DNA of 63,142 bases, taken from the IMG/VR virus record IMGVR_UViG_3300021085_000001, positions 1 to 63,142 of that record; one strand, 5' to 3'. The translations under genes were made by a program, and so were the position numbers. Below, one piece after another: positions 1 through 63,142 of this stretch; within the stretch, counting starts at the first letter, position 1; the number at the start of each line of letters is the position of its first letter. The DNA comes from a virus (Duplodnaviria; Caudoviricetes). The notes under the pieces were generated by a model. The model was not told the DNA's origin. It saw only the letters and a list, made by a program, of their open reading frames with translations, and did no database searches.

Positions 1-127
1 AGGTTTGGTAATCAGACTTCTATAATACGTTGATAATCAGATAGTTATATGCAACACATTACTTCTATATATGACATATCATTTAATTAGTTCGGTTGCA
101 TTATATTAGATGTTTATTGTGTTTAAC
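1..127. repeat. 127-bp terminal overlap, left copy (circular assembly overlap)
   Basis: Identical to 63016-63142; 127 is a common assembler k-mer length. Confidence 0.95.
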
Positions 128-204
128 TGCGTTATTATTGGTATTATACATGCAAATAATAGGTACCCGCATAGTTTATATATGCGTTTATGATATTTCG
201 CTAC

Positions 205-384
205 CTTATGGACACGTAAGACTATCAATCTTATGTTAGGGCTGCTCATCAGGCAGGTGTCATAGTCGCATTGCCTAGTTCCTTTCAGATACCACCTAGG
301 AAGTGGTTGAGACAGTGAACGTACAGGTCGTTGCATCATTCGTAAGATAGATCGGCTCCCTGTAACCAATAAGGACGGGGAGTC
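205..384 (+). ncRNA. Candidate structured non-coding RNA or 5' leader
   Basis: GC-richer island in AT-rich non-coding DNA; ATCAATCTTATG (224-235) pairs with CGTAAGATAGAT (341-352); hairpin GGCTCCCTGT/ACGGGGAGTC at 354-384; further short hairpins. Confidence 0.35.
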
Positions 385-404
385 CTCTATAATACATCGA
401 CATT

Positions 405-545
405 ATGAAAAAGAGTAAAAGACCAACAGCAACATCACCTTTATTTAAAAAGGACGCGTGTTATCACAAAGTAAAGAAACAATATAAAGTATTTCCAAGT
501 GCATACGCATCTGGAGCTATTGCTAAATGCAGAAAAAACAAATAA
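405..545 (+). CDS. Small basic protein, 46 aa (not in ORF track)
   Basis: Manual translation MKKSKRPTATSPLFKKDACYHKVKKQYKVFPSAYASGAIAKCRKNK; DACYHKVK...PSAYASGA motif recalled from marine phage proteins. Confidence 0.75.
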   Translation: MKKSKRPTATSPLFKKDACYHKVKKQYKVFPSAYASGAIAKCRKNK

Positions 546-548
546 AAG

Positions 549-965
549 ATGAAATTACCCAAGAACGGAGTAGCTAAAGAAATTCGCCACTATGTTGGCA
601 GTTTGTTTATATTTTTATTAGTGATGTCAATTATATTTATTCTAATGAAATACCCAGTTCTAGATACTAATAAAGAGGTGGTCATGATGTTGATTGGTAC
701 AATCAGTGCATCGATAGGACTTGTAGTAAGTACTATTACAGGATCTAAACCAGACGATATAAACGCATTGAAAGCGGCATTAGAAAAGAAAGACTTTCAG
801 ATTGATCAGTTGGTTGTTGCTAAAGATAACCTAGAGCATATGATCATAAACTTACAAAAGCAAATCTTGGAAAACCAAGACGATGTTATGGATAAAATTA
901 TCCTTAAAGCAGCATTGGACTTTGATGATAGAGATGCAGCTTTGAAAGCATTAAAAGATAAATAG
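549..965 (+). CDS. Membrane protein with two TM segments and C-terminal coiled coil
   Basis: Two hydrophobic stretches then a heptad-rich tail; function unknown, possibly lysis accessory. Confidence 0.6.
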   Translation: MKLPKNGVAKEIRHYVGSLFIFLLVMSIIFILMKYPVLDTNKEVVMMLIGTISASIGLVVSTITGSKPDDINALKAALEKKDFQIDQLVVAKDNLEHMIINLQKQILENQDDVMDKIILKAALDFDDRDAALKALKDK

Positions 966-967
966 AT

Positions 968-1126
968 ATGGCATTAACAAAGATAACAGGTGATATACTT
1001 GAAGCAGCTACCATTACGCATTCGCACACTGATAGCTCTATAGCTAAAGTAGTTACACTTACGCAAGCGGCATATGATGCCCTATCAAGTTATGATGCAT
1101 CGACATTATATATAACAACAGAATAA
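968..1126 (+). CDS. Short tail-fibre adaptor, 52 aa (not in ORF track)
   Basis: MALTKITG...TQAAYDALSSYDASTLYITTE; N-terminus matches ORFs 11435 and 12509, C-terminus matches the end of the 1549-aa fibre. Confidence 0.75.
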   Translation: MALTKITGDILEAATITHSHTDSSIAKVVTLTQAAYDALSSYDASTLYITTE

Positions 1127-1127
1127 T

Positions 1128-2087
1128 ATGGGAATTTACTTAGGAGCAAACGCATTAGGAGGTGCAGGCGGTGGTGCCGGTGGAGGTTATGTACCAGGCG
1201 TAGTTGGATTTGAGTTTTTAGCCCTCAGCGGAGGCGGTGCTGGCGCTCTAGGCGGAAGTTATGGCGGCGGCGCGGGCGGTGGCGGAACACTTATGAATTC
1301 ATTTGCATACACATACTTAGACCAAGTCATACCTATTACCGTAGGAGCGGGTGGGGCTCAAGCTGGCTATGCACAATCAAGCGGAGGATCCTCAGTTTTA
1401 GGAGACGGACTATTTGTAACTACTATTTTAGGAGGTGGCGGAGGTACTTATAGTTCTGACCTTACCGACGACTTTGGCACTTGCCCAGGTGGTAGAGGCG
1501 CTATTAACAGCACCGTGACCGGCAAAAGATACGGCAATGGATTTAATAATAAAGGAAAAATTATTGGTGTTTTAGAAACCGCGGAGATTAACAGTAGTGC
1601 TAAAAATATAAACGACACAACAACGCCTTTCACGAACGGTAAAACGAACGGTTTTAGTGGCCCAGGTGGCGCAGGATTAGGAGGTAGTGCTCCAGACGCC
1701 GCTTATAATACAGGAAGCATAGGCGGTATTGGCTTAGACCCGACTACCATAACAGATAGATTCTTAACACAAGCTGAGTTTATATCAGAAGGAATTGGTG
1801 AAGTTACTAGTTCGGTAGCATACATAGGCGGTGGTGGAAGTGGTCACAGAGCTTCAGGTAGAGCAAACCCTCCAGGAGGAGGTGGTGCAGTTAATGTTGC
1901 TGGTTTAGCTAACACCGGAGGAGGTGGAGGATCTGGAGCGTCTGGAAACGGTGGTTCAGGCTTTGTTATGCTTAGGCTACCAACATCACAAAGTGTTACC
2001 ACGACAGGTACAGTTTCTACTTATACAAAAGATAATGATACAGTATATGTGTGGAAGAGCACAGGATCAATCACATTAAATTCTTAA
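1128..2087 (+). CDS. Glycine-rich tail/receptor-binding protein
   Basis: Many GGGG tracts, ITVGAGG, NTGGGGG and GGSGFVMLR motifs typical of phage glycine-rich domains. Confidence 0.65.
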   Translation: MGIYLGANALGGAGGGAGGGYVPGVVGFEFLALSGGGAGALGGSYGGGAGGGGTLMNSFAYTYLDQVIPITVGAGGAQAGYAQSSGGSSVLGDGLFVTTILGGGGGTYSSDLTDDFGTCPGGRGAINSTVTGKRYGNGFNNKGKIIGVLETAEINSSAKNINDTTTPFTNGKTNGFSGPGGAGLGGSAPDAAYNTGSIGGIGLDPTTITDRFLTQAEFISEGIGEVTSSVAYIGGGGSGHRASGRANPPGGGGAVNVAGLANTGGGGGSGASGNGGSGFVMLRLPTSQSVTTTGTVSTYTKDNDTVYVWKSTGSITLNS

Positions 2088-2091
2088 AACT

Positions 2092-2457
2092 ATGGCACAC
2101 TTTGCTCAATTAAACGAAAGCAACGAAGTTGTAAACGTTATTGTTGTAGATAATTCAGATATAACAATTGATGGAATGTCTGAAGAAGAAGCTGGTATTC
2201 AATTCTTAAATTCAATACTACCAAATAAAATTTGGAAACAAACTTCTTATAGTTCAGCATTTAGAAAAAACTTTGCGGGTGTAGGGTATAAATATATGTC
2301 AGACATTGATGCTTTTGTTCCTGCCAAGCCTTATGAAAGCTGGGTACTCAACGAAGCTATAGGTGTCTGGGAGGCTCCCTCTGTTAAACCCGAAGGTAAT
2401 TATGAATGGGATGAATCAACCACATCGTGGATTCAAGGTGAAACACCTGCAGAATAA
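2092..2457 (+). CDS. Conserved partner of glycine-rich fibre proteins (putative assembly factor)
   Basis: MAHFAQL...WKQTSY...FRKNFAGVGY...KPYESW pattern; directly follows the Gly-rich gene. Confidence 0.55.
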   Translation: MAHFAQLNESNEVVNVIVVDNSDITIDGMSEEEAGIQFLNSILPNKIWKQTSYSSAFRKNFAGVGYKYMSDIDAFVPAKPYESWVLNEAIGVWEAPSVKPEGNYEWDESTTSWIQGETPAE

Positions 2458-2717
2458 TGGCAGTGCGCAAAACAAAATCTGGTGCTAATCTTAAACGTTG
2501 GTTTAAAGAGAAGTGGACAGACGAAAAAGGTAATCCTTGCGGATCAACAAAGAATAAAAAGATAAAGAAGTGCAGACCCTCGATAAGAAAGTCGAGTGCC
2601 ACACCTGTAACATGGAAAGAAATGAGTTCTTCTCAAAAGAAAAAAGCAATAGCAGAGAAGAAACGTACAGGTATGGGCAAGCGCACTTCATCTATAAAGA
2701 AAAAGAAAAAGAAATAA
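2457..2717 (+). CDS. Small highly basic protein
   Basis: LKRWFKEKW...CG...KCRPS; Lys/Arg rich; TAATG-coupled to the upstream gene. Confidence 0.7.
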   Translation: MAVRKTKSGANLKRWFKEKWTDEKGNPCGSTKNKKIKKCRPSIRKSSATPVTWKEMSSSQKKKAIAEKKRTGMGKRTSSIKKKKKK

Positions 2718-2718
2718 T

Positions 2719-2856
2719 ATGGGAAAGAAAGGACCAAAAGCGGTACCTAATGCAATCAAAAGCATTTTAGGTCGTAAAGAAAAAGGTATATCAACTACAC
2801 GTAAAGGCCACGGGATTAGTCCTGTTAAGCGCAACAACTACGGTAAAAAAATGTAA
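2719..2856 (+). CDS. Small basic protein, 45 aa (not in ORF track)
   Basis: MGKKGPKAVPNAIKSILGRKEKGISTTRKGHGISPVKRNNYGKKM fills the gap between neighbours. Confidence 0.6.
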   Translation: MGKKGPKAVPNAIKSILGRKEKGISTTRKGHGISPVKRNNYGKKM

Positions 2857-2858
2857 CA

Positions 2859-3101
2859 ATGGATAGATCAGCAAACGAATTACCAGTAACAGCATTGCAC
2901 CGTTTTAATTATGCGCAACCAGCTACCAAACGTTATAATGACGCTGCACAATCTGGGGCTGCTCCAACTAAAAAACTAAAAGATCTTTCTGGTGACGGAA
3001 AAGTAACTCAAAAAGATGTTTTAATAGGAAGAGGCGTTATTGATTCACCTACTAAAAGATTAAAGTTTTGTGGTGGATCTTCTAAGAGCTACAAAAAGTA
3101 A
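2859..3101 (+). CDS. Small basic protein with DLSGDGKVTQKD loop
   Basis: EF-hand/dockerin-like loop; three P-x-K-[KR]-like motifs. Confidence 0.65.
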   Translation: MDRSANELPVTALHRFNYAQPATKRYNDAAQSGAAPTKKLKDLSGDGKVTQKDVLIGRGVIDSPTKRLKFCGGSSKSYKK

Positions 3102-3340
3102 TGCCCCAAAAATTAAGTCCAACAGCAAGGAGAGCTAAAGCAGCTCGTGACCTAGCATACGCGAAAACCCCGAGACGTCGTAAGATGAAAGCGGAGAATC
3201 AAAAAAAACGCCGTGATGCTATTAAGAAAGGTCGAAATGTAAAAGGACTTGATTATGACCACAACGCTAAGAAGTTTATATCTGTAAAAATAAATAGAGG
3301 CGGTCATGGCAAAGGAACTAAAAAATACAACACTAAATGA
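3101..3340 (+). CDS. Small basic protein, possible degenerate HNH-type motif
   Basis: Arg/Lys rich; GLDYDH...SVKINRG. Confidence 0.6.
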   Translation: MPQKLSPTARRAKAARDLAYAKTPRRRKMKAENQKKRRDAIKKGRNVKGLDYDHNAKKFISVKINRGGHGKGTKKYNTK

Positions 3341-3684
3341 AACCATTCACAGCTAAGCGCTCTACATGCACTTGTAGTGCGGATTCGCCTTTAGATCGTA
3401 AAAAATCTAAGGCTCCGTCACGTAAGAAGTCAAAAGGGTATTATGCTAAGGTTAAATCTGGAAGTGGTACAGGTAAAAAAGCTGGAGGCGGTATGACTGC
3501 TAAAGGCGTTGCTAAGTATCGTAAAGATAACCCTGGCAGTAAATTAAAAACCGCAGTAACTACACCACCTTCTAAATTAAAGAAGGGTAGCAAAGCAGCT
3601 AAAAGACGCAAATCATTTTGCGCACGTTCTAAAGGTTGGACTTCAGAAAGAGGTAGAGCAGCTAGACGTAAATGGAATTGTTAA
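3337..3684 (+). CDS. Small basic protein (DUF6321-like)
   Basis: GGMTAKGVAKYRKDNPGSKLKTAVT...RRKSFCAR...RRKWNC. Confidence 0.65.
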   Translation: MKPFTAKRSTCTCSADSPLDRKKSKAPSRKKSKGYYAKVKSGSGTGKKAGGGMTAKGVAKYRKDNPGSKLKTAVTTPPSKLKKGSKAAKRRKSFCARSKGWTSERGRAARRKWNC

Positions 3685-3714
3685 TATAATACTACTATAA
3701 TATAATCTAATCAA

Positions 3715-5310
3715 ATGGCAATACAATTCGGATCTCCACAGATCGTAAAAAATTTAAGCTTCAAGAAAGAAGCAAAAGACAAGTTAATTAGTGGCATAGA
3801 CAAACTAACAGAAGCAGTAGCAAGCACGCTAGGTGCTTCCGGTAGGACTGTCGTTCTTGAAGATGATTTTGGTAATCCTCACGTTACAAAAGATGGGGTG
3901 ACTGTAGCGAACTACATTAACTTAGAAGACCCAGTAGAAAACCTAGGGGTTACTATGCTTAAGCAAGCGTCTCGTAATACTGCTTCAAAAGCAGGAGACG
4001 GAACAACCACCTCAACAGTACTTGCTCAAAGTATCATTAAGAATTACTTTAAGTTAAAAGGCGAAGATTACTCATTCCGAGATATTAAAACAGGGATGGA
4101 CAAATTTATAAAACTAGCTGTTAAAAACTTAAACAAAAAAGCTTTACCTGTCGATGACAAAAGACTTAATCAAGTTTCTGTCATTTCGTGTAATAACGAT
4201 AACGAACTAGGTAATTTTATTGCTGAAGCTTTCCGAGCTGCGGGCGACAATGGAGTCGTTACGATGGAAACTTCACCAACTAACGAAACGTATATTGAAA
4301 CTGTAGACGGAACTCATATTAAGTCTACTAGTAAAAGTATGCATTTCTACACTAATAAAGAGAAAGAAGTGTCGGAACTTGAGAAACCACTAGTATTTCT
4401 ATGTGCCTCAGAAGTAAGTAATATCCGACGTATTCAGAACATATTAGAGTACGCGATTAAGTCCAACAGGTCGCTACTACTCATTGCCCCTTGCGAACAA
4501 CAAATCGTGTCTGCGCTAGCTATGAACCACGTAAAGGGCAATATTAAGTGCAATGTTATTGATCCTCCGTCATTCGGACTAAGACGAAAGGACATTCTCG
4601 ACGACATTGCCCTTCTAACGGGTGCTACAGTTATTGATGAAAGCTTAGGTGATTCATTAGATAATGTCACCCCAGAAGTGTTAGGGTCGGCCTCTAAGGC
4701 TATCATAGATACAGATGGAACTACTATAGCAATTGAAGAAGTTCCTGAAGGAGTAACCGAACGAGTTGAATATCTTCAGTCTCAATTAGATGAAGAAGAT
4801 CATATCGTAATGCGCCCACATTTAGAACAAAGGTTAGCTCTTCTAAACGGAGGAGTATCCATTGTGTATGTAGGCGGGGATACCGAAGTTGAAGTTTCTG
4901 AAAAGAAAGATAGAGTTGATGATGCTATACACGCAGTTCGCGCCGCAAAGAAAGAAGGTATTTTACCTGGAGGTGGTGCAGCGTTAAGTTATGTATCTGC
5001 ATTAACAAAGTTAACGGGCTCTAACGAAGGTGAAGAAGTTGGCATTAATATTATTAGAAATGCTTTGCATTCTCCATTTATGCGTATACTTCAAAATGCT
5101 GGATTGAATCCAGGCGATTATGAAGTAGAAGGATGGGGATACGGTGTTGACGTTATTGACGGAAAAGTTAAAGATATGCGTAGAGCAGGGATTATTGATC
5201 CACTGCTAGTTACCAAGTCTGCATTATTAAACGCTTCTTCGGTAGCTACAACTATTCTTTCAACTGATTGTGTAATCTCAAATATCCGCGACTATGAAAG
5301 CAATAGGTAA
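3715..5310 (+). CDS. groEL: Phage chaperonin GroEL
   Basis: VTKDGVTVA, AGDGTTT, EKKDRVDDAIHA, EGILPGGG, GIIDPL motifs; 531 aa; no GGM tail. Confidence 0.97.
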   Translation: MAIQFGSPQIVKNLSFKKEAKDKLISGIDKLTEAVASTLGASGRTVVLEDDFGNPHVTKDGVTVANYINLEDPVENLGVTMLKQASRNTASKAGDGTTTSTVLAQSIIKNYFKLKGEDYSFRDIKTGMDKFIKLAVKNLNKKALPVDDKRLNQVSVISCNNDNELGNFIAEAFRAAGDNGVVTMETSPTNETYIETVDGTHIKSTSKSMHFYTNKEKEVSELEKPLVFLCASEVSNIRRIQNILEYAIKSNRSLLLIAPCEQQIVSALAMNHVKGNIKCNVIDPPSFGLRRKDILDDIALLTGATVIDESLGDSLDNVTPEVLGSASKAIIDTDGTTIAIEEVPEGVTERVEYLQSQLDEEDHIVMRPHLEQRLALLNGGVSIVYVGGDTEVEVSEKKDRVDDAIHAVRAAKKEGILPGGGAALSYVSALTKLTGSNEGEEVGINIIRNALHSPFMRILQNAGLNPGDYEVEGWGYGVDVIDGKVKDMRRAGIIDPLLVTKSALLNASSVATTILSTDCVISNIRDYESNR

Positions 5311-5554
5311 GTACATCGTAATAACAGAAATTAAAGAAGATTTAAAAAAGACAGAAGGAGGCTTATTATTAGCCGAAAGTCATAGAGAAGATATAAGATA
5401 TAGGACAGCAGTAGTTAACTCCATAGGGACCTCCGTAGAGGGTATACAAGAGGGTGACACTGTTTGGTACGATAGGCATGCGGGACATTCTATAGAAATT
5501 GAAAACAATTTGTTTTCAGTTATACAAGAAAGGGATGTGGTAATAGTTTTATAA
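5294..5554 (+). CDS. groES: Co-chaperonin GroES
   Basis: 86 aa, KTEGGLLL mobile loop, EGDTVWY, adjacent to groEL. Confidence 0.9.
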   Translation: MKAIGKYIVITEIKEDLKKTEGGLLLAESHREDIRYRTAVVNSIGTSVEGIQEGDTVWYDRHAGHSIEIENNLFSVIQERDVVIVL

Positions 5555-6009
5555 TGGATCGTTCAGATTTTTTAGAGCGGGGCGAAGTGAAAGTTGATTT
5601 TTTAAAATACTACAGACTCGTATCAAGATGGGCATGCAAAGAAAATGATTTAACTATATCTGATCTTGAACTATTGTTTTATCTAGATCCTATTAAATAT
5701 TTTACAATACAAGATTTTAAAGACGGGACGTTTTATTATCACTGGGATAAAATGCGATTTTATAGATTGCAAAAAGAAGGTTGGATAAATAAAATACATA
5801 AAGGTAACGGAAGACTTGGAGACCACAATAAATACACTGTGAGCTCCAAGGGTCACCGTTTAATTAAACGTATATATAAAATACTTATAGGACAAGAAAC
5901 ATTACCAGAATCAGCTAGGCGAAGTAAAATAATGCAAAGAAAAACCTACGTTGATAAAGTGTATTCCCAAGCAATTAAAAAATTTAACAAAGAGAACTTA
6001 AATGGCTAG
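5554..6009 (+). CDS. Putative winged-helix DNA-binding protein
   Basis: LTISDLELLFYL...RLQKEGWINK...YTVSSKG resembles a MarR-like wHTH. Confidence 0.5.
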   Translation: MDRSDFLERGEVKVDFLKYYRLVSRWACKENDLTISDLELLFYLDPIKYFTIQDFKDGTFYYHWDKMRFYRLQKEGWINKIHKGNGRLGDHNKYTVSSKGHRLIKRIYKILIGQETLPESARRSKIMQRKTYVDKVYSQAIKKFNKENLNG

Positions 6010-9000
6010 AATAAGCACATACGAACAAGATTCCACGCTAAACAAGCAAGACAAAGTATTAGGTACTGATTCAAGTACCGGTAGTACTAAGAATTTTACG
6101 TTAGATTCTATATTAGGACTTGTAAACGAAGAAAACCTTGTTGAGGTATTTGATGGCGCAGCGTTTGAGTTTCAAGACTACGTTGACCCGGCAAACGATC
6201 CAGAAGGTGTAGTTAATTTAAATGCAGGATCAGCAGCAACAGCTGCTTTTAGTGCTATTAATACTCTATACATTAGTGTTAAAGATAGGTCTGGTAATTC
6301 ATTAGCAGAGTACCTTGAAAACGCTGACAACGATTTTATAAAAATTAGCAAAACTGATAACTTAAACCAGTTTGGTATCTATGAAGTTACCGCTATAACT
6401 GATTTTGGAAACTCAAAATATAAAAAATTAACCCTAACACCACGTGGTACTAACGGCACTTTTAATGTAGGGGATAAGTACTTCGTAGCAAATTACTCTG
6501 CTTTATACGATCAAGACTTTTCAGATGATTCTATAACAGAGTTTGGGGATGTAAGTGATAACTTCTTTACAGGCACAGGCATATCTCAATTGACGAGCGC
6601 AGGTTCTGGGGCTATTATAACACAAGCAGAAAGAAATTCTTTAGCTGGTATAGCGGACGCATTGCTGCACAGTGATGTGGTAAACAACCTAGCTAGCACA
6701 GCCGTAGACGTACCTTTATCCGCAGCGCAGGGTAAAGCGCTAAAAGATTTGATAGACGCTATTAATACTCTTTTAACAAGCGATGAGGTTACTTTAGATA
6801 CTCTACAAGAAGTTGTTGATTACATAGAAACAAATAGAACAACGCTGGATAATTTAGCTATATCTAATATAACTGGTTTACAAAATGCTTTAAACTCTAA
6901 GGAGGATTCTGTAGTGGGCAAAGGTTTATCTGCTAATGACTTTACAGATGCTCTTTTGTCGAAGTTAAACGGTATTGCAACAGAAGCTGAAGTAAACGTT
7001 CAATCTAATTGGGCAGCTGTTTCTGGTGATGCTTTTATTCAAAACAAGCCAACTGATTTAACTAATTTATCTTTATATAATGTTACAGGATTAGCTGACG
7101 TTACTAGCGCTGGGTCTGGTCAGATAATAACTGGCGATGAAAGAACTAAGTTAGGCGGTATTGCTACCGGTGCTCAAGTAAATGTAAAGCCAAACTGGAC
7201 AGCCGCTGCGGGTACAGATGCAGAAATATTAAATAAGCCGACACTAGCGCCGTCCAATGCCGAACAAAACGTTCAGTCGGATTGGGGTGAAGATGATACT
7301 AATTCAGATGCACACATATTAAATAAGCCATCTATAGCGTCAAGCACAACAACAATACAAGTTGCTGGTACGGCTAATGAAATAGAAGTCTCTCCAGCAG
7401 GAGCTCAAGACTTATCTGCGAATAGAGTGTTTACGGTAGGGCTACCTAATGACGTAACCGTAACAAGTGATTTAACGGTAGGCGAAACAATAGAGTTAAG
7501 TAACTCTCAGTCAATCACACCTTCATTTGATAACGGTTTGTACTATTCCACTGAAGACGGGCATGATACATTGCACTTCAGATACCATGGGCAAGACCTA
7601 AGCATAGATCACTTAACTGAAAACATTCCTACTGGTATACTTAATGGGGGTGTGTTATCAACAAACACCTCAACTACTTTTGATATAGGAGCAGGTGACG
7701 GTATAATAAACGTATTAAATAAAAACAATTCAGATCCTCACCCGGAAATAAAGAAAATTGAGTGGGCAGCTACTACGGTTACCCACACACTAGGTGACGC
7801 TGGAAATGCAGATCAGTTAAACACCTGGATATATATTGATCAAACAGGAGCCGTTCAACAAACTTTGTCTAATCTCACCCCTGGTATTTGGAGAAACAAT
7901 ATAGTGATTGGGTCTGTTATACATTCTTCTAACACTATTAGATTTGTTAGAACATTCCCAAGAACAGCATATTCAAGTGGTAACACATATGCTGAATTTG
8001 TAGAAATATTTGGACCTCTTAAAAAGTCTGGTCACTTATTAACAGTGCACCCTACTAATTTAATGCGACTAAATAGAGCGAGCGGTGAATCTTTTGCGTT
8101 GGGTAGAAACTACGTGGTGGATCCATTGAATCCTTCTTTAATATCTGATGGAGCAAGTACTCCGGTATTTCACAGATACTCAAGCACGTCTACCGGATTT
8201 ACTAAAGACAACGGTGTTGGTGGTGCAGGTTTTACTGCTATAGACCCCACTAAATATGATAACAACGGTACATTAACGAGCATGTCCTCTGGTCAGTATA
8301 GTGTGCAAAGATTATATCACTTCCCTAATAACACAAATGTTATTGTTGCTTATTATGGAAAAGCAGAGTACTCTAGTATTGACGAGGCTGAAAAGAATTA
8401 CTTATTAGAAAATTTTCAAGAAGCAAACAACACTTCTACTCAGGCAATTTATTTAGGAGCGCTGATTGTTAAAGGAAATGCAACTGACTTGTCTAATTCA
8501 GGGCAAGCAAAAATATTAACAGGAGGTATATTCAGAAGCTTAACAGCAGCTAACCTAGGAGGAGTAGCGGCTGACTCATCCTTGAGTGACCTAACTGATG
8601 TTAATGTAACAGGACCATCCAATGGTCAAGTTTTAAAATACAACTCTACAACAGGCTTGTTTGAAAACCAAGCGGATGCTGGAGGTATACAGCTAACAGA
8701 TTTATCTGTAGGAACCGAGGGGACGCCATCAGGAAATGGCAGCGTGGAATACAATAACACAACAGGTGTATTCACTTACACTCCCCCAGACGCTAGTGGT
8801 TCTGTTGCAGGTACTACAGGTAAAATAGCTAAATTTACAGGGGCAAACGCTGTTGGAGATTCTTTAATTTCCGAAACAGAAAGCGTATCAGCTGTATCTT
8901 TAACTAAAGTAACTGGGTTTAGTGGAACAGGATTTGCTACATTTCATTCGCAAAGTTTAGGAGGAGGAAGTGCTACGGCAACTGTAGATTGTTCAAGTGA

Positions 9001-10651
9001 TCCGTTTGGCGAATCCCCAGGAGATGTTACTTTTATAAATTTAATATTTGCATCTACAAGCGACGCTGACTCTTTTAGAAATAAATATAGTATTCCTGCT
9101 CCTTCATCAGGAGTGGATGCTACATCGCTAGCTACTCAAACAACCTTTAGTTTTACTTTTACCAACGGAGCTTCTTTGGTTTTTACACAACCAGCAGGTG
9201 GTATATTTCAAAATGACGCCCAGCAGATTCAGTTAGGTAAAAGATATCAAGCCTTGCCTGGGGTAACCGGGGGCGATACACTGTCTTACGTTAGTGGTAG
9301 TGGTAGTATTACAACTGGAGACGTATTAACGGCTGTAGCCGCTTCAACTGGCAGTGTAGAAATAGATACCCAGTTGGACATGGCTACAAATAAAATAGTA
9401 AATGTAGTCGACCCAACTGCTGATCAAGATGTAGCAACAAAAGCATATGTTGACGCTAACTCAAGTACCCCAGGTGGAACTGTAGTAAAGAAAACTTTTT
9501 CAGGTGACGGGTCTAACAGGGATTTTCTTTTAGACGATGCTATAGCTGCTAAATCTAATGTTGATGTGTATGTTAATGGTGTATACCAATTCCCCTCTAA
9601 TTACGAGGTAAGCGGATCAACTGTTACGTTTGACACAGACGCAATACCAGCTTTAGGGACAGACAATGTGAGTATTACACATGTAGTTGGAACAATCGCT
9701 ACAGAAGGCTCTTCAATGCAGAAGACATCTTTTATAGGAGATGGAACAACAACTACTTTCTCCTTAAGTGATACGCCTCAAGCGAAGTCGTTTACAATAG
9801 TACATGTCCAAGGTATTTATCAGGAGTCTAGTACTTACAGTATATCAGGCAGTAGCATAGTGTTTACAACAGCTCCATCTAATGGACATACAGTGGAGGT
9901 TACCTTTATAGCTGGTACAATAAGCGTTGCTAGTTTAGATGTTGGTTCTCAAACTGTAAATAGTTTTACAGGTACAGGTTCAACTACATCATTTGATTTA
10001 GGTGCTAACGCTGTTTCAGATAAGAATTACACAGACGTATATATAAATGGTGTTTACCAAGCTAAAGACCAGTATGAGTTAAGCGGTACAAATATAGTGT
10101 TTGACACTGCACCTCAAAATGGTTATAGTATAGAAGTAAAATGTCATTCAGCATCTGCTTCTAATGTTACTAACTCTACAACAATGGCTAGCGATGTATT
10201 CACAGCCGACGGAGCAACCTCAACTTTTACTTTAGTTAACGGTTCTCCTGTTAGTGAAGACTTCACAATGGTTTTTGTGAGTGGTATTTACCAGCAAAAG
10301 TCAGCTTATAATTTAATAGGAAGCGATATTGTTTTTCAAGGGGAAAATCCTGCGGAAGATGATACAATAGAAGTTATATCATTATCTTCATTAAATAATA
10401 TGAGCTCTCCTGTTTCTAGCGTTAATGGCCAAACAGGAGCTGTTGTTATTGATAGTGGCGTAACAAGCGTAAACGGGCGTATAGGCGCGGTAGTAACGAC
10501 CGTTTCTGATTTATCACTAACCTCAGCAGATATACCAGGAGTGATAGACACAAGCGATGGCACAACCGGCTTAACATTTTGGACAGGCACACAAGCTGAG
10601 TACGATGCTTTATCCGCGTATGATTCAACTAAATTATATTTTATAACATAA
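6002..10651 (+). CDS. Long tail fibre protein, 1549 aa
   Basis: Thr/Ser/Gly rich; three NVxxxW...NKP repeats, DVATKAYVD, four FxGDG...NGVYQ repeats, SVNGxxGAVV repeats. Confidence 0.85.
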   Translation: MARISTYEQDSTLNKQDKVLGTDSSTGSTKNFTLDSILGLVNEENLVEVFDGAAFEFQDYVDPANDPEGVVNLNAGSAATAAFSAINTLYISVKDRSGNSLAEYLENADNDFIKISKTDNLNQFGIYEVTAITDFGNSKYKKLTLTPRGTNGTFNVGDKYFVANYSALYDQDFSDDSITEFGDVSDNFFTGTGISQLTSAGSGAIITQAERNSLAGIADALLHSDVVNNLASTAVDVPLSAAQGKALKDLIDAINTLLTSDEVTLDTLQEVVDYIETNRTTLDNLAISNITGLQNALNSKEDSVVGKGLSANDFTDALLSKLNGIATEAEVNVQSNWAAVSGDAFIQNKPTDLTNLSLYNVTGLADVTSAGSGQIITGDERTKLGGIATGAQVNVKPNWTAAAGTDAEILNKPTLAPSNAEQNVQSDWGEDDTNSDAHILNKPSIASSTTTIQVAGTANEIEVSPAGAQDLSANRVFTVGLPNDVTVTSDLTVGETIELSNSQSITPSFDNGLYYSTEDGHDTLHFRYHGQDLSIDHLTENIPTGILNGGVLSTNTSTTFDIGAGDGIINVLNKNNSDPHPEIKKIEWAATTVTHTLGDAGNADQLNTWIYIDQTGAVQQTLSNLTPGIWRNNIVIGSVIHSSNTIRFVRTFPRTAYSSGNTYAEFVEIFGPLKKSGHLLTVHPTNLMRLNRASGESFALGRNYVVDPLNPSLISDGASTPVFHRYSSTSTGFTKDNGVGGAGFTAIDPTKYDNNGTLTSMSSGQYSVQRLYHFPNNTNVIVAYYGKAEYSSIDEAEKNYLLENFQEANNTSTQAIYLGALIVKGNATDLSNSGQAKILTGGIFRSLTAANLGGVAADSSLSDLTDVNVTGPSNGQVLKYNSTTGLFENQADAGGIQLTDLSVGTEGTPSGNGSVEYNNTTGVFTYTPPDASGSVAGTTGKIAKFTGANAVGDSLISETESVSAVSLTKVTGFSGTGFATFHSQSLGGGSATATVDCSSDPFGESPGDVTFINLIFASTSDADSFRNKYSIPAPSSGVDATSLATQTTFSFTFTNGASLVFTQPAGGIFQNDAQQIQLGKRYQALPGVTGGDTLSYVSGSGSITTGDVLTAVAASTGSVEIDTQLDMATNKIVNVVDPTADQDVATKAYVDANSSTPGGTVVKKTFSGDGSNRDFLLDDAIAAKSNVDVYVNGVYQFPSNYEVSGSTVTFDTDAIPALGTDNVSITHVVGTIATEGSSMQKTSFIGDGTTTTFSLSDTPQAKSFTIVHVQGIYQESSTYSISGSSIVFTTAPSNGHTVEVTFIAGTISVASLDVGSQTVNSFTGTGSTTSFDLGANAVSDKNYTDVYINGVYQAKDQYELSGTNIVFDTAPQNGYSIEVKCHSASASNVTNSTTMASDVFTADGATSTFTLVNGSPVSEDFTMVFVSGIYQQKSAYNLIGSDIVFQGENPAEDDTIEVISLSSLNNMSSPVSSVNGQTGAVVIDSGVTSVNGRIGAVVTTVSDLSLTSADIPGVIDTSDGTTGLTFWTGTQAEYDALSAYDSTKLYFIT
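6985..7332 (+). repeat. Three internal peptide repeats A[EQ]xNVxx[ND]W...DAxIxNKP
   Basis: Visible in the translation of 6002..10651. Confidence 0.8.
9480..10385 (+). repeat. Four tandem ~75-aa domains (FxGDG...VxVxGxYQ...Y...SG..IxF...P)
   Basis: Visible in the translation of 6002..10651. Confidence 0.85.
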
Positions 10652-11433
10652 TGGGATTTAAAATTGGCAGTACAGATTTTACAAAAGCATATTTAGGAGC
10701 AACAGAAATAGATAATATTCAGCTTGGTCAGAGTGAAATATATTCATCTTCATCTATAGTTACGGATGGCCTTGTGCTAAACCTACAGTCCGATCAATTT
10801 AGTGGCTCTGGAACAAATTGGCCCGATTTAAGTGGCTCCAATGCAACAGCGACACTAAGTACAAGCGGTTTTGCTAGTAGCTATTTTGGCACATACGGAG
10901 GTGTTGATAATGTTTTATTTTTTCCAGGTAATGCTAGTTATTATGCAACTGTAACAAACAACGCTGCTTTTAACTTTTCTTCAGCACAGTCAATCTACAT
11001 ATTGTCATATCCGTTAAGCAATACGAATAGGCAAAATTATTGGGATCAAGCATATGGCGGGGAAGGTACCTGGACTAGAGAAGGTAATGGTGGAATTAAT
11101 TGTTATTTTGGTACCAGCGGTGCAAATGCGAATAATTACGAGGGATATGGCAGCGGAACAAGTATAACTTTAAATGCTTGGCAAAGCTGGTGTTTTACAA
11201 GAAATTCTAGCACCACGCACTGGTATAAGAACGGGGCTCAAACAGCATCAAAAAATGTTGTTTATGGACCACCTCCTAATACAGATCAAAATATTCGGAT
11301 TGGGCGTGGTTATACAAATCAAGGCTTGGACGCTTATGTGTTTGCGGTATTAGCCTACACAAAAAAACTAAGCCAAGCTGAAGTGCAGGCAAATGACGAC
11401 TTTTTTAATAATAAATTAAGCTTATCTTTATAA
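10651..11433 (+). CDS. LamG/ConA-like lectin-domain receptor-binding protein
   Basis: KAYLGATEI N-terminus, IVTDGLVLNL, W.DLSG, YKNG, YTKKLSQAEV. Confidence 0.75.
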   Translation: MGFKIGSTDFTKAYLGATEIDNIQLGQSEIYSSSSIVTDGLVLNLQSDQFSGSGTNWPDLSGSNATATLSTSGFASSYFGTYGGVDNVLFFPGNASYYATVTNNAAFNFSSAQSIYILSYPLSNTNRQNYWDQAYGGEGTWTREGNGGINCYFGTSGANANNYEGYGSGTSITLNAWQSWCFTRNSSTTHWYKNGAQTASKNVVYGPPPNTDQNIRIGRGYTNQGLDAYVFAVLAYTKKLSQAEVQANDDFFNNKLSLSL

Positions 11434-11434
11434 T

Positions 11435-11788
11435 ATGGCATTAACAAAAATAACATCAGGAGTCGTAAGTGGAGAGTTTTCTTCATCAACTCCCTTAACA
11501 TCAGCAGCAACTGTTGATATAGATTGGAATAGCTCTAAGGTGTTTACTTTAACGCCTAACGAAGCAATAACATTAACCTTTAGTGATTATAAAGTAGGTA
11601 TGGTAAAAGTACTAGTAGCTACCGGAGCGGCGGGCTCAGGAGCACTAACTTTCCCATCAGAAGCTATTGATTTAGCAGGCACTGCTTTCGATAACACTAG
11701 TGGTGTAAAAAACTTTATTCAAATGATCTGCACGTCAGATTCAGGTAATGGGGAATTCTTTTACACTATAACTCAACCGTCAACATAA
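11435..11788 (+). CDS. Tail-fibre adaptor protein
   Basis: MALTKI N-terminus; paralogous to 12509..12838. Confidence 0.6.
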   Translation: MALTKITSGVVSGEFSSSTPLTSAATVDIDWNSSKVFTLTPNEAITLTFSDYKVGMVKVLVATGAAGSGALTFPSEAIDLAGTAFDNTSGVKNFIQMICTSDSGNGEFFYTITQPST

Positions 11789-11789
11789 T

Positions 11790-12503
11790 ATGTTAGGCGC
11801 AAGTTTATTATCCGGACCTTTAGCTGGCCAAGCGGGAAGTGATACAGACCCATTTGGGGACAATTCATTGCTTACTTTATATGAGTTTAACGGCGACACT
11901 GTTGATGCTACCGGAGGCGTGAACGCTTCTGGTGGGGGCAATTATGTTAGCGGCTTGTTCGATCAAGCTGTCTCATTAGGGCCGTCTGCTAATAAGGTTG
12001 TTGGGCATCGTGGTATATCTTACGGTCACACTGTAAGCATGTGGTTTAAACCAGACGTTAGTAATTGGTCAAGCGACAGACTATTTAGAATATTTACTCA
12101 ACATCAGAATCAATATTATTATTGGAGCTACTTTGGCGTTGACTATAGTGCAAGTGATGACGCTTTTAGAGTTACTATGAATGTTAGGATACCTACTACC
12201 TATAGATATTGCAATACCGGCTATACTGTTCAATTCAACAAAACAGACTGGAATCTCATTACTTTTTCATTTGTTTCAGCCACAGATTATCAATATTCTA
12301 TAAACGGACAACCTATGGCTGTTTGCCCCTTCGCAGTAGGTAACGGAACGCCCGCTGCTCTTGTAAGTAACGTTAATTGGATTGGTGGGATTTGGAGTAA
12401 TAATGTCGCTTATTATGGTGAAAGCTTTTCAGCAGACAGATATAGACATTTTAACAGGCAATTAACATCAGGAGAAATTTCAACGCTATATAACGAAAAA
12501 TAA
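11790..12503 (+). CDS. LamG/ConA-like lectin-domain protein
   Basis: YEFNGD, TVSMWFK, FNRQLTSGEISTLYNE. Confidence 0.75.
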   Translation: MLGASLLSGPLAGQAGSDTDPFGDNSLLTLYEFNGDTVDATGGVNASGGGNYVSGLFDQAVSLGPSANKVVGHRGISYGHTVSMWFKPDVSNWSSDRLFRIFTQHQNQYYYWSYFGVDYSASDDAFRVTMNVRIPTTYRYCNTGYTVQFNKTDWNLITFSFVSATDYQYSINGQPMAVCPFAVGNGTPAALVSNVNWIGGIWSNNVAYYGESFSADRYRHFNRQLTSGEISTLYNEK

Positions 12504-12508
12504 ACAAC

Positions 12509-12838
12509 ATGGCACAAACAAAAGTAAAAAGCGGTTTACTCGAAGGAGTCGCTACTACAGTAACACCTGCATCTGGAGCCGCTACTTGCGATTTTAGTGC
12601 AGCGGATATATTTAATATAACTATAACTGAAGCAACAACATTAACCTTTACAAACCCTCAATTAGCAGCGGTTAAGGATATTGTTGTGACAGGTGAGTTT
12701 GCGGTTACATTGCCATCATCGGTTAGAGAGGTAACGGGAAATACAGTTGACGCAGCTGGAGTAACTTTAATACAAGTTCTCTGCGTTGACGCGACTACAC
12801 CTGTATATTACGCATCAATAGGAACAGCAGCAGTATAA
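12509..12838 (+). CDS. Tail-fibre adaptor protein
   Basis: MAQTKV N-terminus; TLTF and IQVLC shared with 11435..11788. Confidence 0.6.
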   Translation: MAQTKVKSGLLEGVATTVTPASGAATCDFSAADIFNITITEATTLTFTNPQLAAVKDIVVTGEFAVTLPSSVREVTGNTVDAAGVTLIQVLCVDATTPVYYASIGTAAV

Positions 12839-13350
12839 TGAAAGCAAGATTAGAAAGTGGTAAGGTTGTAAAGTACAATACTATACCAAAAACATTAAAG
12901 AGTACATCAGGAGAAACTACTTTAAAGGCAAATACTTTGTCTGATTCTAAACTTAAAGAATTAGGGTTCTATCCTGTAATTACTCCAAGTTATAATAACG
13001 TAACTCAAAGTATAACTAATTTACACTTTGATAGCGCTTACGAACATCCTGGTTTTGATTCTGAAACAGAAATACCAGTAGAGTGTTTTGTTTACGACGT
13101 TGTGGATAAAGATTTAGGTGATATAGCTGATTTAAAAGCTGATAAAATATCACAGTTAAAAGCAAGTGCTAATGTTGAGTTTGCAAAAACTGACTGGGTA
13201 GTTGTTAGGAATGCGGAGAAAGGCACTGCAATACCAGCTGAAATAACTACTAGACGTGATGCAATTAGATCAGCAGTAGACACAAAAGAAACAGCTATTA
13301 ATGCTTTAACAGATAAAGAAGCTGTAATTACATTCGATATATCTTTATAA
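12838..13350 (+). CDS. Putative tail-fibre assembly chaperone
   Basis: LKELGFYPV and AKTDWVVVRNAE...RDAIR motifs. Confidence 0.55.
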   Translation: MKARLESGKVVKYNTIPKTLKSTSGETTLKANTLSDSKLKELGFYPVITPSYNNVTQSITNLHFDSAYEHPGFDSETEIPVECFVYDVVDKDLGDIADLKADKISQLKASANVEFAKTDWVVVRNAEKGTAIPAEITTRRDAIRSAVDTKETAINALTDKEAVITFDISL

Positions 13351-13351
13351 T

Positions 13352-15838
13352 ATGATTAATAAACAACTCATAAATCTATCATCACCTGCTACTAGCGGAG
13401 GCGGGAGTGGTAATCAAGAAGAAGGATTAATCTTACACTTAGATGCTAATGATGTAGATAGCTACGATGGAGATGGTACAGAATGGGTTGATATAACTAA
13501 CCACGAATATACGCCTACTACCAATGTATCGGAACATTTTAATACTGTTACTTATACTGGAACAGGTACAACGAACCCAATTACGGTCGGGTTTCAGCCA
13601 GATTTAATTTGGATAAAAAATAGAGACCAAACTGATTCTTACGCTATTGTTGATTCGGTAAGAGGTATTACATCTCCTGCACCTTACCTTGCATCAAACG
13701 AAACCAATGCAGAAGCAACATCTACTAATATGCCTACGTCTGTTCAGTCAGATGGTTTTACAATAACTGGAAGCGGCGGTAGAACTAACACAAGTGGAGA
13801 GGATTATGTTGCTTGGTGTTTTAAAGCAGGGGGTGCTCCTAGTGGTTCTGATAAAGTAAGTATAGATGGAACGTCTTATGCCACTATAAGCACAGCTGAA
13901 TTAACAGATGGAACTATACCTATTGATAAATTAAGCGTTAATACTAATCTAGGCTTTAGCATAGTTTCTTACAATGGTAATCAAGTTTCAAATGCAACAG
14001 TTGCTCACGGATTAGGTGTAAAGCCTGAATTGATTATTGTAAAGAATTTACAGTCGGCTGTATCTTGGGGTGTTTGGACTACTGGAATATCAGATAGTGA
14101 AGTTCTTAGACTTGACCAAATAGCAGCAAAAACAACCCCTGCAACTGCTTATTTTGAACCTCAAAACAATACCAGTAATTTTTTCAGTCTTGGAACAAAT
14201 GATGAAACTAATCACAATGACGATTACATAGCTTACTGCTTCGCTTCTAAAAGAGGTGTAAGTAAAGTAGGTAGTTACGTAGGAATAAGCGGAAGTCAAA
14301 AAATATACACGGGATTTGAGCCATCTTTTATTTTAATAAAAAAAACAAATACTTCAACTAATGGAGATTGGGCTGTTTTTGATAATGCTAGAGTTAATGG
14401 AACTGTAAAAGGACAATTATATCCCAGTGTAAATTATGCTGAAGAAAACAGAGATGGCTTAATATCTTTTAACAGAGATGGTTTCACACTAGAGAATAAT
14501 ACAGTTGGTCAAGTACATACAAGCGGACATAGATACATCTACTACGCAATAGCTAAAAACACTAACGAAACATCTCTTATACCAGATACTGATTTAGAGT
14601 TACATTTAGATGCAGCTAGTTTCCCAGAAAAAGGGGAAAGCGGATATAGTAATACTCCATCTACTTGGACTGACTCTAGTGGAAATAGCAATAATGGTAC
14701 TATCACAGGAGCTACGTTTGATTCCGAATTAGGCAACTATTTAGATTTAGACGGCTCTAGCGATAAGATAACTTTTGGTTCATCTGCTATAACTGCATTC
14801 AATTCAAATAATAGAACGGTAGAATTTTGGTTTAAATCTGATGACCTTTCAGCTACAAAAGTGATTTTTATTGCAGATGGAAGTGGTTATAGTTATGGAA
14901 GAACAACAATAATAACAACATCATCGGGTAACATTCAAGTGATGATTGGTAACAACGGGTCTTATCCGAATGTGTCTATAAGTGCAAATACTTGGTATCA
15001 TTTTGCAGTTTCTAAAAGTGGAACTAGCTATGAAGCGTTCTTAGATGGAGAATCAATAGGTACTGCTATCGCAAATACTTGGAACGATACAGTTGCTAGT
15101 CAGCTTAAAATAAGCGGAAATTTAAGCTCAACTTATCCTTTCGATGGGCAGGTAGGGCAGTTAAGATTATACTCTTCAGCACTTACACAAGACCAAATAA
15201 GACAAAACTATAACTTTACTAAGCCTAACTATCCTAATGGGTTTGATGGAGATATAAGCGGTGCTACCTGGAATTCCGCAGGTTACTTTCAGTTTGATGG
15301 TAGTAACGATGAAATAGAATTAACTTCATCACACCCTTATAGTAGCAACGCTGTACAAACTAATAGCGTAAAGTCAATAACGGGTTGGGTTAAGTTAGAC
15401 TCTGGAACTAGAGCAATGCTTTATTCAATATCTTCAACTGCAAACTCAAACTATTATTTTACCTGTCAAGTTAGAAATGATAGTAATGGAGTTTTTATGC
15501 AATGTAGAGATGGAGGCACTACTAATTCATTTATAGACAAAGCAACAAACTCAGCTCCAGATTCTAATTGGCATCACTATGTATTTCAAATAGACGGAGA
15601 TGAAAGACAGATATATATTGACGGAGTAAAAAGAACACTCACAAAAGATAATAGAGGTACAGCAACAGATAGTAGTTGGATTTCTTATCCTACTTATTCA
15701 TCATCTGCAAAACATAAGATACAAAAAGGTAGGGAGATTTCAGCTTATTATGGTACTGGAAAAGTTAGTAAAGTTAAACACTATACCAAACCGTTAACAC
15801 AAGCGGAAATAACAGCTTTATATAACGAAGGAGAATAA
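13352..15838 (+). CDS. Multi-domain receptor-binding protein with LamG-like domains
   Basis: Two LxLHLDA starts, VGFQPDLIWIKNR / HGLGVKPELIIVK / TGFEPSFILIK repeats, two LamG-like modules. Confidence 0.8.
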   Translation: MINKQLINLSSPATSGGGSGNQEEGLILHLDANDVDSYDGDGTEWVDITNHEYTPTTNVSEHFNTVTYTGTGTTNPITVGFQPDLIWIKNRDQTDSYAIVDSVRGITSPAPYLASNETNAEATSTNMPTSVQSDGFTITGSGGRTNTSGEDYVAWCFKAGGAPSGSDKVSIDGTSYATISTAELTDGTIPIDKLSVNTNLGFSIVSYNGNQVSNATVAHGLGVKPELIIVKNLQSAVSWGVWTTGISDSEVLRLDQIAAKTTPATAYFEPQNNTSNFFSLGTNDETNHNDDYIAYCFASKRGVSKVGSYVGISGSQKIYTGFEPSFILIKKTNTSTNGDWAVFDNARVNGTVKGQLYPSVNYAEENRDGLISFNRDGFTLENNTVGQVHTSGHRYIYYAIAKNTNETSLIPDTDLELHLDAASFPEKGESGYSNTPSTWTDSSGNSNNGTITGATFDSELGNYLDLDGSSDKITFGSSAITAFNSNNRTVEFWFKSDDLSATKVIFIADGSGYSYGRTTIITTSSGNIQVMIGNNGSYPNVSISANTWYHFAVSKSGTSYEAFLDGESIGTAIANTWNDTVASQLKISGNLSSTYPFDGQVGQLRLYSSALTQDQIRQNYNFTKPNYPNGFDGDISGATWNSAGYFQFDGSNDEIELTSSHPYSSNAVQTNSVKSITGWVKLDSGTRAMLYSISSTANSNYYFTCQVRNDSNGVFMQCRDGGTTNSFIDKATNSAPDSNWHHYVFQIDGDERQIYIDGVKRTLTKDNRGTATDSSWISYPTYSSSAKHKIQKGREISAYYGTGKVSKVKHYTKPLTQAEITALYNEGE

Positions 15839-16254
15839 TGGCTAAAAAAAAATTTAAGGATACAGACGTTGGGAAATTTTTACTACAGAAAATTCCTGGC
15901 GTTGTAGGTGCCATAGCGGGAGATACTCCAGTGGGTAGTGTGATCAAAGCTATTATAGGCGGATCTGATATGCCACCGGAAGATAAAGATATTGCTCTTA
16001 GAAAATTAGAAAAAGAAATACACGAATTTGATGGTATAACTAGAAGATGGGTTGCGGACGCAAGAAGTGGATCGTGGCTTTCATCTAATGTACGTCCATT
16101 AACATTAGCGTTCCTTACGATCGCTTTTGTAATTGGATGGTGGTATCAATTAGAAGGACTTGACACAGTAAAATCACTTTTACAAATAGTTTTCATGGGA
16201 TACTTCGGTTCTCGTGGTTTTGAGAAAGTGATGGGAAATAATAAACACAAATGA
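15838..16254 (+). CDS. Putative holin
   Basis: SWLSSNVRPLTL followed by TM segments and YFGSRGFEK; next to the endolysin. Confidence 0.65.
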   Translation: MAKKKFKDTDVGKFLLQKIPGVVGAIAGDTPVGSVIKAIIGGSDMPPEDKDIALRKLEKEIHEFDGITRRWVADARSGSWLSSNVRPLTLAFLTIAFVIGWWYQLEGLDTVKSLLQIVFMGYFGSRGFEKVMGNNKHK

Positions 16255-16406
16255 CATTACCAGACCTAAAGATTTACGGATTGAATATTACGGCATTAGT
16301 AGCTAGCTCAAGCGTTGCAGAAGGGGTAAACCCAACTCTACAAACAGCGGTACTTTTATTAACTATACTATATACATCAATAAACATTTATAAAAAACTT
16401 AAATAA
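16251..16406 (+). CDS. Small membrane protein, 51 aa (not in ORF track)
   Basis: MTLPDLKIYGLNITALVASS...LQTAVLLLTILYTSINIYKKLK; between holin and endolysin. Confidence 0.6.
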   Translation: MTLPDLKIYGLNITALVASSSVAEGVNPTLQTAVLLLTILYTSINIYKKLK

Positions 16407-16407
16407 T

Positions 16408-16764
16408 ATGAAATTGAAATACTTTAACGATCAAGATGATTTTAAAGGTAATATGGATAAAATGGATCCAAAGCTTTTAGGCATGCTTGATGCTCTTAGA
16501 AAAGAGTATGGCTACCCTATAGTGCTTAATTCATCTTATAGATCACCAGATCATCCTATTGAAGCTAAAAAAGATAAGCCAGGGGAGCACGCATATGGTG
16601 CTGCTGTGGATATCAAATGTATAGGTGGTGAAGCAACGTTTAAACTAGTTGCCGCTGCTATTAAATGCGGGTTTAGACGTATAGGTATTTCAAGAAAAAG
16701 TAATTTTGTTCACGTAGGCATTGGTTATCCAGGGGCACCTGAAACCACTATTTGGACTTACTAA
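16408..16764 (+). CDS. Endolysin, peptidase M15 family
   Basis: SSYRSPDH, EHAYGAAVDI and FVHVG zinc-ligand motifs. Confidence 0.85.
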   Translation: MKLKYFNDQDDFKGNMDKMDPKLLGMLDALRKEYGYPIVLNSSYRSPDHPIEAKKDKPGEHAYGAAVDIKCIGGEATFKLVAAAIKCGFRRIGISRKSNFVHVGIGYPGAPETTIWTY

Positions 16765-16774
16765 AATAAATACA

Positions 16775-16993
16775 ATGAAATTAATTAGAAAAATAAGCAT
16801 AGGTCAAGATTATAAAAACGAAGCTATGCATTACTCTGTAGGCCAAGACGTTTATGGAGGCCATACCATCTGTGATATAATGGACAAAGAAGATGGCTAT
16901 CATATATACATACAAAAAGATGGAGCTCAATTACCGTGGAAACACTTTAATAAGAATATGGCTGTGTCAATTGAATATAACTTAGATTATTAA
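16775..16993 (+). CDS. Conserved hypothetical phage protein
   Basis: MKLIRKISIGQDYKNEAMHY; start moved to ATG 16775 to avoid overlap with the endolysin. Confidence 0.7.
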   Translation: MKLIRKISIGQDYKNEAMHYSVGQDVYGGHTICDIMDKEDGYHIYIQKDGAQLPWKHFNKNMAVSIEYNLDY

Positions 16994-17590
16994 ATGAGAT
17001 CCTTATACAATTATATTATATCTACTGAAAGTCGCTATAACAACAAAACAGATATTGGCGACAAAGAACTCATATTAAACACTGAGATAACTGAGCGCGA
17101 TTATCATTTTGTAAATAGAATAGGCAGGGTAGAAAGCACACCTATAAATTTCAATCTACCTATTAAAAAAGGAGATGAAGTTATAGTGCATCACAATATC
17201 TTTAGAAGATGGTTTGATGTTAGAGGGGTTGAACGTAATTCATCTGCTTTTATAGATGACAACAAGTACTCCGTTTATTACGATCAAATATTTGCATATA
17301 AAAGAAATGGAAAATGGGAAGCATTGCCGGATTATTGTTTCGTAAAGCCTTTACCAAACGAAGACAAATGGAGCGTTTTAAGCGAGCGAAAATTAGCAGG
17401 CGAGTTAACTTATACTAATGACTATTTAAAGTCTTTAGGGTTATCCCAAGGAGATATAGTGGGGTTTACTCCATCCTCAGAATATGAGTTTAACATAGAT
17501 GGTGACAAATTATATAGAATTTTATCAACAGACTTAACTATCAACTATGGACATAAAGAAAAAACGACAACAACTACTAAAAGCTTCTGA
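16994..17590 (+). CDS. Second GroES-like protein, probably two domains
   Basis: GRVESTP...IKKGDEVIVHH and FVKP...LSQGDIVGF...YEFNIDGDKLY, each resembling a GroES barrel. Confidence 0.6.
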   Translation: MRSLYNYIISTESRYNNKTDIGDKELILNTEITERDYHFVNRIGRVESTPINFNLPIKKGDEVIVHHNIFRRWFDVRGVERNSSAFIDDNKYSVYYDQIFAYKRNGKWEALPDYCFVKPLPNEDKWSVLSERKLAGELTYTNDYLKSLGLSQGDIVGFTPSSEYEFNIDGDKLYRILSTDLTINYGHKEKTTTTTKSF

Positions 17591-17804
17591 GAATGCAATT
17601 AACGAACTTATCAAAGTAATGGATAAGAAAATGGATATAGACGAAGTAGATCCAGAAAAAGTTAAAATCTCAGCATCAGCCTATAGATTAGCTATGGAAG
17701 ATGCCATGGCTATGATGGCTAAAGTAGAAGAGTTAGAGGCTTTGAACAAAGATAATAAAAAAGAAAAGCGAGAGTTTTTTGGTGTGGAGGGCCGCGCTAA
17801 ATAA
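17547..17804 (+). CDS. Putative terminase small subunit
   Basis: Small helical protein coupled to terL; position-based. Confidence 0.4.
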   Translation: MDIKKKRQQLLKASENAINELIKVMDKKMDIDEVDPEKVKISASAYRLAMEDAMAMMAKVEELEALNKDNKKEKREFFGVEGRAK

Positions 17805-20032
17805 TGTACAAGCAGACACTATATGCTATACACACGGATCATCTTAATAAAAAAAATGTTAAGAGCGATAACAGGTATAAGAAGTTTAAATACGGATATA
17901 ATTTAGATCTAGACTGTGTTATTATTAGCAAAGACGGAACTTTAGGCGATATATACGAAGTGCAAGGTTTAAGAATTGGATTACCAGCAGCTCCTAAAGA
18001 TGTAGAAGGTTACAAGTTAAAAACTAAAGATCAAGTCTTTACTAAAACAATAAGGCCTGCATCTTTAGATAAAATAAAAACAGTATATGATTTTAAATTA
18101 CTTCCAGAAGATACTAGAGAAAAGTATTACGACTATATTGATAATGAGTATAATCGTCGCAGCGACGGGTACTGGTTCATGTGCAATGGCACCCCGTGTT
18201 ACATTACAGGGTCACACTATATGTACCTCAACTGGACAAAAATCGACGTGGGATCACCGGATTTTAGACAAGCAAACAGAATTTTTTATTACTTCTGGGA
18301 GGCATGCAAGGCTGATTCAAGAAGCTATGGCATGTGCTACCTCAAGAATAGAAGGTCGGGCTTCTCATTTATGGGAAGTTCAGAGACTGTTGACCAGGCT
18401 ACGGTTACGAGAGATTCAAGATTCGGAATTCTCTCTAAGTCTGGAAGCGATGCTAAGAAGATGTTCACAGATAAGGTTGTACCAATATCAGCAAACTACC
18501 CCTTCTTCTTCAAGCCGATCCAGGACGGTATGGAAAGACCAAAAACGGAATTATCCTATAAGACTCCGTCCAGAAGACTTACAAGAAGCACCGTTAACGA
18601 GGCCTCTGGAGAAACTCAAAAAGGTCTCGACACCACGATCGACTGGAAGAATACAGGAGACAACTCGTATGACGGTGAAAAATTAAGATTACTAATACAC
18701 GATGAGTCCGGTAAGTGGGAAAAACCTGATAATATACTTAACAATTGGCGTGTAACAAAAACCTGCTTAAGGCTAGGTGCTAAAATTGTAGGTAAGTGCA
18801 TGATGGGGTCTACTTCAAACGCTTTGGATAAAGGAGGTAGTAATTTTAAAAAACTATATAATGACTCAAACGTTAAGAAGCGAAATCGCAATGGGCAGAC
18901 TACTAGTGGATTATATTCTTTGTTCATACCAATGGAATGGAACTACGAGGGATTCATTGATAAATATGGATATCCTGTTTTCGATAGTCCAGAAAAGCCT
19001 ATTGAAGGAATCGATGGAGAACTTATCTATATCGGAGTTATCGAGCATTGGGAGAATGAAGCAGATGGGCTTAAAGGAAATGATGATGCTTTAAATGAAT
19101 TTTATCGTCAGTTCCCAAGATATGAAAAGCACGCTTTTCGCGATAAGACTACTGATTCTATATTTAATTTAACAAAAATATACCAACAAATAGATTTCAA
19201 TGAAGAGATGATAATGAGCGGGTATGTAACTAGAGGCTCGTTTCAATGGCGAAATGGTGTTAAAGATACACAAGTTGAATGGCATCCAAATAAAGACGGC
19301 AGGTTTAGGTTGTCATGGATACCTCCGGTTGAAATGCAAAATAATGTAGTAATTGAAAACGGTATTAAGTATCCTGGTAATAAAGACCTAGGCGCTTTTG
19401 GGTGTGATAGTTACGATATTAGCGGTACAGTAGGAGGGGGTGGCTCTAATGGAGCACTACACGGTTTAACAACTTTTTCTATGCACCCTGACGTACCTTC
19501 TTCTCAATTTATATTGGAATACGTTGCAAGGCCTCAAACAGCAGAAATATTTTTTGAGGACGTGCTTATGGCTATTGTTTTTTACGGTATGCCAATACTA
19601 GCAGAGAATAACAAACCTAGACTTTTATATCATTTAAAAAGAAGAGGTTATAGAGGTTACTCTATGAACCGGCCAGATAAATCCAGAAATAAACTTTCTA
19701 TATCGGAAAAAGAATTAGGAGGTATACCTAACTCCTCAGAAGATATTAAACAAGCACATGCTGCTGCAATAGAATCTTATATAGAAAACCACGTAGGTTT
19801 AAAGGATGACGAAGATTATGGGGCAATGTATTTTCAAAGAACGCTCGAAGATTGGTCTAAATTTAATATTAACGCTCGAACAAAATACGACGCTTCTATT
19901 AGTAGCGGACTAGCTATAATGGCTTGTCAACGACATCTATATGCTCCACGTTCAGCAAGAGAAGTAAAAAAAATAAACTTTGGATTTTCAAAGTACAACA
20001 ATAAAGGATCAAACAGTAAATTAATACAATAA
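17804..20032 (+). CDS. terL: Terminase large subunit
   Basis: Walker A-like LKNRRSGFS, Walker B LLIHDESGK, GSTSN, nuclease GCDSYD. Confidence 0.92.
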   Translation: MYKQTLYAIHTDHLNKKNVKSDNRYKKFKYGYNLDLDCVIISKDGTLGDIYEVQGLRIGLPAAPKDVEGYKLKTKDQVFTKTIRPASLDKIKTVYDFKLLPEDTREKYYDYIDNEYNRRSDGYWFMCNGTPCYITGSHYMYLNWTKIDVGSPDFRQANRIFYYFWEACKADSRSYGMCYLKNRRSGFSFMGSSETVDQATVTRDSRFGILSKSGSDAKKMFTDKVVPISANYPFFFKPIQDGMERPKTELSYKTPSRRLTRSTVNEASGETQKGLDTTIDWKNTGDNSYDGEKLRLLIHDESGKWEKPDNILNNWRVTKTCLRLGAKIVGKCMMGSTSNALDKGGSNFKKLYNDSNVKKRNRNGQTTSGLYSLFIPMEWNYEGFIDKYGYPVFDSPEKPIEGIDGELIYIGVIEHWENEADGLKGNDDALNEFYRQFPRYEKHAFRDKTTDSIFNLTKIYQQIDFNEEMIMSGYVTRGSFQWRNGVKDTQVEWHPNKDGRFRLSWIPPVEMQNNVVIENGIKYPGNKDLGAFGCDSYDISGTVGGGGSNGALHGLTTFSMHPDVPSSQFILEYVARPQTAEIFFEDVLMAIVFYGMPILAENNKPRLLYHLKRRGYRGYSMNRPDKSRNKLSISEKELGGIPNSSEDIKQAHAAAIESYIENHVGLKDDEDYGAMYFQRTLEDWSKFNINARTKYDASISSGLAIMACQRHLYAPRSAREVKKINFGFSKYNNKGSNSKLIQ

Positions 20033-20034
20033 AG

Positions 20035-22395
20035 ATGGCAGAATCTACAGGATATGTAACTCAGTTTCCCAGCCAATCAGTTAGTGATGCTAAAAAATCA
20101 AGCATGGACTACGGAAAGGAAGTGGCTCTGGGTATCCAAAATGAATGGTTTAGAAAAAATTCCGGAACAGGGAGGTTTATTCAAAACCAACGCGATTTTC
20201 ATAAATTACGTTTATACGCTCGCGGCGAACAGTCTATACAAAAGTATAAAGATGAGTTTTCAGTAAACGGGGACTTGTCGTATTTAAACTTAGATTGGAA
20301 ACCGGTGCCTATTATACCTAAATTTGTAGATATCGTAGTTAACGGAATGCAAGATCGTTTATTCACGGTCAAAGCGTTTGCTCAAGACCCTACCTCGGTT
20401 AAAGAAAGAACTGATTTTGTAGAAGGCGTACAAGAAGATATAATAACTAAAGATTTTATTGAAGAGGTTGACAGTACTTTAGGCATCGATGTCAGGAATG
20501 TAGCCAGAGAGGGAGCTCCCGGCAGCGAGGATGAGTTAGAGCTTTATATGCAAATTGCGTATAAACCCTCCTTAGAAATTGCTCACGAGATGGCTATTGA
20601 CAATATTTTTAGACGTAATAATTATCACGAGATTAAAAAAAGAGTTGATTACGACCAAACTGTATTAGGAATTGGAGCGGCTAAACACTCTTTTAATAAT
20701 ACTGATGGAATAAAAATAGATTATGTAGATCCCGCTAATTTAATTTATTCTTACACAGAGGATCCTAACTTTGATGATGTGTATTATTTTGGAGAAATAA
20801 AACAAATAAAAGTAAATGAACTTAAAAAACAGTTTCCTGGTTTATCAAATGAAGAGTTTGAGGAGGCTACTAAAAGTTCTACTAATTATAATAATTACGA
20901 TTACACCAATAATGATTCTGCTGATGCTGTAGACTCTAACACACTAACAGTTATGTATTTCAACTGGAAGAGTTGGGAGAAGAGCGTTTATAAAATAAAA
21001 GAAACATCTACAGGCGCTAAAAAAGCAATTAAAAAAGATGATACTTTTAATCCACCTAAAGATGCTAGAACACGTTTTGAAAAAGTGGCTCAAGCAAGAG
21101 AGGTTATATATGAAGGTGTTATGGTGCTCGGTGCTGATAAGCTTTTGAAATGGGAGAAAGCATCAAACATGGTTCGTCCTGATTCAAACACTAATAAAGT
21201 AATGATGAATTACGTTGTTAGTGCGCCTAGAATGTACAAGGGTAGAATTGAAAGCTTAGTGAGTAGAATGGTAACATATGCTGATTTGATTCAGTTAACG
21301 CATTTAAAGTTACAACAAGTTATACAAAGAATGACGCCATCAGGTGTTTATCTTGACGCAGATGGTTTAGCTGAAATTGACTTAGGTAATGGGACTAATT
21401 ATAACCCCCAAGAGGCCTTAAATATGTATTTTCAAACAGGTTCTGTAATAGGTAGGTCTATGACAGTAGACGGAGATATGAATCCTGGTAAAATACCTAT
21501 TCAAGAATTACCAGGTGGTGGTGGACAGCAAAGTTCCTTACTAATACAGTCGTATAATTATTATCTTAATATGATACGCGATGTAACCGGTTTAAATGAA
21601 GCACGTGACGGATCTGATCCTGATCCTAACGCTTTAGTAGGAGTACAAAAGCTTGCAGCCGCCAACTCTAATACAGCAACAAGACACATATTATATAGTT
21701 CATCTTATATAACAACAACTTTAGCTGAAGCTATTTCAATGCGTATTAAAGATGTTCTAGAATTTCATCCACAAAAAGAAGCTTTTATATCTTCTATTGG
21801 TAGATTTTCAGTAGGAGCATTGGAGGAGCTGGAAAGAATGCATCTTCACGACTTTGGTATATTTTTAGAACTTGACCCAGATGAGGATGAAAAACAACTA
21901 GTTGAAAATAATATACAGATAGCATTATCTAGAGATCAAATACATCTTGAAGATGTAATTGATATTAGACAAGTAAAAAACATAAAATTAGCAAACCAAC
22001 TTTTAAAGCACAGAAGAGCTAAGAAAGAAGCTATGGACCAAGAAAAAGCAGAAAGAAATATTGCTGCTCAAAGTCAAGCTAATGCTCAAGCAGCTCAAGC
22101 AGCTGAAATGGCTAAAGCTCAAGCCGAACAAATCAAAGTGCAAGCTAAAAGCCAGCTTGCGGAAATACAAACCCAGCTTGATATTAAAAAGCTAGATAGA
22201 GAAGTAGAACAAAAAAGACAACTAATGTTCTACGAGTATGAATTAAACGCAAAGCTAAAACAAATGGAATTAGACAGCCAAAAAGAAACATCTTTAAATA
22301 AAGCGCCGTCCAATCCTGAGCCTAAAAAAGCTTTTGAGTCTAGCGGTAATGATGTACTAGGGGGTATTGATCTAAGTGGATTTGAACCACGATAA
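20035..22395 (+). CDS. Portal protein
   Basis: Follows terL; 786 aa; VPIIPKFVDIVVNG, IRDVTGLNEARDG; C-terminal coiled coil. Confidence 0.88.
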   Translation: MAESTGYVTQFPSQSVSDAKKSSMDYGKEVALGIQNEWFRKNSGTGRFIQNQRDFHKLRLYARGEQSIQKYKDEFSVNGDLSYLNLDWKPVPIIPKFVDIVVNGMQDRLFTVKAFAQDPTSVKERTDFVEGVQEDIITKDFIEEVDSTLGIDVRNVAREGAPGSEDELELYMQIAYKPSLEIAHEMAIDNIFRRNNYHEIKKRVDYDQTVLGIGAAKHSFNNTDGIKIDYVDPANLIYSYTEDPNFDDVYYFGEIKQIKVNELKKQFPGLSNEEFEEATKSSTNYNNYDYTNNDSADAVDSNTLTVMYFNWKSWEKSVYKIKETSTGAKKAIKKDDTFNPPKDARTRFEKVAQAREVIYEGVMVLGADKLLKWEKASNMVRPDSNTNKVMMNYVVSAPRMYKGRIESLVSRMVTYADLIQLTHLKLQQVIQRMTPSGVYLDADGLAEIDLGNGTNYNPQEALNMYFQTGSVIGRSMTVDGDMNPGKIPIQELPGGGGQQSSLLIQSYNYYLNMIRDVTGLNEARDGSDPDPNALVGVQKLAAANSNTATRHILYSSSYITTTLAEAISMRIKDVLEFHPQKEAFISSIGRFSVGALEELERMHLHDFGIFLELDPDEDEKQLVENNIQIALSRDQIHLEDVIDIRQVKNIKLANQLLKHRRAKKEAMDQEKAERNIAAQSQANAQAAQAAEMAKAQAEQIKVQAKSQLAEIQTQLDIKKLDREVEQKRQLMFYEYELNAKLKQMELDSQKETSLNKAPSNPEPKKAFESSGNDVLGGIDLSGFEPR

Positions 22396-22426
22396 AAAAC
22401 TATTAATTATTTTATATTATTAAATC

Positions 22427-23611
22427 ATGGCAAAATGGACAGTAAAAGGGATTGTAGATGACAACCCAAAAACAAAACAAGAAACAGAACAAGCTGTTTT
22501 AGATAATGCGGTAGAGGCTGGGGAAATTGAACCAGCTTCTGCAGGCGTTGAAGAAGACGTAATTAAAGTTAATTTAGACAAATTAAATGAACCTGAAAAA
22601 GAAATCGTAAAAGAGGAAGTGCCTACCCCTGTTGAAGAAACAGAGGAACCGGTTGTCCTTGAACAAGATCAGGAAGAGTCTAACAACAGCCCTATAGAGT
22701 TAATACAAGAAGAACCAGTAGAAGATTCTACAGGTGACACAAAAGTAGACGAAAGAGCTGCTGAGGTTAATAAGCAACCAAAGCAAGTACAAACACCGGA
22801 ATTACCAGAAAATATTAACAAGCTTGTTAAATTTATGGAAGATACTGGAGGCTCTTTAGAGGATTATGTTAAAATGAATAAAGATGTTTCCGAATTAAAA
22901 GACGGAGATGTATTAAGAGAGTATTACTCTCAATCAAAACCTTGGGATTCAACGGATATTAATGAATACATGGAAGACCAGTTTTCGTTTGATGAAGATG
23001 ATGACCCAAGAGAAATACGCTCAAAGAAAAGAGCGTTCAAAGAAGAACTTTATAATGCTCGTAAGTTTTTTGAAACCAACAAGGAAAAGTATTACGCGGA
23101 CCTTAAGTTAAGCCGCAACCAGGAAATTCCAGAAGAGTATCAAGAAGCCTACGGTGCTTATAATGATTATAAAAAAGAACAAGAAACAAATGAAAAATTA
23201 ACGCAAGTTTTCTTAAATAAGACAGAGCAAGTTTTTTCAGACAACTTTAAAGGATTTGATTTTCAAGTTGGAGATAATAAATTCCGATATAAAGTAAACA
23301 ATAAGTCTGAAGTAAAACAAGCTCAATCTAATATTGCTAATATTATTAAACCTTATTTAGGGGAAGACGGATCAATTTCAGATGCTAAAGGGTACCACAA
23401 AGCTATGTTTGCTGCACAAAACGCAGATAAATTAGCTCAGCATTTTTACGAGCAAGGCCGTGCCGATGCCATACGACAAAATGCAAAAGAAGCTAAGAAC
23501 ATTAATATGGACCCCCGACAAACCGGTGAGATTAAAACATCATCTGGGCAGAAATTCAAAGTTATTTCAGGAGATTCAAGTTCTAAACTAAAAATTAAAC
23601 TTAAACAATAA
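22427..23611 (+). CDS. Putative capsid scaffolding protein
   Basis: Acidic low-complexity N-terminus, helical C-terminus, lies between portal and capsid genes. Confidence 0.7.
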   Translation: MAKWTVKGIVDDNPKTKQETEQAVLDNAVEAGEIEPASAGVEEDVIKVNLDKLNEPEKEIVKEEVPTPVEETEEPVVLEQDQEESNNSPIELIQEEPVEDSTGDTKVDERAAEVNKQPKQVQTPELPENINKLVKFMEDTGGSLEDYVKMNKDVSELKDGDVLREYYSQSKPWDSTDINEYMEDQFSFDEDDDPREIRSKKRAFKEELYNARKFFETNKEKYYADLKLSRNQEIPEEYQEAYGAYNDYKKEQETNEKLTQVFLNKTEQVFSDNFKGFDFQVGDNKFRYKVNNKSEVKQAQSNIANIIKPYLGEDGSISDAKGYHKAMFAAQNADKLAQHFYEQGRADAIRQNAKEAKNINMDPRQTGEIKTSSGQKFKVISGDSSSKLKIKLKQ

Positions 23612-23623
23612 AAAAATTAAGCA

Positions 23624-25048
23624 ATGGCTTTAACTACAGGAATTGAACATTTAACACCAGCACCTTCAAAAGGACAATTATTTGCTGGAAACTACATTAG
23701 CGACTTTAACTTCGCAAACCAATTTTTACCAGACGTATACGAAAAACAAGCAGAGATCTACGGAAATCGTTCTATCTCTTCTTTCTTGCGTTTAGTATCA
23801 GCTGAAATGCCTTCTGCATCTGACGAAATCCGTTGGGTGGAGCAAGGACGTTTACACATCACTTATGATAATGTTGCTCTTAACGCTGCAACTGGAGTGT
23901 TTACAGTTACTTTCGCTAACCTACCTGACGGAACATCTGCGGGAACAGGACAAGTACCTGCTGTACGTGCAGGACAAACCATCATGGTTCAAGAAAAAGA
24001 CGGAACAGGACCAGTATTAAAAGGAGTGGTAACTGTGGCAGGAGCAAACGCGTCTGCAACTACAGGAACATTTACTGCACACTGTTACGAAGCTGCAACT
24101 TGGGCTAAAACAGGATTTACTGCTGCTACAGGAGTACGTGTGTTAGTTTACGGATCTGAATTCGCAAAAGGAACTGCTGGGATGCAAGATTCTATTGAAT
24201 CTGACTACATGAGCTACACTAACAAGCCAATTATCCTAAAAGATAATTACGCTGTTAACGGTTCAGACACTGCTCAAATTGGATGGATTGAAGTTACTTC
24301 TGAAAACGGTGCATCTGGATACTTATGGTATTTACAATCAGAGCACGAAACTCGCCAACGTTTTGAGGATTACTTAGAAATGTCTATGGTTGAAGCAGTT
24401 AAGAAAGCTGGTACCGTACACGCTTCTTTCCCAAGTAATGTAACTGGATCTGAAGGTTTATTCGCAGCTCTTGAAGCTCGTGGTAATGTATTTGAAAATC
24501 TTTCAGGTGACGCTGATCTTTCTGACTTTGACGTTATCTTAAAGCAATTAGACAAGAACGGGGCTATCGAAGAAAACATGATTTATGCAAATAGAGCATT
24601 GTCTCTATCTATTGATGACGGTTTAGCTTCAAAAAATTCTTACGGAGCAAGCGGTACTTCTTACGGAGTATTTAACAACTCTGAGGATATGGCTTTGAAC
24701 TTAGGCTTTGCAGGTTTCCGCAGAGGTTCTTACGACTTCTACAAAACTGACTGGAAATACTTAAACGACGTATCTACTCGTGGAGGATTTACTGATATTG
24801 AAGGAACTATTATTCCAGCTGGTACATCTACAGTTTATGACCAAGATTTAGGTAAAAACATTAAGCGACCATTCTTACACGTGCGTTACCGCGCATCTGA
24901 AGCTGATGATCGCAAAATGAAAACTTGGATTACAGGTTCTGTAGGAGGAGCTTATACTTCTGATGTTGATGAAATGAGAGTTAACTTCTTATCTGAAAGA
25001 TGTTTAATTACTCAAGGAGCTAACAACTTCTTCTTATTGAAAAAATAA
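23624..25048 (+). CDS. Major capsid protein
   Basis: 474 aa, WVEQGRLH, GFRRGSYDFYKTDWKYLN, FLSERCL; strongly biased codons; followed by a terminator. Confidence 0.9.
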   Translation: MALTTGIEHLTPAPSKGQLFAGNYISDFNFANQFLPDVYEKQAEIYGNRSISSFLRLVSAEMPSASDEIRWVEQGRLHITYDNVALNAATGVFTVTFANLPDGTSAGTGQVPAVRAGQTIMVQEKDGTGPVLKGVVTVAGANASATTGTFTAHCYEAATWAKTGFTAATGVRVLVYGSEFAKGTAGMQDSIESDYMSYTNKPIILKDNYAVNGSDTAQIGWIEVTSENGASGYLWYLQSEHETRQRFEDYLEMSMVEAVKKAGTVHASFPSNVTGSEGLFAALEARGNVFENLSGDADLSDFDVILKQLDKNGAIEENMIYANRALSLSIDDGLASKNSYGASGTSYGVFNNSEDMALNLGFAGFRRGSYDFYKTDWKYLNDVSTRGGFTDIEGTIIPAGTSTVYDQDLGKNIKRPFLHVRYRASEADDRKMKTWITGSVGGAYTSDVDEMRVNFLSERCLITQGANNFFLLKK

Positions 25049-25063
25049 GAAATAACAATTAGG

Positions 25064-25097
25064 ATATTCCCTCTGCTCCGGCAGGGGGATATTTTAT
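25064..25097 (+). terminator. Rho-independent terminator after the capsid gene
   Basis: TCCCTCTGC-TCCG-GCAGGGGGA hairpin followed by a T-rich tract. Confidence 0.75.
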
Positions 25098-25113
25098 TAT
25101 TAAATTATATATT

Positions 25114-25839
25114 ATGAAAAACTGGGAAATTAAAGATAGAACTTATATGTTGACCGGAGGATTATCTCCTTTAACATATATTATTAAATCAAAGGGAATA
25201 CTTTGGTTTGATGAAAAACAAGGTTTACAGCGTGAAATTAGATATGCAGCTAACCAAAAGTCTCTTTTTAGAGATGAACAGGACGACTACGCTCGTATGG
25301 AGCACGTTGTTTTTGAAAATGGAGTGTTAACAGTTCCTAGAAGTAAAACATTACTTCAGCAGTTGTTATCAAAATATCATCCAGAAGCAGGTAAAAAATG
25401 GCAAGAACTTGATCCTCAAAAAGACGCTATCGATGATGTAGAAATGATTGAAATTGAACTTGAAGCTATGCGTTTAGTTCAAGAGCTTGAAATCGAACAT
25501 TTAGAAGCTATTCTTAGAACAGAGGTCGGCTCTGATATTAACTCAATGTCTTCTAAAGAAATTAAAAGAGATTGTTATTTATTCGCTAAAAATGAACCTC
25601 AATTGTTTATTGAAATAGCTAATGACGAAGATATAAAACTTAGAAACTTAGCTAATAGAGCAGTTGAAACAAGTATAGTTAATTTAACTGACGACAATAC
25701 TGTTTTCAAATGGGCGTCTAATGGTAAAAAAATTATGACTGTTCCGTTTGATGAACACCCATATACAGCGTTTGCACGATTCTTAAAAACAGATGAAGGA
25801 GTAGACGTTATGAAAGCTATCACAAAAAAGCTTTCATAA
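25114..25839 (+). CDS. Conserved hypothetical morphogenesis-region protein
   Basis: 241-aa ORF directly after the capsid gene. Confidence 0.65.
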   Translation: MKNWEIKDRTYMLTGGLSPLTYIIKSKGILWFDEKQGLQREIRYAANQKSLFRDEQDDYARMEHVVFENGVLTVPRSKTLLQQLLSKYHPEAGKKWQELDPQKDAIDDVEMIEIELEAMRLVQELEIEHLEAILRTEVGSDINSMSSKEIKRDCYLFAKNEPQLFIEIANDEDIKLRNLANRAVETSIVNLTDDNTVFKWASNGKKIMTVPFDEHPYTAFARFLKTDEGVDVMKAITKKLS

Positions 25840-25896
25840 AACACCAGGCTACAGCTATTGATTTAGCTGTGGTCATCTAATAAATAAATAAAACCA

Positions 25897-26601
25897 ATGG
25901 TAAGTATAGACAAAGTTTATAAAACAGTGTTAAACATCCTTAATAAAGAGAATAGAGGGTATATTGTTCCTAGGGAATTCAATACGCTAGCTAACCAAGC
26001 CCAGAATGAAATTTTTGAAGCTTATTTTTCAAAAAGAAATTATGCGGTAACAAACAATTCAGACTATTCTGACATTAGACAGAACATTGAAGAAAAAATT
26101 GCTTTGTTTGAGAATGAAGAAACTGTTGATCAAGCTACTTTTTCAAACGCTGAAGGTAACACTACTAATAGTTATTTTTCTTTTCCTAGCAACTTTTATA
26201 GATTAGGCAACGTATCTTCTAGTGGTATATTAGTTGAAGAAGTTTCTAATAAGAAAATAAACTTTATAAATAGAGCCCCGCTAACCAAACCTACTATTAA
26301 TAGCCCTGTTTACGTTAGACACGAAGGAGGGTTTGTTTTATACCCGACTACAGGTATAACAAGCACTTTAGTTAGCTATATAAGAAAACCCGCCGAACCA
26401 AATTGGATAGGAGGAACATCTGGAGGCCAGGTAGTAGCTAATGAAAGTGCTACAGGTTATCAAAACTTTGAGTTGCATGATTCCGAATTTCATAATTTAG
26501 TAATTAAAGTTTTAGCATATGCAGGAGTTATAATAAGAGCAGCTGACATAACACAAGTAGCGGCAGCAAAAGATCAACAAATACAACAAGCTGAAAAATA
26601 A
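25897..26601 (+). CDS. Head-tail adaptor / tail ring protein
   Basis: LNKENRGYIVPREFN...YIRKP..P.W; position after capsid module. Confidence 0.65.
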   Translation: MVSIDKVYKTVLNILNKENRGYIVPREFNTLANQAQNEIFEAYFSKRNYAVTNNSDYSDIRQNIEEKIALFENEETVDQATFSNAEGNTTNSYFSFPSNFYRLGNVSSSGILVEEVSNKKINFINRAPLTKPTINSPVYVRHEGGFVLYPTTGITSTLVSYIRKPAEPNWIGGTSGGQVVANESATGYQNFELHDSEFHNLVIKVLAYAGVIIRAADITQVAAAKDQQIQQAEK

Positions 26602-27533
26602 TGGCAGAATCAAGAAAACTATACAACGAAAGAGGATATTACGCTAAACACCAAGGTGACACAGCTAATGTGCCTACAGATTTTGAAGGATTAGGGTACT
26701 ACAGAAGAACAAACTTGGAAGATGCAGTAAACAACTTTATTGTTGCCTACGTGGGTGACGATAAAGCTTTAGCTAAGGTGCCTAGGTATGAAGTTGAGTT
26801 TTGGGCACAAAGAGGGGTGCAAGAGTTTAGCTATGATATTCTTAATAGTGATAAAAGCATTGAGCTTGAACTTAGTGACGCTCTAACGTTTGCTATTCCG
26901 CAAGACTACGTAGACTATGTAGCAATTTCACGAGTAGAAAAAGACGGTAGTAAGACTAGGCTTATAAATAGCAGAAAAGCAAACAACCCTAAAGCACCTA
27001 TACAAAACTCTGATTACGAAATAACATTTGACTCTGACGACGACATATTAGCTAGTTCTGCTTCTGAGACTGTAGGTAGATTTAAAAATACTAGTAATTA
27101 TATAGAGACCGCTGAGCAGGAGAATAATAGGTATAATGATGATGATTACCCTTATTCTAATAAAAGATATGGAGGTAATCCCGAGGACATGAACTCAGAA
27201 AGCACATTTTTTGTAGATAAAGTTAACGGTATAATCTATTTTGACGGGACGGTTAAAAAAGACAGTTTAATCATTTTAGACTATATTTCTGATGGCTTAG
27301 CAGACAACGGGGATCTAACTAAGGTTTACATACCAAAGCTCGCTGAGGATGCTCTATATGCTTATATATTATATAATTTATCTAAAGTTAGACCTACACT
27401 CGCGGGTATAGTGCCTTTATATAAAAAAGAAGCTAGCTCTAAGATGAGAAATGCTAAAATAAGGTTGTCTAATTACAATCTTCCAGAACTAGCTCAAGTT
27501 TTAAGAGGCAAGTCAAAATGGATAAAACACTAA
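26601..27533 (+). CDS. Tail ring / structural protein
   Basis: QEFSYD, IPQDYVDYV, LDYISDGL, PKLAEDALY. Confidence 0.65.
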   Translation: MAESRKLYNERGYYAKHQGDTANVPTDFEGLGYYRRTNLEDAVNNFIVAYVGDDKALAKVPRYEVEFWAQRGVQEFSYDILNSDKSIELELSDALTFAIPQDYVDYVAISRVEKDGSKTRLINSRKANNPKAPIQNSDYEITFDSDDDILASSASETVGRFKNTSNYIETAEQENNRYNDDDYPYSNKRYGGNPEDMNSESTFFVDKVNGIIYFDGTVKKDSLIILDYISDGLADNGDLTKVYIPKLAEDALYAYILYNLSKVRPTLAGIVPLYKKEASSKMRNAKIRLSNYNLPELAQVLRGKSKWIKH

Positions 27534-27536
27534 ACA

Positions 27537-27567
27537 TATACCTTTTGCTATATTTATGCAATATATA
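27537..27567 (+). promoter_or_regulatory. Class II repeated motif, putative phage promoter upstream of tail genes
   Basis: TATACCTTTTGCTATATTTATGCAATATATA; matches 62786-62816 (+) and 57211-57241 (-). Confidence 0.75.
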
Positions 27568-27621
27568 TTATATAAATATAATATATGCAGTTAAATGTAG
27601 TTTTTAATAAAAATAATTCAA

Positions 27622-29658
27622 ATGGCACAAAGTAAAAGAACTTTTCAAGCTGCTCAAATGAATAAGGATCTTGATGATAGATTAGTCTCTCAAGGAACTT
27701 ATAGAGACGCTTTAAATGTCAGTGTTGCTTTCTCTGAAGACGGTAATGTAGGCGCTTTAGAAAACCTAAAGGGAAACGAACTGATAGCTAATCAAAATAT
27801 AACAGGGCTTAGCGCTGTGTCTAATCCAAATGCTGAGGTTGTTGGTAGTATAGCTCACCCGGAAGAAAATAAAATTTATTATTTTGTATCAGGTGATAAT
27901 TCAGACGGTATATTTGAATACGATGTTGAAGCAAATACCATATCTACCATAATAATCGACAGCTCTTCGCCGCCGCCAGCACCTGTACAGTTAAAATTTA
28001 CATTTGCCAACTCCTTAGCACAGGCTTCTGTAGCTATTAATGGAGCAATTACCGTATCTTCTAGTTTAGGCGAAATAGAAAGTATTACACAAGACTTTAA
28101 CGAAACGGTTACCACTGATACATTAAGAACTATCTCAGTTAGAGTTAAGGTTCCTAATGGATATAGTAATAAAAATAGCTACGTTAGTGGTACTCTAACA
28201 GCTACCCAGCAAGCTATTGCGGCACCAATTGTATCGTCAATTACTATTTTAGAGCCGACCAATATAACAAGCACCTCTGTTACTTTAAACGGAAAATATA
28301 CACAGGACGCGGCTTCGCTCACAGATGTAGGCTTTTACTATGCTCCCAATACAGGCGGTTCTAGTCCCGCTAGTTTGTATTCTAATAAATTTGTTATATT
28401 AGATTTAATTGGTAGCAGTGCTAATATATCCAGTGGAGCTCCTAATTGGACAGACCCATTCGATACAGTTGAGCCAGGCGATATAACCGTTACAGATGGA
28501 AACGGAGACATAATAGCTTCTAGCAATTATGTATACGAACGTTTCTATGGTGCACAACCTTCTGTAATAACCTTTAATGACGATTATTTAGCTATACTCC
28601 CGGTTACGGTTGCGCAGACTAGCACGTTAACTACAGTATCTGATGCTTTAACAAGTACTCAAATAGTTTCTACAGGAACCCAAGTTTCGTTATCAAGTGC
28701 TATAACATCGCCCTTTAAAGCTGATATAACAAGTTTATCATCAAGCACTGAGTATACCGCAGTTGCTTATGTTACTAATGCGCTAGGCACAACTTATAGT
28801 GATATCGTAACATTTAGTACTGAAGCAGTAGCCGTCCCCACATACAACGCTCTACCAGACGATAGAATTTTTATTTTTCCAACAGCTGACGACACTCAGT
28901 ACGGAGCTAACCTTTATCCTGGGTATAGAGAATTTGAAAAAAACGGAGGAGACTTTTATTTTGCTGCAGTAGCTTCAAAAGCCTCAGGATTATATAATGA
29001 TTATAATGATTTAACCTCAGGGGTAACATGGTCAAATTTAGGAGTTAATTTTACTTACAACGATACAGAAACCCAAAACTATGCAAAAACTAGTTCCGTT
29101 AATGTTTCAACTTCTTCAGCGGGAGTATACACTATCACTGCCGCTAAAAGCGGTTTAACATCGGGGACTACACAAATAGTTGTTGGCAGCCCCGCAGGAA
29201 CGCGTTATAAATCAACATTTACATTAAACTTTGCAAAAACAGGCACAGGCACAGTTCCGTTTGTTGCTGAATTTGACCACAATGTTAGCACCGCTCTCCA
29301 TTGGAACGCAGCGCCTGCTGAATTGGCTGAATTTTCTATCGGACCATTTAATCAAGGCCAAGATGGCGCTATAATGATACCTTTATCCACTGACAATAGT
29401 GTTGCAATCGCTCCAACCGGAACTACTACTGCTAAGTTTAACAACAATACGTTTAATCCAGAAAATTTAGATGTTTCTATTTCAGGAAAAACTGAAGGGG
29501 TTGATTTTGAATACTATATAGCTACTGAAGCGATGAGTATATGGGGAGGGACTGGTATAGGACCTGTGCCTGCAGTTATAATAGAAGCCGACCCTTATGT
29601 GTTAAACGGAGGGACTGCTAACGTTACTCACACTTTAAATATAACTTATAATTATTAA
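27622..29658 (+). CDS. Tail muzzle/stabilisation protein part 1 with Fn3/Ig-like extension
   Basis: MNKDLDDRL...YRDALNV...VGALENLKGN N-terminus typical of crAss-like muzzle proteins. Confidence 0.7.
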   Translation: MAQSKRTFQAAQMNKDLDDRLVSQGTYRDALNVSVAFSEDGNVGALENLKGNELIANQNITGLSAVSNPNAEVVGSIAHPEENKIYYFVSGDNSDGIFEYDVEANTISTIIIDSSSPPPAPVQLKFTFANSLAQASVAINGAITVSSSLGEIESITQDFNETVTTDTLRTISVRVKVPNGYSNKNSYVSGTLTATQQAIAAPIVSSITILEPTNITSTSVTLNGKYTQDAASLTDVGFYYAPNTGGSSPASLYSNKFVILDLIGSSANISSGAPNWTDPFDTVEPGDITVTDGNGDIIASSNYVYERFYGAQPSVITFNDDYLAILPVTVAQTSTLTTVSDALTSTQIVSTGTQVSLSSAITSPFKADITSLSSSTEYTAVAYVTNALGTTYSDIVTFSTEAVAVPTYNALPDDRIFIFPTADDTQYGANLYPGYREFEKNGGDFYFAAVASKASGLYNDYNDLTSGVTWSNLGVNFTYNDTETQNYAKTSSVNVSTSSAGVYTITAAKSGLTSGTTQIVVGSPAGTRYKSTFTLNFAKTGTGTVPFVAEFDHNVSTALHWNAAPAELAEFSIGPFNQGQDGAIMIPLSTDNSVAIAPTGTTTAKFNNNTFNPENLDVSISGKTEGVDFEYYIATEAMSIWGGTGIGPVPAVIIEADPYVLNGGTANVTHTLNITYNY

Positions 29659-29660
29659 CT

Positions 29661-29882
29661 ATGCCTCAATTTACAATAAGCCCGCAAACTGCTATTATAG
29701 CGGAAGTATCTTTTATACCAAATGTTGATATACAAGTTAATTCTATTCAGAATATACATGCTTTAGAACTTACTTTTGGTGTTAATGATATAATAAGTGC
29801 TAACACTAAGGTTAATATACTAGAGGGATACGCTTCTATGGGTTTTACCCCAAAAGTTGTTGTTGATTACACAGAAATATAA
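29661..29882 (+). CDS. Small hypothetical protein in tail module
   Basis: 73-aa ORF filling the gap between muzzle parts 1 and 2. Confidence 0.55.
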   Translation: MPQFTISPQTAIIAEVSFIPNVDIQVNSIQNIHALELTFGVNDIISANTKVNILEGYASMGFTPKVVVDYTEI

Positions 29883-29883
29883 T

Positions 29884-32800
29884 ATGGGAAGTTTTATACT
29901 AAATTTTGATAAGAATAGGCTTATAACAGGAGCCAATATCGTTGATAACATACTTTACTTTACAGACAACGAAACAGAACCTAAAAGAATAAACCTTGAA
30001 GTCTTTAAGGCCGCAGACCATTCAAACGGTACTACATCTGTATATGGTAGACAATTTTTAGAAAGAGATATAACCGTTATAAGGCCTCATCCTCAAGCCG
30101 TAATTAACTCTAACCTATCACAGGAAGTTGATATTCCTATTGATGCTGTTGAGCCTTTGGTTTTAACTGGCGCTGCAGATGTTTTTAACGACTTCGTAAA
30201 ACTAAATGGTTCAGCAATTAATGCAGGAACCGTTTTTGTAAAAAGAGGATTTTATTATCGCGAATATATAAATGGGGCAACACCTTCTTTAGAAACAGTT
30301 ATATCAGAGGGCACTAAAGTAGAATCTGATTTAAATGGCTTTGGTTTTTCTTCAGAAGTGTCTTTGTCTGTTAATAAAAAATATCATTACGTAGCATACG
30401 CTAAGTCGCAAGTAGGCTCTGCTATTTACGGTGATGTTGTTGCATTTAAAACCAATGCCATCACTGTAGATTTCCCCTCCGTAACCACGGTCGGTCATGA
30501 AAAAATAAGCAATCTTTCGTATAGGTTGAAAGGAAAAGTAACTGATGAAGGTGGTTCACAAGTAACTGAAGTCGGTATATATTACTATTTTTTAGATTTT
30601 TTAAACAGTTCAACTCCTCCAAGCACACTTGTAGGAAATTCGAACAACGCGATAACGGGTGCAAATAAACAAACAGCTTCATATAATATTGATACTGGTG
30701 AATTTTTTATAGATATAGCTATACCTCCCGCTTCAATATTTTATTATCAAGCTTATGCTGTTAATGTCGAGTCTGGACAAGATGAAGGCTTAGTCAAAAA
30801 TCAGTTAGTTGCTGTAACGGAAGCTCCGGAAGTGCAGTTAGAAGATTGCGAAATTTTTAATAATAAAGCAATACTTAGAGCTAAAGTCACAAGAGCTAAC
30901 GGTAATCTAACAGAAAGGGGGTTTTATTTTAGCAAGACGTCGAACAATCTATTTACCATGGTAGCCACTCACGCTACCGACTCTAACATATTTAAAGTTA
31001 GTGTACCAATGACCCCAAACACGTCTTTAGATGCTTATTTGTATGACACTATAGCTGAGTCTGGGTTATCATTAACCAAAGGAGATACTTTATATATAGC
31101 CGCATACGCTTCTAATGGAGCTGAGCGACAAACAGGAATATTGCCCTTAACTATAAGAGATGCTGAAATTGACCCTCCTTCTGTTTCCACAAACAATGTA
31201 GAGATAGTTGACAACAACGGCAATTCTAGGTTGAGGTGTACTGGCTACAACAACGCACCTGACTATCAAAGTGTTCAAAGCTTAGGTTTCTATATAACTA
31301 GAAACGAATCTGGGGAAGAATTAGGTGTAGATCAAGCTGCAAAAAAAGCAGAAATGATTAGACGTTTCAACACGTTTCCTAGAACGGCTACGGAAATAAT
31401 TGCTCAAAAAACAATAGGATTTATAACACAACCGAATACCGATATAGGTCTTTTTGTTGATTCGTTTGATGGTAATAATGAAGTGCCTTTGGAGCCAGGA
31501 TACGATTATTATGTTATGGCTATAGCATTTAACGGTGGCGTTCTTGGCACTGGAGATGTTGTAAATACACCTACAAAAACAGAAGCTGAAGCACCACCAG
31601 TATACACCCGGCAAACAAACCCTGCGACTTTAACTAGCGGAACAATGCGTGGTACTGTAGAATTTGACGACGACCCCACTGTTAAAGTAGCTTTAGACGA
31701 TGCTGGTTTCACATACGCTGCAGGGGAAAGTGGCACTTTAAAAGTTGCCCATATTTCAATATCCAGTGGGGATTTAGCTACTTTAAACACGTTTATAACA
31801 ACAGGTGTTGGTAGTGGAAATTTTAACGTTTTAAAAAGTGGGCTGCAACAAGATACATTATACAAAGTGCAAGCTTACGTAACGCCTTCAGGCGGATCAA
31901 AGGTATATGCTAAATTTGATCATGACGAACAAGGCACATATGGCGACGGAATAACTCGTTTTAGAACGTTAAAACCAACAACCACACTTCCTAAGCTTAC
32001 CGCAACATTAAAAACTACACAAAGGACTACTGCAAAAGTTAGAGGTAATCTAACTAACGACGGAGGCTCAGGTATGTCGCTACAAGCTATGCAACCTGTT
32101 TTTTATTATGCTACTAAAGCGATTACGGTAGGATCTACTGATGCGCAAAAAATAGCCAATATAATAACCCAAGTTGGAACAAACCAGCCAACCGCAACGT
32201 TGGGCAAACTAGGAGCAGATTTTGATTATAATCAAGATCCTCCAAATCCATCTTTAGCAAATGAAGCTTTTGTTACAATAGGAGGTGCACAAGAGCATAT
32301 AGCTAGTTCAACATCAACACCTTTACTCAACAACACAGAGTATTACTTCTTCATGTCAACTACCGTTTCAAATGGAGCGGGCACAACTAGTAGTAATCTA
32401 AATGAGTTTAAAACGTTAGCGCCGGTAGCAACAACACCTATAATAAATCCCGTAGTAGTTTCTAACATAGCTGAAACAAATGTATGGGTAGGAGCTACAG
32501 TAATATCTAGCGGAGGAAATGCGGATTATCACAATAGAACCGTAGGGTTTTATTATATAAAAAAATCAGATTTACCCGCTTCTTATGACCCTAATAATGG
32601 CTTAACTGCAGCAACATCATTAATAGCTGATGCTGACAAAGCTTTTGCGGCTCAAGCTAGATTTGGAGGTACTTATTTAGGCTCTAAAAACTTAACATCC
32701 TTAGAGCCTAATACAGAATACTATGTTATTGCGGCTGTAGAAAATAGTGTAGGTGTTGGATACAGTACTAAAGCCACGTTATTCAAAACAAAAGGAGTAT

Positions 32801-33180
32801 CTGTTCCTGATTCTATATCAATAAATGGACTAAACACATTTTGGTTTGATAAAAACGGTAGAGCTATAGACGAAAATGCTGTTTCTTTTACAACTACACC
32901 GTCTACTGCATCTGTAGTTGCAATAGTACAATCATATTGGTCGCCTTCAACAGGGGGAGCGCGTGTGCCTTCTGTGCTTTTAGAAAGATCATCTAACGGT
33001 AGCACGTTGCTAACCATAGATTGTCCGGAAAATAACAGTAATTCTGCTAGGGAAATATACATAACTTTAGCACACTCACTAACACCCGGGGTGACTAGGA
33101 GAATAAAAATAATTCAGCAAGCTGGATCCGGAAGTGGCTTTGACGATGGTGACGGCCCAGATATAGCCGCACAACTATAA
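29884..33180 (+). CDS. Tail muzzle protein part 2 with multiple Fn3-like repeats
   Basis: LNF...ITGANIVDNILYFTD..EPKRIN...DITVIRP, then repeated GFYY...YY..AYA.N..G modules; ATG at 29884. Confidence 0.7.
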   Translation: MGSFILNFDKNRLITGANIVDNILYFTDNETEPKRINLEVFKAADHSNGTTSVYGRQFLERDITVIRPHPQAVINSNLSQEVDIPIDAVEPLVLTGAADVFNDFVKLNGSAINAGTVFVKRGFYYREYINGATPSLETVISEGTKVESDLNGFGFSSEVSLSVNKKYHYVAYAKSQVGSAIYGDVVAFKTNAITVDFPSVTTVGHEKISNLSYRLKGKVTDEGGSQVTEVGIYYYFLDFLNSSTPPSTLVGNSNNAITGANKQTASYNIDTGEFFIDIAIPPASIFYYQAYAVNVESGQDEGLVKNQLVAVTEAPEVQLEDCEIFNNKAILRAKVTRANGNLTERGFYFSKTSNNLFTMVATHATDSNIFKVSVPMTPNTSLDAYLYDTIAESGLSLTKGDTLYIAAYASNGAERQTGILPLTIRDAEIDPPSVSTNNVEIVDNNGNSRLRCTGYNNAPDYQSVQSLGFYITRNESGEELGVDQAAKKAEMIRRFNTFPRTATEIIAQKTIGFITQPNTDIGLFVDSFDGNNEVPLEPGYDYYVMAIAFNGGVLGTGDVVNTPTKTEAEAPPVYTRQTNPATLTSGTMRGTVEFDDDPTVKVALDDAGFTYAAGESGTLKVAHISISSGDLATLNTFITTGVGSGNFNVLKSGLQQDTLYKVQAYVTPSGGSKVYAKFDHDEQGTYGDGITRFRTLKPTTTLPKLTATLKTTQRTTAKVRGNLTNDGGSGMSLQAMQPVFYYATKAITVGSTDAQKIANIITQVGTNQPTATLGKLGADFDYNQDPPNPSLANEAFVTIGGAQEHIASSTSTPLLNNTEYYFFMSTTVSNGAGTTSSNLNEFKTLAPVATTPIINPVVVSNIAETNVWVGATVISSGGNADYHNRTVGFYYIKKSDLPASYDPNNGLTAATSLIADADKAFAAQARFGGTYLGSKNLTSLEPNTEYYVIAAVENSVGVGYSTKATLFKTKGVSVPDSISINGLNTFWFDKNGRAIDENAVSFTTTPSTASVVAIVQSYWSPSTGGARVPSVLLERSSNGSTLLTIDCPENNSNSAREIYITLAHSLTPGVTRRIKIIQQAGSGSGFDDGDGPDIAAQL

Positions 33181-33191
33181 AAAAATAAATA

Positions 33192-36100
33192 ATGGCAGAT
33201 AAAAAACTACCTTTTGAAAAGATTTTTCCATACTTTAGTTATAGATGGAGGTATGAAGATGGGCAATATTCTCCATATGCTCCGTTTAGTAAGGTAAATT
33301 TTTTCCCTAAAGACCCAGATGTAGAGGAATACTTTAAGAAGGGTCATAATACATCAATATCAAATACCGTTGAGTCTATAAACCTTGGCGGTATTGATAA
33401 AGGAGGGCCTGACGTTGTTGCTGTAGACGTGCTATACACAGAATCGCTGTCTAGCACTGTTTATATATTAAAAACAATAGAAATACCACAAGCAGAAAGA
33501 GGCAACGGAGCAGAATTAAAGATACAGGTTAATAAGCGATCGTTTGCATCTGCATTACCAGACTCACAACTATCTAGAGCATATGATAATGTTCCTTTAA
33601 AAGCAAAAGCTCAAGAGGTTACTGCTAATAGATTAATGTACGGTAATTATGTACACCAATTTGATCAACAACCTTTAAATATAGTTGTAGGCGTTAAGTC
33701 ACTTGGAGCTGACCCGTTAAATGGTCCTCATATTAAAGGCAATAGAACCTATAACGTTGGCGTTGTTTATATTGATAAATATGGTAGATATGGCAATGTA
33801 ACAACGCAAGAAGCTGCTACTGTTAGTGAACAAGGCTCTTCTATAAAAACAGAATTTACAACAAAATTTAGATCTACATTAACAGCTAAAATTTCCAGCG
33901 AAGCTCCAGAATGGGCGGTTTATTATAGGTACTTTGTTAAAGACGTGTCTGGTGAACACTTTAATTTGTCTGCATTTAATGTATATAACGATGGTGCTAC
34001 TGGTGATGGTGATTCTGATAACGTTTACCTTCAGTTCAATTCTTCCGATAGGAATAAAATCACAGATGATACTATTCTAATACCAAGGAGAATAAATGAT
34101 GCTACCGACCAGCAAATACTTACTTCTGAATCAAGACACCCTGTTTTAGATATAGAGAACGAAGCGCCGGATATTGTTAAGAGTCAAGTTAATGAAAGAA
34201 TTTTATCATCTGCTGGCATATCCATTACCGACGAATATGGTAACACTTATGATCCTCTTCTAGCTGTTGGCTCTGGAGGAAGTTTAGGTAGCTCTAATCA
34301 CCCTACGGTCGTTGGAGATACTCAAATAGCAATAGGAGATACATCTAATGGTTTTGGAAGTGTAATAGCTAATATAAACAAATACATATTATCTCAAGAC
34401 CCAGATGCAACTCAATTCGCAATAGAATCTGGATCTGCTAGCTCCAGCCTTCCTGATCAAATTATAGATATATCTGGCTATGCTGATCGTTTAGCTCTTA
34501 AGTTTAAAGCTAGATATAAACAAGATGACGCTCAGTACACTACGTCACCGTGTTTGGTTGACTCTATTAAATTCATAGCTACGAATGGTAATAAGAAAAA
34601 ACGTAACTTAATTGTATTTACTATATCTACTAGATTAGATGAAGGTGGTAGTCCTTTAGAAGGCACAGGTGCTGGAGACGGGTTAGACAAAGGCGGTCAT
34701 ACTATGGATGGCGGGCCAAAACGCGAAGACTTAAAGTTTTACAAACTAGGTTTATCTGAAGAAGGACAGGACAAACTAAAAGGTTCGTTTTTTGTAAAAG
34801 TACCGCGTGAAGTTGCTAATAACAGCGCTGTGCCTATATTACCAACTTTTCAAACTGAATTTGATGAAGATGGTAAAGTTTCTATAATAAAAGAATTAAA
34901 CTTTGAGACAGAACCCGTTCAGGACTCTAATATAGACTTGTATTGGGAATCTAGTAAAACATACTATATTGATAGGGACCATGGTTCTTTGAATAGCGTA
35001 GATTTTGCAAATTGCATTGGAACAGCAGAGCCATCTACTGGAAATATATATCTAGAATCAGTTAAACTTTTTGATAAATTTAATTCAATAGAAATTTCTA
35101 AGGGAGTACGTGTTAACACCCCTGCTAATAGATTTGCAGAAGAGAATAGAAAAGCTGGATTAATATTTTCGGGGCTATATAATTCAAAAACAGGTGTTAA
35201 TGAGCTTAACCAGTTTAATGCGTCTGTGGGCATAACTAAAGAGTTAGAACCTAATTATGGCGGAATACAAAAACTATTTGCTTTAGATACTAATCTTATT
35301 GCTTTTGCTGAAGACAAAGTATTTAGAATATTAGCTGATAAAGATGCTCTTTTCAACGCTGATGATGGCGTTAACGTTACAGCTACTAATTTAGTTTTAG
35401 GACAGTCTATGGTTTATCAAGGTAACCATGGTATGAGCAAGAACCCTGAGTCTTTTGCTTATTTTAGAAATAACATATACTTTACTGACGCTAAAAGAGG
35501 TAGCGTTCTACAGCTCACGCCTGCTAATGGTCAAATATTCCCGATAAGCACTAGGGGGATGAACAACTTTTATAGAGATCGCATAGGTACAGCTGATAAG
35601 CTTATAGGTATGTATGATGGAGCTAAAAACACTTATACTTTATCAATGCAAGGGTATGACAATACTGAAGCATCTATTGGCTCTGAAACGCTTCCTGGAG
35701 AAACAACAGATATTACAATAGGTTATAATATACGAACCGAAGGTTGGACATCACGATATAGCTTTATTCCTGAGTCAGGTGTTACAATGAACAATAAGTT
35801 TTACACATTTAAAAATGGCAACGTTTATTTACATAACTCCAACACGGCTAATAGAAACAATTTTTACGGTACAGACTACAGCTCTGAGGTGGAAATTATT
35901 TTTAATGACAACCCTACCAACGTTTCAGACTTTTTAACATTGAACTATGAAGGCGATTCAGGTTGGGAAGCGGTTAGTATTATTGGGGACCAAGACGGTA
36001 CGCATAACATAACAGATGTTAGGTTGCTTGATTCAGATGAAAGCGGTTTTTTAGGATGGTTTTTAAAAGAAGGCAAGTATCACGGAGCAATTGTAGGTTC

Positions 36101-36296
36101 GCAGCCGGTTTATATAATAGACCCGGCAGGAACTATTGGAGCAGACGGGTTTTGGCCGCTAATACAAGACGGGAACAACACACAAGATGTTTCTGGTACT
36201 AAAGGTTTCTTTGCTAAAGTAAGATTTAAAAACTCTGCAACCACAGCTAAAGAACTTTTTGCTATAACTACAGAATATTATATTAGTCAAAATTAA
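33192..36296 (+). CDS. Tail muzzle protein part 3
   Basis: FSYRWRYEDGQYSPYAPFS, YDNVPLKAKAQE, GVNELNQF, YFTDAKRG, GWTSRYSF, ELFAI. Confidence 0.8.
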   Translation: MADKKLPFEKIFPYFSYRWRYEDGQYSPYAPFSKVNFFPKDPDVEEYFKKGHNTSISNTVESINLGGIDKGGPDVVAVDVLYTESLSSTVYILKTIEIPQAERGNGAELKIQVNKRSFASALPDSQLSRAYDNVPLKAKAQEVTANRLMYGNYVHQFDQQPLNIVVGVKSLGADPLNGPHIKGNRTYNVGVVYIDKYGRYGNVTTQEAATVSEQGSSIKTEFTTKFRSTLTAKISSEAPEWAVYYRYFVKDVSGEHFNLSAFNVYNDGATGDGDSDNVYLQFNSSDRNKITDDTILIPRRINDATDQQILTSESRHPVLDIENEAPDIVKSQVNERILSSAGISITDEYGNTYDPLLAVGSGGSLGSSNHPTVVGDTQIAIGDTSNGFGSVIANINKYILSQDPDATQFAIESGSASSSLPDQIIDISGYADRLALKFKARYKQDDAQYTTSPCLVDSIKFIATNGNKKKRNLIVFTISTRLDEGGSPLEGTGAGDGLDKGGHTMDGGPKREDLKFYKLGLSEEGQDKLKGSFFVKVPREVANNSAVPILPTFQTEFDEDGKVSIIKELNFETEPVQDSNIDLYWESSKTYYIDRDHGSLNSVDFANCIGTAEPSTGNIYLESVKLFDKFNSIEISKGVRVNTPANRFAEENRKAGLIFSGLYNSKTGVNELNQFNASVGITKELEPNYGGIQKLFALDTNLIAFAEDKVFRILADKDALFNADDGVNVTATNLVLGQSMVYQGNHGMSKNPESFAYFRNNIYFTDAKRGSVLQLTPANGQIFPISTRGMNNFYRDRIGTADKLIGMYDGAKNTYTLSMQGYDNTEASIGSETLPGETTDITIGYNIRTEGWTSRYSFIPESGVTMNNKFYTFKNGNVYLHNSNTANRNNFYGTDYSSEVEIIFNDNPTNVSDFLTLNYEGDSGWEAVSIIGDQDGTHNITDVRLLDSDESGFLGWFLKEGKYHGAIVGSQPVYIIDPAGTIGADGFWPLIQDGNNTQDVSGTKGFFAKVRFKNSATTAKELFAITTEYYISQN

Positions 36297-36299
36297 TTT

Positions 36300-36785
36300 A
36301 TGAGTCTTATAAAATCAAATCAAAAAGTAACAAACGTATTTTCTAAAAAAAATATTTCAGAGCTATTAAAAAAAATATACTCTTCAAAATCGAACGAATC
36401 ACTTATTCATAACAACGGTAAAATATGCAGGGAGGGTGGTGATTTGTTTGACTTAGAGCATGAGCTAGTGGATGGACTATATTTAAGAAGAATGAGCTTA
36501 AACAAAGGAACGGGTATAATTAGTGGCATACATAAGAGAGACCATGTTTGGATACTATTACAAGGAAGCATTAAAGTTTCCTCTGAACTGGGAGAAGAAG
36601 AGTACTTAGCACCGTGGGTAGGTTACTCACCAGCAGGCACTCAGCGACTCATATACGCTAACGAACGTTCGGTGTTTCAGAACGTTTTTAAAAACCCAAA
36701 AAATCTAACTTATTTAGATGATTTAGAGGATTACAACTACTGTACTACTATAGAGGAGTACGAAAAATATAAAAAAAATAATTAA
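36300..36785 (+). CDS. Cupin-like protein
   Basis: GLYLRRM...GIHKRDHVWILLQG...SPAGTQR. Confidence 0.55.
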   Translation: MSLIKSNQKVTNVFSKKNISELLKKIYSSKSNESLIHNNGKICREGGDLFDLEHELVDGLYLRRMSLNKGTGIISGIHKRDHVWILLQGSIKVSSELGEEEYLAPWVGYSPAGTQRLIYANERSVFQNVFKNPKNLTYLDDLEDYNYCTTIEEYEKYKKNN

Positions 36786-36787
36786 TT

Positions 36788-37387
36788 ATGGCGGGAATAA
36801 TGACAGCGGCTGCAATAGGAGCAGCGGTATCCGGAGGGTCTAAAATAATAGGGTCCTTAATTGGTAGCGGAAAAAGAAAAAGAGAACAAAAAGCAGCTGA
36901 GGCTGAGTTAGCTCAACAAAAACAAGCTTTTATGGACTTTCAATTTACTAATCCATATGCTGGACTAGAAAATGTAGCTGAAGATTTAACTGTTAACCAA
37001 GACGCCGCACAATTTCAAGCTCAGCAATCTGATGCTGCGTTAGCACAAGCTATGCAAGCAGCTGTAGCTTCTGGAGGTGCCGCTGGTGGTGCTCAAGCAA
37101 TTGCTCAAGCGGCATTACAATCTAAAAGAGGCATAGCTGCAGATATTGCAAGACAGGAACAGGCAAATCAAGCAGCGCAAGTTAACCAAGCAGCTAAATT
37201 ACAACAATTAGAGGCTCAAGGCGAAGAAGATTTACAATCACAACAATACATTCAACAAGGAGAACTACTTAACATGGCAAGTGGTAGAAAATTTGTAGCA
37301 GATCAAGCTAGAGCTCAAGCTAGTGAAATGTTAATGGGAGGTATTGGTGAAATTGGAGGTGCGGTAGGAAAAATGAATTTTAAGTAA
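36788..37387 (+). CDS. Putative internal virion / DNA ejection protein
   Basis: Hydrophobic Ala/Gly N-terminus, Gln/Ala-rich helices; position after tail genes. Confidence 0.6.
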   Translation: MAGIMTAAAIGAAVSGGSKIIGSLIGSGKRKREQKAAEAELAQQKQAFMDFQFTNPYAGLENVAEDLTVNQDAAQFQAQQSDAALAQAMQAAVASGGAAGGAQAIAQAALQSKRGIAADIARQEQANQAAQVNQAAKLQQLEAQGEEDLQSQQYIQQGELLNMASGRKFVADQARAQASEMLMGGIGEIGGAVGKMNFK

Positions 37388-37402
37388 GAAATAAAGCAAA
37401 AA

Positions 37403-46663: not shown

Positions 46664-48415
46664 TTATCCGTCGCAGCTTAAACAATCTGGATCCATTGCA
46701 GCTGCCGCAATATCACCTCTTAATACTGATTCTGTTCTTGTGTAGTACAGTGTTTTAACACCACGCTTCCAAGCTTCCATATGTACTGTGTTCATCCATT
46801 TAGGAGTTGCTTCTGATGGAAATGCTAAATTCAAACTAACAGACTGGTCTATGTAGTCCTGTCGTATACCTGCTTGCTTAACTAGTTCTAACTGATTTAT
46901 CTCTTTAAATGTTTTGAATACGTTCTTTACTTTTTCGTAATCTTCCGCATGCTCTTGGGTAAGTCTTCCTGAGTGATCGTAAAACCATCCATCGAGTTCT
47001 TTAATGTCCTGAACGGATCCACCATCTGACATAATCTTGTCCCAAGTTTCTTTATTATCGATTCCAACTTTTCTTAATACTTTTTTAAGTTCTTTATTTT
47101 TTCTAATAAACGTACCTTTAGCTGATTGTTCTGTGAACACATTAGCAGCCCAAGGCTCAATACCTGGTGAAACGTTACCAGAAAGTTTTGAGTTAGATAC
47201 GGTTGGCGCTACAGCTCTTAAATGAGTGTTACGCATACCAGTACCAACACACCATAAAGGTTCTCCATAAACTTCAGCTAATTTTCTAGAAGCTCTTTCA
47301 GTTTCTATTTTTATCTTTGAGAATATCTCTCGGGTTTTGAACTGTGCCATTAACCCTTCGAAAGCGATCCCGTTCTTCTGAAGTAAGCTGTGCCAGCCCA
47401 ACACTCCTAATCCTAGGGCCCTTCCCTTTACAGCTGATCTCACAGAATTCTCGAATCCCCTCAGACCCTTCGCTCTCTGAATGAATTCTTCCAGGACACC
47501 GTCCAGGAACCAAGTCGCATCGTACACTAGATTTGTATCCTTCCATTCGTCGTATTTTTCTAAGTTTAATGATGATAAACAACAAACAAAACTGTGAGAC
47601 TCATCAGTATGAAGAGTAATCTCAGAGCAAATGTTTGTCATATGTACTTTTAATCCGTTCGCTTTGTAAGCTTCTGGATTAGCTTTGTTCGTGTTGCCTT
47701 TAAAGAGGATATATGGCTCACCAGTTGCTTTACGCTTTTGGATAAGTTTACTCCATTTTTGCCTTGCTTCTTGGTCTCCCGTTTCAAGCTTTCGCATAAA
47801 CTTATCGCCAACGACAGCACACTGATGTAAGTTAAGAGATTGCCTGTTGACGTCTCCTTTAGGTTCCCTAATTTCAATCCAATCGAGGAAGTCAGGGTGT
47901 TCAATATTGATATTAACTGATGCAGCTCCTCTTCTAACTGCACCTTGGTTTGTTGCGAGTATAGTTGAGTCGTAGATTTTGCAAAAAGGGACAACTCCGT
48001 CTGAAGTTCCATTACCTGTTATTCTGGCACCTGCGGGTCTAATCATATTAATACCTACTCCTACACCGCCGCCATGTTTAGCTAGGAGCATCATTTCTAA
48101 ATTTTTAGTTCCAATATCTGCTATAGAATCCGCAACATCAATACCGAAACAACTAATAGGCAAGCCACGATCAGTACCAGTATTACTCAGCACTGGACTA
48201 GCCAAACACAACCATCCTTTCCATATATAGTTAAAGAATACCTCCGCAAGCTCTGGTTTATATAATCTTCTTGCAACAGATTTTGAAACTCTTTCATATG
48301 CGTCTCTTGGTGTTTCTCCATCAAGCAAATATGACCCTCCAATAGTTTTTTTATAAACTTCAGTGTCTCCCCACTCTGGGTAGTCTTCACCTTTTTTCCA
48401 TGCACTATTCCACAT
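46664..48415 (-). CDS. nrdA: Class I ribonucleotide reductase alpha subunit, no ATP cone
   Basis: ASPVLSN, PISCF, GGGVG, TNICSEI, VCCLSS, APTVS, KTLYY, C-terminal CLSCDG. Confidence 0.95.
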   Translation of the reverse strand: MWNSAWKKGEDYPEWGDTEVYKKTIGGSYLLDGETPRDAYERVSKSVARRLYKPELAEVFFNYIWKGWLCLASPVLSNTGTDRGLPISCFGIDVADSIADIGTKNLEMMLLAKHGGGVGVGINMIRPAGARITGNGTSDGVVPFCKIYDSTILATNQGAVRRGAASVNINIEHPDFLDWIEIREPKGDVNRQSLNLHQCAVVGDKFMRKLETGDQEARQKWSKLIQKRKATGEPYILFKGNTNKANPEAYKANGLKVHMTNICSEITLHTDESHSFVCCLSSLNLEKYDEWKDTNLVYDATWFLDGVLEEFIQRAKGLRGFENSVRSAVKGRALGLGVLGWHSLLQKNGIAFEGLMAQFKTREIFSKIKIETERASRKLAEVYGEPLWCVGTGMRNTHLRAVAPTVSNSKLSGNVSPGIEPWAANVFTEQSAKGTFIRKNKELKKVLRKVGIDNKETWDKIMSDGGSVQDIKELDGWFYDHSGRLTQEHAEDYEKVKNVFKTFKEINQLELVKQAGIRQDYIDQSVSLNLAFPSEATPKWMNTVHMEAWKRGVKTLYYTRTESVLRGDIAAAAMDPDCLSCDG

Positions 48416-48578
48416 GCTCTAACTGCTTTTCGTTAAATATGTGTAACATACCATTATAATTCATTTCTCCAACTATACGTGTATCTCCGCCTGTTGTTTT
48501 AAAAATAGACACTATGGTAGCTGGAAATTTATACCCTTTAGGTTTATAAACTTTGTCTCCTATTTTAAATTTATCCAT
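48405..48578 (-). CDS. DfrB/R67-like SH3-fold protein, putative type II dihydrofolate reductase, 57 aa (not in ORF track)
   Basis: MDKFKIGDKVYKPKGYKFPATIVSIFKTTGGDTRIVGEMNYNGMLHIFNEKQLEHVE aligns by eye to the R67 core (FGMGDRVRKKSG...GQIVGWY...GSVQIYP..LE); overlaps both neighbours. Confidence 0.65.
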   Translation of the reverse strand: MDKFKIGDKVYKPKGYKFPATIVSIFKTTGGDTRIVGEMNYNGMLHIFNEKQLEHVE

Positions 48579-48933
48579 TTGTCATTAAATATATTATGTA
48601 ACCAATTGTTACGTTGAAATTAACCATTACTAGGTTCCATTGTTTTGCAACCCAAACTTGCGGTGTTGAAACAATACCACCTATTATATAAGTAATAGCA
48701 CCAATATTACCATAAGGCAAAAGATATGGAGATACCATTATAAAAGCTGTTCCCATATACCCTAACCTATTTGCAATACGTTCTTTAGCGCTAAGTCTTC
48801 TGTCTTGCACTAATAATCTTAAAAAGCTTTTCTTCCATCTAAATTCACACTTAGAGCAAGTTTTCTTTCCGTCATGTTTAAATTTAGAATTGCTTTTCTT
48901 TTTCTTACAAATATTACACTCTCTCATTACCAC
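48571..48933 (-). CDS. Zinc-ribbon plus small membrane domain protein
   Basis: CxxC...CxxC then three hydrophobic segments with STPQVW. Confidence 0.55.
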   Translation of the reverse strand: MVMRECNICKKKKSNSKFKHDGKKTCSKCEFRWKKSFLRLLVQDRRLSAKERIANRLGYMGTAFIMVSPYLLPYGNIGAITYIIGGIVSTPQVWVAKQWNLVMVNFNVTIGYIIYLMTNG

Positions 48934-49895
48934 ATATCTTCAAAATCTTCTCCTTCACCTGCTTTGGAATAATCAGTAGGACGAACAGCAAAAAAATCAG
49001 TATGGGTAACCCCACCAGTAAGATGGTAGAACCAGTCGAGGTTGTTTGCTCCTGCTTCATCAAATGCAAAGTATTGCCCGAGGTCGAGGTAACCGAGTTC
49101 TGATAGTTTTTCATTTAATCTTTTTCTAATAAACTGTTTTAAATCGTATGCTTTAATGCCTTCAATGTCTCCCATCTCAAACATCTTATCTATGTACTTT
49201 TCTTCAGCCGTGAGCATTGTTTTAGCGGCTTCTAAGACATCTTCTCTGCACCCCTCTAATAATGTATCATCTTCTTCGCACATATGTCTAAAAAGCTGAC
49301 AACCCATTTTAGAATGAAGAGACTCATCTCTCACAGACCACTTCATTTGTTGCCCAATACCTTTAAGTAAATTACGTAACTGAAAAGAATACAATACAGC
49401 AAAAGCACTATATAACGATACACCTTCAGCGAAAGCTGAGAAAATGGCCAAGGAGCGGCCAATAGACCTGGGGTTATTATCAGTAGTAGCAACAAGATTA
49501 TCAAATCTCTCAGATGTCGCAGGTTCGTGTAAAAACGCTTCATAATCTTCTAAGCCTAATGTTTCATTTAAATAACTATAAGCTACAGCATGAATAGTTT
49601 CTTGCGAGCCAAACATCATAGCCATCTGTTGTATCTCATGCTTAGGAAACCAACCAACAACTTTTTGCGTCCAATAATCAGAAACAGCACACTCTGTTTG
49701 CGCAAATCCTAATAATATATTACCTACTAAATGTTTTTCTTTTTCTGTTAGCTTTTCGTTCCAATCCTTTAGGTCACCTGACATAGGTATTTCGGTGTGT
49801 AACCAGAATGCTTGAGCCTGTTTAAGCCATCCCTCAGTATAGTACTCTGGGTATTCGAACGGCTTATATGCAATTCTTTCATCAAATAATCCCAT
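48927..49895 (-). CDS. nrdB: Class I ribonucleotide reductase beta subunit
   Basis: YKPFEYP, ETIHAVAYS, AEGVSLYS, RDESLH, TDFF...Y. Confidence 0.95.
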   Translation of the reverse strand: MGLFDERIAYKPFEYPEYYTEGWLKQAQAFWLHTEIPMSGDLKDWNEKLTEKEKHLVGNILLGFAQTECAVSDYWTQKVVGWFPKHEIQQMAMMFGSQETIHAVAYSYLNETLGLEDYEAFLHEPATSERFDNLVATTDNNPRSIGRSLAIFSAFAEGVSLYSAFAVLYSFQLRNLLKGIGQQMKWSVRDESLHSKMGCQLFRHMCEEDDTLLEGCREDVLEAAKTMLTAEEKYIDKMFEMGDIEGIKAYDLKQFIRKRLNEKLSELGYLDLGQYFAFDEAGANNLDWFYHLTGGVTHTDFFAVRPTDYSKAGEGEDFEDMW

Positions 49896-50111
49896 TTATA
49901 AATCTAATTTAGTTTCTTCTTCTTTTTTATTTTCCATCGCTTTAGCTTTAAGTTTTTCCACTGTTTCTTCATACTCTGGAAGCATCTGTATGAAAGCAAA
50001 CAATCCGCCAACTCTATCGTCAAGCATTCTTAATTCTTTTATCAATTGCTCAGATATGACTTTTAATTGACCCACTCTTCCAGCTAATTCATTTCTTGTT
50101 GGTGTGCTCAT
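49896..50111 (-). CDS. Hypothetical protein
   Basis: 71-aa ORF in operon orientation. Confidence 0.6.
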   Translation of the reverse strand: MSTPTRNELAGRVGQLKVISEQLIKELRMLDDRVGGLFAFIQMLPEYEETVEKLKAKAMENKKEEETKLDL

Positions 50112-50249
50112 TTTAATATATTTTTACTTAATATCAGAGGACTTTCATCCTTTTTTGTTTTTATTTGATAGTGAGACTCAAATTCTTCTATAATTAATTT
50201 TTTATCTCCAAATAACTTTTTGTAATTTTTTCTTACGTATTCTTCTATA

Positions 50250-50390
50250 CTATTCATTTTCATAAACTGTTAAACACATTTCTATAAACGGTATGTATAG
50301 CACATGCTCTGTTTGCTTTTCGTTCATGTAAGTTCTAATTCCCAACAATACTCCCGGATATAAGCCTAGTTCTAGTTGCCACGATTTCAT
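50250..50390 (-). CDS. Small hypothetical protein, 46 aa (not in ORF track)
   Basis: MKSWQLELGLYPGVLLGIRTY...HVLYIPFIE. Confidence 0.55.
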   Translation of the reverse strand: MKSWQLELGLYPGVLLGIRTYMNEKQTEHVLYIPFIEMCLTVYENE

Positions 50391-50581
50391 TGGTTCTGTT
50401 CCTTTAAGTAGTAATTCAACATTTTCATATGGAAATTAATCCGCTCTTCATGATAACTATCCAATGTAAAATCCATGTCGTCTTCCAATTTTTTCAAGTT
50501 CTCTTGAGCTGAGCTCTGCGTTTTCTCTAATGTATCTTTTAACATCTTTTTCTAATTTGCGTCTTTTGTAATGTAAGGAGG

Positions 50582-51028
50582 CTATTTTTTTCTTTTTTCT
50601 TTGATCATCTGTATCATCATATCCACGTCCTTCTGATTTTGCGGCTTGTAGCACGTCCTTCCATCCTTGTTTTTGTTCAGCCATAGTTTAAAAAGTTTCC
50701 ATCTTAAAGGGAAAGACTCATTAGCCCTTCCCTTACATTCTATTATATAGTCTTTGCCTGTGAAGTCAGGTGTATACTTAATTCCCAGTATTTTCTTTTG
50801 CCCTCGGTTAGTAAAATCACCTTTCCCGTTGGCTTGCTTTTCGTAAGCTTCATTCTCAAAACTAAATCCCTCGACCAACTGGAAAACTTCACCTTCATAT
50901 TCTTCAAATAATTTTTCTTTTTTAAGAGCTATATATGTATACTTTTCTAATCCTGATGCAAAATTAATACCGTCAAGTGTTGTTTTCTTAGCTACAACCG
51001 GGCCACGCTTTTTGCTTCTTCTTCTCAT
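50582..51028 (-). CDS. T7 endonuclease I-like Holliday junction resolvase
   Basis: FASGLE...YTPDF...IIECKG. Confidence 0.85.
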   Translation of the reverse strand: MRRRSKKRGPVVAKKTTLDGINFASGLEKYTYIALKKEKLFEEYEGEVFQLVEGFSFENEAYEKQANGKGDFTNRGQKKILGIKYTPDFTGKDYIIECKGRANESFPLRWKLFKLWLNKNKDGRTCYKPQNQKDVDMMIQMIKEKRKK

Positions 51029-51372
51029 TATTTTACATTTGTATATGTTACATTAATATCTCCAGGGTACATAGTTGTTGTAGTTGTACCTAATGAATCA
51101 GGTGGACCAGGGTCTGGTGTAGACGCTATAGTATCTTCTTCAAGATAGTCTTTAAGTATCTTATCGGCTAATACGTCAGTGACTTCATTTTTTAGTTTTT
51201 CAATATAGTTAGCAGCATCAAGTAGTTCTTCTTGTAAATGATTAAGCCATTTGTGTAAACCAGGCTCATCATCGTGAAGCGTTACACCATATTTTTTGTA
51301 ACCTACAGAGCTACGCTCGTCTAATCTTTTGATTACTTGTTTTACTATTTGATCTTGTGTAGTTATCTTCAT
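51028..51372 (-). CDS. Hypothetical protein, possible all-alpha NTP pyrophosphatase-like
   Basis: GYKKYGVTL...HLQEELLDAANY. Confidence 0.45.
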   Translation of the reverse strand: MKITTQDQIVKQVIKRLDERSSVGYKKYGVTLHDDEPGLHKWLNHLQEELLDAANYIEKLKNEVTDVLADKILKDYLEEDTIASTPDPGPPDSLGTTTTTMYPGDINVTYTNVK

Positions 51373-52178
51373 TAATTATTTTTTACGAAAGTTCCGTTAA
51401 TCATTTTACCTTTACGTGTTGAAATCTCTCCATACGCAGACTCAATACAATCTTCTATAGTAAATCCTTCTAAGTGTGCTAAGTTAGTTAAAACAACTAT
51501 CATATCACCTATAGCGTCCTTTATTTCAGGTTTATCATCTTTAAGTAAAGCTTGAGCCAGTTCACCTGCTTCTTCTAGCAGTTTTATATATTGAACACGA
51601 CCATTACCTTTAGCATACAAACCTCTTTCTTCAGCCCAAGTTCTTATTAGATCAAACATAACATATTCATATGTTGTTCGATCTTTCATTAGAGTTCCCC
51701 TAGCTGGTTCTTTGAACTCTTTAGCTTCTGCCATTGCTTTGTTATAAATATAACAGGTTTTAGGACCAAACTGACTAGCATGTACATTAGATATAACCCA
51801 CTCAATTTTAGTCTCATTGTCCAAGACATATTCTCCATAACTATTTTTTATTACTATATCTTGCAGAAAGCTAGCATCTATATCTTTTTTAGATATTTTA
51901 AATGTGGTTGTAGCTTCAGAAGATGTACATTTGTTCATACTTTTTTGCTTTTTAAATAAATCTTTATATAACTGCCTATCTACTTTGTAACCCAAGTCTT
52001 TCTGTAGAACACGTTCAGCGTTTGAGGCTTCAACAATATCATTGCTTTGAAACAATATCTCATACTCTCCTTCTTTATAACCTTGCGTCTCAACAACTCT
52101 TTTTTGTATATCCGTTGTACACCCAACTTTTATGCCTGGTATATGATATACTTTGTATTTACCTGTTGGAATTTGCAT
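51372..52178 (-). CDS. mazG: MazG-like nucleotide pyrophosphohydrolase with N-terminal GIY-YIG-like segment
   Basis: C-terminal WAEERGL...KLLEEAGELA...DAIGD; N-terminal YKVYH...KVGCTTDIQKR. Confidence 0.8.
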   Translation of the reverse strand: MQIPTGKYKVYHIPGIKVGCTTDIQKRVVETQGYKEGEYEILFQSNDIVEASNAERVLQKDLGYKVDRQLYKDLFKKQKSMNKCTSSEATTTFKISKKDIDASFLQDIVIKNSYGEYVLDNETKIEWVISNVHASQFGPKTCYIYNKAMAEAKEFKEPARGTLMKDRTTYEYVMFDLIRTWAEERGLYAKGNGRVQYIKLLEEAGELAQALLKDDKPEIKDAIGDMIVVLTNLAHLEGFTIEDCIESAYGEISTRKGKMINGTFVKNN

Positions 52179-52261
52179 ATCTTTTTTTTATTTTTTCTAT
52201 TATTTCTAGACTCTCCTTGTTTAAAAACTGACCCATATAGTTGTTTTTAGTAAACCATAGT

Positions 52262-53092
52262 TTAATTTCCGACGTTGAGGTCTGCTTTGATTGGTGGGTG
52301 TGGTTCATATCCTGCTATATTAATCATTTCATGCGTTGGTATTCTTAAAAATCTTCCGGCCCCCTCAACAATATCCAATCCCCAATCGACGCTAACATTA
52401 GGAAGTTTCCTAAAATCACGGGACAACTGTTCTTTAGCTTGATCGATATGATTGTTGTAGAGATGACAATCACCAAGAGACGCAATAAGTTGCCCAGGTA
52501 CATAACCAGTACCTTTTGCGAGCATAAGTAAAAGTAACCCATACATTGCAAAATCATAAGGAAGACCAAGAAATACATCGGCTGATCGCTGATTCCACAT
52601 AAGATCCATTTTTCCATCATTTATATATATTTGAAAACCATAATGGCATGGAGGCAAAGCCATATCATCAATATCAGATGCGTTCCAAGCGTTAACAATA
52701 AGGCGGCGACTGGACGGATTGTTTTTGATTTCACGAATAAGTTTTGTAATCTGGTCAACACCATTAAAGTTCCTCCACTGAACACCGTAAACAGGACCAA
52801 GAGTCCCATCTGTTCTACCGGACCGTTCATAATCCGCATTCCAGTAATTAAGCCCATTATCATTAAGATACCCAATATCAGATCGTCCTTGAAGTATCCA
52901 TAGTATTTCTGTAACTGCATGATTAAAATATATTTTTTTAGTTGTTAATAAAGGAAATCCTGCTGACATATCATGCCGTAGTATTCTTCCAAAGACTGAT
53001 CGCGTCCCAACGCCTGTTCTATCCTCTTTTTGTTTTCCTCCGTAGACAAGTGATGATAGTAATCCTCTATACTCTTCTTGTACATTATTCAT
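52262..53092 (-). CDS. thyA: Thymidylate synthase
   Basis: DRTGVGT, FPLLTTKK, LGPVYG.QWR, MALPPCH, QRSAD.FLGLP, DCHLY.NH. Confidence 0.97.
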   Translation of the reverse strand: MNNVQEEYRGLLSSLVYGGKQKEDRTGVGTRSVFGRILRHDMSAGFPLLTTKKIYFNHAVTEILWILQGRSDIGYLNDNGLNYWNADYERSGRTDGTLGPVYGVQWRNFNGVDQITKLIREIKNNPSSRRLIVNAWNASDIDDMALPPCHYGFQIYINDGKMDLMWNQRSADVFLGLPYDFAMYGLLLLMLAKGTGYVPGQLIASLGDCHLYNNHIDQAKEQLSRDFRKLPNVSVDWGLDIVEGAGRFLRIPTHEMINIAGYEPHPPIKADLNVGN

Positions 53093-53369
53093 TTTTTTTA
53101 TCGTAATAATATTTCATTGTGTTAAATACTTCTTGCCAAATGTTATCTTTAATATAAACACTTGGTGTCTTATAAACTTTACGGTAATTAGGCATAAAAG
53201 AAACAGCTATTCTCCACTCTTCAGGATACATTCCTTTAGAGGTAGGCTCTGGCGCAATTATTATACCGTTGTTTATACAAAATTTCTGCCACTTCAACTC
53301 TTCTTGATTAGCTACAAAGCCCGTGTTTAATCCTACGTAGTTTTTAGGCGGTTTTGATTTCCACGCCAT
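53085..53369 (-). CDS. Hypothetical protein
   Basis: 94-aa ORF coupled to both neighbours. Confidence 0.6.
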   Translation of the reverse strand: MAWKSKPPKNYVGLNTGFVANQEELKWQKFCINNGIIIAPEPTSKGMYPEEWRIAVSFMPNYRKVYKTPSVYIKDNIWQEVFNTMKYYYDKKNE

Positions 53370-55072
53370 TATTCCCAGGGTAGATTATGATCAGTAGGAT
53401 CCGCTACAGGCATGTAATCACCTGATGCATGGTTCCATTTGAAATGAGCTTCAGCTTGATTCTCACCTAAGTTTTGAAACTTAACTTTGAGAACTTTAAC
53501 TTTAACTGTATTGTTAGCATAATTCCTGTGAACTAATAAACCGTGATAACTAGCATCATACCATTCACCACCACCTTTAATGTTATACATTGTAGGCTCG
53601 TCCATAGTACCGTCGTCTTTCTTATACATTTTAGTAGGGTGTGCTACTATAACAACAAGAACATCATATTTTTTAGCAAACGTTTCAATTCGTGCTAAAT
53701 ATTCCATTGTTGCATCTGTTATAGACATATCACCTGCACCTTTCATTTTAACTTTATTGAAAGGATCAATTACTAAACATTTAATACCTTTACGTTTAAC
53801 AAGCTCAGCACCTTTTTTAAGTACTGCATCAAGATCATAACGTTCAGACTCTATAAAATAAAAGTTATCGTTAACTATATCAAAACAATCATTCCACTTC
53901 TTACTGCCTAAATCTTCTGTCTTAGGCATCCAACCACCAATTTTACGTATTAACTTATGTGCGTGTAAGAATGTAGGTTTGTTTTCTGGAGAAGCAAATG
54001 CTGTTTTCCAACCATATTTCATTTGGTAACCGACAGCCATTCTATCAACAAAGTCAGACTTACCACTACTAGGTACTCCTGTGACAGTAATGAACTGCCC
54101 TGTGTAAGTACTAAATATGTTATCGAAGTTATCAAGACCGACTTGGTAACCTGGTTTAAAACCTTCGTGAATAAATTCTTCAAGTTCATCATTTATATCG
54201 TTTACAGTTACTACATTTTCAAGAGGTACAGCTTTGGCATTATGTATAGCATCAATAACAGCGTTCCGCCCGTCAGCCATAAGCATATCATTAGCATCTT
54301 TGTGAACACCGAAATCTGCCATCCAGCATACTTCCGCGCCAAACCTACGTATAAGCTCTTGTTGAAGGTTTTGACCAGCTTCATCAGAGTCTGTGGCGAG
54401 TATGATTTTTTGTTTATCCTCGAAATATTCAATACAGTTATCAAGATAATCAAGGTTGAGGCGATTAAGAGTAGCCCCGTTGGGTACAGATACCACATTA
54501 GTGATCCCAACATCATAAAGAGAGAGGGCATCCATTTCACCTTCCACAATAACACACCAATCATGGCCAACAATGTTATTGATGTTGTAAAATACTTTTT
54601 CTGCTCCTTTAACAAGTTTGAAATTTTTTCTACCATCTCTAAATTTTGTGTTTATTAATTGATCGTTAATGAAATAATTAAACTGAATTGTATTAACACT
54701 ACTGCTAGTTTGCGGCATCCACTCGGGACCCTCACTAACTTTTAAAGCAGTGAGAGTCTTTTGTGAAATACCACGATTTTCAAACCATTTGATTGCCGCA
54801 TCGCTAAGTTGAGTATTGTTTTTCCATTCAGGCAAAACATATTCTTTATTGCTACCTCCTTTGCGTTCAAATGTATGTAGTTGAAATACTTGGTCACAAT
54901 TCATACAAGTACCGAGACCACGATCCCAATCATACATAGCGCATTTCGCTTTTCTATTCTCGGGTTTCCTATCAGCTGAACATAAAGGACAAACTCCTTC
55001 TTTTTTTCCAGCTTGTAAGTCGTACTGATTGAAAGTTTCAATCTTGTAGCCATTGATCTCTGTTGTGTTCAT
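53369..55072 (-). CDS. T7 gp4/Twinkle-like primase-helicase
   Basis: CPLC...CMNC zinc finger, TOPRIM VEGEMD and DSDEAG, Walker A GVPSSGKS, LVIDP, VAHP. Confidence 0.93.
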   Translation of the reverse strand: MNTTEINGYKIETFNQYDLQAGKKEGVCPLCSADRKPENRKAKCAMYDWDRGLGTCMNCDQVFQLHTFERKGGSNKEYVLPEWKNNTQLSDAAIKWFENRGISQKTLTALKVSEGPEWMPQTSSSVNTIQFNYFINDQLINTKFRDGRKNFKLVKGAEKVFYNINNIVGHDWCVIVEGEMDALSLYDVGITNVVSVPNGATLNRLNLDYLDNCIEYFEDKQKIILATDSDEAGQNLQQELIRRFGAEVCWMADFGVHKDANDMLMADGRNAVIDAIHNAKAVPLENVVTVNDINDELEEFIHEGFKPGYQVGLDNFDNIFSTYTGQFITVTGVPSSGKSDFVDRMAVGYQMKYGWKTAFASPENKPTFLHAHKLIRKIGGWMPKTEDLGSKKWNDCFDIVNDNFYFIESERYDLDAVLKKGAELVKRKGIKCLVIDPFNKVKMKGAGDMSITDATMEYLARIETFAKKYDVLVVIVAHPTKMYKKDDGTMDEPTMYNIKGGGEWYDASYHGLLVHRNYANNTVKVKVLKVKFQNLGENQAEAHFKWNHASGDYMPVADPTDHNLPWE

Positions 55073-55134
55073 ACTAGTCTTCTAAAGTGTTACCGTCTCC
55101 ACTATCGGAGATCCAATCATCATAGTCTCTCATA

Positions 55135-55458
55135 TTAAAATGGTAGGTCTGGTTCAGATGCTGCAGCTTGTGCAGGAGAGTAACCTTGTTGAGGTTGACC
55201 TCCACCTTCACGTGGTGCTGGTTCAACATTTTGGCCGTTACTCCATACTACTTTTACATTACCTAAATAAGACTTCGGCAATTTTGCGTCTCGTTCTTCT
55301 TTAGTTTGTTCCGTTTGTATATAACCTGAGTCGCCATATTGGCCGAGTTCATCGTTAAGTACAATAGTAATTGGATAATACTTACCTTTTTTACCTTCAT
55401 AGATTTTACCTTTTTCAATCTTTGTTAGGTCAATGTTTGCTGAAATAATACTAGCCAT
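55135..55458 (-). CDS. Putative single-stranded DNA-binding protein
   Basis: Short beta-rich protein, YLGN motif, C-terminal DLPF tail. Confidence 0.7.
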   Translation of the reverse strand: MASIISANIDLTKIEKGKIYEGKKGKYYPITIVLNDELGQYGDSGYIQTEQTKEERDAKLPKSYLGNVKVVWSNGQNVEPAPREGGGQPQQGYSPAQAAASEPDLPF

Positions 55459-55461
55459 AAT

Positions 55462-55629
55462 TTAATAAGTAGATAATTGATTAAACATTCTGCGTAATTG
55501 TTCTTTGTTAGCTCCTGTAGATCTTCTCAAGTTATCTACTGCTTTTGTGTGTGATTGTTTTGAATAAAAATTCTTTTCACTTGTTGTTACTCCTGTAACG
55601 TCGCACGTTCTTTTTCGTGTTCTTGCCAT
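55462..55629 (-). CDS. Small basic hypothetical protein
   Basis: Likely start MARTRKRTCDVTG at 55629. Confidence 0.55.
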   Translation of the reverse strand: MARTRKRTCDVTGVTTSEKNFYSKQSHTKAVDNLRRSTGANKEQLRRMFNQLSTY

Positions 55630-55639
55630 AATATAAAAT

Positions 55640-56371
55640 TTAAAGGGTTTTCGAAATATAATGTTGGCTAAAATCGCCATCGCCATTGACAAAGTATTCT
55701 TCATAGACTTGTACTGCATTTGAAACTTTATTCATTCCAGACTGAATAAATCTATCACTGCAATCAAACAAACCTAATTGATGAGTTTTCTTATCAACGA
55801 CTATAAATACTAAATCATATCCAAACATTTGTGAATATATATAAGCTTGACTGTCATAGTTAAATCTATATGCTGAATTAGTAAACTTTGTAATGTCACC
55901 TGTTGTTTTTAAATCTATAACCAGTTGGTGAGTATGGTTAACGATATCAGCTTTACCTTTCCACGTCATGCCCTCGAGCTCTACTAAGCCAGGTACTTCG
56001 TATTCAACATTGCCTTCTTGTATTAAGTCCCTGAATAATTCATTACCTAACACAGCCTCACGCATTAATTCAATTTCATCTGCTTCTTTTTCTAGAAGAC
56101 AAATATCACTGCCACTTACTTCTTTGTAAGCTTTAGTGTTCCGTGTAGACGCTTTAACAATTTTGTACTTTTCAAGCTTATGAGGCTCAAGGATGCATGT
56201 GTGAAAATATCCGCCTATAACCATCGCTGTAGTAGGTGGGGACTGCTTCTTGAAATCAAGAGGATTATTTAAAAGTGCCATGATGTCACTATTACTTAAA
56301 TACGTTTTACCAAAATCTCCGTAATAGTTTTCGTCATCACGCAACTTTTCTAATATCTCTTGTTTATCCAT
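55640..56371 (-). CDS. PD-(D/E)XK exonuclease (RecE/exonuclease VIII-like)
   Basis: LSNS, G..FH..ILEP, KGKAD, IDLKTT, Y..QAYIY. Confidence 0.85.
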   Translation of the reverse strand: MDKQEILEKLRDDENYYGDFGKTYLSNSDIMALLNNPLDFKKQSPPTTAMVIGGYFHTCILEPHKLEKYKIVKASTRNTKAYKEVSGSDICLLEKEADEIELMREAVLGNELFRDLIQEGNVEYEVPGLVELEGMTWKGKADIVNHTHQLVIDLKTTGDITKFTNSAYRFNYDSQAYIYSQMFGYDLVFIVVDKKTHQLGLFDCSDRFIQSGMNKVSNAVQVYEEYFVNGDGDFSQHYISKTL

Positions 56372-56948
56372 TCTTTAGTTTATTTAAAATATCTGTGCTC
56401 ATTAAATATGTTTGTTGTAGCGTTTCAATCTTTCCACCATTAGATAAAAACTTTTTAGCTTTATCAATGTTAGCTTCTGTTATCTCTGGTTTAACTTTTG
56501 CATTTGCATTATTAGCACCAGGTATTGTTCGATTGATAGCACCTTTACCGTGATTATTAGTTGCGTCAGCGTCAGCTGTGTCATCAATGAGTAATAAATT
56601 ACCTAATGCATACTTTTTACCATAACTCGATGCTGAGCCAAATTGCTGTGGTGTTTGCATACCTTTTTGATTAAGATCTACACCAACAACCGCTGTTGCT
56701 TCAATTGATGTTTCGCCGTCGTGTATAGCAGCTTTTGATACGATCATAGGAGGATGTTTTTCTCCATTAAACATATCCGATGGCTGCTCACTGATTGTGA
56801 AATATACACCGTACTTTTTGTTAAAGGGTTTTAAACCTTCAAGTATATCTTCAGCAGAGCGGAAGTTATACTTACCAAAAGAATTAAAACGAGACTTCTT
56901 CGCTTTAAATTCTTGTTGAATTAAACTTAATTTTTCATGAATTGTCAT
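56364..56948 (-). CDS. ERF-family single-strand annealing protein
   Basis: NSFGKYNFRSAEDIL, QQFGSASSYGKKYAL, DDTADAD. Confidence 0.88.
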   Translation of the reverse strand: MTIHEKLSLIQQEFKAKKSRFNSFGKYNFRSAEDILEGLKPFNKKYGVYFTISEQPSDMFNGEKHPPMIVSKAAIHDGETSIEATAVVGVDLNQKGMQTPQQFGSASSYGKKYALGNLLLIDDTADADATNNHGKGAINRTIPGANNANAKVKPEITEANIDKAKKFLSNGGKIETLQQTYLMSTDILNKLKNG

Positions 56949-57202
56949 ACTTTATTTAATTTGTGCCAATCCTTATTGGCGAGTTTAATTGTTCGTGTAC
57001 CATAAGATCTTGCATTTGTCTTATAGTATGTATTATGATAATCTTGTTCAATTTTTTGATTAAGTTGTTCTTCTTTATCATAATTAAGTTTATCTGTTTG
57101 ATAAACATTATCAATGTTATAATAGTCTAATGCTTCAGATAAGTTTGTCGCATCGCCTCTATCAATTATATCGTCTTCGACGTCATATATTTTATTATTC
57201 AT
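56945..57202 (-). CDS. Hypothetical protein
   Basis: 85-aa ORF immediately after a class II motif. Confidence 0.55.
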   Translation of the reverse strand: MNNKIYDVEDDIIDRGDATNLSEALDYYNIDNVYQTDKLNYDKEEQLNQKIEQDYHNTYYKTNARSYGTRTIKLANKDWHKLNKV

Positions 57203-57210
57203 TACTATAG

Positions 57211-57241
57211 TATATATTACATAAAAATAGCAAAAAGTGTA
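57211..57241 (-). promoter_or_regulatory. Class II repeated motif, putative promoter of the replication operon
   Basis: Minus strand TACACTTTTTGCTATTTTTATGTAATATATA, directly after the sigma gene stop. Confidence 0.75.
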
Positions 57242-57973
57242 CTATTTTTCTAAAAATTTTGTTAATATTTCCTTAATTTTTTCTGACTGCATCTTACTCA
57301 ATGCTTTAGCTTTTGTTTTCTTTATCCATATAATAGACTTATGAAACCAATTAGCTATTTCAGATACTGGAACCTTTTTGTCATAAGGTTCATCAATACC
57401 ATAATATTTCCTAAGAACATCAGCTTCAAAAGGAGAAAGTATTTCGCTCATTACATGATTAAGTACTGTATTTAAGCGGTCGTTTTCATACCCAGAAATT
57501 TCATCGACAATATCTAAATATTCATGATTGAAGAATGAAGAAAATGTTCTTGTTAAAAATATATCAGTTTGATAGTTGGCATCGTATTTACCGTTGTAAG
57601 CATCTCCGTGTGGTTTTAATTGATAATAAGCTTCAGGTATACGTATTGTGTCTCTATCTCTAGCAATAGCTCTTCTTATGCCGTTTTTTATATTAAGCTT
57701 TAAATAGTTAACTATTATAGCTGGTTTTTCAACCTCAGGAGCACTATTTATAAGCTCCCAGTCAAGATTATTCCAAGCTCTATAAAAAGATACATAACCT
57801 TCTTGTAAAAGGTCGTTTAAGTCCAATACGCCAACACGTGCATAAGATCTTTCAAATGAGTTAGCTATTGATTTAGGCCATTCAATGTATTTCGATCGAA
57901 TAGGGTCTTTATCAGCAAAACTTTTCATTTGGCTTAAGTGTGATTTATATGTAGGGTGGCTGTACCATTTCAT
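57242..57973 (-). CDS. Phage sigma-70-family RNA polymerase sigma factor
   Basis: Region 2-like LDLNDLLQEG...IRRAIARDRDTIRIP; region 4-like LSPFEADVLRKYYGI...SEIA...KAKALSKM. Confidence 0.88.
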   Translation of the reverse strand: MKWYSHPTYKSHLSQMKSFADKDPIRSKYIEWPKSIANSFERSYARVGVLDLNDLLQEGYVSFYRAWNNLDWELINSAPEVEKPAIIVNYLKLNIKNGIRRAIARDRDTIRIPEAYYQLKPHGDAYNGKYDANYQTDIFLTRTFSSFFNHEYLDIVDEISGYENDRLNTVLNHVMSEILSPFEADVLRKYYGIDEPYDKKVPVSEIANWFHKSIIWIKKTKAKALSKMQSEKIKEILTKFLEK

Positions 57974-58200
57974 ATTCTTAATAATTTTAGTCTTCTACTG
58001 TATTTTCTAATTAATCCAGCTTTATGTTTAAGCTTTTTAATAGGTATACGACCTTTTATGGTGCCTTCTAAGACATCATCTACTATCTCGTTACGCAATA
58101 TCCTAATTGATAACCAAAGATGCTCAGCGTGGTCTTTTTTCCGTGCGTTTCTTCTTAGTAGATTTCCGAGCCTCTTTAAGTTTTTCAGTAATTTTTGCAT
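57970..58200 (-). CDS. Small basic hypothetical protein
   Basis: 76-aa ORF overlapping the sigma gene start. Confidence 0.55.
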   Translation of the reverse strand: MQKLLKNLKRLGNLLRRNARKKDHAEHLWLSIRILRNEIVDDVLEGTIKGRIPIKKLKHKAGLIRKYSRRLKLLRI

Positions 58201-58409
58201 AATTTATTGTTGTTAAGTGCTTGTAAATTTTAATACTCATATATTTTTTTTATTTATTAGTTATGGGTCTGACAAAGTATCGTTTGAAATATCGGTTTGT
58301 GTATAGCATGATTTATGATAATGATATTAAAAGCCTAATGCCTTGGTTAACGTTTCCTTTGAAAGTAATTGGTGTTTCATATTTATCTTTATATTTTATT
58401 TCTATTTCT

Positions 58410-59252
58410 TTATTCATAATTACGAAATGCTTTAGCTCGAGGAAAACGATAAGCACCAGCTGGTGTACGCTCGAAGTACTCGAAGGTTAGTTTTTTATTA
58501 ATGAAGTAGCCACGTGCAGCCCAGATATCTTTACGTTTTTGTATTGTAAGCGTAGGCCATGGCACTTCAACTACTCGATTGTCTGAATCAACACCGAGGA
58601 ATTTACCAAGACCGCCTTCGAACTTTCCTTTACCTTCGACGAAGCCAGTAATCGTAATCTCAGTGTCTGACCAGTCTTTGACTTTTTGTAAGTTGTTTGA
58701 TCGTCGTTGGTCATATGCGCCGTTTGTTCGTAAGATAGATCCTTCATAGCCGTTGTTTTTATTTATTGTGTGAAATGATTGTAATTTTTTATCAGATGAT
58801 ACAAGCTTTGTATCTACTTCTTGAATAGAACGCCAGCCGTATTTGGATTTGAATGATGCAATGTTAAGTGTTCTGTTTATAAAATCAGATGACGCATTGT
58901 CGCTATCAAACATATCGTAGCAATGAAACTGCAAGTGACTAGCAGATTCAAATTTGTCAGCTTGCGTTGGTTTTTGTTTACGTACTAACGAGATGATCTT
59001 ATTAAAATTATCGCGATAATTATGATTATAAAGCTCCCCATCCAAAGTAATGGTAGGATTATCGATGAAGAATTGTTTAAGCTCTGTAGTAATGTGTTTT
59101 GCATTGTAAAATGGTTTATGGTTGCGAGAAAATGCACCGTGTTTATTAATGTAACAACGTACACCATCTAGTTTAGGTTGTACGAAGTGTATGTTTGGCC
59201 ATGCAATTTTAGGTGCAATTGGTTTAGCTAGCATTACTTTAAAGTCTGTCAT
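58410..59252 (-). CDS. ATP-dependent DNA ligase
   Basis: VMLAK, QPKLDGVRC, LDGELY, YEGSILR, LQKVK, YRFP; start placed at MTDFK (track start 59273). Confidence 0.93.
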   Translation of the reverse strand: MTDFKVMLAKPIAPKIAWPNIHFVQPKLDGVRCYINKHGAFSRNHKPFYNAKHITTELKQFFIDNPTITLDGELYNHNYRDNFNKIISLVRKQKPTQADKFESASHLQFHCYDMFDSDNASSDFINRTLNIASFKSKYGWRSIQEVDTKLVSSDKKLQSFHTINKNNGYEGSILRTNGAYDQRRSNNLQKVKDWSDTEITITGFVEGKGKFEGGLGKFLGVDSDNRVVEVPWPTLTIQKRKDIWAARGYFINKKLTFEYFERTPAGAYRFPRAKAFRNYE

Positions 59253-59577
59253 ATTCTTGTTTGTATTTTTCATATATTTCTTTTAATTCTGCAAATAATT
59301 CGTATTTTTCTTGTTCTAATAGTTTTCTACCCTGATCTTCAATAGAATCCATTTTTTGTTTTATTAAATCTTTAGGTGTTAGGTTTTTTATATTACCAAA
59401 CCCATCGACTTGATATGTATGAAATTCTTCAGGACTCATAGGCTCGAATGTTTCTACAGTTTCAGATGCTTTTTGTATTAATATTCTTTCAGCATTTATA
59501 TATGCGGATGTCATTTTAGTTATATCCCATTGTGCTTTTATTCTATCAAATGTTATTTTATTTGCTTTCATTATCAC
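59239..59577 (-). CDS. Early hypothetical protein
   Basis: About 110-aa ORF in the early region; start uncertain. Confidence 0.55.
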   Translation of the reverse strand: MIMKANKITFDRIKAQWDITKMTSAYINAERILIQKASETVETFEPMSPEEFHTYQVDGFGNIKNLTPKDLIKQKMDSIEDQGRKLLEQEKYELFAELKEIYEKYKQEYDRL

Positions 59578-59761
59578 TATTAATTATATCTTGTAACGTA
59601 TTTATTTTTATATTAGCTTTATCGCTCCACTCAATTACAGCATCTTTAGGATAGTATTTAAGTATATCTTCAATAGCTTTGTCCATTACAAAATCCGAAA
59701 CTTGTGTGTTTATTATATATTCATACCATTTGTCTTTATATAATACTTTAAGTGTGCCCAT
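59558..59761 (-). CDS. Early hypothetical protein
   Basis: 67-aa ORF downstream of a class I motif. Confidence 0.5.
   Translation of the reverse strand: MGTLKVLYKDKWYEYIINTQVSDFVMDKAIEDILKYYPKDAVIEWSDKANIKINTLQDIINSDNESK
59570..59600 (-). promoter_or_regulatory. Class I motif copy 1, putative early promoter
   Basis: TACGTTACAA-N13-GTGATAAT on minus strand. Confidence 0.75.
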
Positions 59762-59810
59762 TTAATTCGTAGTTATAAAAATCGTTAAACATTTCGTTAA
59801 TTTCTTCGGT

Positions 59811-59844
59811 TATATTATCACTTGTGTATACCATTTGTAACGTA
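59811..59844 (-). promoter_or_regulatory. Class I motif copy 2
   Basis: TACGTTACAA-N13-GTGATAATATA. Confidence 0.85.
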
Positions 59845-59846
59845 TT

Positions 59847-60005
59847 TTATTCTTTTATATTAGATTTAAAGTATTCTCTTACTTCATTCATGCGAGATAA
59901 TCCCATATCAAAAGCATTGTATACATAATTAACTTTAGCATCAATAGTTTTTAATGCTTTAATATTGTTTACTCTATCTAGTTGTGCAGTTTCTAATTCA
60001 GTCAT
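59847..60005 (-). CDS. Early hypothetical protein, 52 aa (not in ORF track)
   Basis: MTELETAQLDRVNNIKALK...YFKSNIKE fills the gap after the 60007 ORF. Confidence 0.5.
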   Translation of the reverse strand: MTELETAQLDRVNNIKALKTIDAKVNYVYNAFDMGLSRMNEVREYFKSNIKE

Positions 60006-60006
60006 A

Positions 60007-60294
60007 TTATTGTGCGTTTAAGTCAGCTAGCGATTGTAATAATTCAACGCCAGTTGGTTTGTTATATTTTTCTTCTTTTATCATTCTTTGTATTTCTACT
60101 ATCTTAACACAGTCTAGTATGTAACGCCATGTGTCAATTTCTTTACATTTGAATGCTTGTTGTGCTTCGATCATTTCTGTAGTATAACTCATATATGGAG
60201 TTTCACGTTCAAGTGCGTTCATTTCAATTTGAATAAAACTTATTTTAGATTCAGCTTTGTGTATAGCACGTTCGTGTATTTGTTTATCGTTCAT
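60007..60294 (-). CDS. Early hypothetical protein
   Basis: Likely start MNDKQIHER at 60294 (track start 60321). Confidence 0.55.
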   Translation of the reverse strand: MNDKQIHERAIHKAESKISFIQIEMNALERETPYMSYTTEMIEAQQAFKCKEIDTWRYILDCVKIVEIQRMIKEEKYNKPTGVELLQSLADLNAQ

Positions 60295-60295
60295 A

Positions 60296-60487
60296 TTATA
60301 ATCTTTTGTAAATGTTTTCAATTATTGTTTTGATTGCCAGGCTTTTAGCCAATTCAAAGTCGTCGCCAGATAAATCAGCATCATCCATTTGCCAAGCTAC
60401 AATTTCGTCAAGCTCGTGGAGTACAAAGTCTGTGGTGCGTTCGGCACATTTCATTGCTACTTTAGTAATAGTTGTATTTAATTCCAT
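60296..60487 (-). CDS. Early small acidic protein
   Basis: 63-aa ORF directly after class I motif copy 3. Confidence 0.55.
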   Translation of the reverse strand: MELNTTITKVAMKCAERTTDFVLHELDEIVAWQMDDADLSGDDFELAKSLAIKTIIENIYKRL

Positions 60488-60508
60488 ATTGTTTATTTTA
60501 TATTCAAT

Positions 60509-60542
60509 TATATTATCACGTTAGCAATTAGTTTGTAACGTA
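60509..60542 (-). promoter_or_regulatory. Class I motif copy 3
   Basis: TACGTTACAA-N13-GTGATAATATA. Confidence 0.85.
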
Positions 60543-60938
60543 TTATTCATTAGTAAATTCATCAAATTCGTCTTCATCCATATTAGATTCTAAGTAGTCG
60601 AGCATATAGTACTCGTCAAAGTAATCATCAACATCATAACAGGCAACAGTTACCGTCTCGCTAGAAGGTTTGAAGCAACGCAAGTCGTCAATCGCACTCA
60701 TAATTGCATCAAAGTCTGGTTGATAATAAAATACTTCGTTTTCAAAGTTTAAATTTTGTACGTCTGCTGTTATATAATGTAAATCGTAGCCATCAGCCGT
60801 GTTTATTGTACCGATCTCGATATCTCCATTGCCGTCTACGAAATTAATTTTAGCTTCTTCTTGAAATTTTTGTAGTGTTGTCATGTTATTTTTTCTTTGA
60901 TTTAATTGATTTATTTGTTCTAATTGATATGCATCCAT
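60543..60938 (-). CDS. Very acidic early protein, possible DNA mimic
   Basis: Asp/Glu/aromatic rich; start at 60938 or 60884, not the track start that lies inside the RNA gene. Confidence 0.6.
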   Translation of the reverse strand: MDAYQLEQINQLNQRKNNMTTLQKFQEEAKINFVDGNGDIEIGTINTADGYDLHYITADVQNLNFENEVFYYQPDFDAIMSAIDDLRCFKPSSETVTVACYDVDDYFDEYYMLDYLESNMDEDEFDEFTNE

Positions 60939-60955
60939 AATTTTCTTTTTTTTAG

Positions 60956-61030
60956 TGGACGAGGCGGGAGTTGCACCCGCGTTTCCGATAGTGTACTTTC
61001 GAACTTTGTCGGTCAATCTACTTCTCGCCC
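60956..61030 (-). ncRNA. Miniature tmRNA-like RNA (tRNA-like domain only, Ala acceptor)
   Basis: GGGCGAG/CTCGTCC acceptor stem with G3:U and A discriminator; T arm GCGGG-TGCAACT-CCCGC; stemless D loop ending ATTGAC; short CCGA/TCGG arm instead of an mRNA domain. Confidence 0.75.
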
Positions 61031-61040
61031 GGTTTTTTAT

Positions 61041-61364
61041 TTAGCTTGCTTCGTTTAATACTTCTTCTAGTTGTGACCACACAACCGTGTCGTCGTTTTC
61101 GGTTAGATAATCATATAAGCAAGCGTAAGCTGCTTGTTCTAAGCTATTTGGTCGGCCAAATAAATCGTGCTCGTTGTAATGGTAGTCACTATTGTTTTCA
61201 AGTATAGCTTCACAATTTGCATAATAGATAACTGAATTGTCAATGTATACATGCATGTACTCGTAGAAATCATCGTGGTCGTTTATTTCGGCACCGTGAA
61301 AAGCATTCCATACTTCTTCGTTAAAATCTTGTTGTAATTCGTTTAGTTTGTTATTGTATTGCAT
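61041..61364 (-). CDS. Ocr-like (T7 gp0.3) DNA-mimic antirestriction protein
   Basis: MQYNN...EINDHDDFYEYMHVYIDNSVIYYAN...LYDYLT...VWSQLEEVLNE parallels T7 Ocr MTYNN...[26 protein letters not shown]...IYEQLT...LWEDAEDLLNE (recalled); strongly acidic. Confidence 0.75.
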   Translation of the reverse strand: MQYNNKLNELQQDFNEEVWNAFHGAEINDHDDFYEYMHVYIDNSVIYYANCEAILENNSDYHYNEHDLFGRPNSLEQAAYACLYDYLTENDDTVVWSQLEEVLNEAS

Positions 61365-61386
61365 GTTATTTATTTTTATATTCAAT

Positions 61387-61420
61387 TATATTATCACCTG
61401 TTTATTTAGTTTGTAACGTA
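61387..61420 (-). promoter_or_regulatory. Class I motif copy 4, upstream of ocr-like gene and mini-tmRNA
   Basis: TACGTTACAA-N13-GTGATAATATA. Confidence 0.85.
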
Positions 61421-61617
61421 TTATATAGTTTTAATAGTTCATTTCTTTTATTTGGGCTTAAATTTGTTTTAAGTTGGCCTAGTATTAAAGTCTTAGTAAG
61501 CTTCTTGTTGCCATTGCGGTATGCCTGAATTATATCTTTCATAGTATTCTTGTTCAATTATTTGTATTCTTTCTTTAGTTAACTTTGCTATAGTTACTCT
61601 ATTTGTTTTCTTTTTCT

Positions 61618-61914
61618 TTATATTCCCCATCTTCCTTCGTCGCTTGTTAAGTATTCGCTAACTCTTCTTCTGTCTTCTTGTATTTTTTTGTAGTTAGCTA
61701 CGTTGTTTTTGCAAGTTTCTAACGCTTCGTCATAATTTTGAAGGTGTACCCAGGTTTTACCCATGTTGTTACTTAAGATAACAGTATAGCCAACAAAACC
61801 TCTTTCGGTTTCAGAATACATACTTTTGCGTCCGTTTATTAGTTCGGTAAAGACCGCACCATTTATTAGCCATTGTATATCTCCGTGTTTGTTTTGTTGT
61901 ACTATTTTACTCAT
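61618..61914 (-). CDS. Early hypothetical protein
   Basis: 98-aa ORF directly after class I motif copy 5. Confidence 0.6.
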   Translation of the reverse strand: MSKIVQQNKHGDIQWLINGAVFTELINGRKSMYSETERGFVGYTVILSNNMGKTWVHLQNYDEALETCKNNVANYKKIQEDRRRVSEYLTSDEGRWGI

Positions 61915-61935
61915 ATCTTTTATTTTTTATTCATT

Positions 61936-61969
61936 TATATTATCACTTGTTGATTTGTTTTGCAACGTA
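61936..61969 (-). promoter_or_regulatory. Class I motif copy 5
   Basis: TACGTTGCAA-N13-GTGATAATATA (one substitution). Confidence 0.82.
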
Positions 61970-61981
61970 TTTGTATAGCAT

Positions 61982-62236
61982 TTACAAAATATCTTGTTTG
62001 ATTCGAGGTAAATTATTATGGTTCCATAAATTGCCTTTAGAGTGACTTCTTCTTGTCGTTGAGGTCTTACGCTTAATTTGTTTCATAGACTCATTAAACT
62101 CGCCCTGTGTGAATCCTTGGATAGTATCGAAGCCATCTTCTTTCATCCACTTTGTCGCTTTTTCTTTTTTCATTCTTGCGTTGTATGCTAATAAGTCTTT
62201 CATGTTCATAATATATAATTTTAAGTTGTGCTTCAT
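61982..62236 (-). CDS. Early hypothetical protein
   Basis: Up to 84 aa; start uncertain. Confidence 0.5.
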   Translation of the reverse strand: MKHNLKLYIMNMKDLLAYNARMKKEKATKWMKEDGFDTIQGFTQGEFNESMKQIKRKTSTTRRSHSKGNLWNHNNLPRIKQDIL

Positions 62237-62285
62237 TAGTTAATATTGTTTTAAGAGAGGCAACCAATTTTATAAAACTCTCATT

Positions 62286-62319
62286 TATATTATCACTTTT
62301 GTTTTAATCTTGTAACGTA
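62286..62319 (-). promoter_or_regulatory. Class I motif copy 6
   Basis: TACGTTACAA-N13-GTGATAATATA. Confidence 0.85.
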
Positions 62320-62525
62320 TTATATTTGTTTATCATTTCTTTTAGCATGTTAATATCTCGGTGTATTTCCATTGATTGAACAAGTCTATCGTTGTCGAAG
62401 CATAGTTCATATTCTTTATACAGGTGGTTTAACACATCTTGAAAACTTTTTTTAAGATTTCCATCATTCATTAACACTCTTTCTTGTACTTCTTTTTGAA
62501 GTCTTTTCATTCTTAATTCTTTCAT
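62304..62525 (-). CDS. Early hypothetical protein
   Basis: 73-aa ORF. Confidence 0.55.
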   Translation of the reverse strand: MKELRMKRLQKEVQERVLMNDGNLKKSFQDVLNHLYKEYELCFDNDRLVQSMEIHRDINMLKEMINKYNTLQD

Positions 62526-62727
62526 ATTATTTATTTAAGTTTAATAATTCTTTTTCACAAATCTTTATCTCTTCATTTATTTTATTAGATAACTCTTCTT
62601 TACTTTCATTCATAGATTTTATAAATCTCTTTTCCATTTCTCTTTTTCTTTGTGTGTAAAAAGTTATTTTGTTTTCTTTAGTAAATGTTTGTGGAAATCT
62701 CATATTATATTATTTTTTAATTACACT

Positions 62728-62761
62728 TATATTATCACATTGTATATAAGTTTGTAACGTA
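62728..62761 (-). promoter_or_regulatory. Class I motif copy 7, first of the early arm
   Basis: TACGTTACAA-N13-GTGATAATATA. Confidence 0.85.
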
Positions 62762-62785
62762 TTTTTATACAAATAAATTAAAAAG

Positions 62786-62816
62786 TATACCTTTTGCATT
62801 ATTTATGTAATATATA
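62786..62816 (+). promoter_or_regulatory. Class II repeated motif, putative promoter of the late + strand arm
   Basis: TATACCTTTTGCATTATTTATGTAATATATA, back-to-back with class I copy 7 at the strand divergence. Confidence 0.75.
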
Positions 62817-63015
62817 CTATATACTAATAATAATTCAGTATAATGTATTAATGTTTATTAATGTGACAATAAGTTAGTAACATATGTAGCTCAATCATCA
62901 TATATGCAACAATACACAGAAATAAGCACATATAATTAAGCAATACATACAAAACACTGAATAATACTCATATAAATCATATATACATTGATAATAATGC
63001 AATATACACCCGCAT

Positions 63016-63142
63016 AGGTTTGGTAATCAGACTTCTATAATACGTTGATAATCAGATAGTTATATGCAACACATTACTTCTATATATGACATATCATTTA
63101 ATTAGTTCGGTTGCATTATATTAGATGTTTATTGTGTTTAAC
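63016..63142. repeat. 127-bp terminal overlap, right copy
   Basis: Identical to 1-127. Confidence 0.95.

What the first reader, a model, noticed from the sequence alone, without database searches (positions are those of the whole stretch)
60956..61030. A 75-nt mini-tmRNA: tRNA-like domain with alanine identity but no mRNA/tag domain
Seen (minus strand): GGGCGAG AAGTAGATTGA CCGACAAAGTTCGAAAGTACACTATCGG AAAC GCGGG TGCAACT CCCGC CTCGTCC A. It has a 7-bp acceptor stem with a G3:U wobble and A discriminator, a 5-bp T stem with 7-nt loop, no D stem and no canonical anticodon arm. A 28-nt imperfect hairpin closed by CCGA/TCGG sits in the middle, and CCA is not encoded. Known: G3:U70 plus A73 specify alanylation; a stemless D loop ending in GAC and a GCGGG/CCCGC T arm are hallmarks of the tmRNA tRNA-like domain bound by SmpB; normal tmRNA has roughly 250-300 more nt (pseudoknots and tag ORF). 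Inference: it starts about 10 nt after the Ocr-like gene under an early promoter, so it could be a counter-defence RNA. It might act as an SmpB/EF-Tu decoy that blocks ssrA tagging, or as a tag-free, anticodon-less rescue RNA for ribosomes stalled by host toxins.
Basis: partly seen in the sequence, partly recalled or inferred. Interest (0 to 1): 0.9.

Follow-up and report, generated by a model that had tools for sequence, protein, structure and literature searches.

The report
Phage tag-less mini-tmRNA gene
This marine phage carries a 75-base gene for only the alanine-accepting, tRNA-like end of the bacterial ribosome-rescue RNA (tmRNA); the type is already known from mycobacteriophage DS6A, so it is a new member of a known but rarely annotated family that probably interferes with the host's rescue-and-tagging system.

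Summary
At 60956-61030 (-) lies a 75-nt RNA gene with a 7-bp acceptor stem (G3:U70, A73), a stemless 11-nt D loop, a weak 28-nt central hairpin, a 4-nt linker and a 5-bp/7-nt T arm. It has no anticodon arm, no tag frame and no encoded CCA. ARAGORN and Rfam gathering thresholds miss it. A covariance model built without it or its three closest relatives finds it as the only hit in the genome (61.2 bits, E 4.5e-10). An earlier model, built without DS6A, finds one strong hit in mycobacteriophage DS6A. DS6A is the phage whose 'TLD only' tmRNA is already published (PMC4131195, PMC11915505). The family is widespread in viral contigs and shows compensatory changes in the acceptor and T stems. The window's subfamily pattern gave 22 viral contigs and 0 of 185,579 species genomes. 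The most likely mechanism, inferred and not shown here, is early transcription, tRNA-type processing, alanylation and competition with host tmRNA for SmpB. This scan has reported the same family at least seven times on other DNA. It is a new member of a known kind, of moderate interest.

The parts
60956..61030 (-). TLD-only (tag-less) mini-tmRNA gene, 75 nt from G1 (61030) to discriminator A (60956)
   Evidence: Sequence. Sole hit of models R1 (64.4 bits) and leave-out R2 (61.2 bits, E 4.5e-10).
61024..61030 (-). Acceptor stem, 5' strand GGGCGAG (G3 at 61028)
   Evidence: Across the family, acceptor pairs 4-7 show compensatory changes and 99.7% of cells are paired.
61013..61023 (-). Stemless D-loop region AAGTAGATTGA (reads ...GAC with the next base)
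   Evidence: A 9-12-nt unpaired 5' segment occurs in 40 of 47 family members. It resembles the D loop of the full-length phage tmRNAs L100 and L039.
60985..61012 (-). Central hairpin (helix-2 stub) of 28 nt: CCGA / 20-nt loop / TCGG, in place of the anticodon arm and the whole mRNA-like domain
   Evidence: The interior is not conserved: L002 has a 33-nt version with another loop between identical flanks. The window's version is weak (z 0.0).
60981..60984 (-). Linker AAAC before the T arm
   Evidence: A 2-4-nt linker, mostly ending in AC, occurs in 40 of 47 members.
60964..60980 (-). T arm GCGGG-TGCAACT-CCCGC (5 bp, 7-nt loop; G at the second loop position)
   Evidence: The identical 17-mer lies inside ARAGORN-called full tmRNA genes in 14 of 15 viral loci tested. 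The family T stem is 100% paired, with compensatory change at the middle pair.
60956..60963 (-). Acceptor stem 3' strand CTCGTCC (U70 at 60961) plus discriminator A (60956). The next bases are CTA, not CCA.
61041..61385 (-).
   Evidence: It has 8 relatives in viral contigs and no PHROG or Pfam family.
60543..60884 (-). Downstream ORF (113 aa from the conserved ATG at 60884). The 157-aa TTG-started ORF that overlaps the RNA gene is probably spurious.
   Evidence: The start ATGACAACA... is conserved in L002 and L004.
61390..61417 (-). Promoter-like site GTTACA-16-GATAAT ahead of the upstream ORF, the likely start of the transcript that carries the RNA gene (inferred)
   Evidence: There is no promoter-like or terminator-like site between the upstream ORF and the element. 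The same motif recurs at 60539-60512.

Best explanation
The element is a gene for a tag-less 'TLD-only' mini-tmRNA. It is the tRNA-like domain of tmRNA with helix 2 closed by a short hairpin, and it belongs to the same family as the published TLD-only tmRNA of mycobacteriophage DS6A. The identity is shown here. The mechanism that follows is inferred. The RNA is probably transcribed early, together with the upstream acidic ORF. It would then be cut out by RNase P and 3' processing, given CCA by the host enzyme and charged with alanine by host AlaRS through G3:U70 and A73. It would be bound by host SmpB, since the phage encodes none. Without a resume codon or tag frame it cannot complete trans-translation. 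It would therefore compete with host tmRNA for SmpB, and possibly for EF-Tu and stalled ribosomes, and so lower ssrA tagging and rescue during infection. I put about 0.9 on the identity and about 0.5 on this mechanism. The figure given is for the whole statement.
For: Anatomy. Homology: leave-out model R2 gives a sole hit at 61.2 bits, E 4.5e-10. Model R1, built without DS6A, gives one strong hit in the 60.6-kb DS6A genome, at JN698994:28478-28557, 49 bits, E 3.6e-8, full length; the only other hit up to E 1 has 13.7 bits. That gene is not annotated in the record. Structure: on 47 distinct family members the acceptor is 99.7% paired with 4 of 7 pairs changed on both sides, and the T arm is 100% paired with 2 of 5. 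The covariation score is 0.401 against 0.108 in shuffles (0 of 500 reach it) and 0.047-0.111 in slid controls. RNAalifold on the unfitted MAFFT alignment predicts the same two helices. tmRNA character: the exact 17-nt T arm lies inside ARAGORN-called tmRNA genes with typical tags in 14 of 15 loci tested. The D loop and linker resemble those of the one-piece phage tmRNAs L100 and L039. No anticodon arm with an Ala anticodon was found in 46 of 47 members. The subfamily is phage-specific: 22 viral contigs against 0 of 185,579 species genomes. The phage has no SmpB and no integrase. [quoted passage not shown] TLD fragments bind SmpB and act on ribosomes in vitro (PMC3929946, passages). Weak expression hint: contigs of RNA libraries from two studies cover the element.
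Against: No read-level evidence shows a discrete, CCA-tailed small RNA. One search used assembled contigs only, which cannot show ends, strand or level and may contain DNA. CCA is not encoded. The second T-loop base is G where tRNA and tmRNA usually have U/pseudouridine (recalled), though genuine phage tmRNAs share this loop. The window's central helix is among the weakest in the family (4 bp, z 0.0). The element is absent from relative L004, whose upstream protein is 65% identical, so it is dispensable. The inhibition data come from E. coli and from 'a similar molecule', and I saw them only as cited, because Mao et al. 2009 is not held. If inhibition needs no charging, simple SmpB titration does not explain why alanine identity is kept; that favours the productive-use rival. 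G1-G3, U70-A73 and most of the T arm were fixed by my search patterns. Their invariance is therefore evidence only in DS6A and in the 7 members found with an unconstrained acceptor, which all share one acceptor sequence.
Confidence: 0.6

Rival explanations
1. Productive use. The alanylated TLD-SmpB complex enters ribosomes stalled on broken mRNAs, for example after host or defence RNases cut them. It would add one alanine, or untemplated runs of alanine. The ribosome would then be freed by drop-off or a release factor without the ssrA degron. This would be tag-free rescue or alanine tailing that serves the phage.
For: Alanine identity (G3:U70, A73) is kept in DS6A and in all subfamilies seen (ascertainment caveat applies), although inhibition reportedly needs no charging (PMC4131195). 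SmpB with a TLD fragment supports polyalanine synthesis without template in vitro (PMC3929946 citing Shimizu and Ueda 2006). Mitochondrial tag-less tmRNAs are thought to be limited to freeing stalled ribosomes (PMC3590771; PMC11915505).
Against: No release mechanism is evident, and the phage has no SmpB. The only reported in vivo effect of such a molecule is inhibition.
Confidence: 0.2
2. Decoy for host nucleases or sensors that act on tRNA or tmRNA acceptor/T-arm shapes, rather than for SmpB.
For: It lies in the early region, next to a very acidic small ORF. Phage tRNA-like RNAs in counter-defence are a known theme (recalled, not tested).
Against: There is no specific evidence. The features kept are those of the SmpB/AlaRS-binding TLD. 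In other phages the element sits in the late structural module.
Confidence: 0.08
3. Cis-acting processing or stability signal. The tRNA-like fold is merely an RNase P/RNase Z cutting site that separates the upstream and downstream mRNAs, and the excised RNA has no function of its own.
For: It lies inside a transcription unit with no promoter or terminator of its own. In the GC-rich group it lies between the portal and prohead-protease genes.
Against: A processing signal needs no G3:U70/A73, no tmRNA-type D loop and no linker. These are shared with real tmRNAs. Many members stand beside no gene pair in common.
Confidence: 0.07
4. Decayed or armless tRNA-Ala, or a remnant of an attachment site in a host tmRNA or tRNA gene.
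For: RF00005 aligns end to end at 23.9 bits, E 0.0097 in a 401-nt scan. One subgroup lies beside an integrase.
Against: The score is below the Rfam cut-off. ARAGORN finds nothing, even in armless modes, and the window's central region has no 5-bp/7-nt arm with an NGC anticodon; only 1 of 47 family members has one. The central loop differs between the window and L002 while the TLD core is identical. The phage has no integrase. The 3' 25-mer has no match in 185,579 species genomes. An att remnant would not carry the 5' acceptor strand and D loop.
Confidence: 0.04

Closest known systems
'TLD only' (CDS-less) tmRNA of Mycobacterium phage DS6A (tmRNA Website tmID 11587; Hudson, Lau and Williams 2014, PMC4131195; PMC11915505; Mao et al. 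2009, not seen)
   Same: It is phage-encoded, about 80 nt and of standard (non-permuted) order. It has a G3:U70/A73 acceptor, a stemless D loop, a short helix-2 hairpin in place of the mRNA-like domain and a T arm, and the bases after the discriminator are CTA. Model R1, built without DS6A, scores it at 49 bits end to end.
   Different: The host and phage lineages differ: an actinophage of 70% GC locally against a marine phage of about 36% GC. The acceptor sequence differs. DS6A has a longer helix 2 with an inner hairpin, where the window has only 4 bp. The T loops are TTCGATT and TGCAACT. DS6A is temperate (integrase annotated), while the window phage has no integrase.
Mitochondrial tmRNAs without an mRNA-like domain (jakobids, oomycetes; Rfam RF02544) and CDS-less plastid tmRNAs of about 65 bp
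   Same: These are natural tmRNAs reduced to the tRNA-like domain, with G:U at the third acceptor pair and an A discriminator. They are thought to be limited to freeing stalled ribosomes (PMC3590771; PMC11915505).
   Different: They are mostly circularly permuted two-piece genes (Jakoba libera excepted), organellar, and paired with a targeted SmpB. RF02544 gave no match to the window at E<=10.
Full-length one-piece and two-piece tmRNAs of phages (e.g. loci L039, L100, L010; OM43 phage Melnitz, PMC9004378)
   Same: L039, L100 and L010 carry the identical 17-nt T arm. In L100 and L039 the D loop and linker are similar and the acceptor has G3:U70/A73.
   Different: They are 306-434 nt long, with pseudoknot regions and a tag frame ending in ...AA. 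The window element has none of this.
Engineered TLD fragments used in structural and in vitro work (e.g. T. thermophilus TLD with a UUCG loop, PDB 2CZJ, as described in PMC3929946)
   Same: The design is the same: the 5' and 3' ends of tmRNA joined by a short hairpin. Such fragments bind SmpB and support peptidyl transfer or polyalanine synthesis in vitro.
   Different: They are artificial. I made no sequence comparison with them.
Tymovirus tRNA-like structure (Rfam RF00233)
   Same: It shares the T-loop/stem motif GGGUGCAACUCCC, which explains the 19.7-bit partial match.
   Different: It is the 3' UTR element of a plant RNA virus, with a pseudoknotted acceptor. The score is far below the cut-off of 40, so the window element is not a member.

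Membership tests
tmRNA tRNA-like domain (TLD) | 7-bp acceptor stem with G:U at the third pair and an A discriminator (alanine identity) | tested here: met
   GGGCGAG/CTCGTCC plus A at 60956. The same holds in DS6A.
tmRNA tRNA-like domain (TLD) | T arm of 5 bp with a 7-nt loop of tmRNA type | tested here: met
   The identical 17-mer lies inside ARAGORN-called tmRNA genes in 14 of 15 loci tested. The loop has G at its second position.
tmRNA tRNA-like domain (TLD) | No D stem and no anticodon arm; helix 2 starts where the anticodon stem would be | tested here: met
   Fold. There is no arm with an Ala anticodon, and ARAGORN is silent in all modes. The family architecture is shown.
tmRNA tRNA-like domain (TLD) | Alanylation by AlaRS and binding by SmpB and EF-Tu | not testable with these tools
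   This is inferred from the identity elements and from work on TLD fragments (PMC3929946).
tmRNA tRNA-like domain (TLD) | 3' CCA end | tested here: not met
   The genome reads A-CTA, so CCA would have to be added after transcription. DS6A also reads CTA.
Complete tmRNA (Rfam RF00023 and permuted forms) | mRNA-like domain with resume codon, tag frame and stop, plus pseudoknots | tested here: not met
   Only 28 nt lie between the D loop and the linker. This stretch holds no TAA, TAG or TGA (read directly). ARAGORN calls no tmRNA, and Rfam tmRNA models give at best 9.4 bits.
TLD-only (CDS-less) phage tmRNA, DS6A type | Homology with the DS6A element over the full length, in standard gene order | tested here: met
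   R1, built without DS6A, finds one strong hit in DS6A (28478-28557, 49 bits; the next best is 13.7 bits, E 0.7). R2, which includes DS6A but not the window group, finds the window element at 61.2 bits.
TLD-only (CDS-less) phage tmRNA, DS6A type | Inhibits host trans-translation when expressed | not testable with these tools
   Reported for a similar molecule in E. coli (PMC4131195, PMC11915505). The original paper is not held.
Canonical tRNA (RF00005), tRNA-Ala | Cloverleaf with D arm and anticodon arm; score at or above the gathering cut-off | tested here: not met
   23.9 bits against a cut-off of 29. ARAGORN gives 0 genes, whereas true tRNA-Ala genes in the same loci are called.

The most novel reading that the evidence does not exclude
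The mini-tmRNA is not just an SmpB sponge. Kept chargeable with alanine, it would turn the host's SmpB/EF-Tu machinery into a template-free alanine-adding or tag-free rescue system. This would free ribosomes stalled on mRNAs cut by host or defence RNases early in infection without marking the products with the ssrA degron. It would be a phage-run analogue of the reduced mitochondrial tmRNA.
Probability: 0.2. Interest if true: 0.75.

Novelty: new member of a known kind. Interest (0 to 1): 0.4.

Why it matters
Standard annotation tools do not see this gene: ARAGORN and Rfam miss it, and the DS6A gene is not annotated in its GenBank record. The published record that I could read names a single phage example. 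The family nevertheless recurs in many unrelated phage lineages and in different genome modules: early region, head-assembly module, beside integrases and inside tRNA arrays. That spread suggests that manipulating trans-translation is a common phage strategy. It also gives a compact, natural tool of about 75 nt for switching off or rewiring tmRNA-SmpB, which is itself an antibiotic target. For this particular window the gain is a correct annotation and a clear set of tests.

Tried and rejected
BLASTN of the 1-kb region and of the element against 50,697 cultured-phage records found no match, so this gave no cultured relative and no host.

PHROGs and Pfam on the flanking small ORFs found no family apart from the DNA ligase further downstream. 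The 'Ocr-like' label stays unsupported.

Neighbour analysis covered ORFs within 2.5 kb of 50 elements, clustered by BLASTP, with Pfam on 10 representatives. No protein family is linked to the element across lineages. The clusters follow phage lineage: portal-MuF and prohead protease, integrase, DNA ligase.

tRNA co-occurrence, over 49 loci: 36 have no tRNA gene in the locus, 7 have only a tRNA-Met within 1.5 kb, 3 lie in tRNA arrays, 1 lies inside a permuted tmRNA call, 1 has a tRNA-Tyr nearby, and 1 has a tRNA elsewhere in the locus. I did not follow this up.

RNA-library contigs: X17 covers 60847-61050 and X18 covers 60912-61050 (study P12). Both stop at 61050 with the same 12 unlike letters, followed by Illumina adapter in X17. 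X15 (study P11) has an 830-nt contig over 60601-61364 with 27 differences. Only one of them lies in 60730-61079, so the low diversity is not specific to the 75-nt element. X16 has a contig that matches only 60995-61030 and then runs on unlike. Contigs cannot show ends, strand or level, and DNA may be present, so I count this only as a weak hint of transcription.

Helix 2 in the model-fitted alignment is only 64.8% paired because of register shifts. Per-sequence folding was used instead.

I rejected the attachment-site remnant, the armless tRNA-Ala and the chance-hairpin readings; the reasons are given under the rival explanations.

The supplementary tables of PMC11915505 list the 79 phage and 9 'Standard, no CDS' sequences. 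They were closed and may already contain relatives. Searches for prior descriptions were. Only DS6A turned up as a phage TLD-only case.

Full report
1. Observation. The window is a complete 63,142-bp viral record with direct terminal repeats and about 36% GC. It recurs in marine and seawater metagenomes of 14 studies. In order, it has:
- a 7-bp acceptor stem, GGGCGAG/CTCGTCC, with G3:U70;
- an 11-nt unpaired D-loop region;
- a 28-nt hairpin closed by CCGA/TCGG;
- the linker AAAC;
- the T arm GCGGG-TGCAACT-CCCGC;
- discriminator A, followed by CTA rather than CCA.
The element begins 10 nt after the stop of the upstream ORF. The MFE structure reproduces all three helices. Energy alone is weak evidence (z -1.94).

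2. Why standard tools miss it. ARAGORN finds no tRNA or tmRNA in the window, even in its armless mitochondrial modes or at lowered thresholds. Rfam at gathering thresholds finds nothing. A permissive local scan gives an end-to-end tRNA alignment at 23.9 bits (cut-off 29). It also gives a 19.7-bit partial match to the tymovirus tRNA-like element, caused by the shared T-loop motif, and 9.4 bits for permuted tmRNA.

3. Relatives by synteny. The upstream 114-aa ORF has 8 relatives in viral contigs.
- L002 (89% protein identity) has the same element. Its 5' 26 nt and 3' 35 nt are identical to the window's, but its central loop is different and longer.
- L004 (65% identity) has no element. The two flanking genes there are about 12 nt apart.
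- L008/L159 (54% identity) carries a diverged copy about 900 nt further downstream. It has compensatory changes in acceptor pair 6 and in the middle T-stem pair, and a canonical TTCGACT loop.
The element is therefore a mobile or dispensable cassette. Its tRNA-like core is conserved and its central loop is not.

4. A large family.
- A degenerate pattern gave more than 120 contigs.
- Across 223 loci plus the window I found 63 distinct GGG...TCCA candidates with a fully paired acceptor. ARAGORN of them as tRNAs (9 as tRNA-Ala) and leaves 50 uncalled.
- A few of the 50 are not mini-tmRNAs. L155 is part of a permuted tmRNA, and L140 and L205 show D-stem-like pairing.
- Model R1, built from 32 sequences, scores family members at about 48-75 bits. 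Among the lower-scoring hits (about 33-45 bits) are loci where ARAGORN calls ordinary tRNA-Ala genes.

5. Structural support, on 47 distinct members.
- The acceptor stem is 99.7% paired, and 4 of its 7 pairs changed on both sides.
- The T stem is 100% paired, and 2 of its 5 pairs did so.
- The covariation score is 0.401, against 0.108 in column shuffles (0 of 500 reach it) and 0.047-0.111 for slid partners.
- RNAalifold on the unfitted MAFFT alignment predicts the same two helices.
- Per-sequence folding shows a common plan: a 9-12-nt unpaired 5' segment in 40 of 47, a central stem-loop, and a 2-4-nt linker in 40 of 47.
- The window's central helix is one of the weakest (4 bp, z 0.0).

6. Limits of these counts. 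G1-G3, U70-C72, A73 and most of the T arm were fixed by my search patterns, so their invariance in these counts is not evidence. A scan that left the acceptor free returned 9 loci. Seven are family members, all with G3:U70 and A73, but all share one acceptor sequence. The other two look like ordinary tRNAs.

7. Leave-out test. Model R2 was built from 38 members and excluded the window, L002, L040 and L206. It finds 60956-61030 (-) as the only hit in the whole genome with filters off (61.2 bits, E 4.5e-10).

8. It is tmRNA-derived, not a tRNA.
- The identical T arm lies inside ARAGORN-called tmRNA genes with typical tag peptides in 14 of 15 loci tested. Two of these are one-piece and twelve are permuted.
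- The one-piece phage tmRNAs L100 and L039 have very similar D loops and linkers.
- No member except one borderline case has a 5-bp/7-nt arm with an Ala anticodon.
- The phage has no integrase and no SmpB.
- The 3' 25-mer and the subfamily pattern both have 0 matches in one genome for each of 185,579 species. The same pattern finds 22 viral contigs, mostly 47-69 kb long.
An attachment-site remnant or a host gene is therefore excluded.

9. Prior art.
- The tmRNA database paper (PMC11915505, passages) lists 79 phage tmRNA sequences and 9 'Standard, no CDS' forms. It says that a CDS-less form from phage DS6A was reported earlier and shown to inhibit endogenous tmRNA in E. coli.
- Hudson, Lau and Williams (PMC4131195, passages) list 'Mycobacterium phage DS6A (TLD only)'. 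They state that a similar molecule, chargeable or not, strongly inhibits tmRNA, perhaps by titrating SmpB, citing Mao et al. 2009. That paper is not held.
- R1, built without DS6A, finds one strong hit in the DS6A genome, at 28478-28557 between gp33 and gp34 (49 bits, full length). The only other hit up to E 1 has 13.7 bits. The gene is not annotated in the record.
- Tag-less tmRNAs are also known from jakobid and other mitochondria and from some plastids (PMC3590771; PMC11915505).
- TLD fragments bind SmpB, mimic tRNA on the ribosome and support template-free polyalanine synthesis in vitro (PMC3929946).
- This scan has already reported the same family at least seven times on other DNA, with the same closest relative.

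10. Mechanism. What is shown is the gene's anatomy, its family and its tmRNA ancestry. The rest is inferred. The only promoter-like site ahead of the element is GTTACA-16-GATAAT at 61417-61390, before the upstream ORF, and there is no terminator-like site. The RNA is therefore probably cut out of an early polycistronic transcript by tRNA-processing enzymes, CCA-tailed, alanylated and bound by host SmpB. With no resume codon it cannot finish trans-translation. The best-supported outcome is competition with host tmRNA. That alanine identity is kept, although charging was reportedly not needed for inhibition, leaves room for a productive role such as tag-free rescue or alanine tailing. Contigs of RNA libraries from two studies cover the element, but they cannot show ends, strand or level.

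11. Contexts elsewhere. In a GC-rich group the element lies between a portal-MuF fusion gene and the prohead protease gene. In another group it lies next to a tyrosine integrase. In the marine group related to the window an ATP-dependent DNA ligase lies downstream. No partner protein is shared across these contexts.

12. Verdict. The element is a new, divergent marine member of the known TLD-only phage tmRNA kind. Its interest is moderate because the kind and its likely effect are in print and the family's breadth has already been seen in this scan. The function during infection remains untested.

Noticed in passing
L005:3368-3432: At the position where the window has the mini-tmRNA, just after the homologous acidic ORF, this relative has a different structured-looking element. 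A 7-bp outer stem (AGGTGTG/CACACCT) encloses a CCCG/CGGG hairpin. It is not tRNA-like.
   Followed up: no
L021, L036, L045, L050, L052, L075, L078, L099, L104, L109, L110, L223: A GC-rich group of 77-nt TLD-only genes (acceptor GGGGGCG) lies on the same strand between a portal-MuF fusion gene and the prohead protease gene, that is, in the late head module. Its helix 2 shows compensatory double changes in L075.
   Followed up: partly
L019:7788-9105; also L116, L188, L203: TLD-only genes lie directly beside a tyrosine integrase gene. This might link them to integration into the host tmRNA gene, in the way described for tRNA-dependent lysogeny (PMC10865867).
   Followed up: no
L123, L143, L151, L178, L185, L209, L057: In 7 of 49 loci the only tRNA gene within 1.5 kb of the mini-tmRNA is a tRNA-Met on the same strand.
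   Followed up: no
window 60964-60980; loci: The T arm with loop TGCAACT (G at the second loop position) is shared by phage tRNAs, full-length and two-piece phage tmRNAs and TLD-only genes in over 106 viral contigs. The same loop motif causes a spurious partial match to the tymovirus tRNA-like Rfam family.
   Followed up: partly
L008:2186-2230: A second small tRNA-like minihelix: a 5-bp stem (GCGTA/TACGC) around a canonical T arm GCGAG-TTCGATT-CTCGC, followed by AACTAAA.
   Followed up: no
It is acidic and conserved in 8 viral contigs, but the label is unsupported.
   Followed up: partly
window 60752-60876: RNA-library contigs of X17 and X18 show the same 'opposite strands' joint between 60752 and 60846. 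It could be an assembly artefact at an inverted repeat or a snap-back cDNA.
   Followed up: no
window 60543-61016 (-) and 60924-61058 (+): Two mechanical ORFs (157 aa with a TTG start, and 44 aa) overlap the RNA gene. Homologues of the downstream gene start at the ATG at 60884, so both overlaps are probably spurious.
   Followed up: yes
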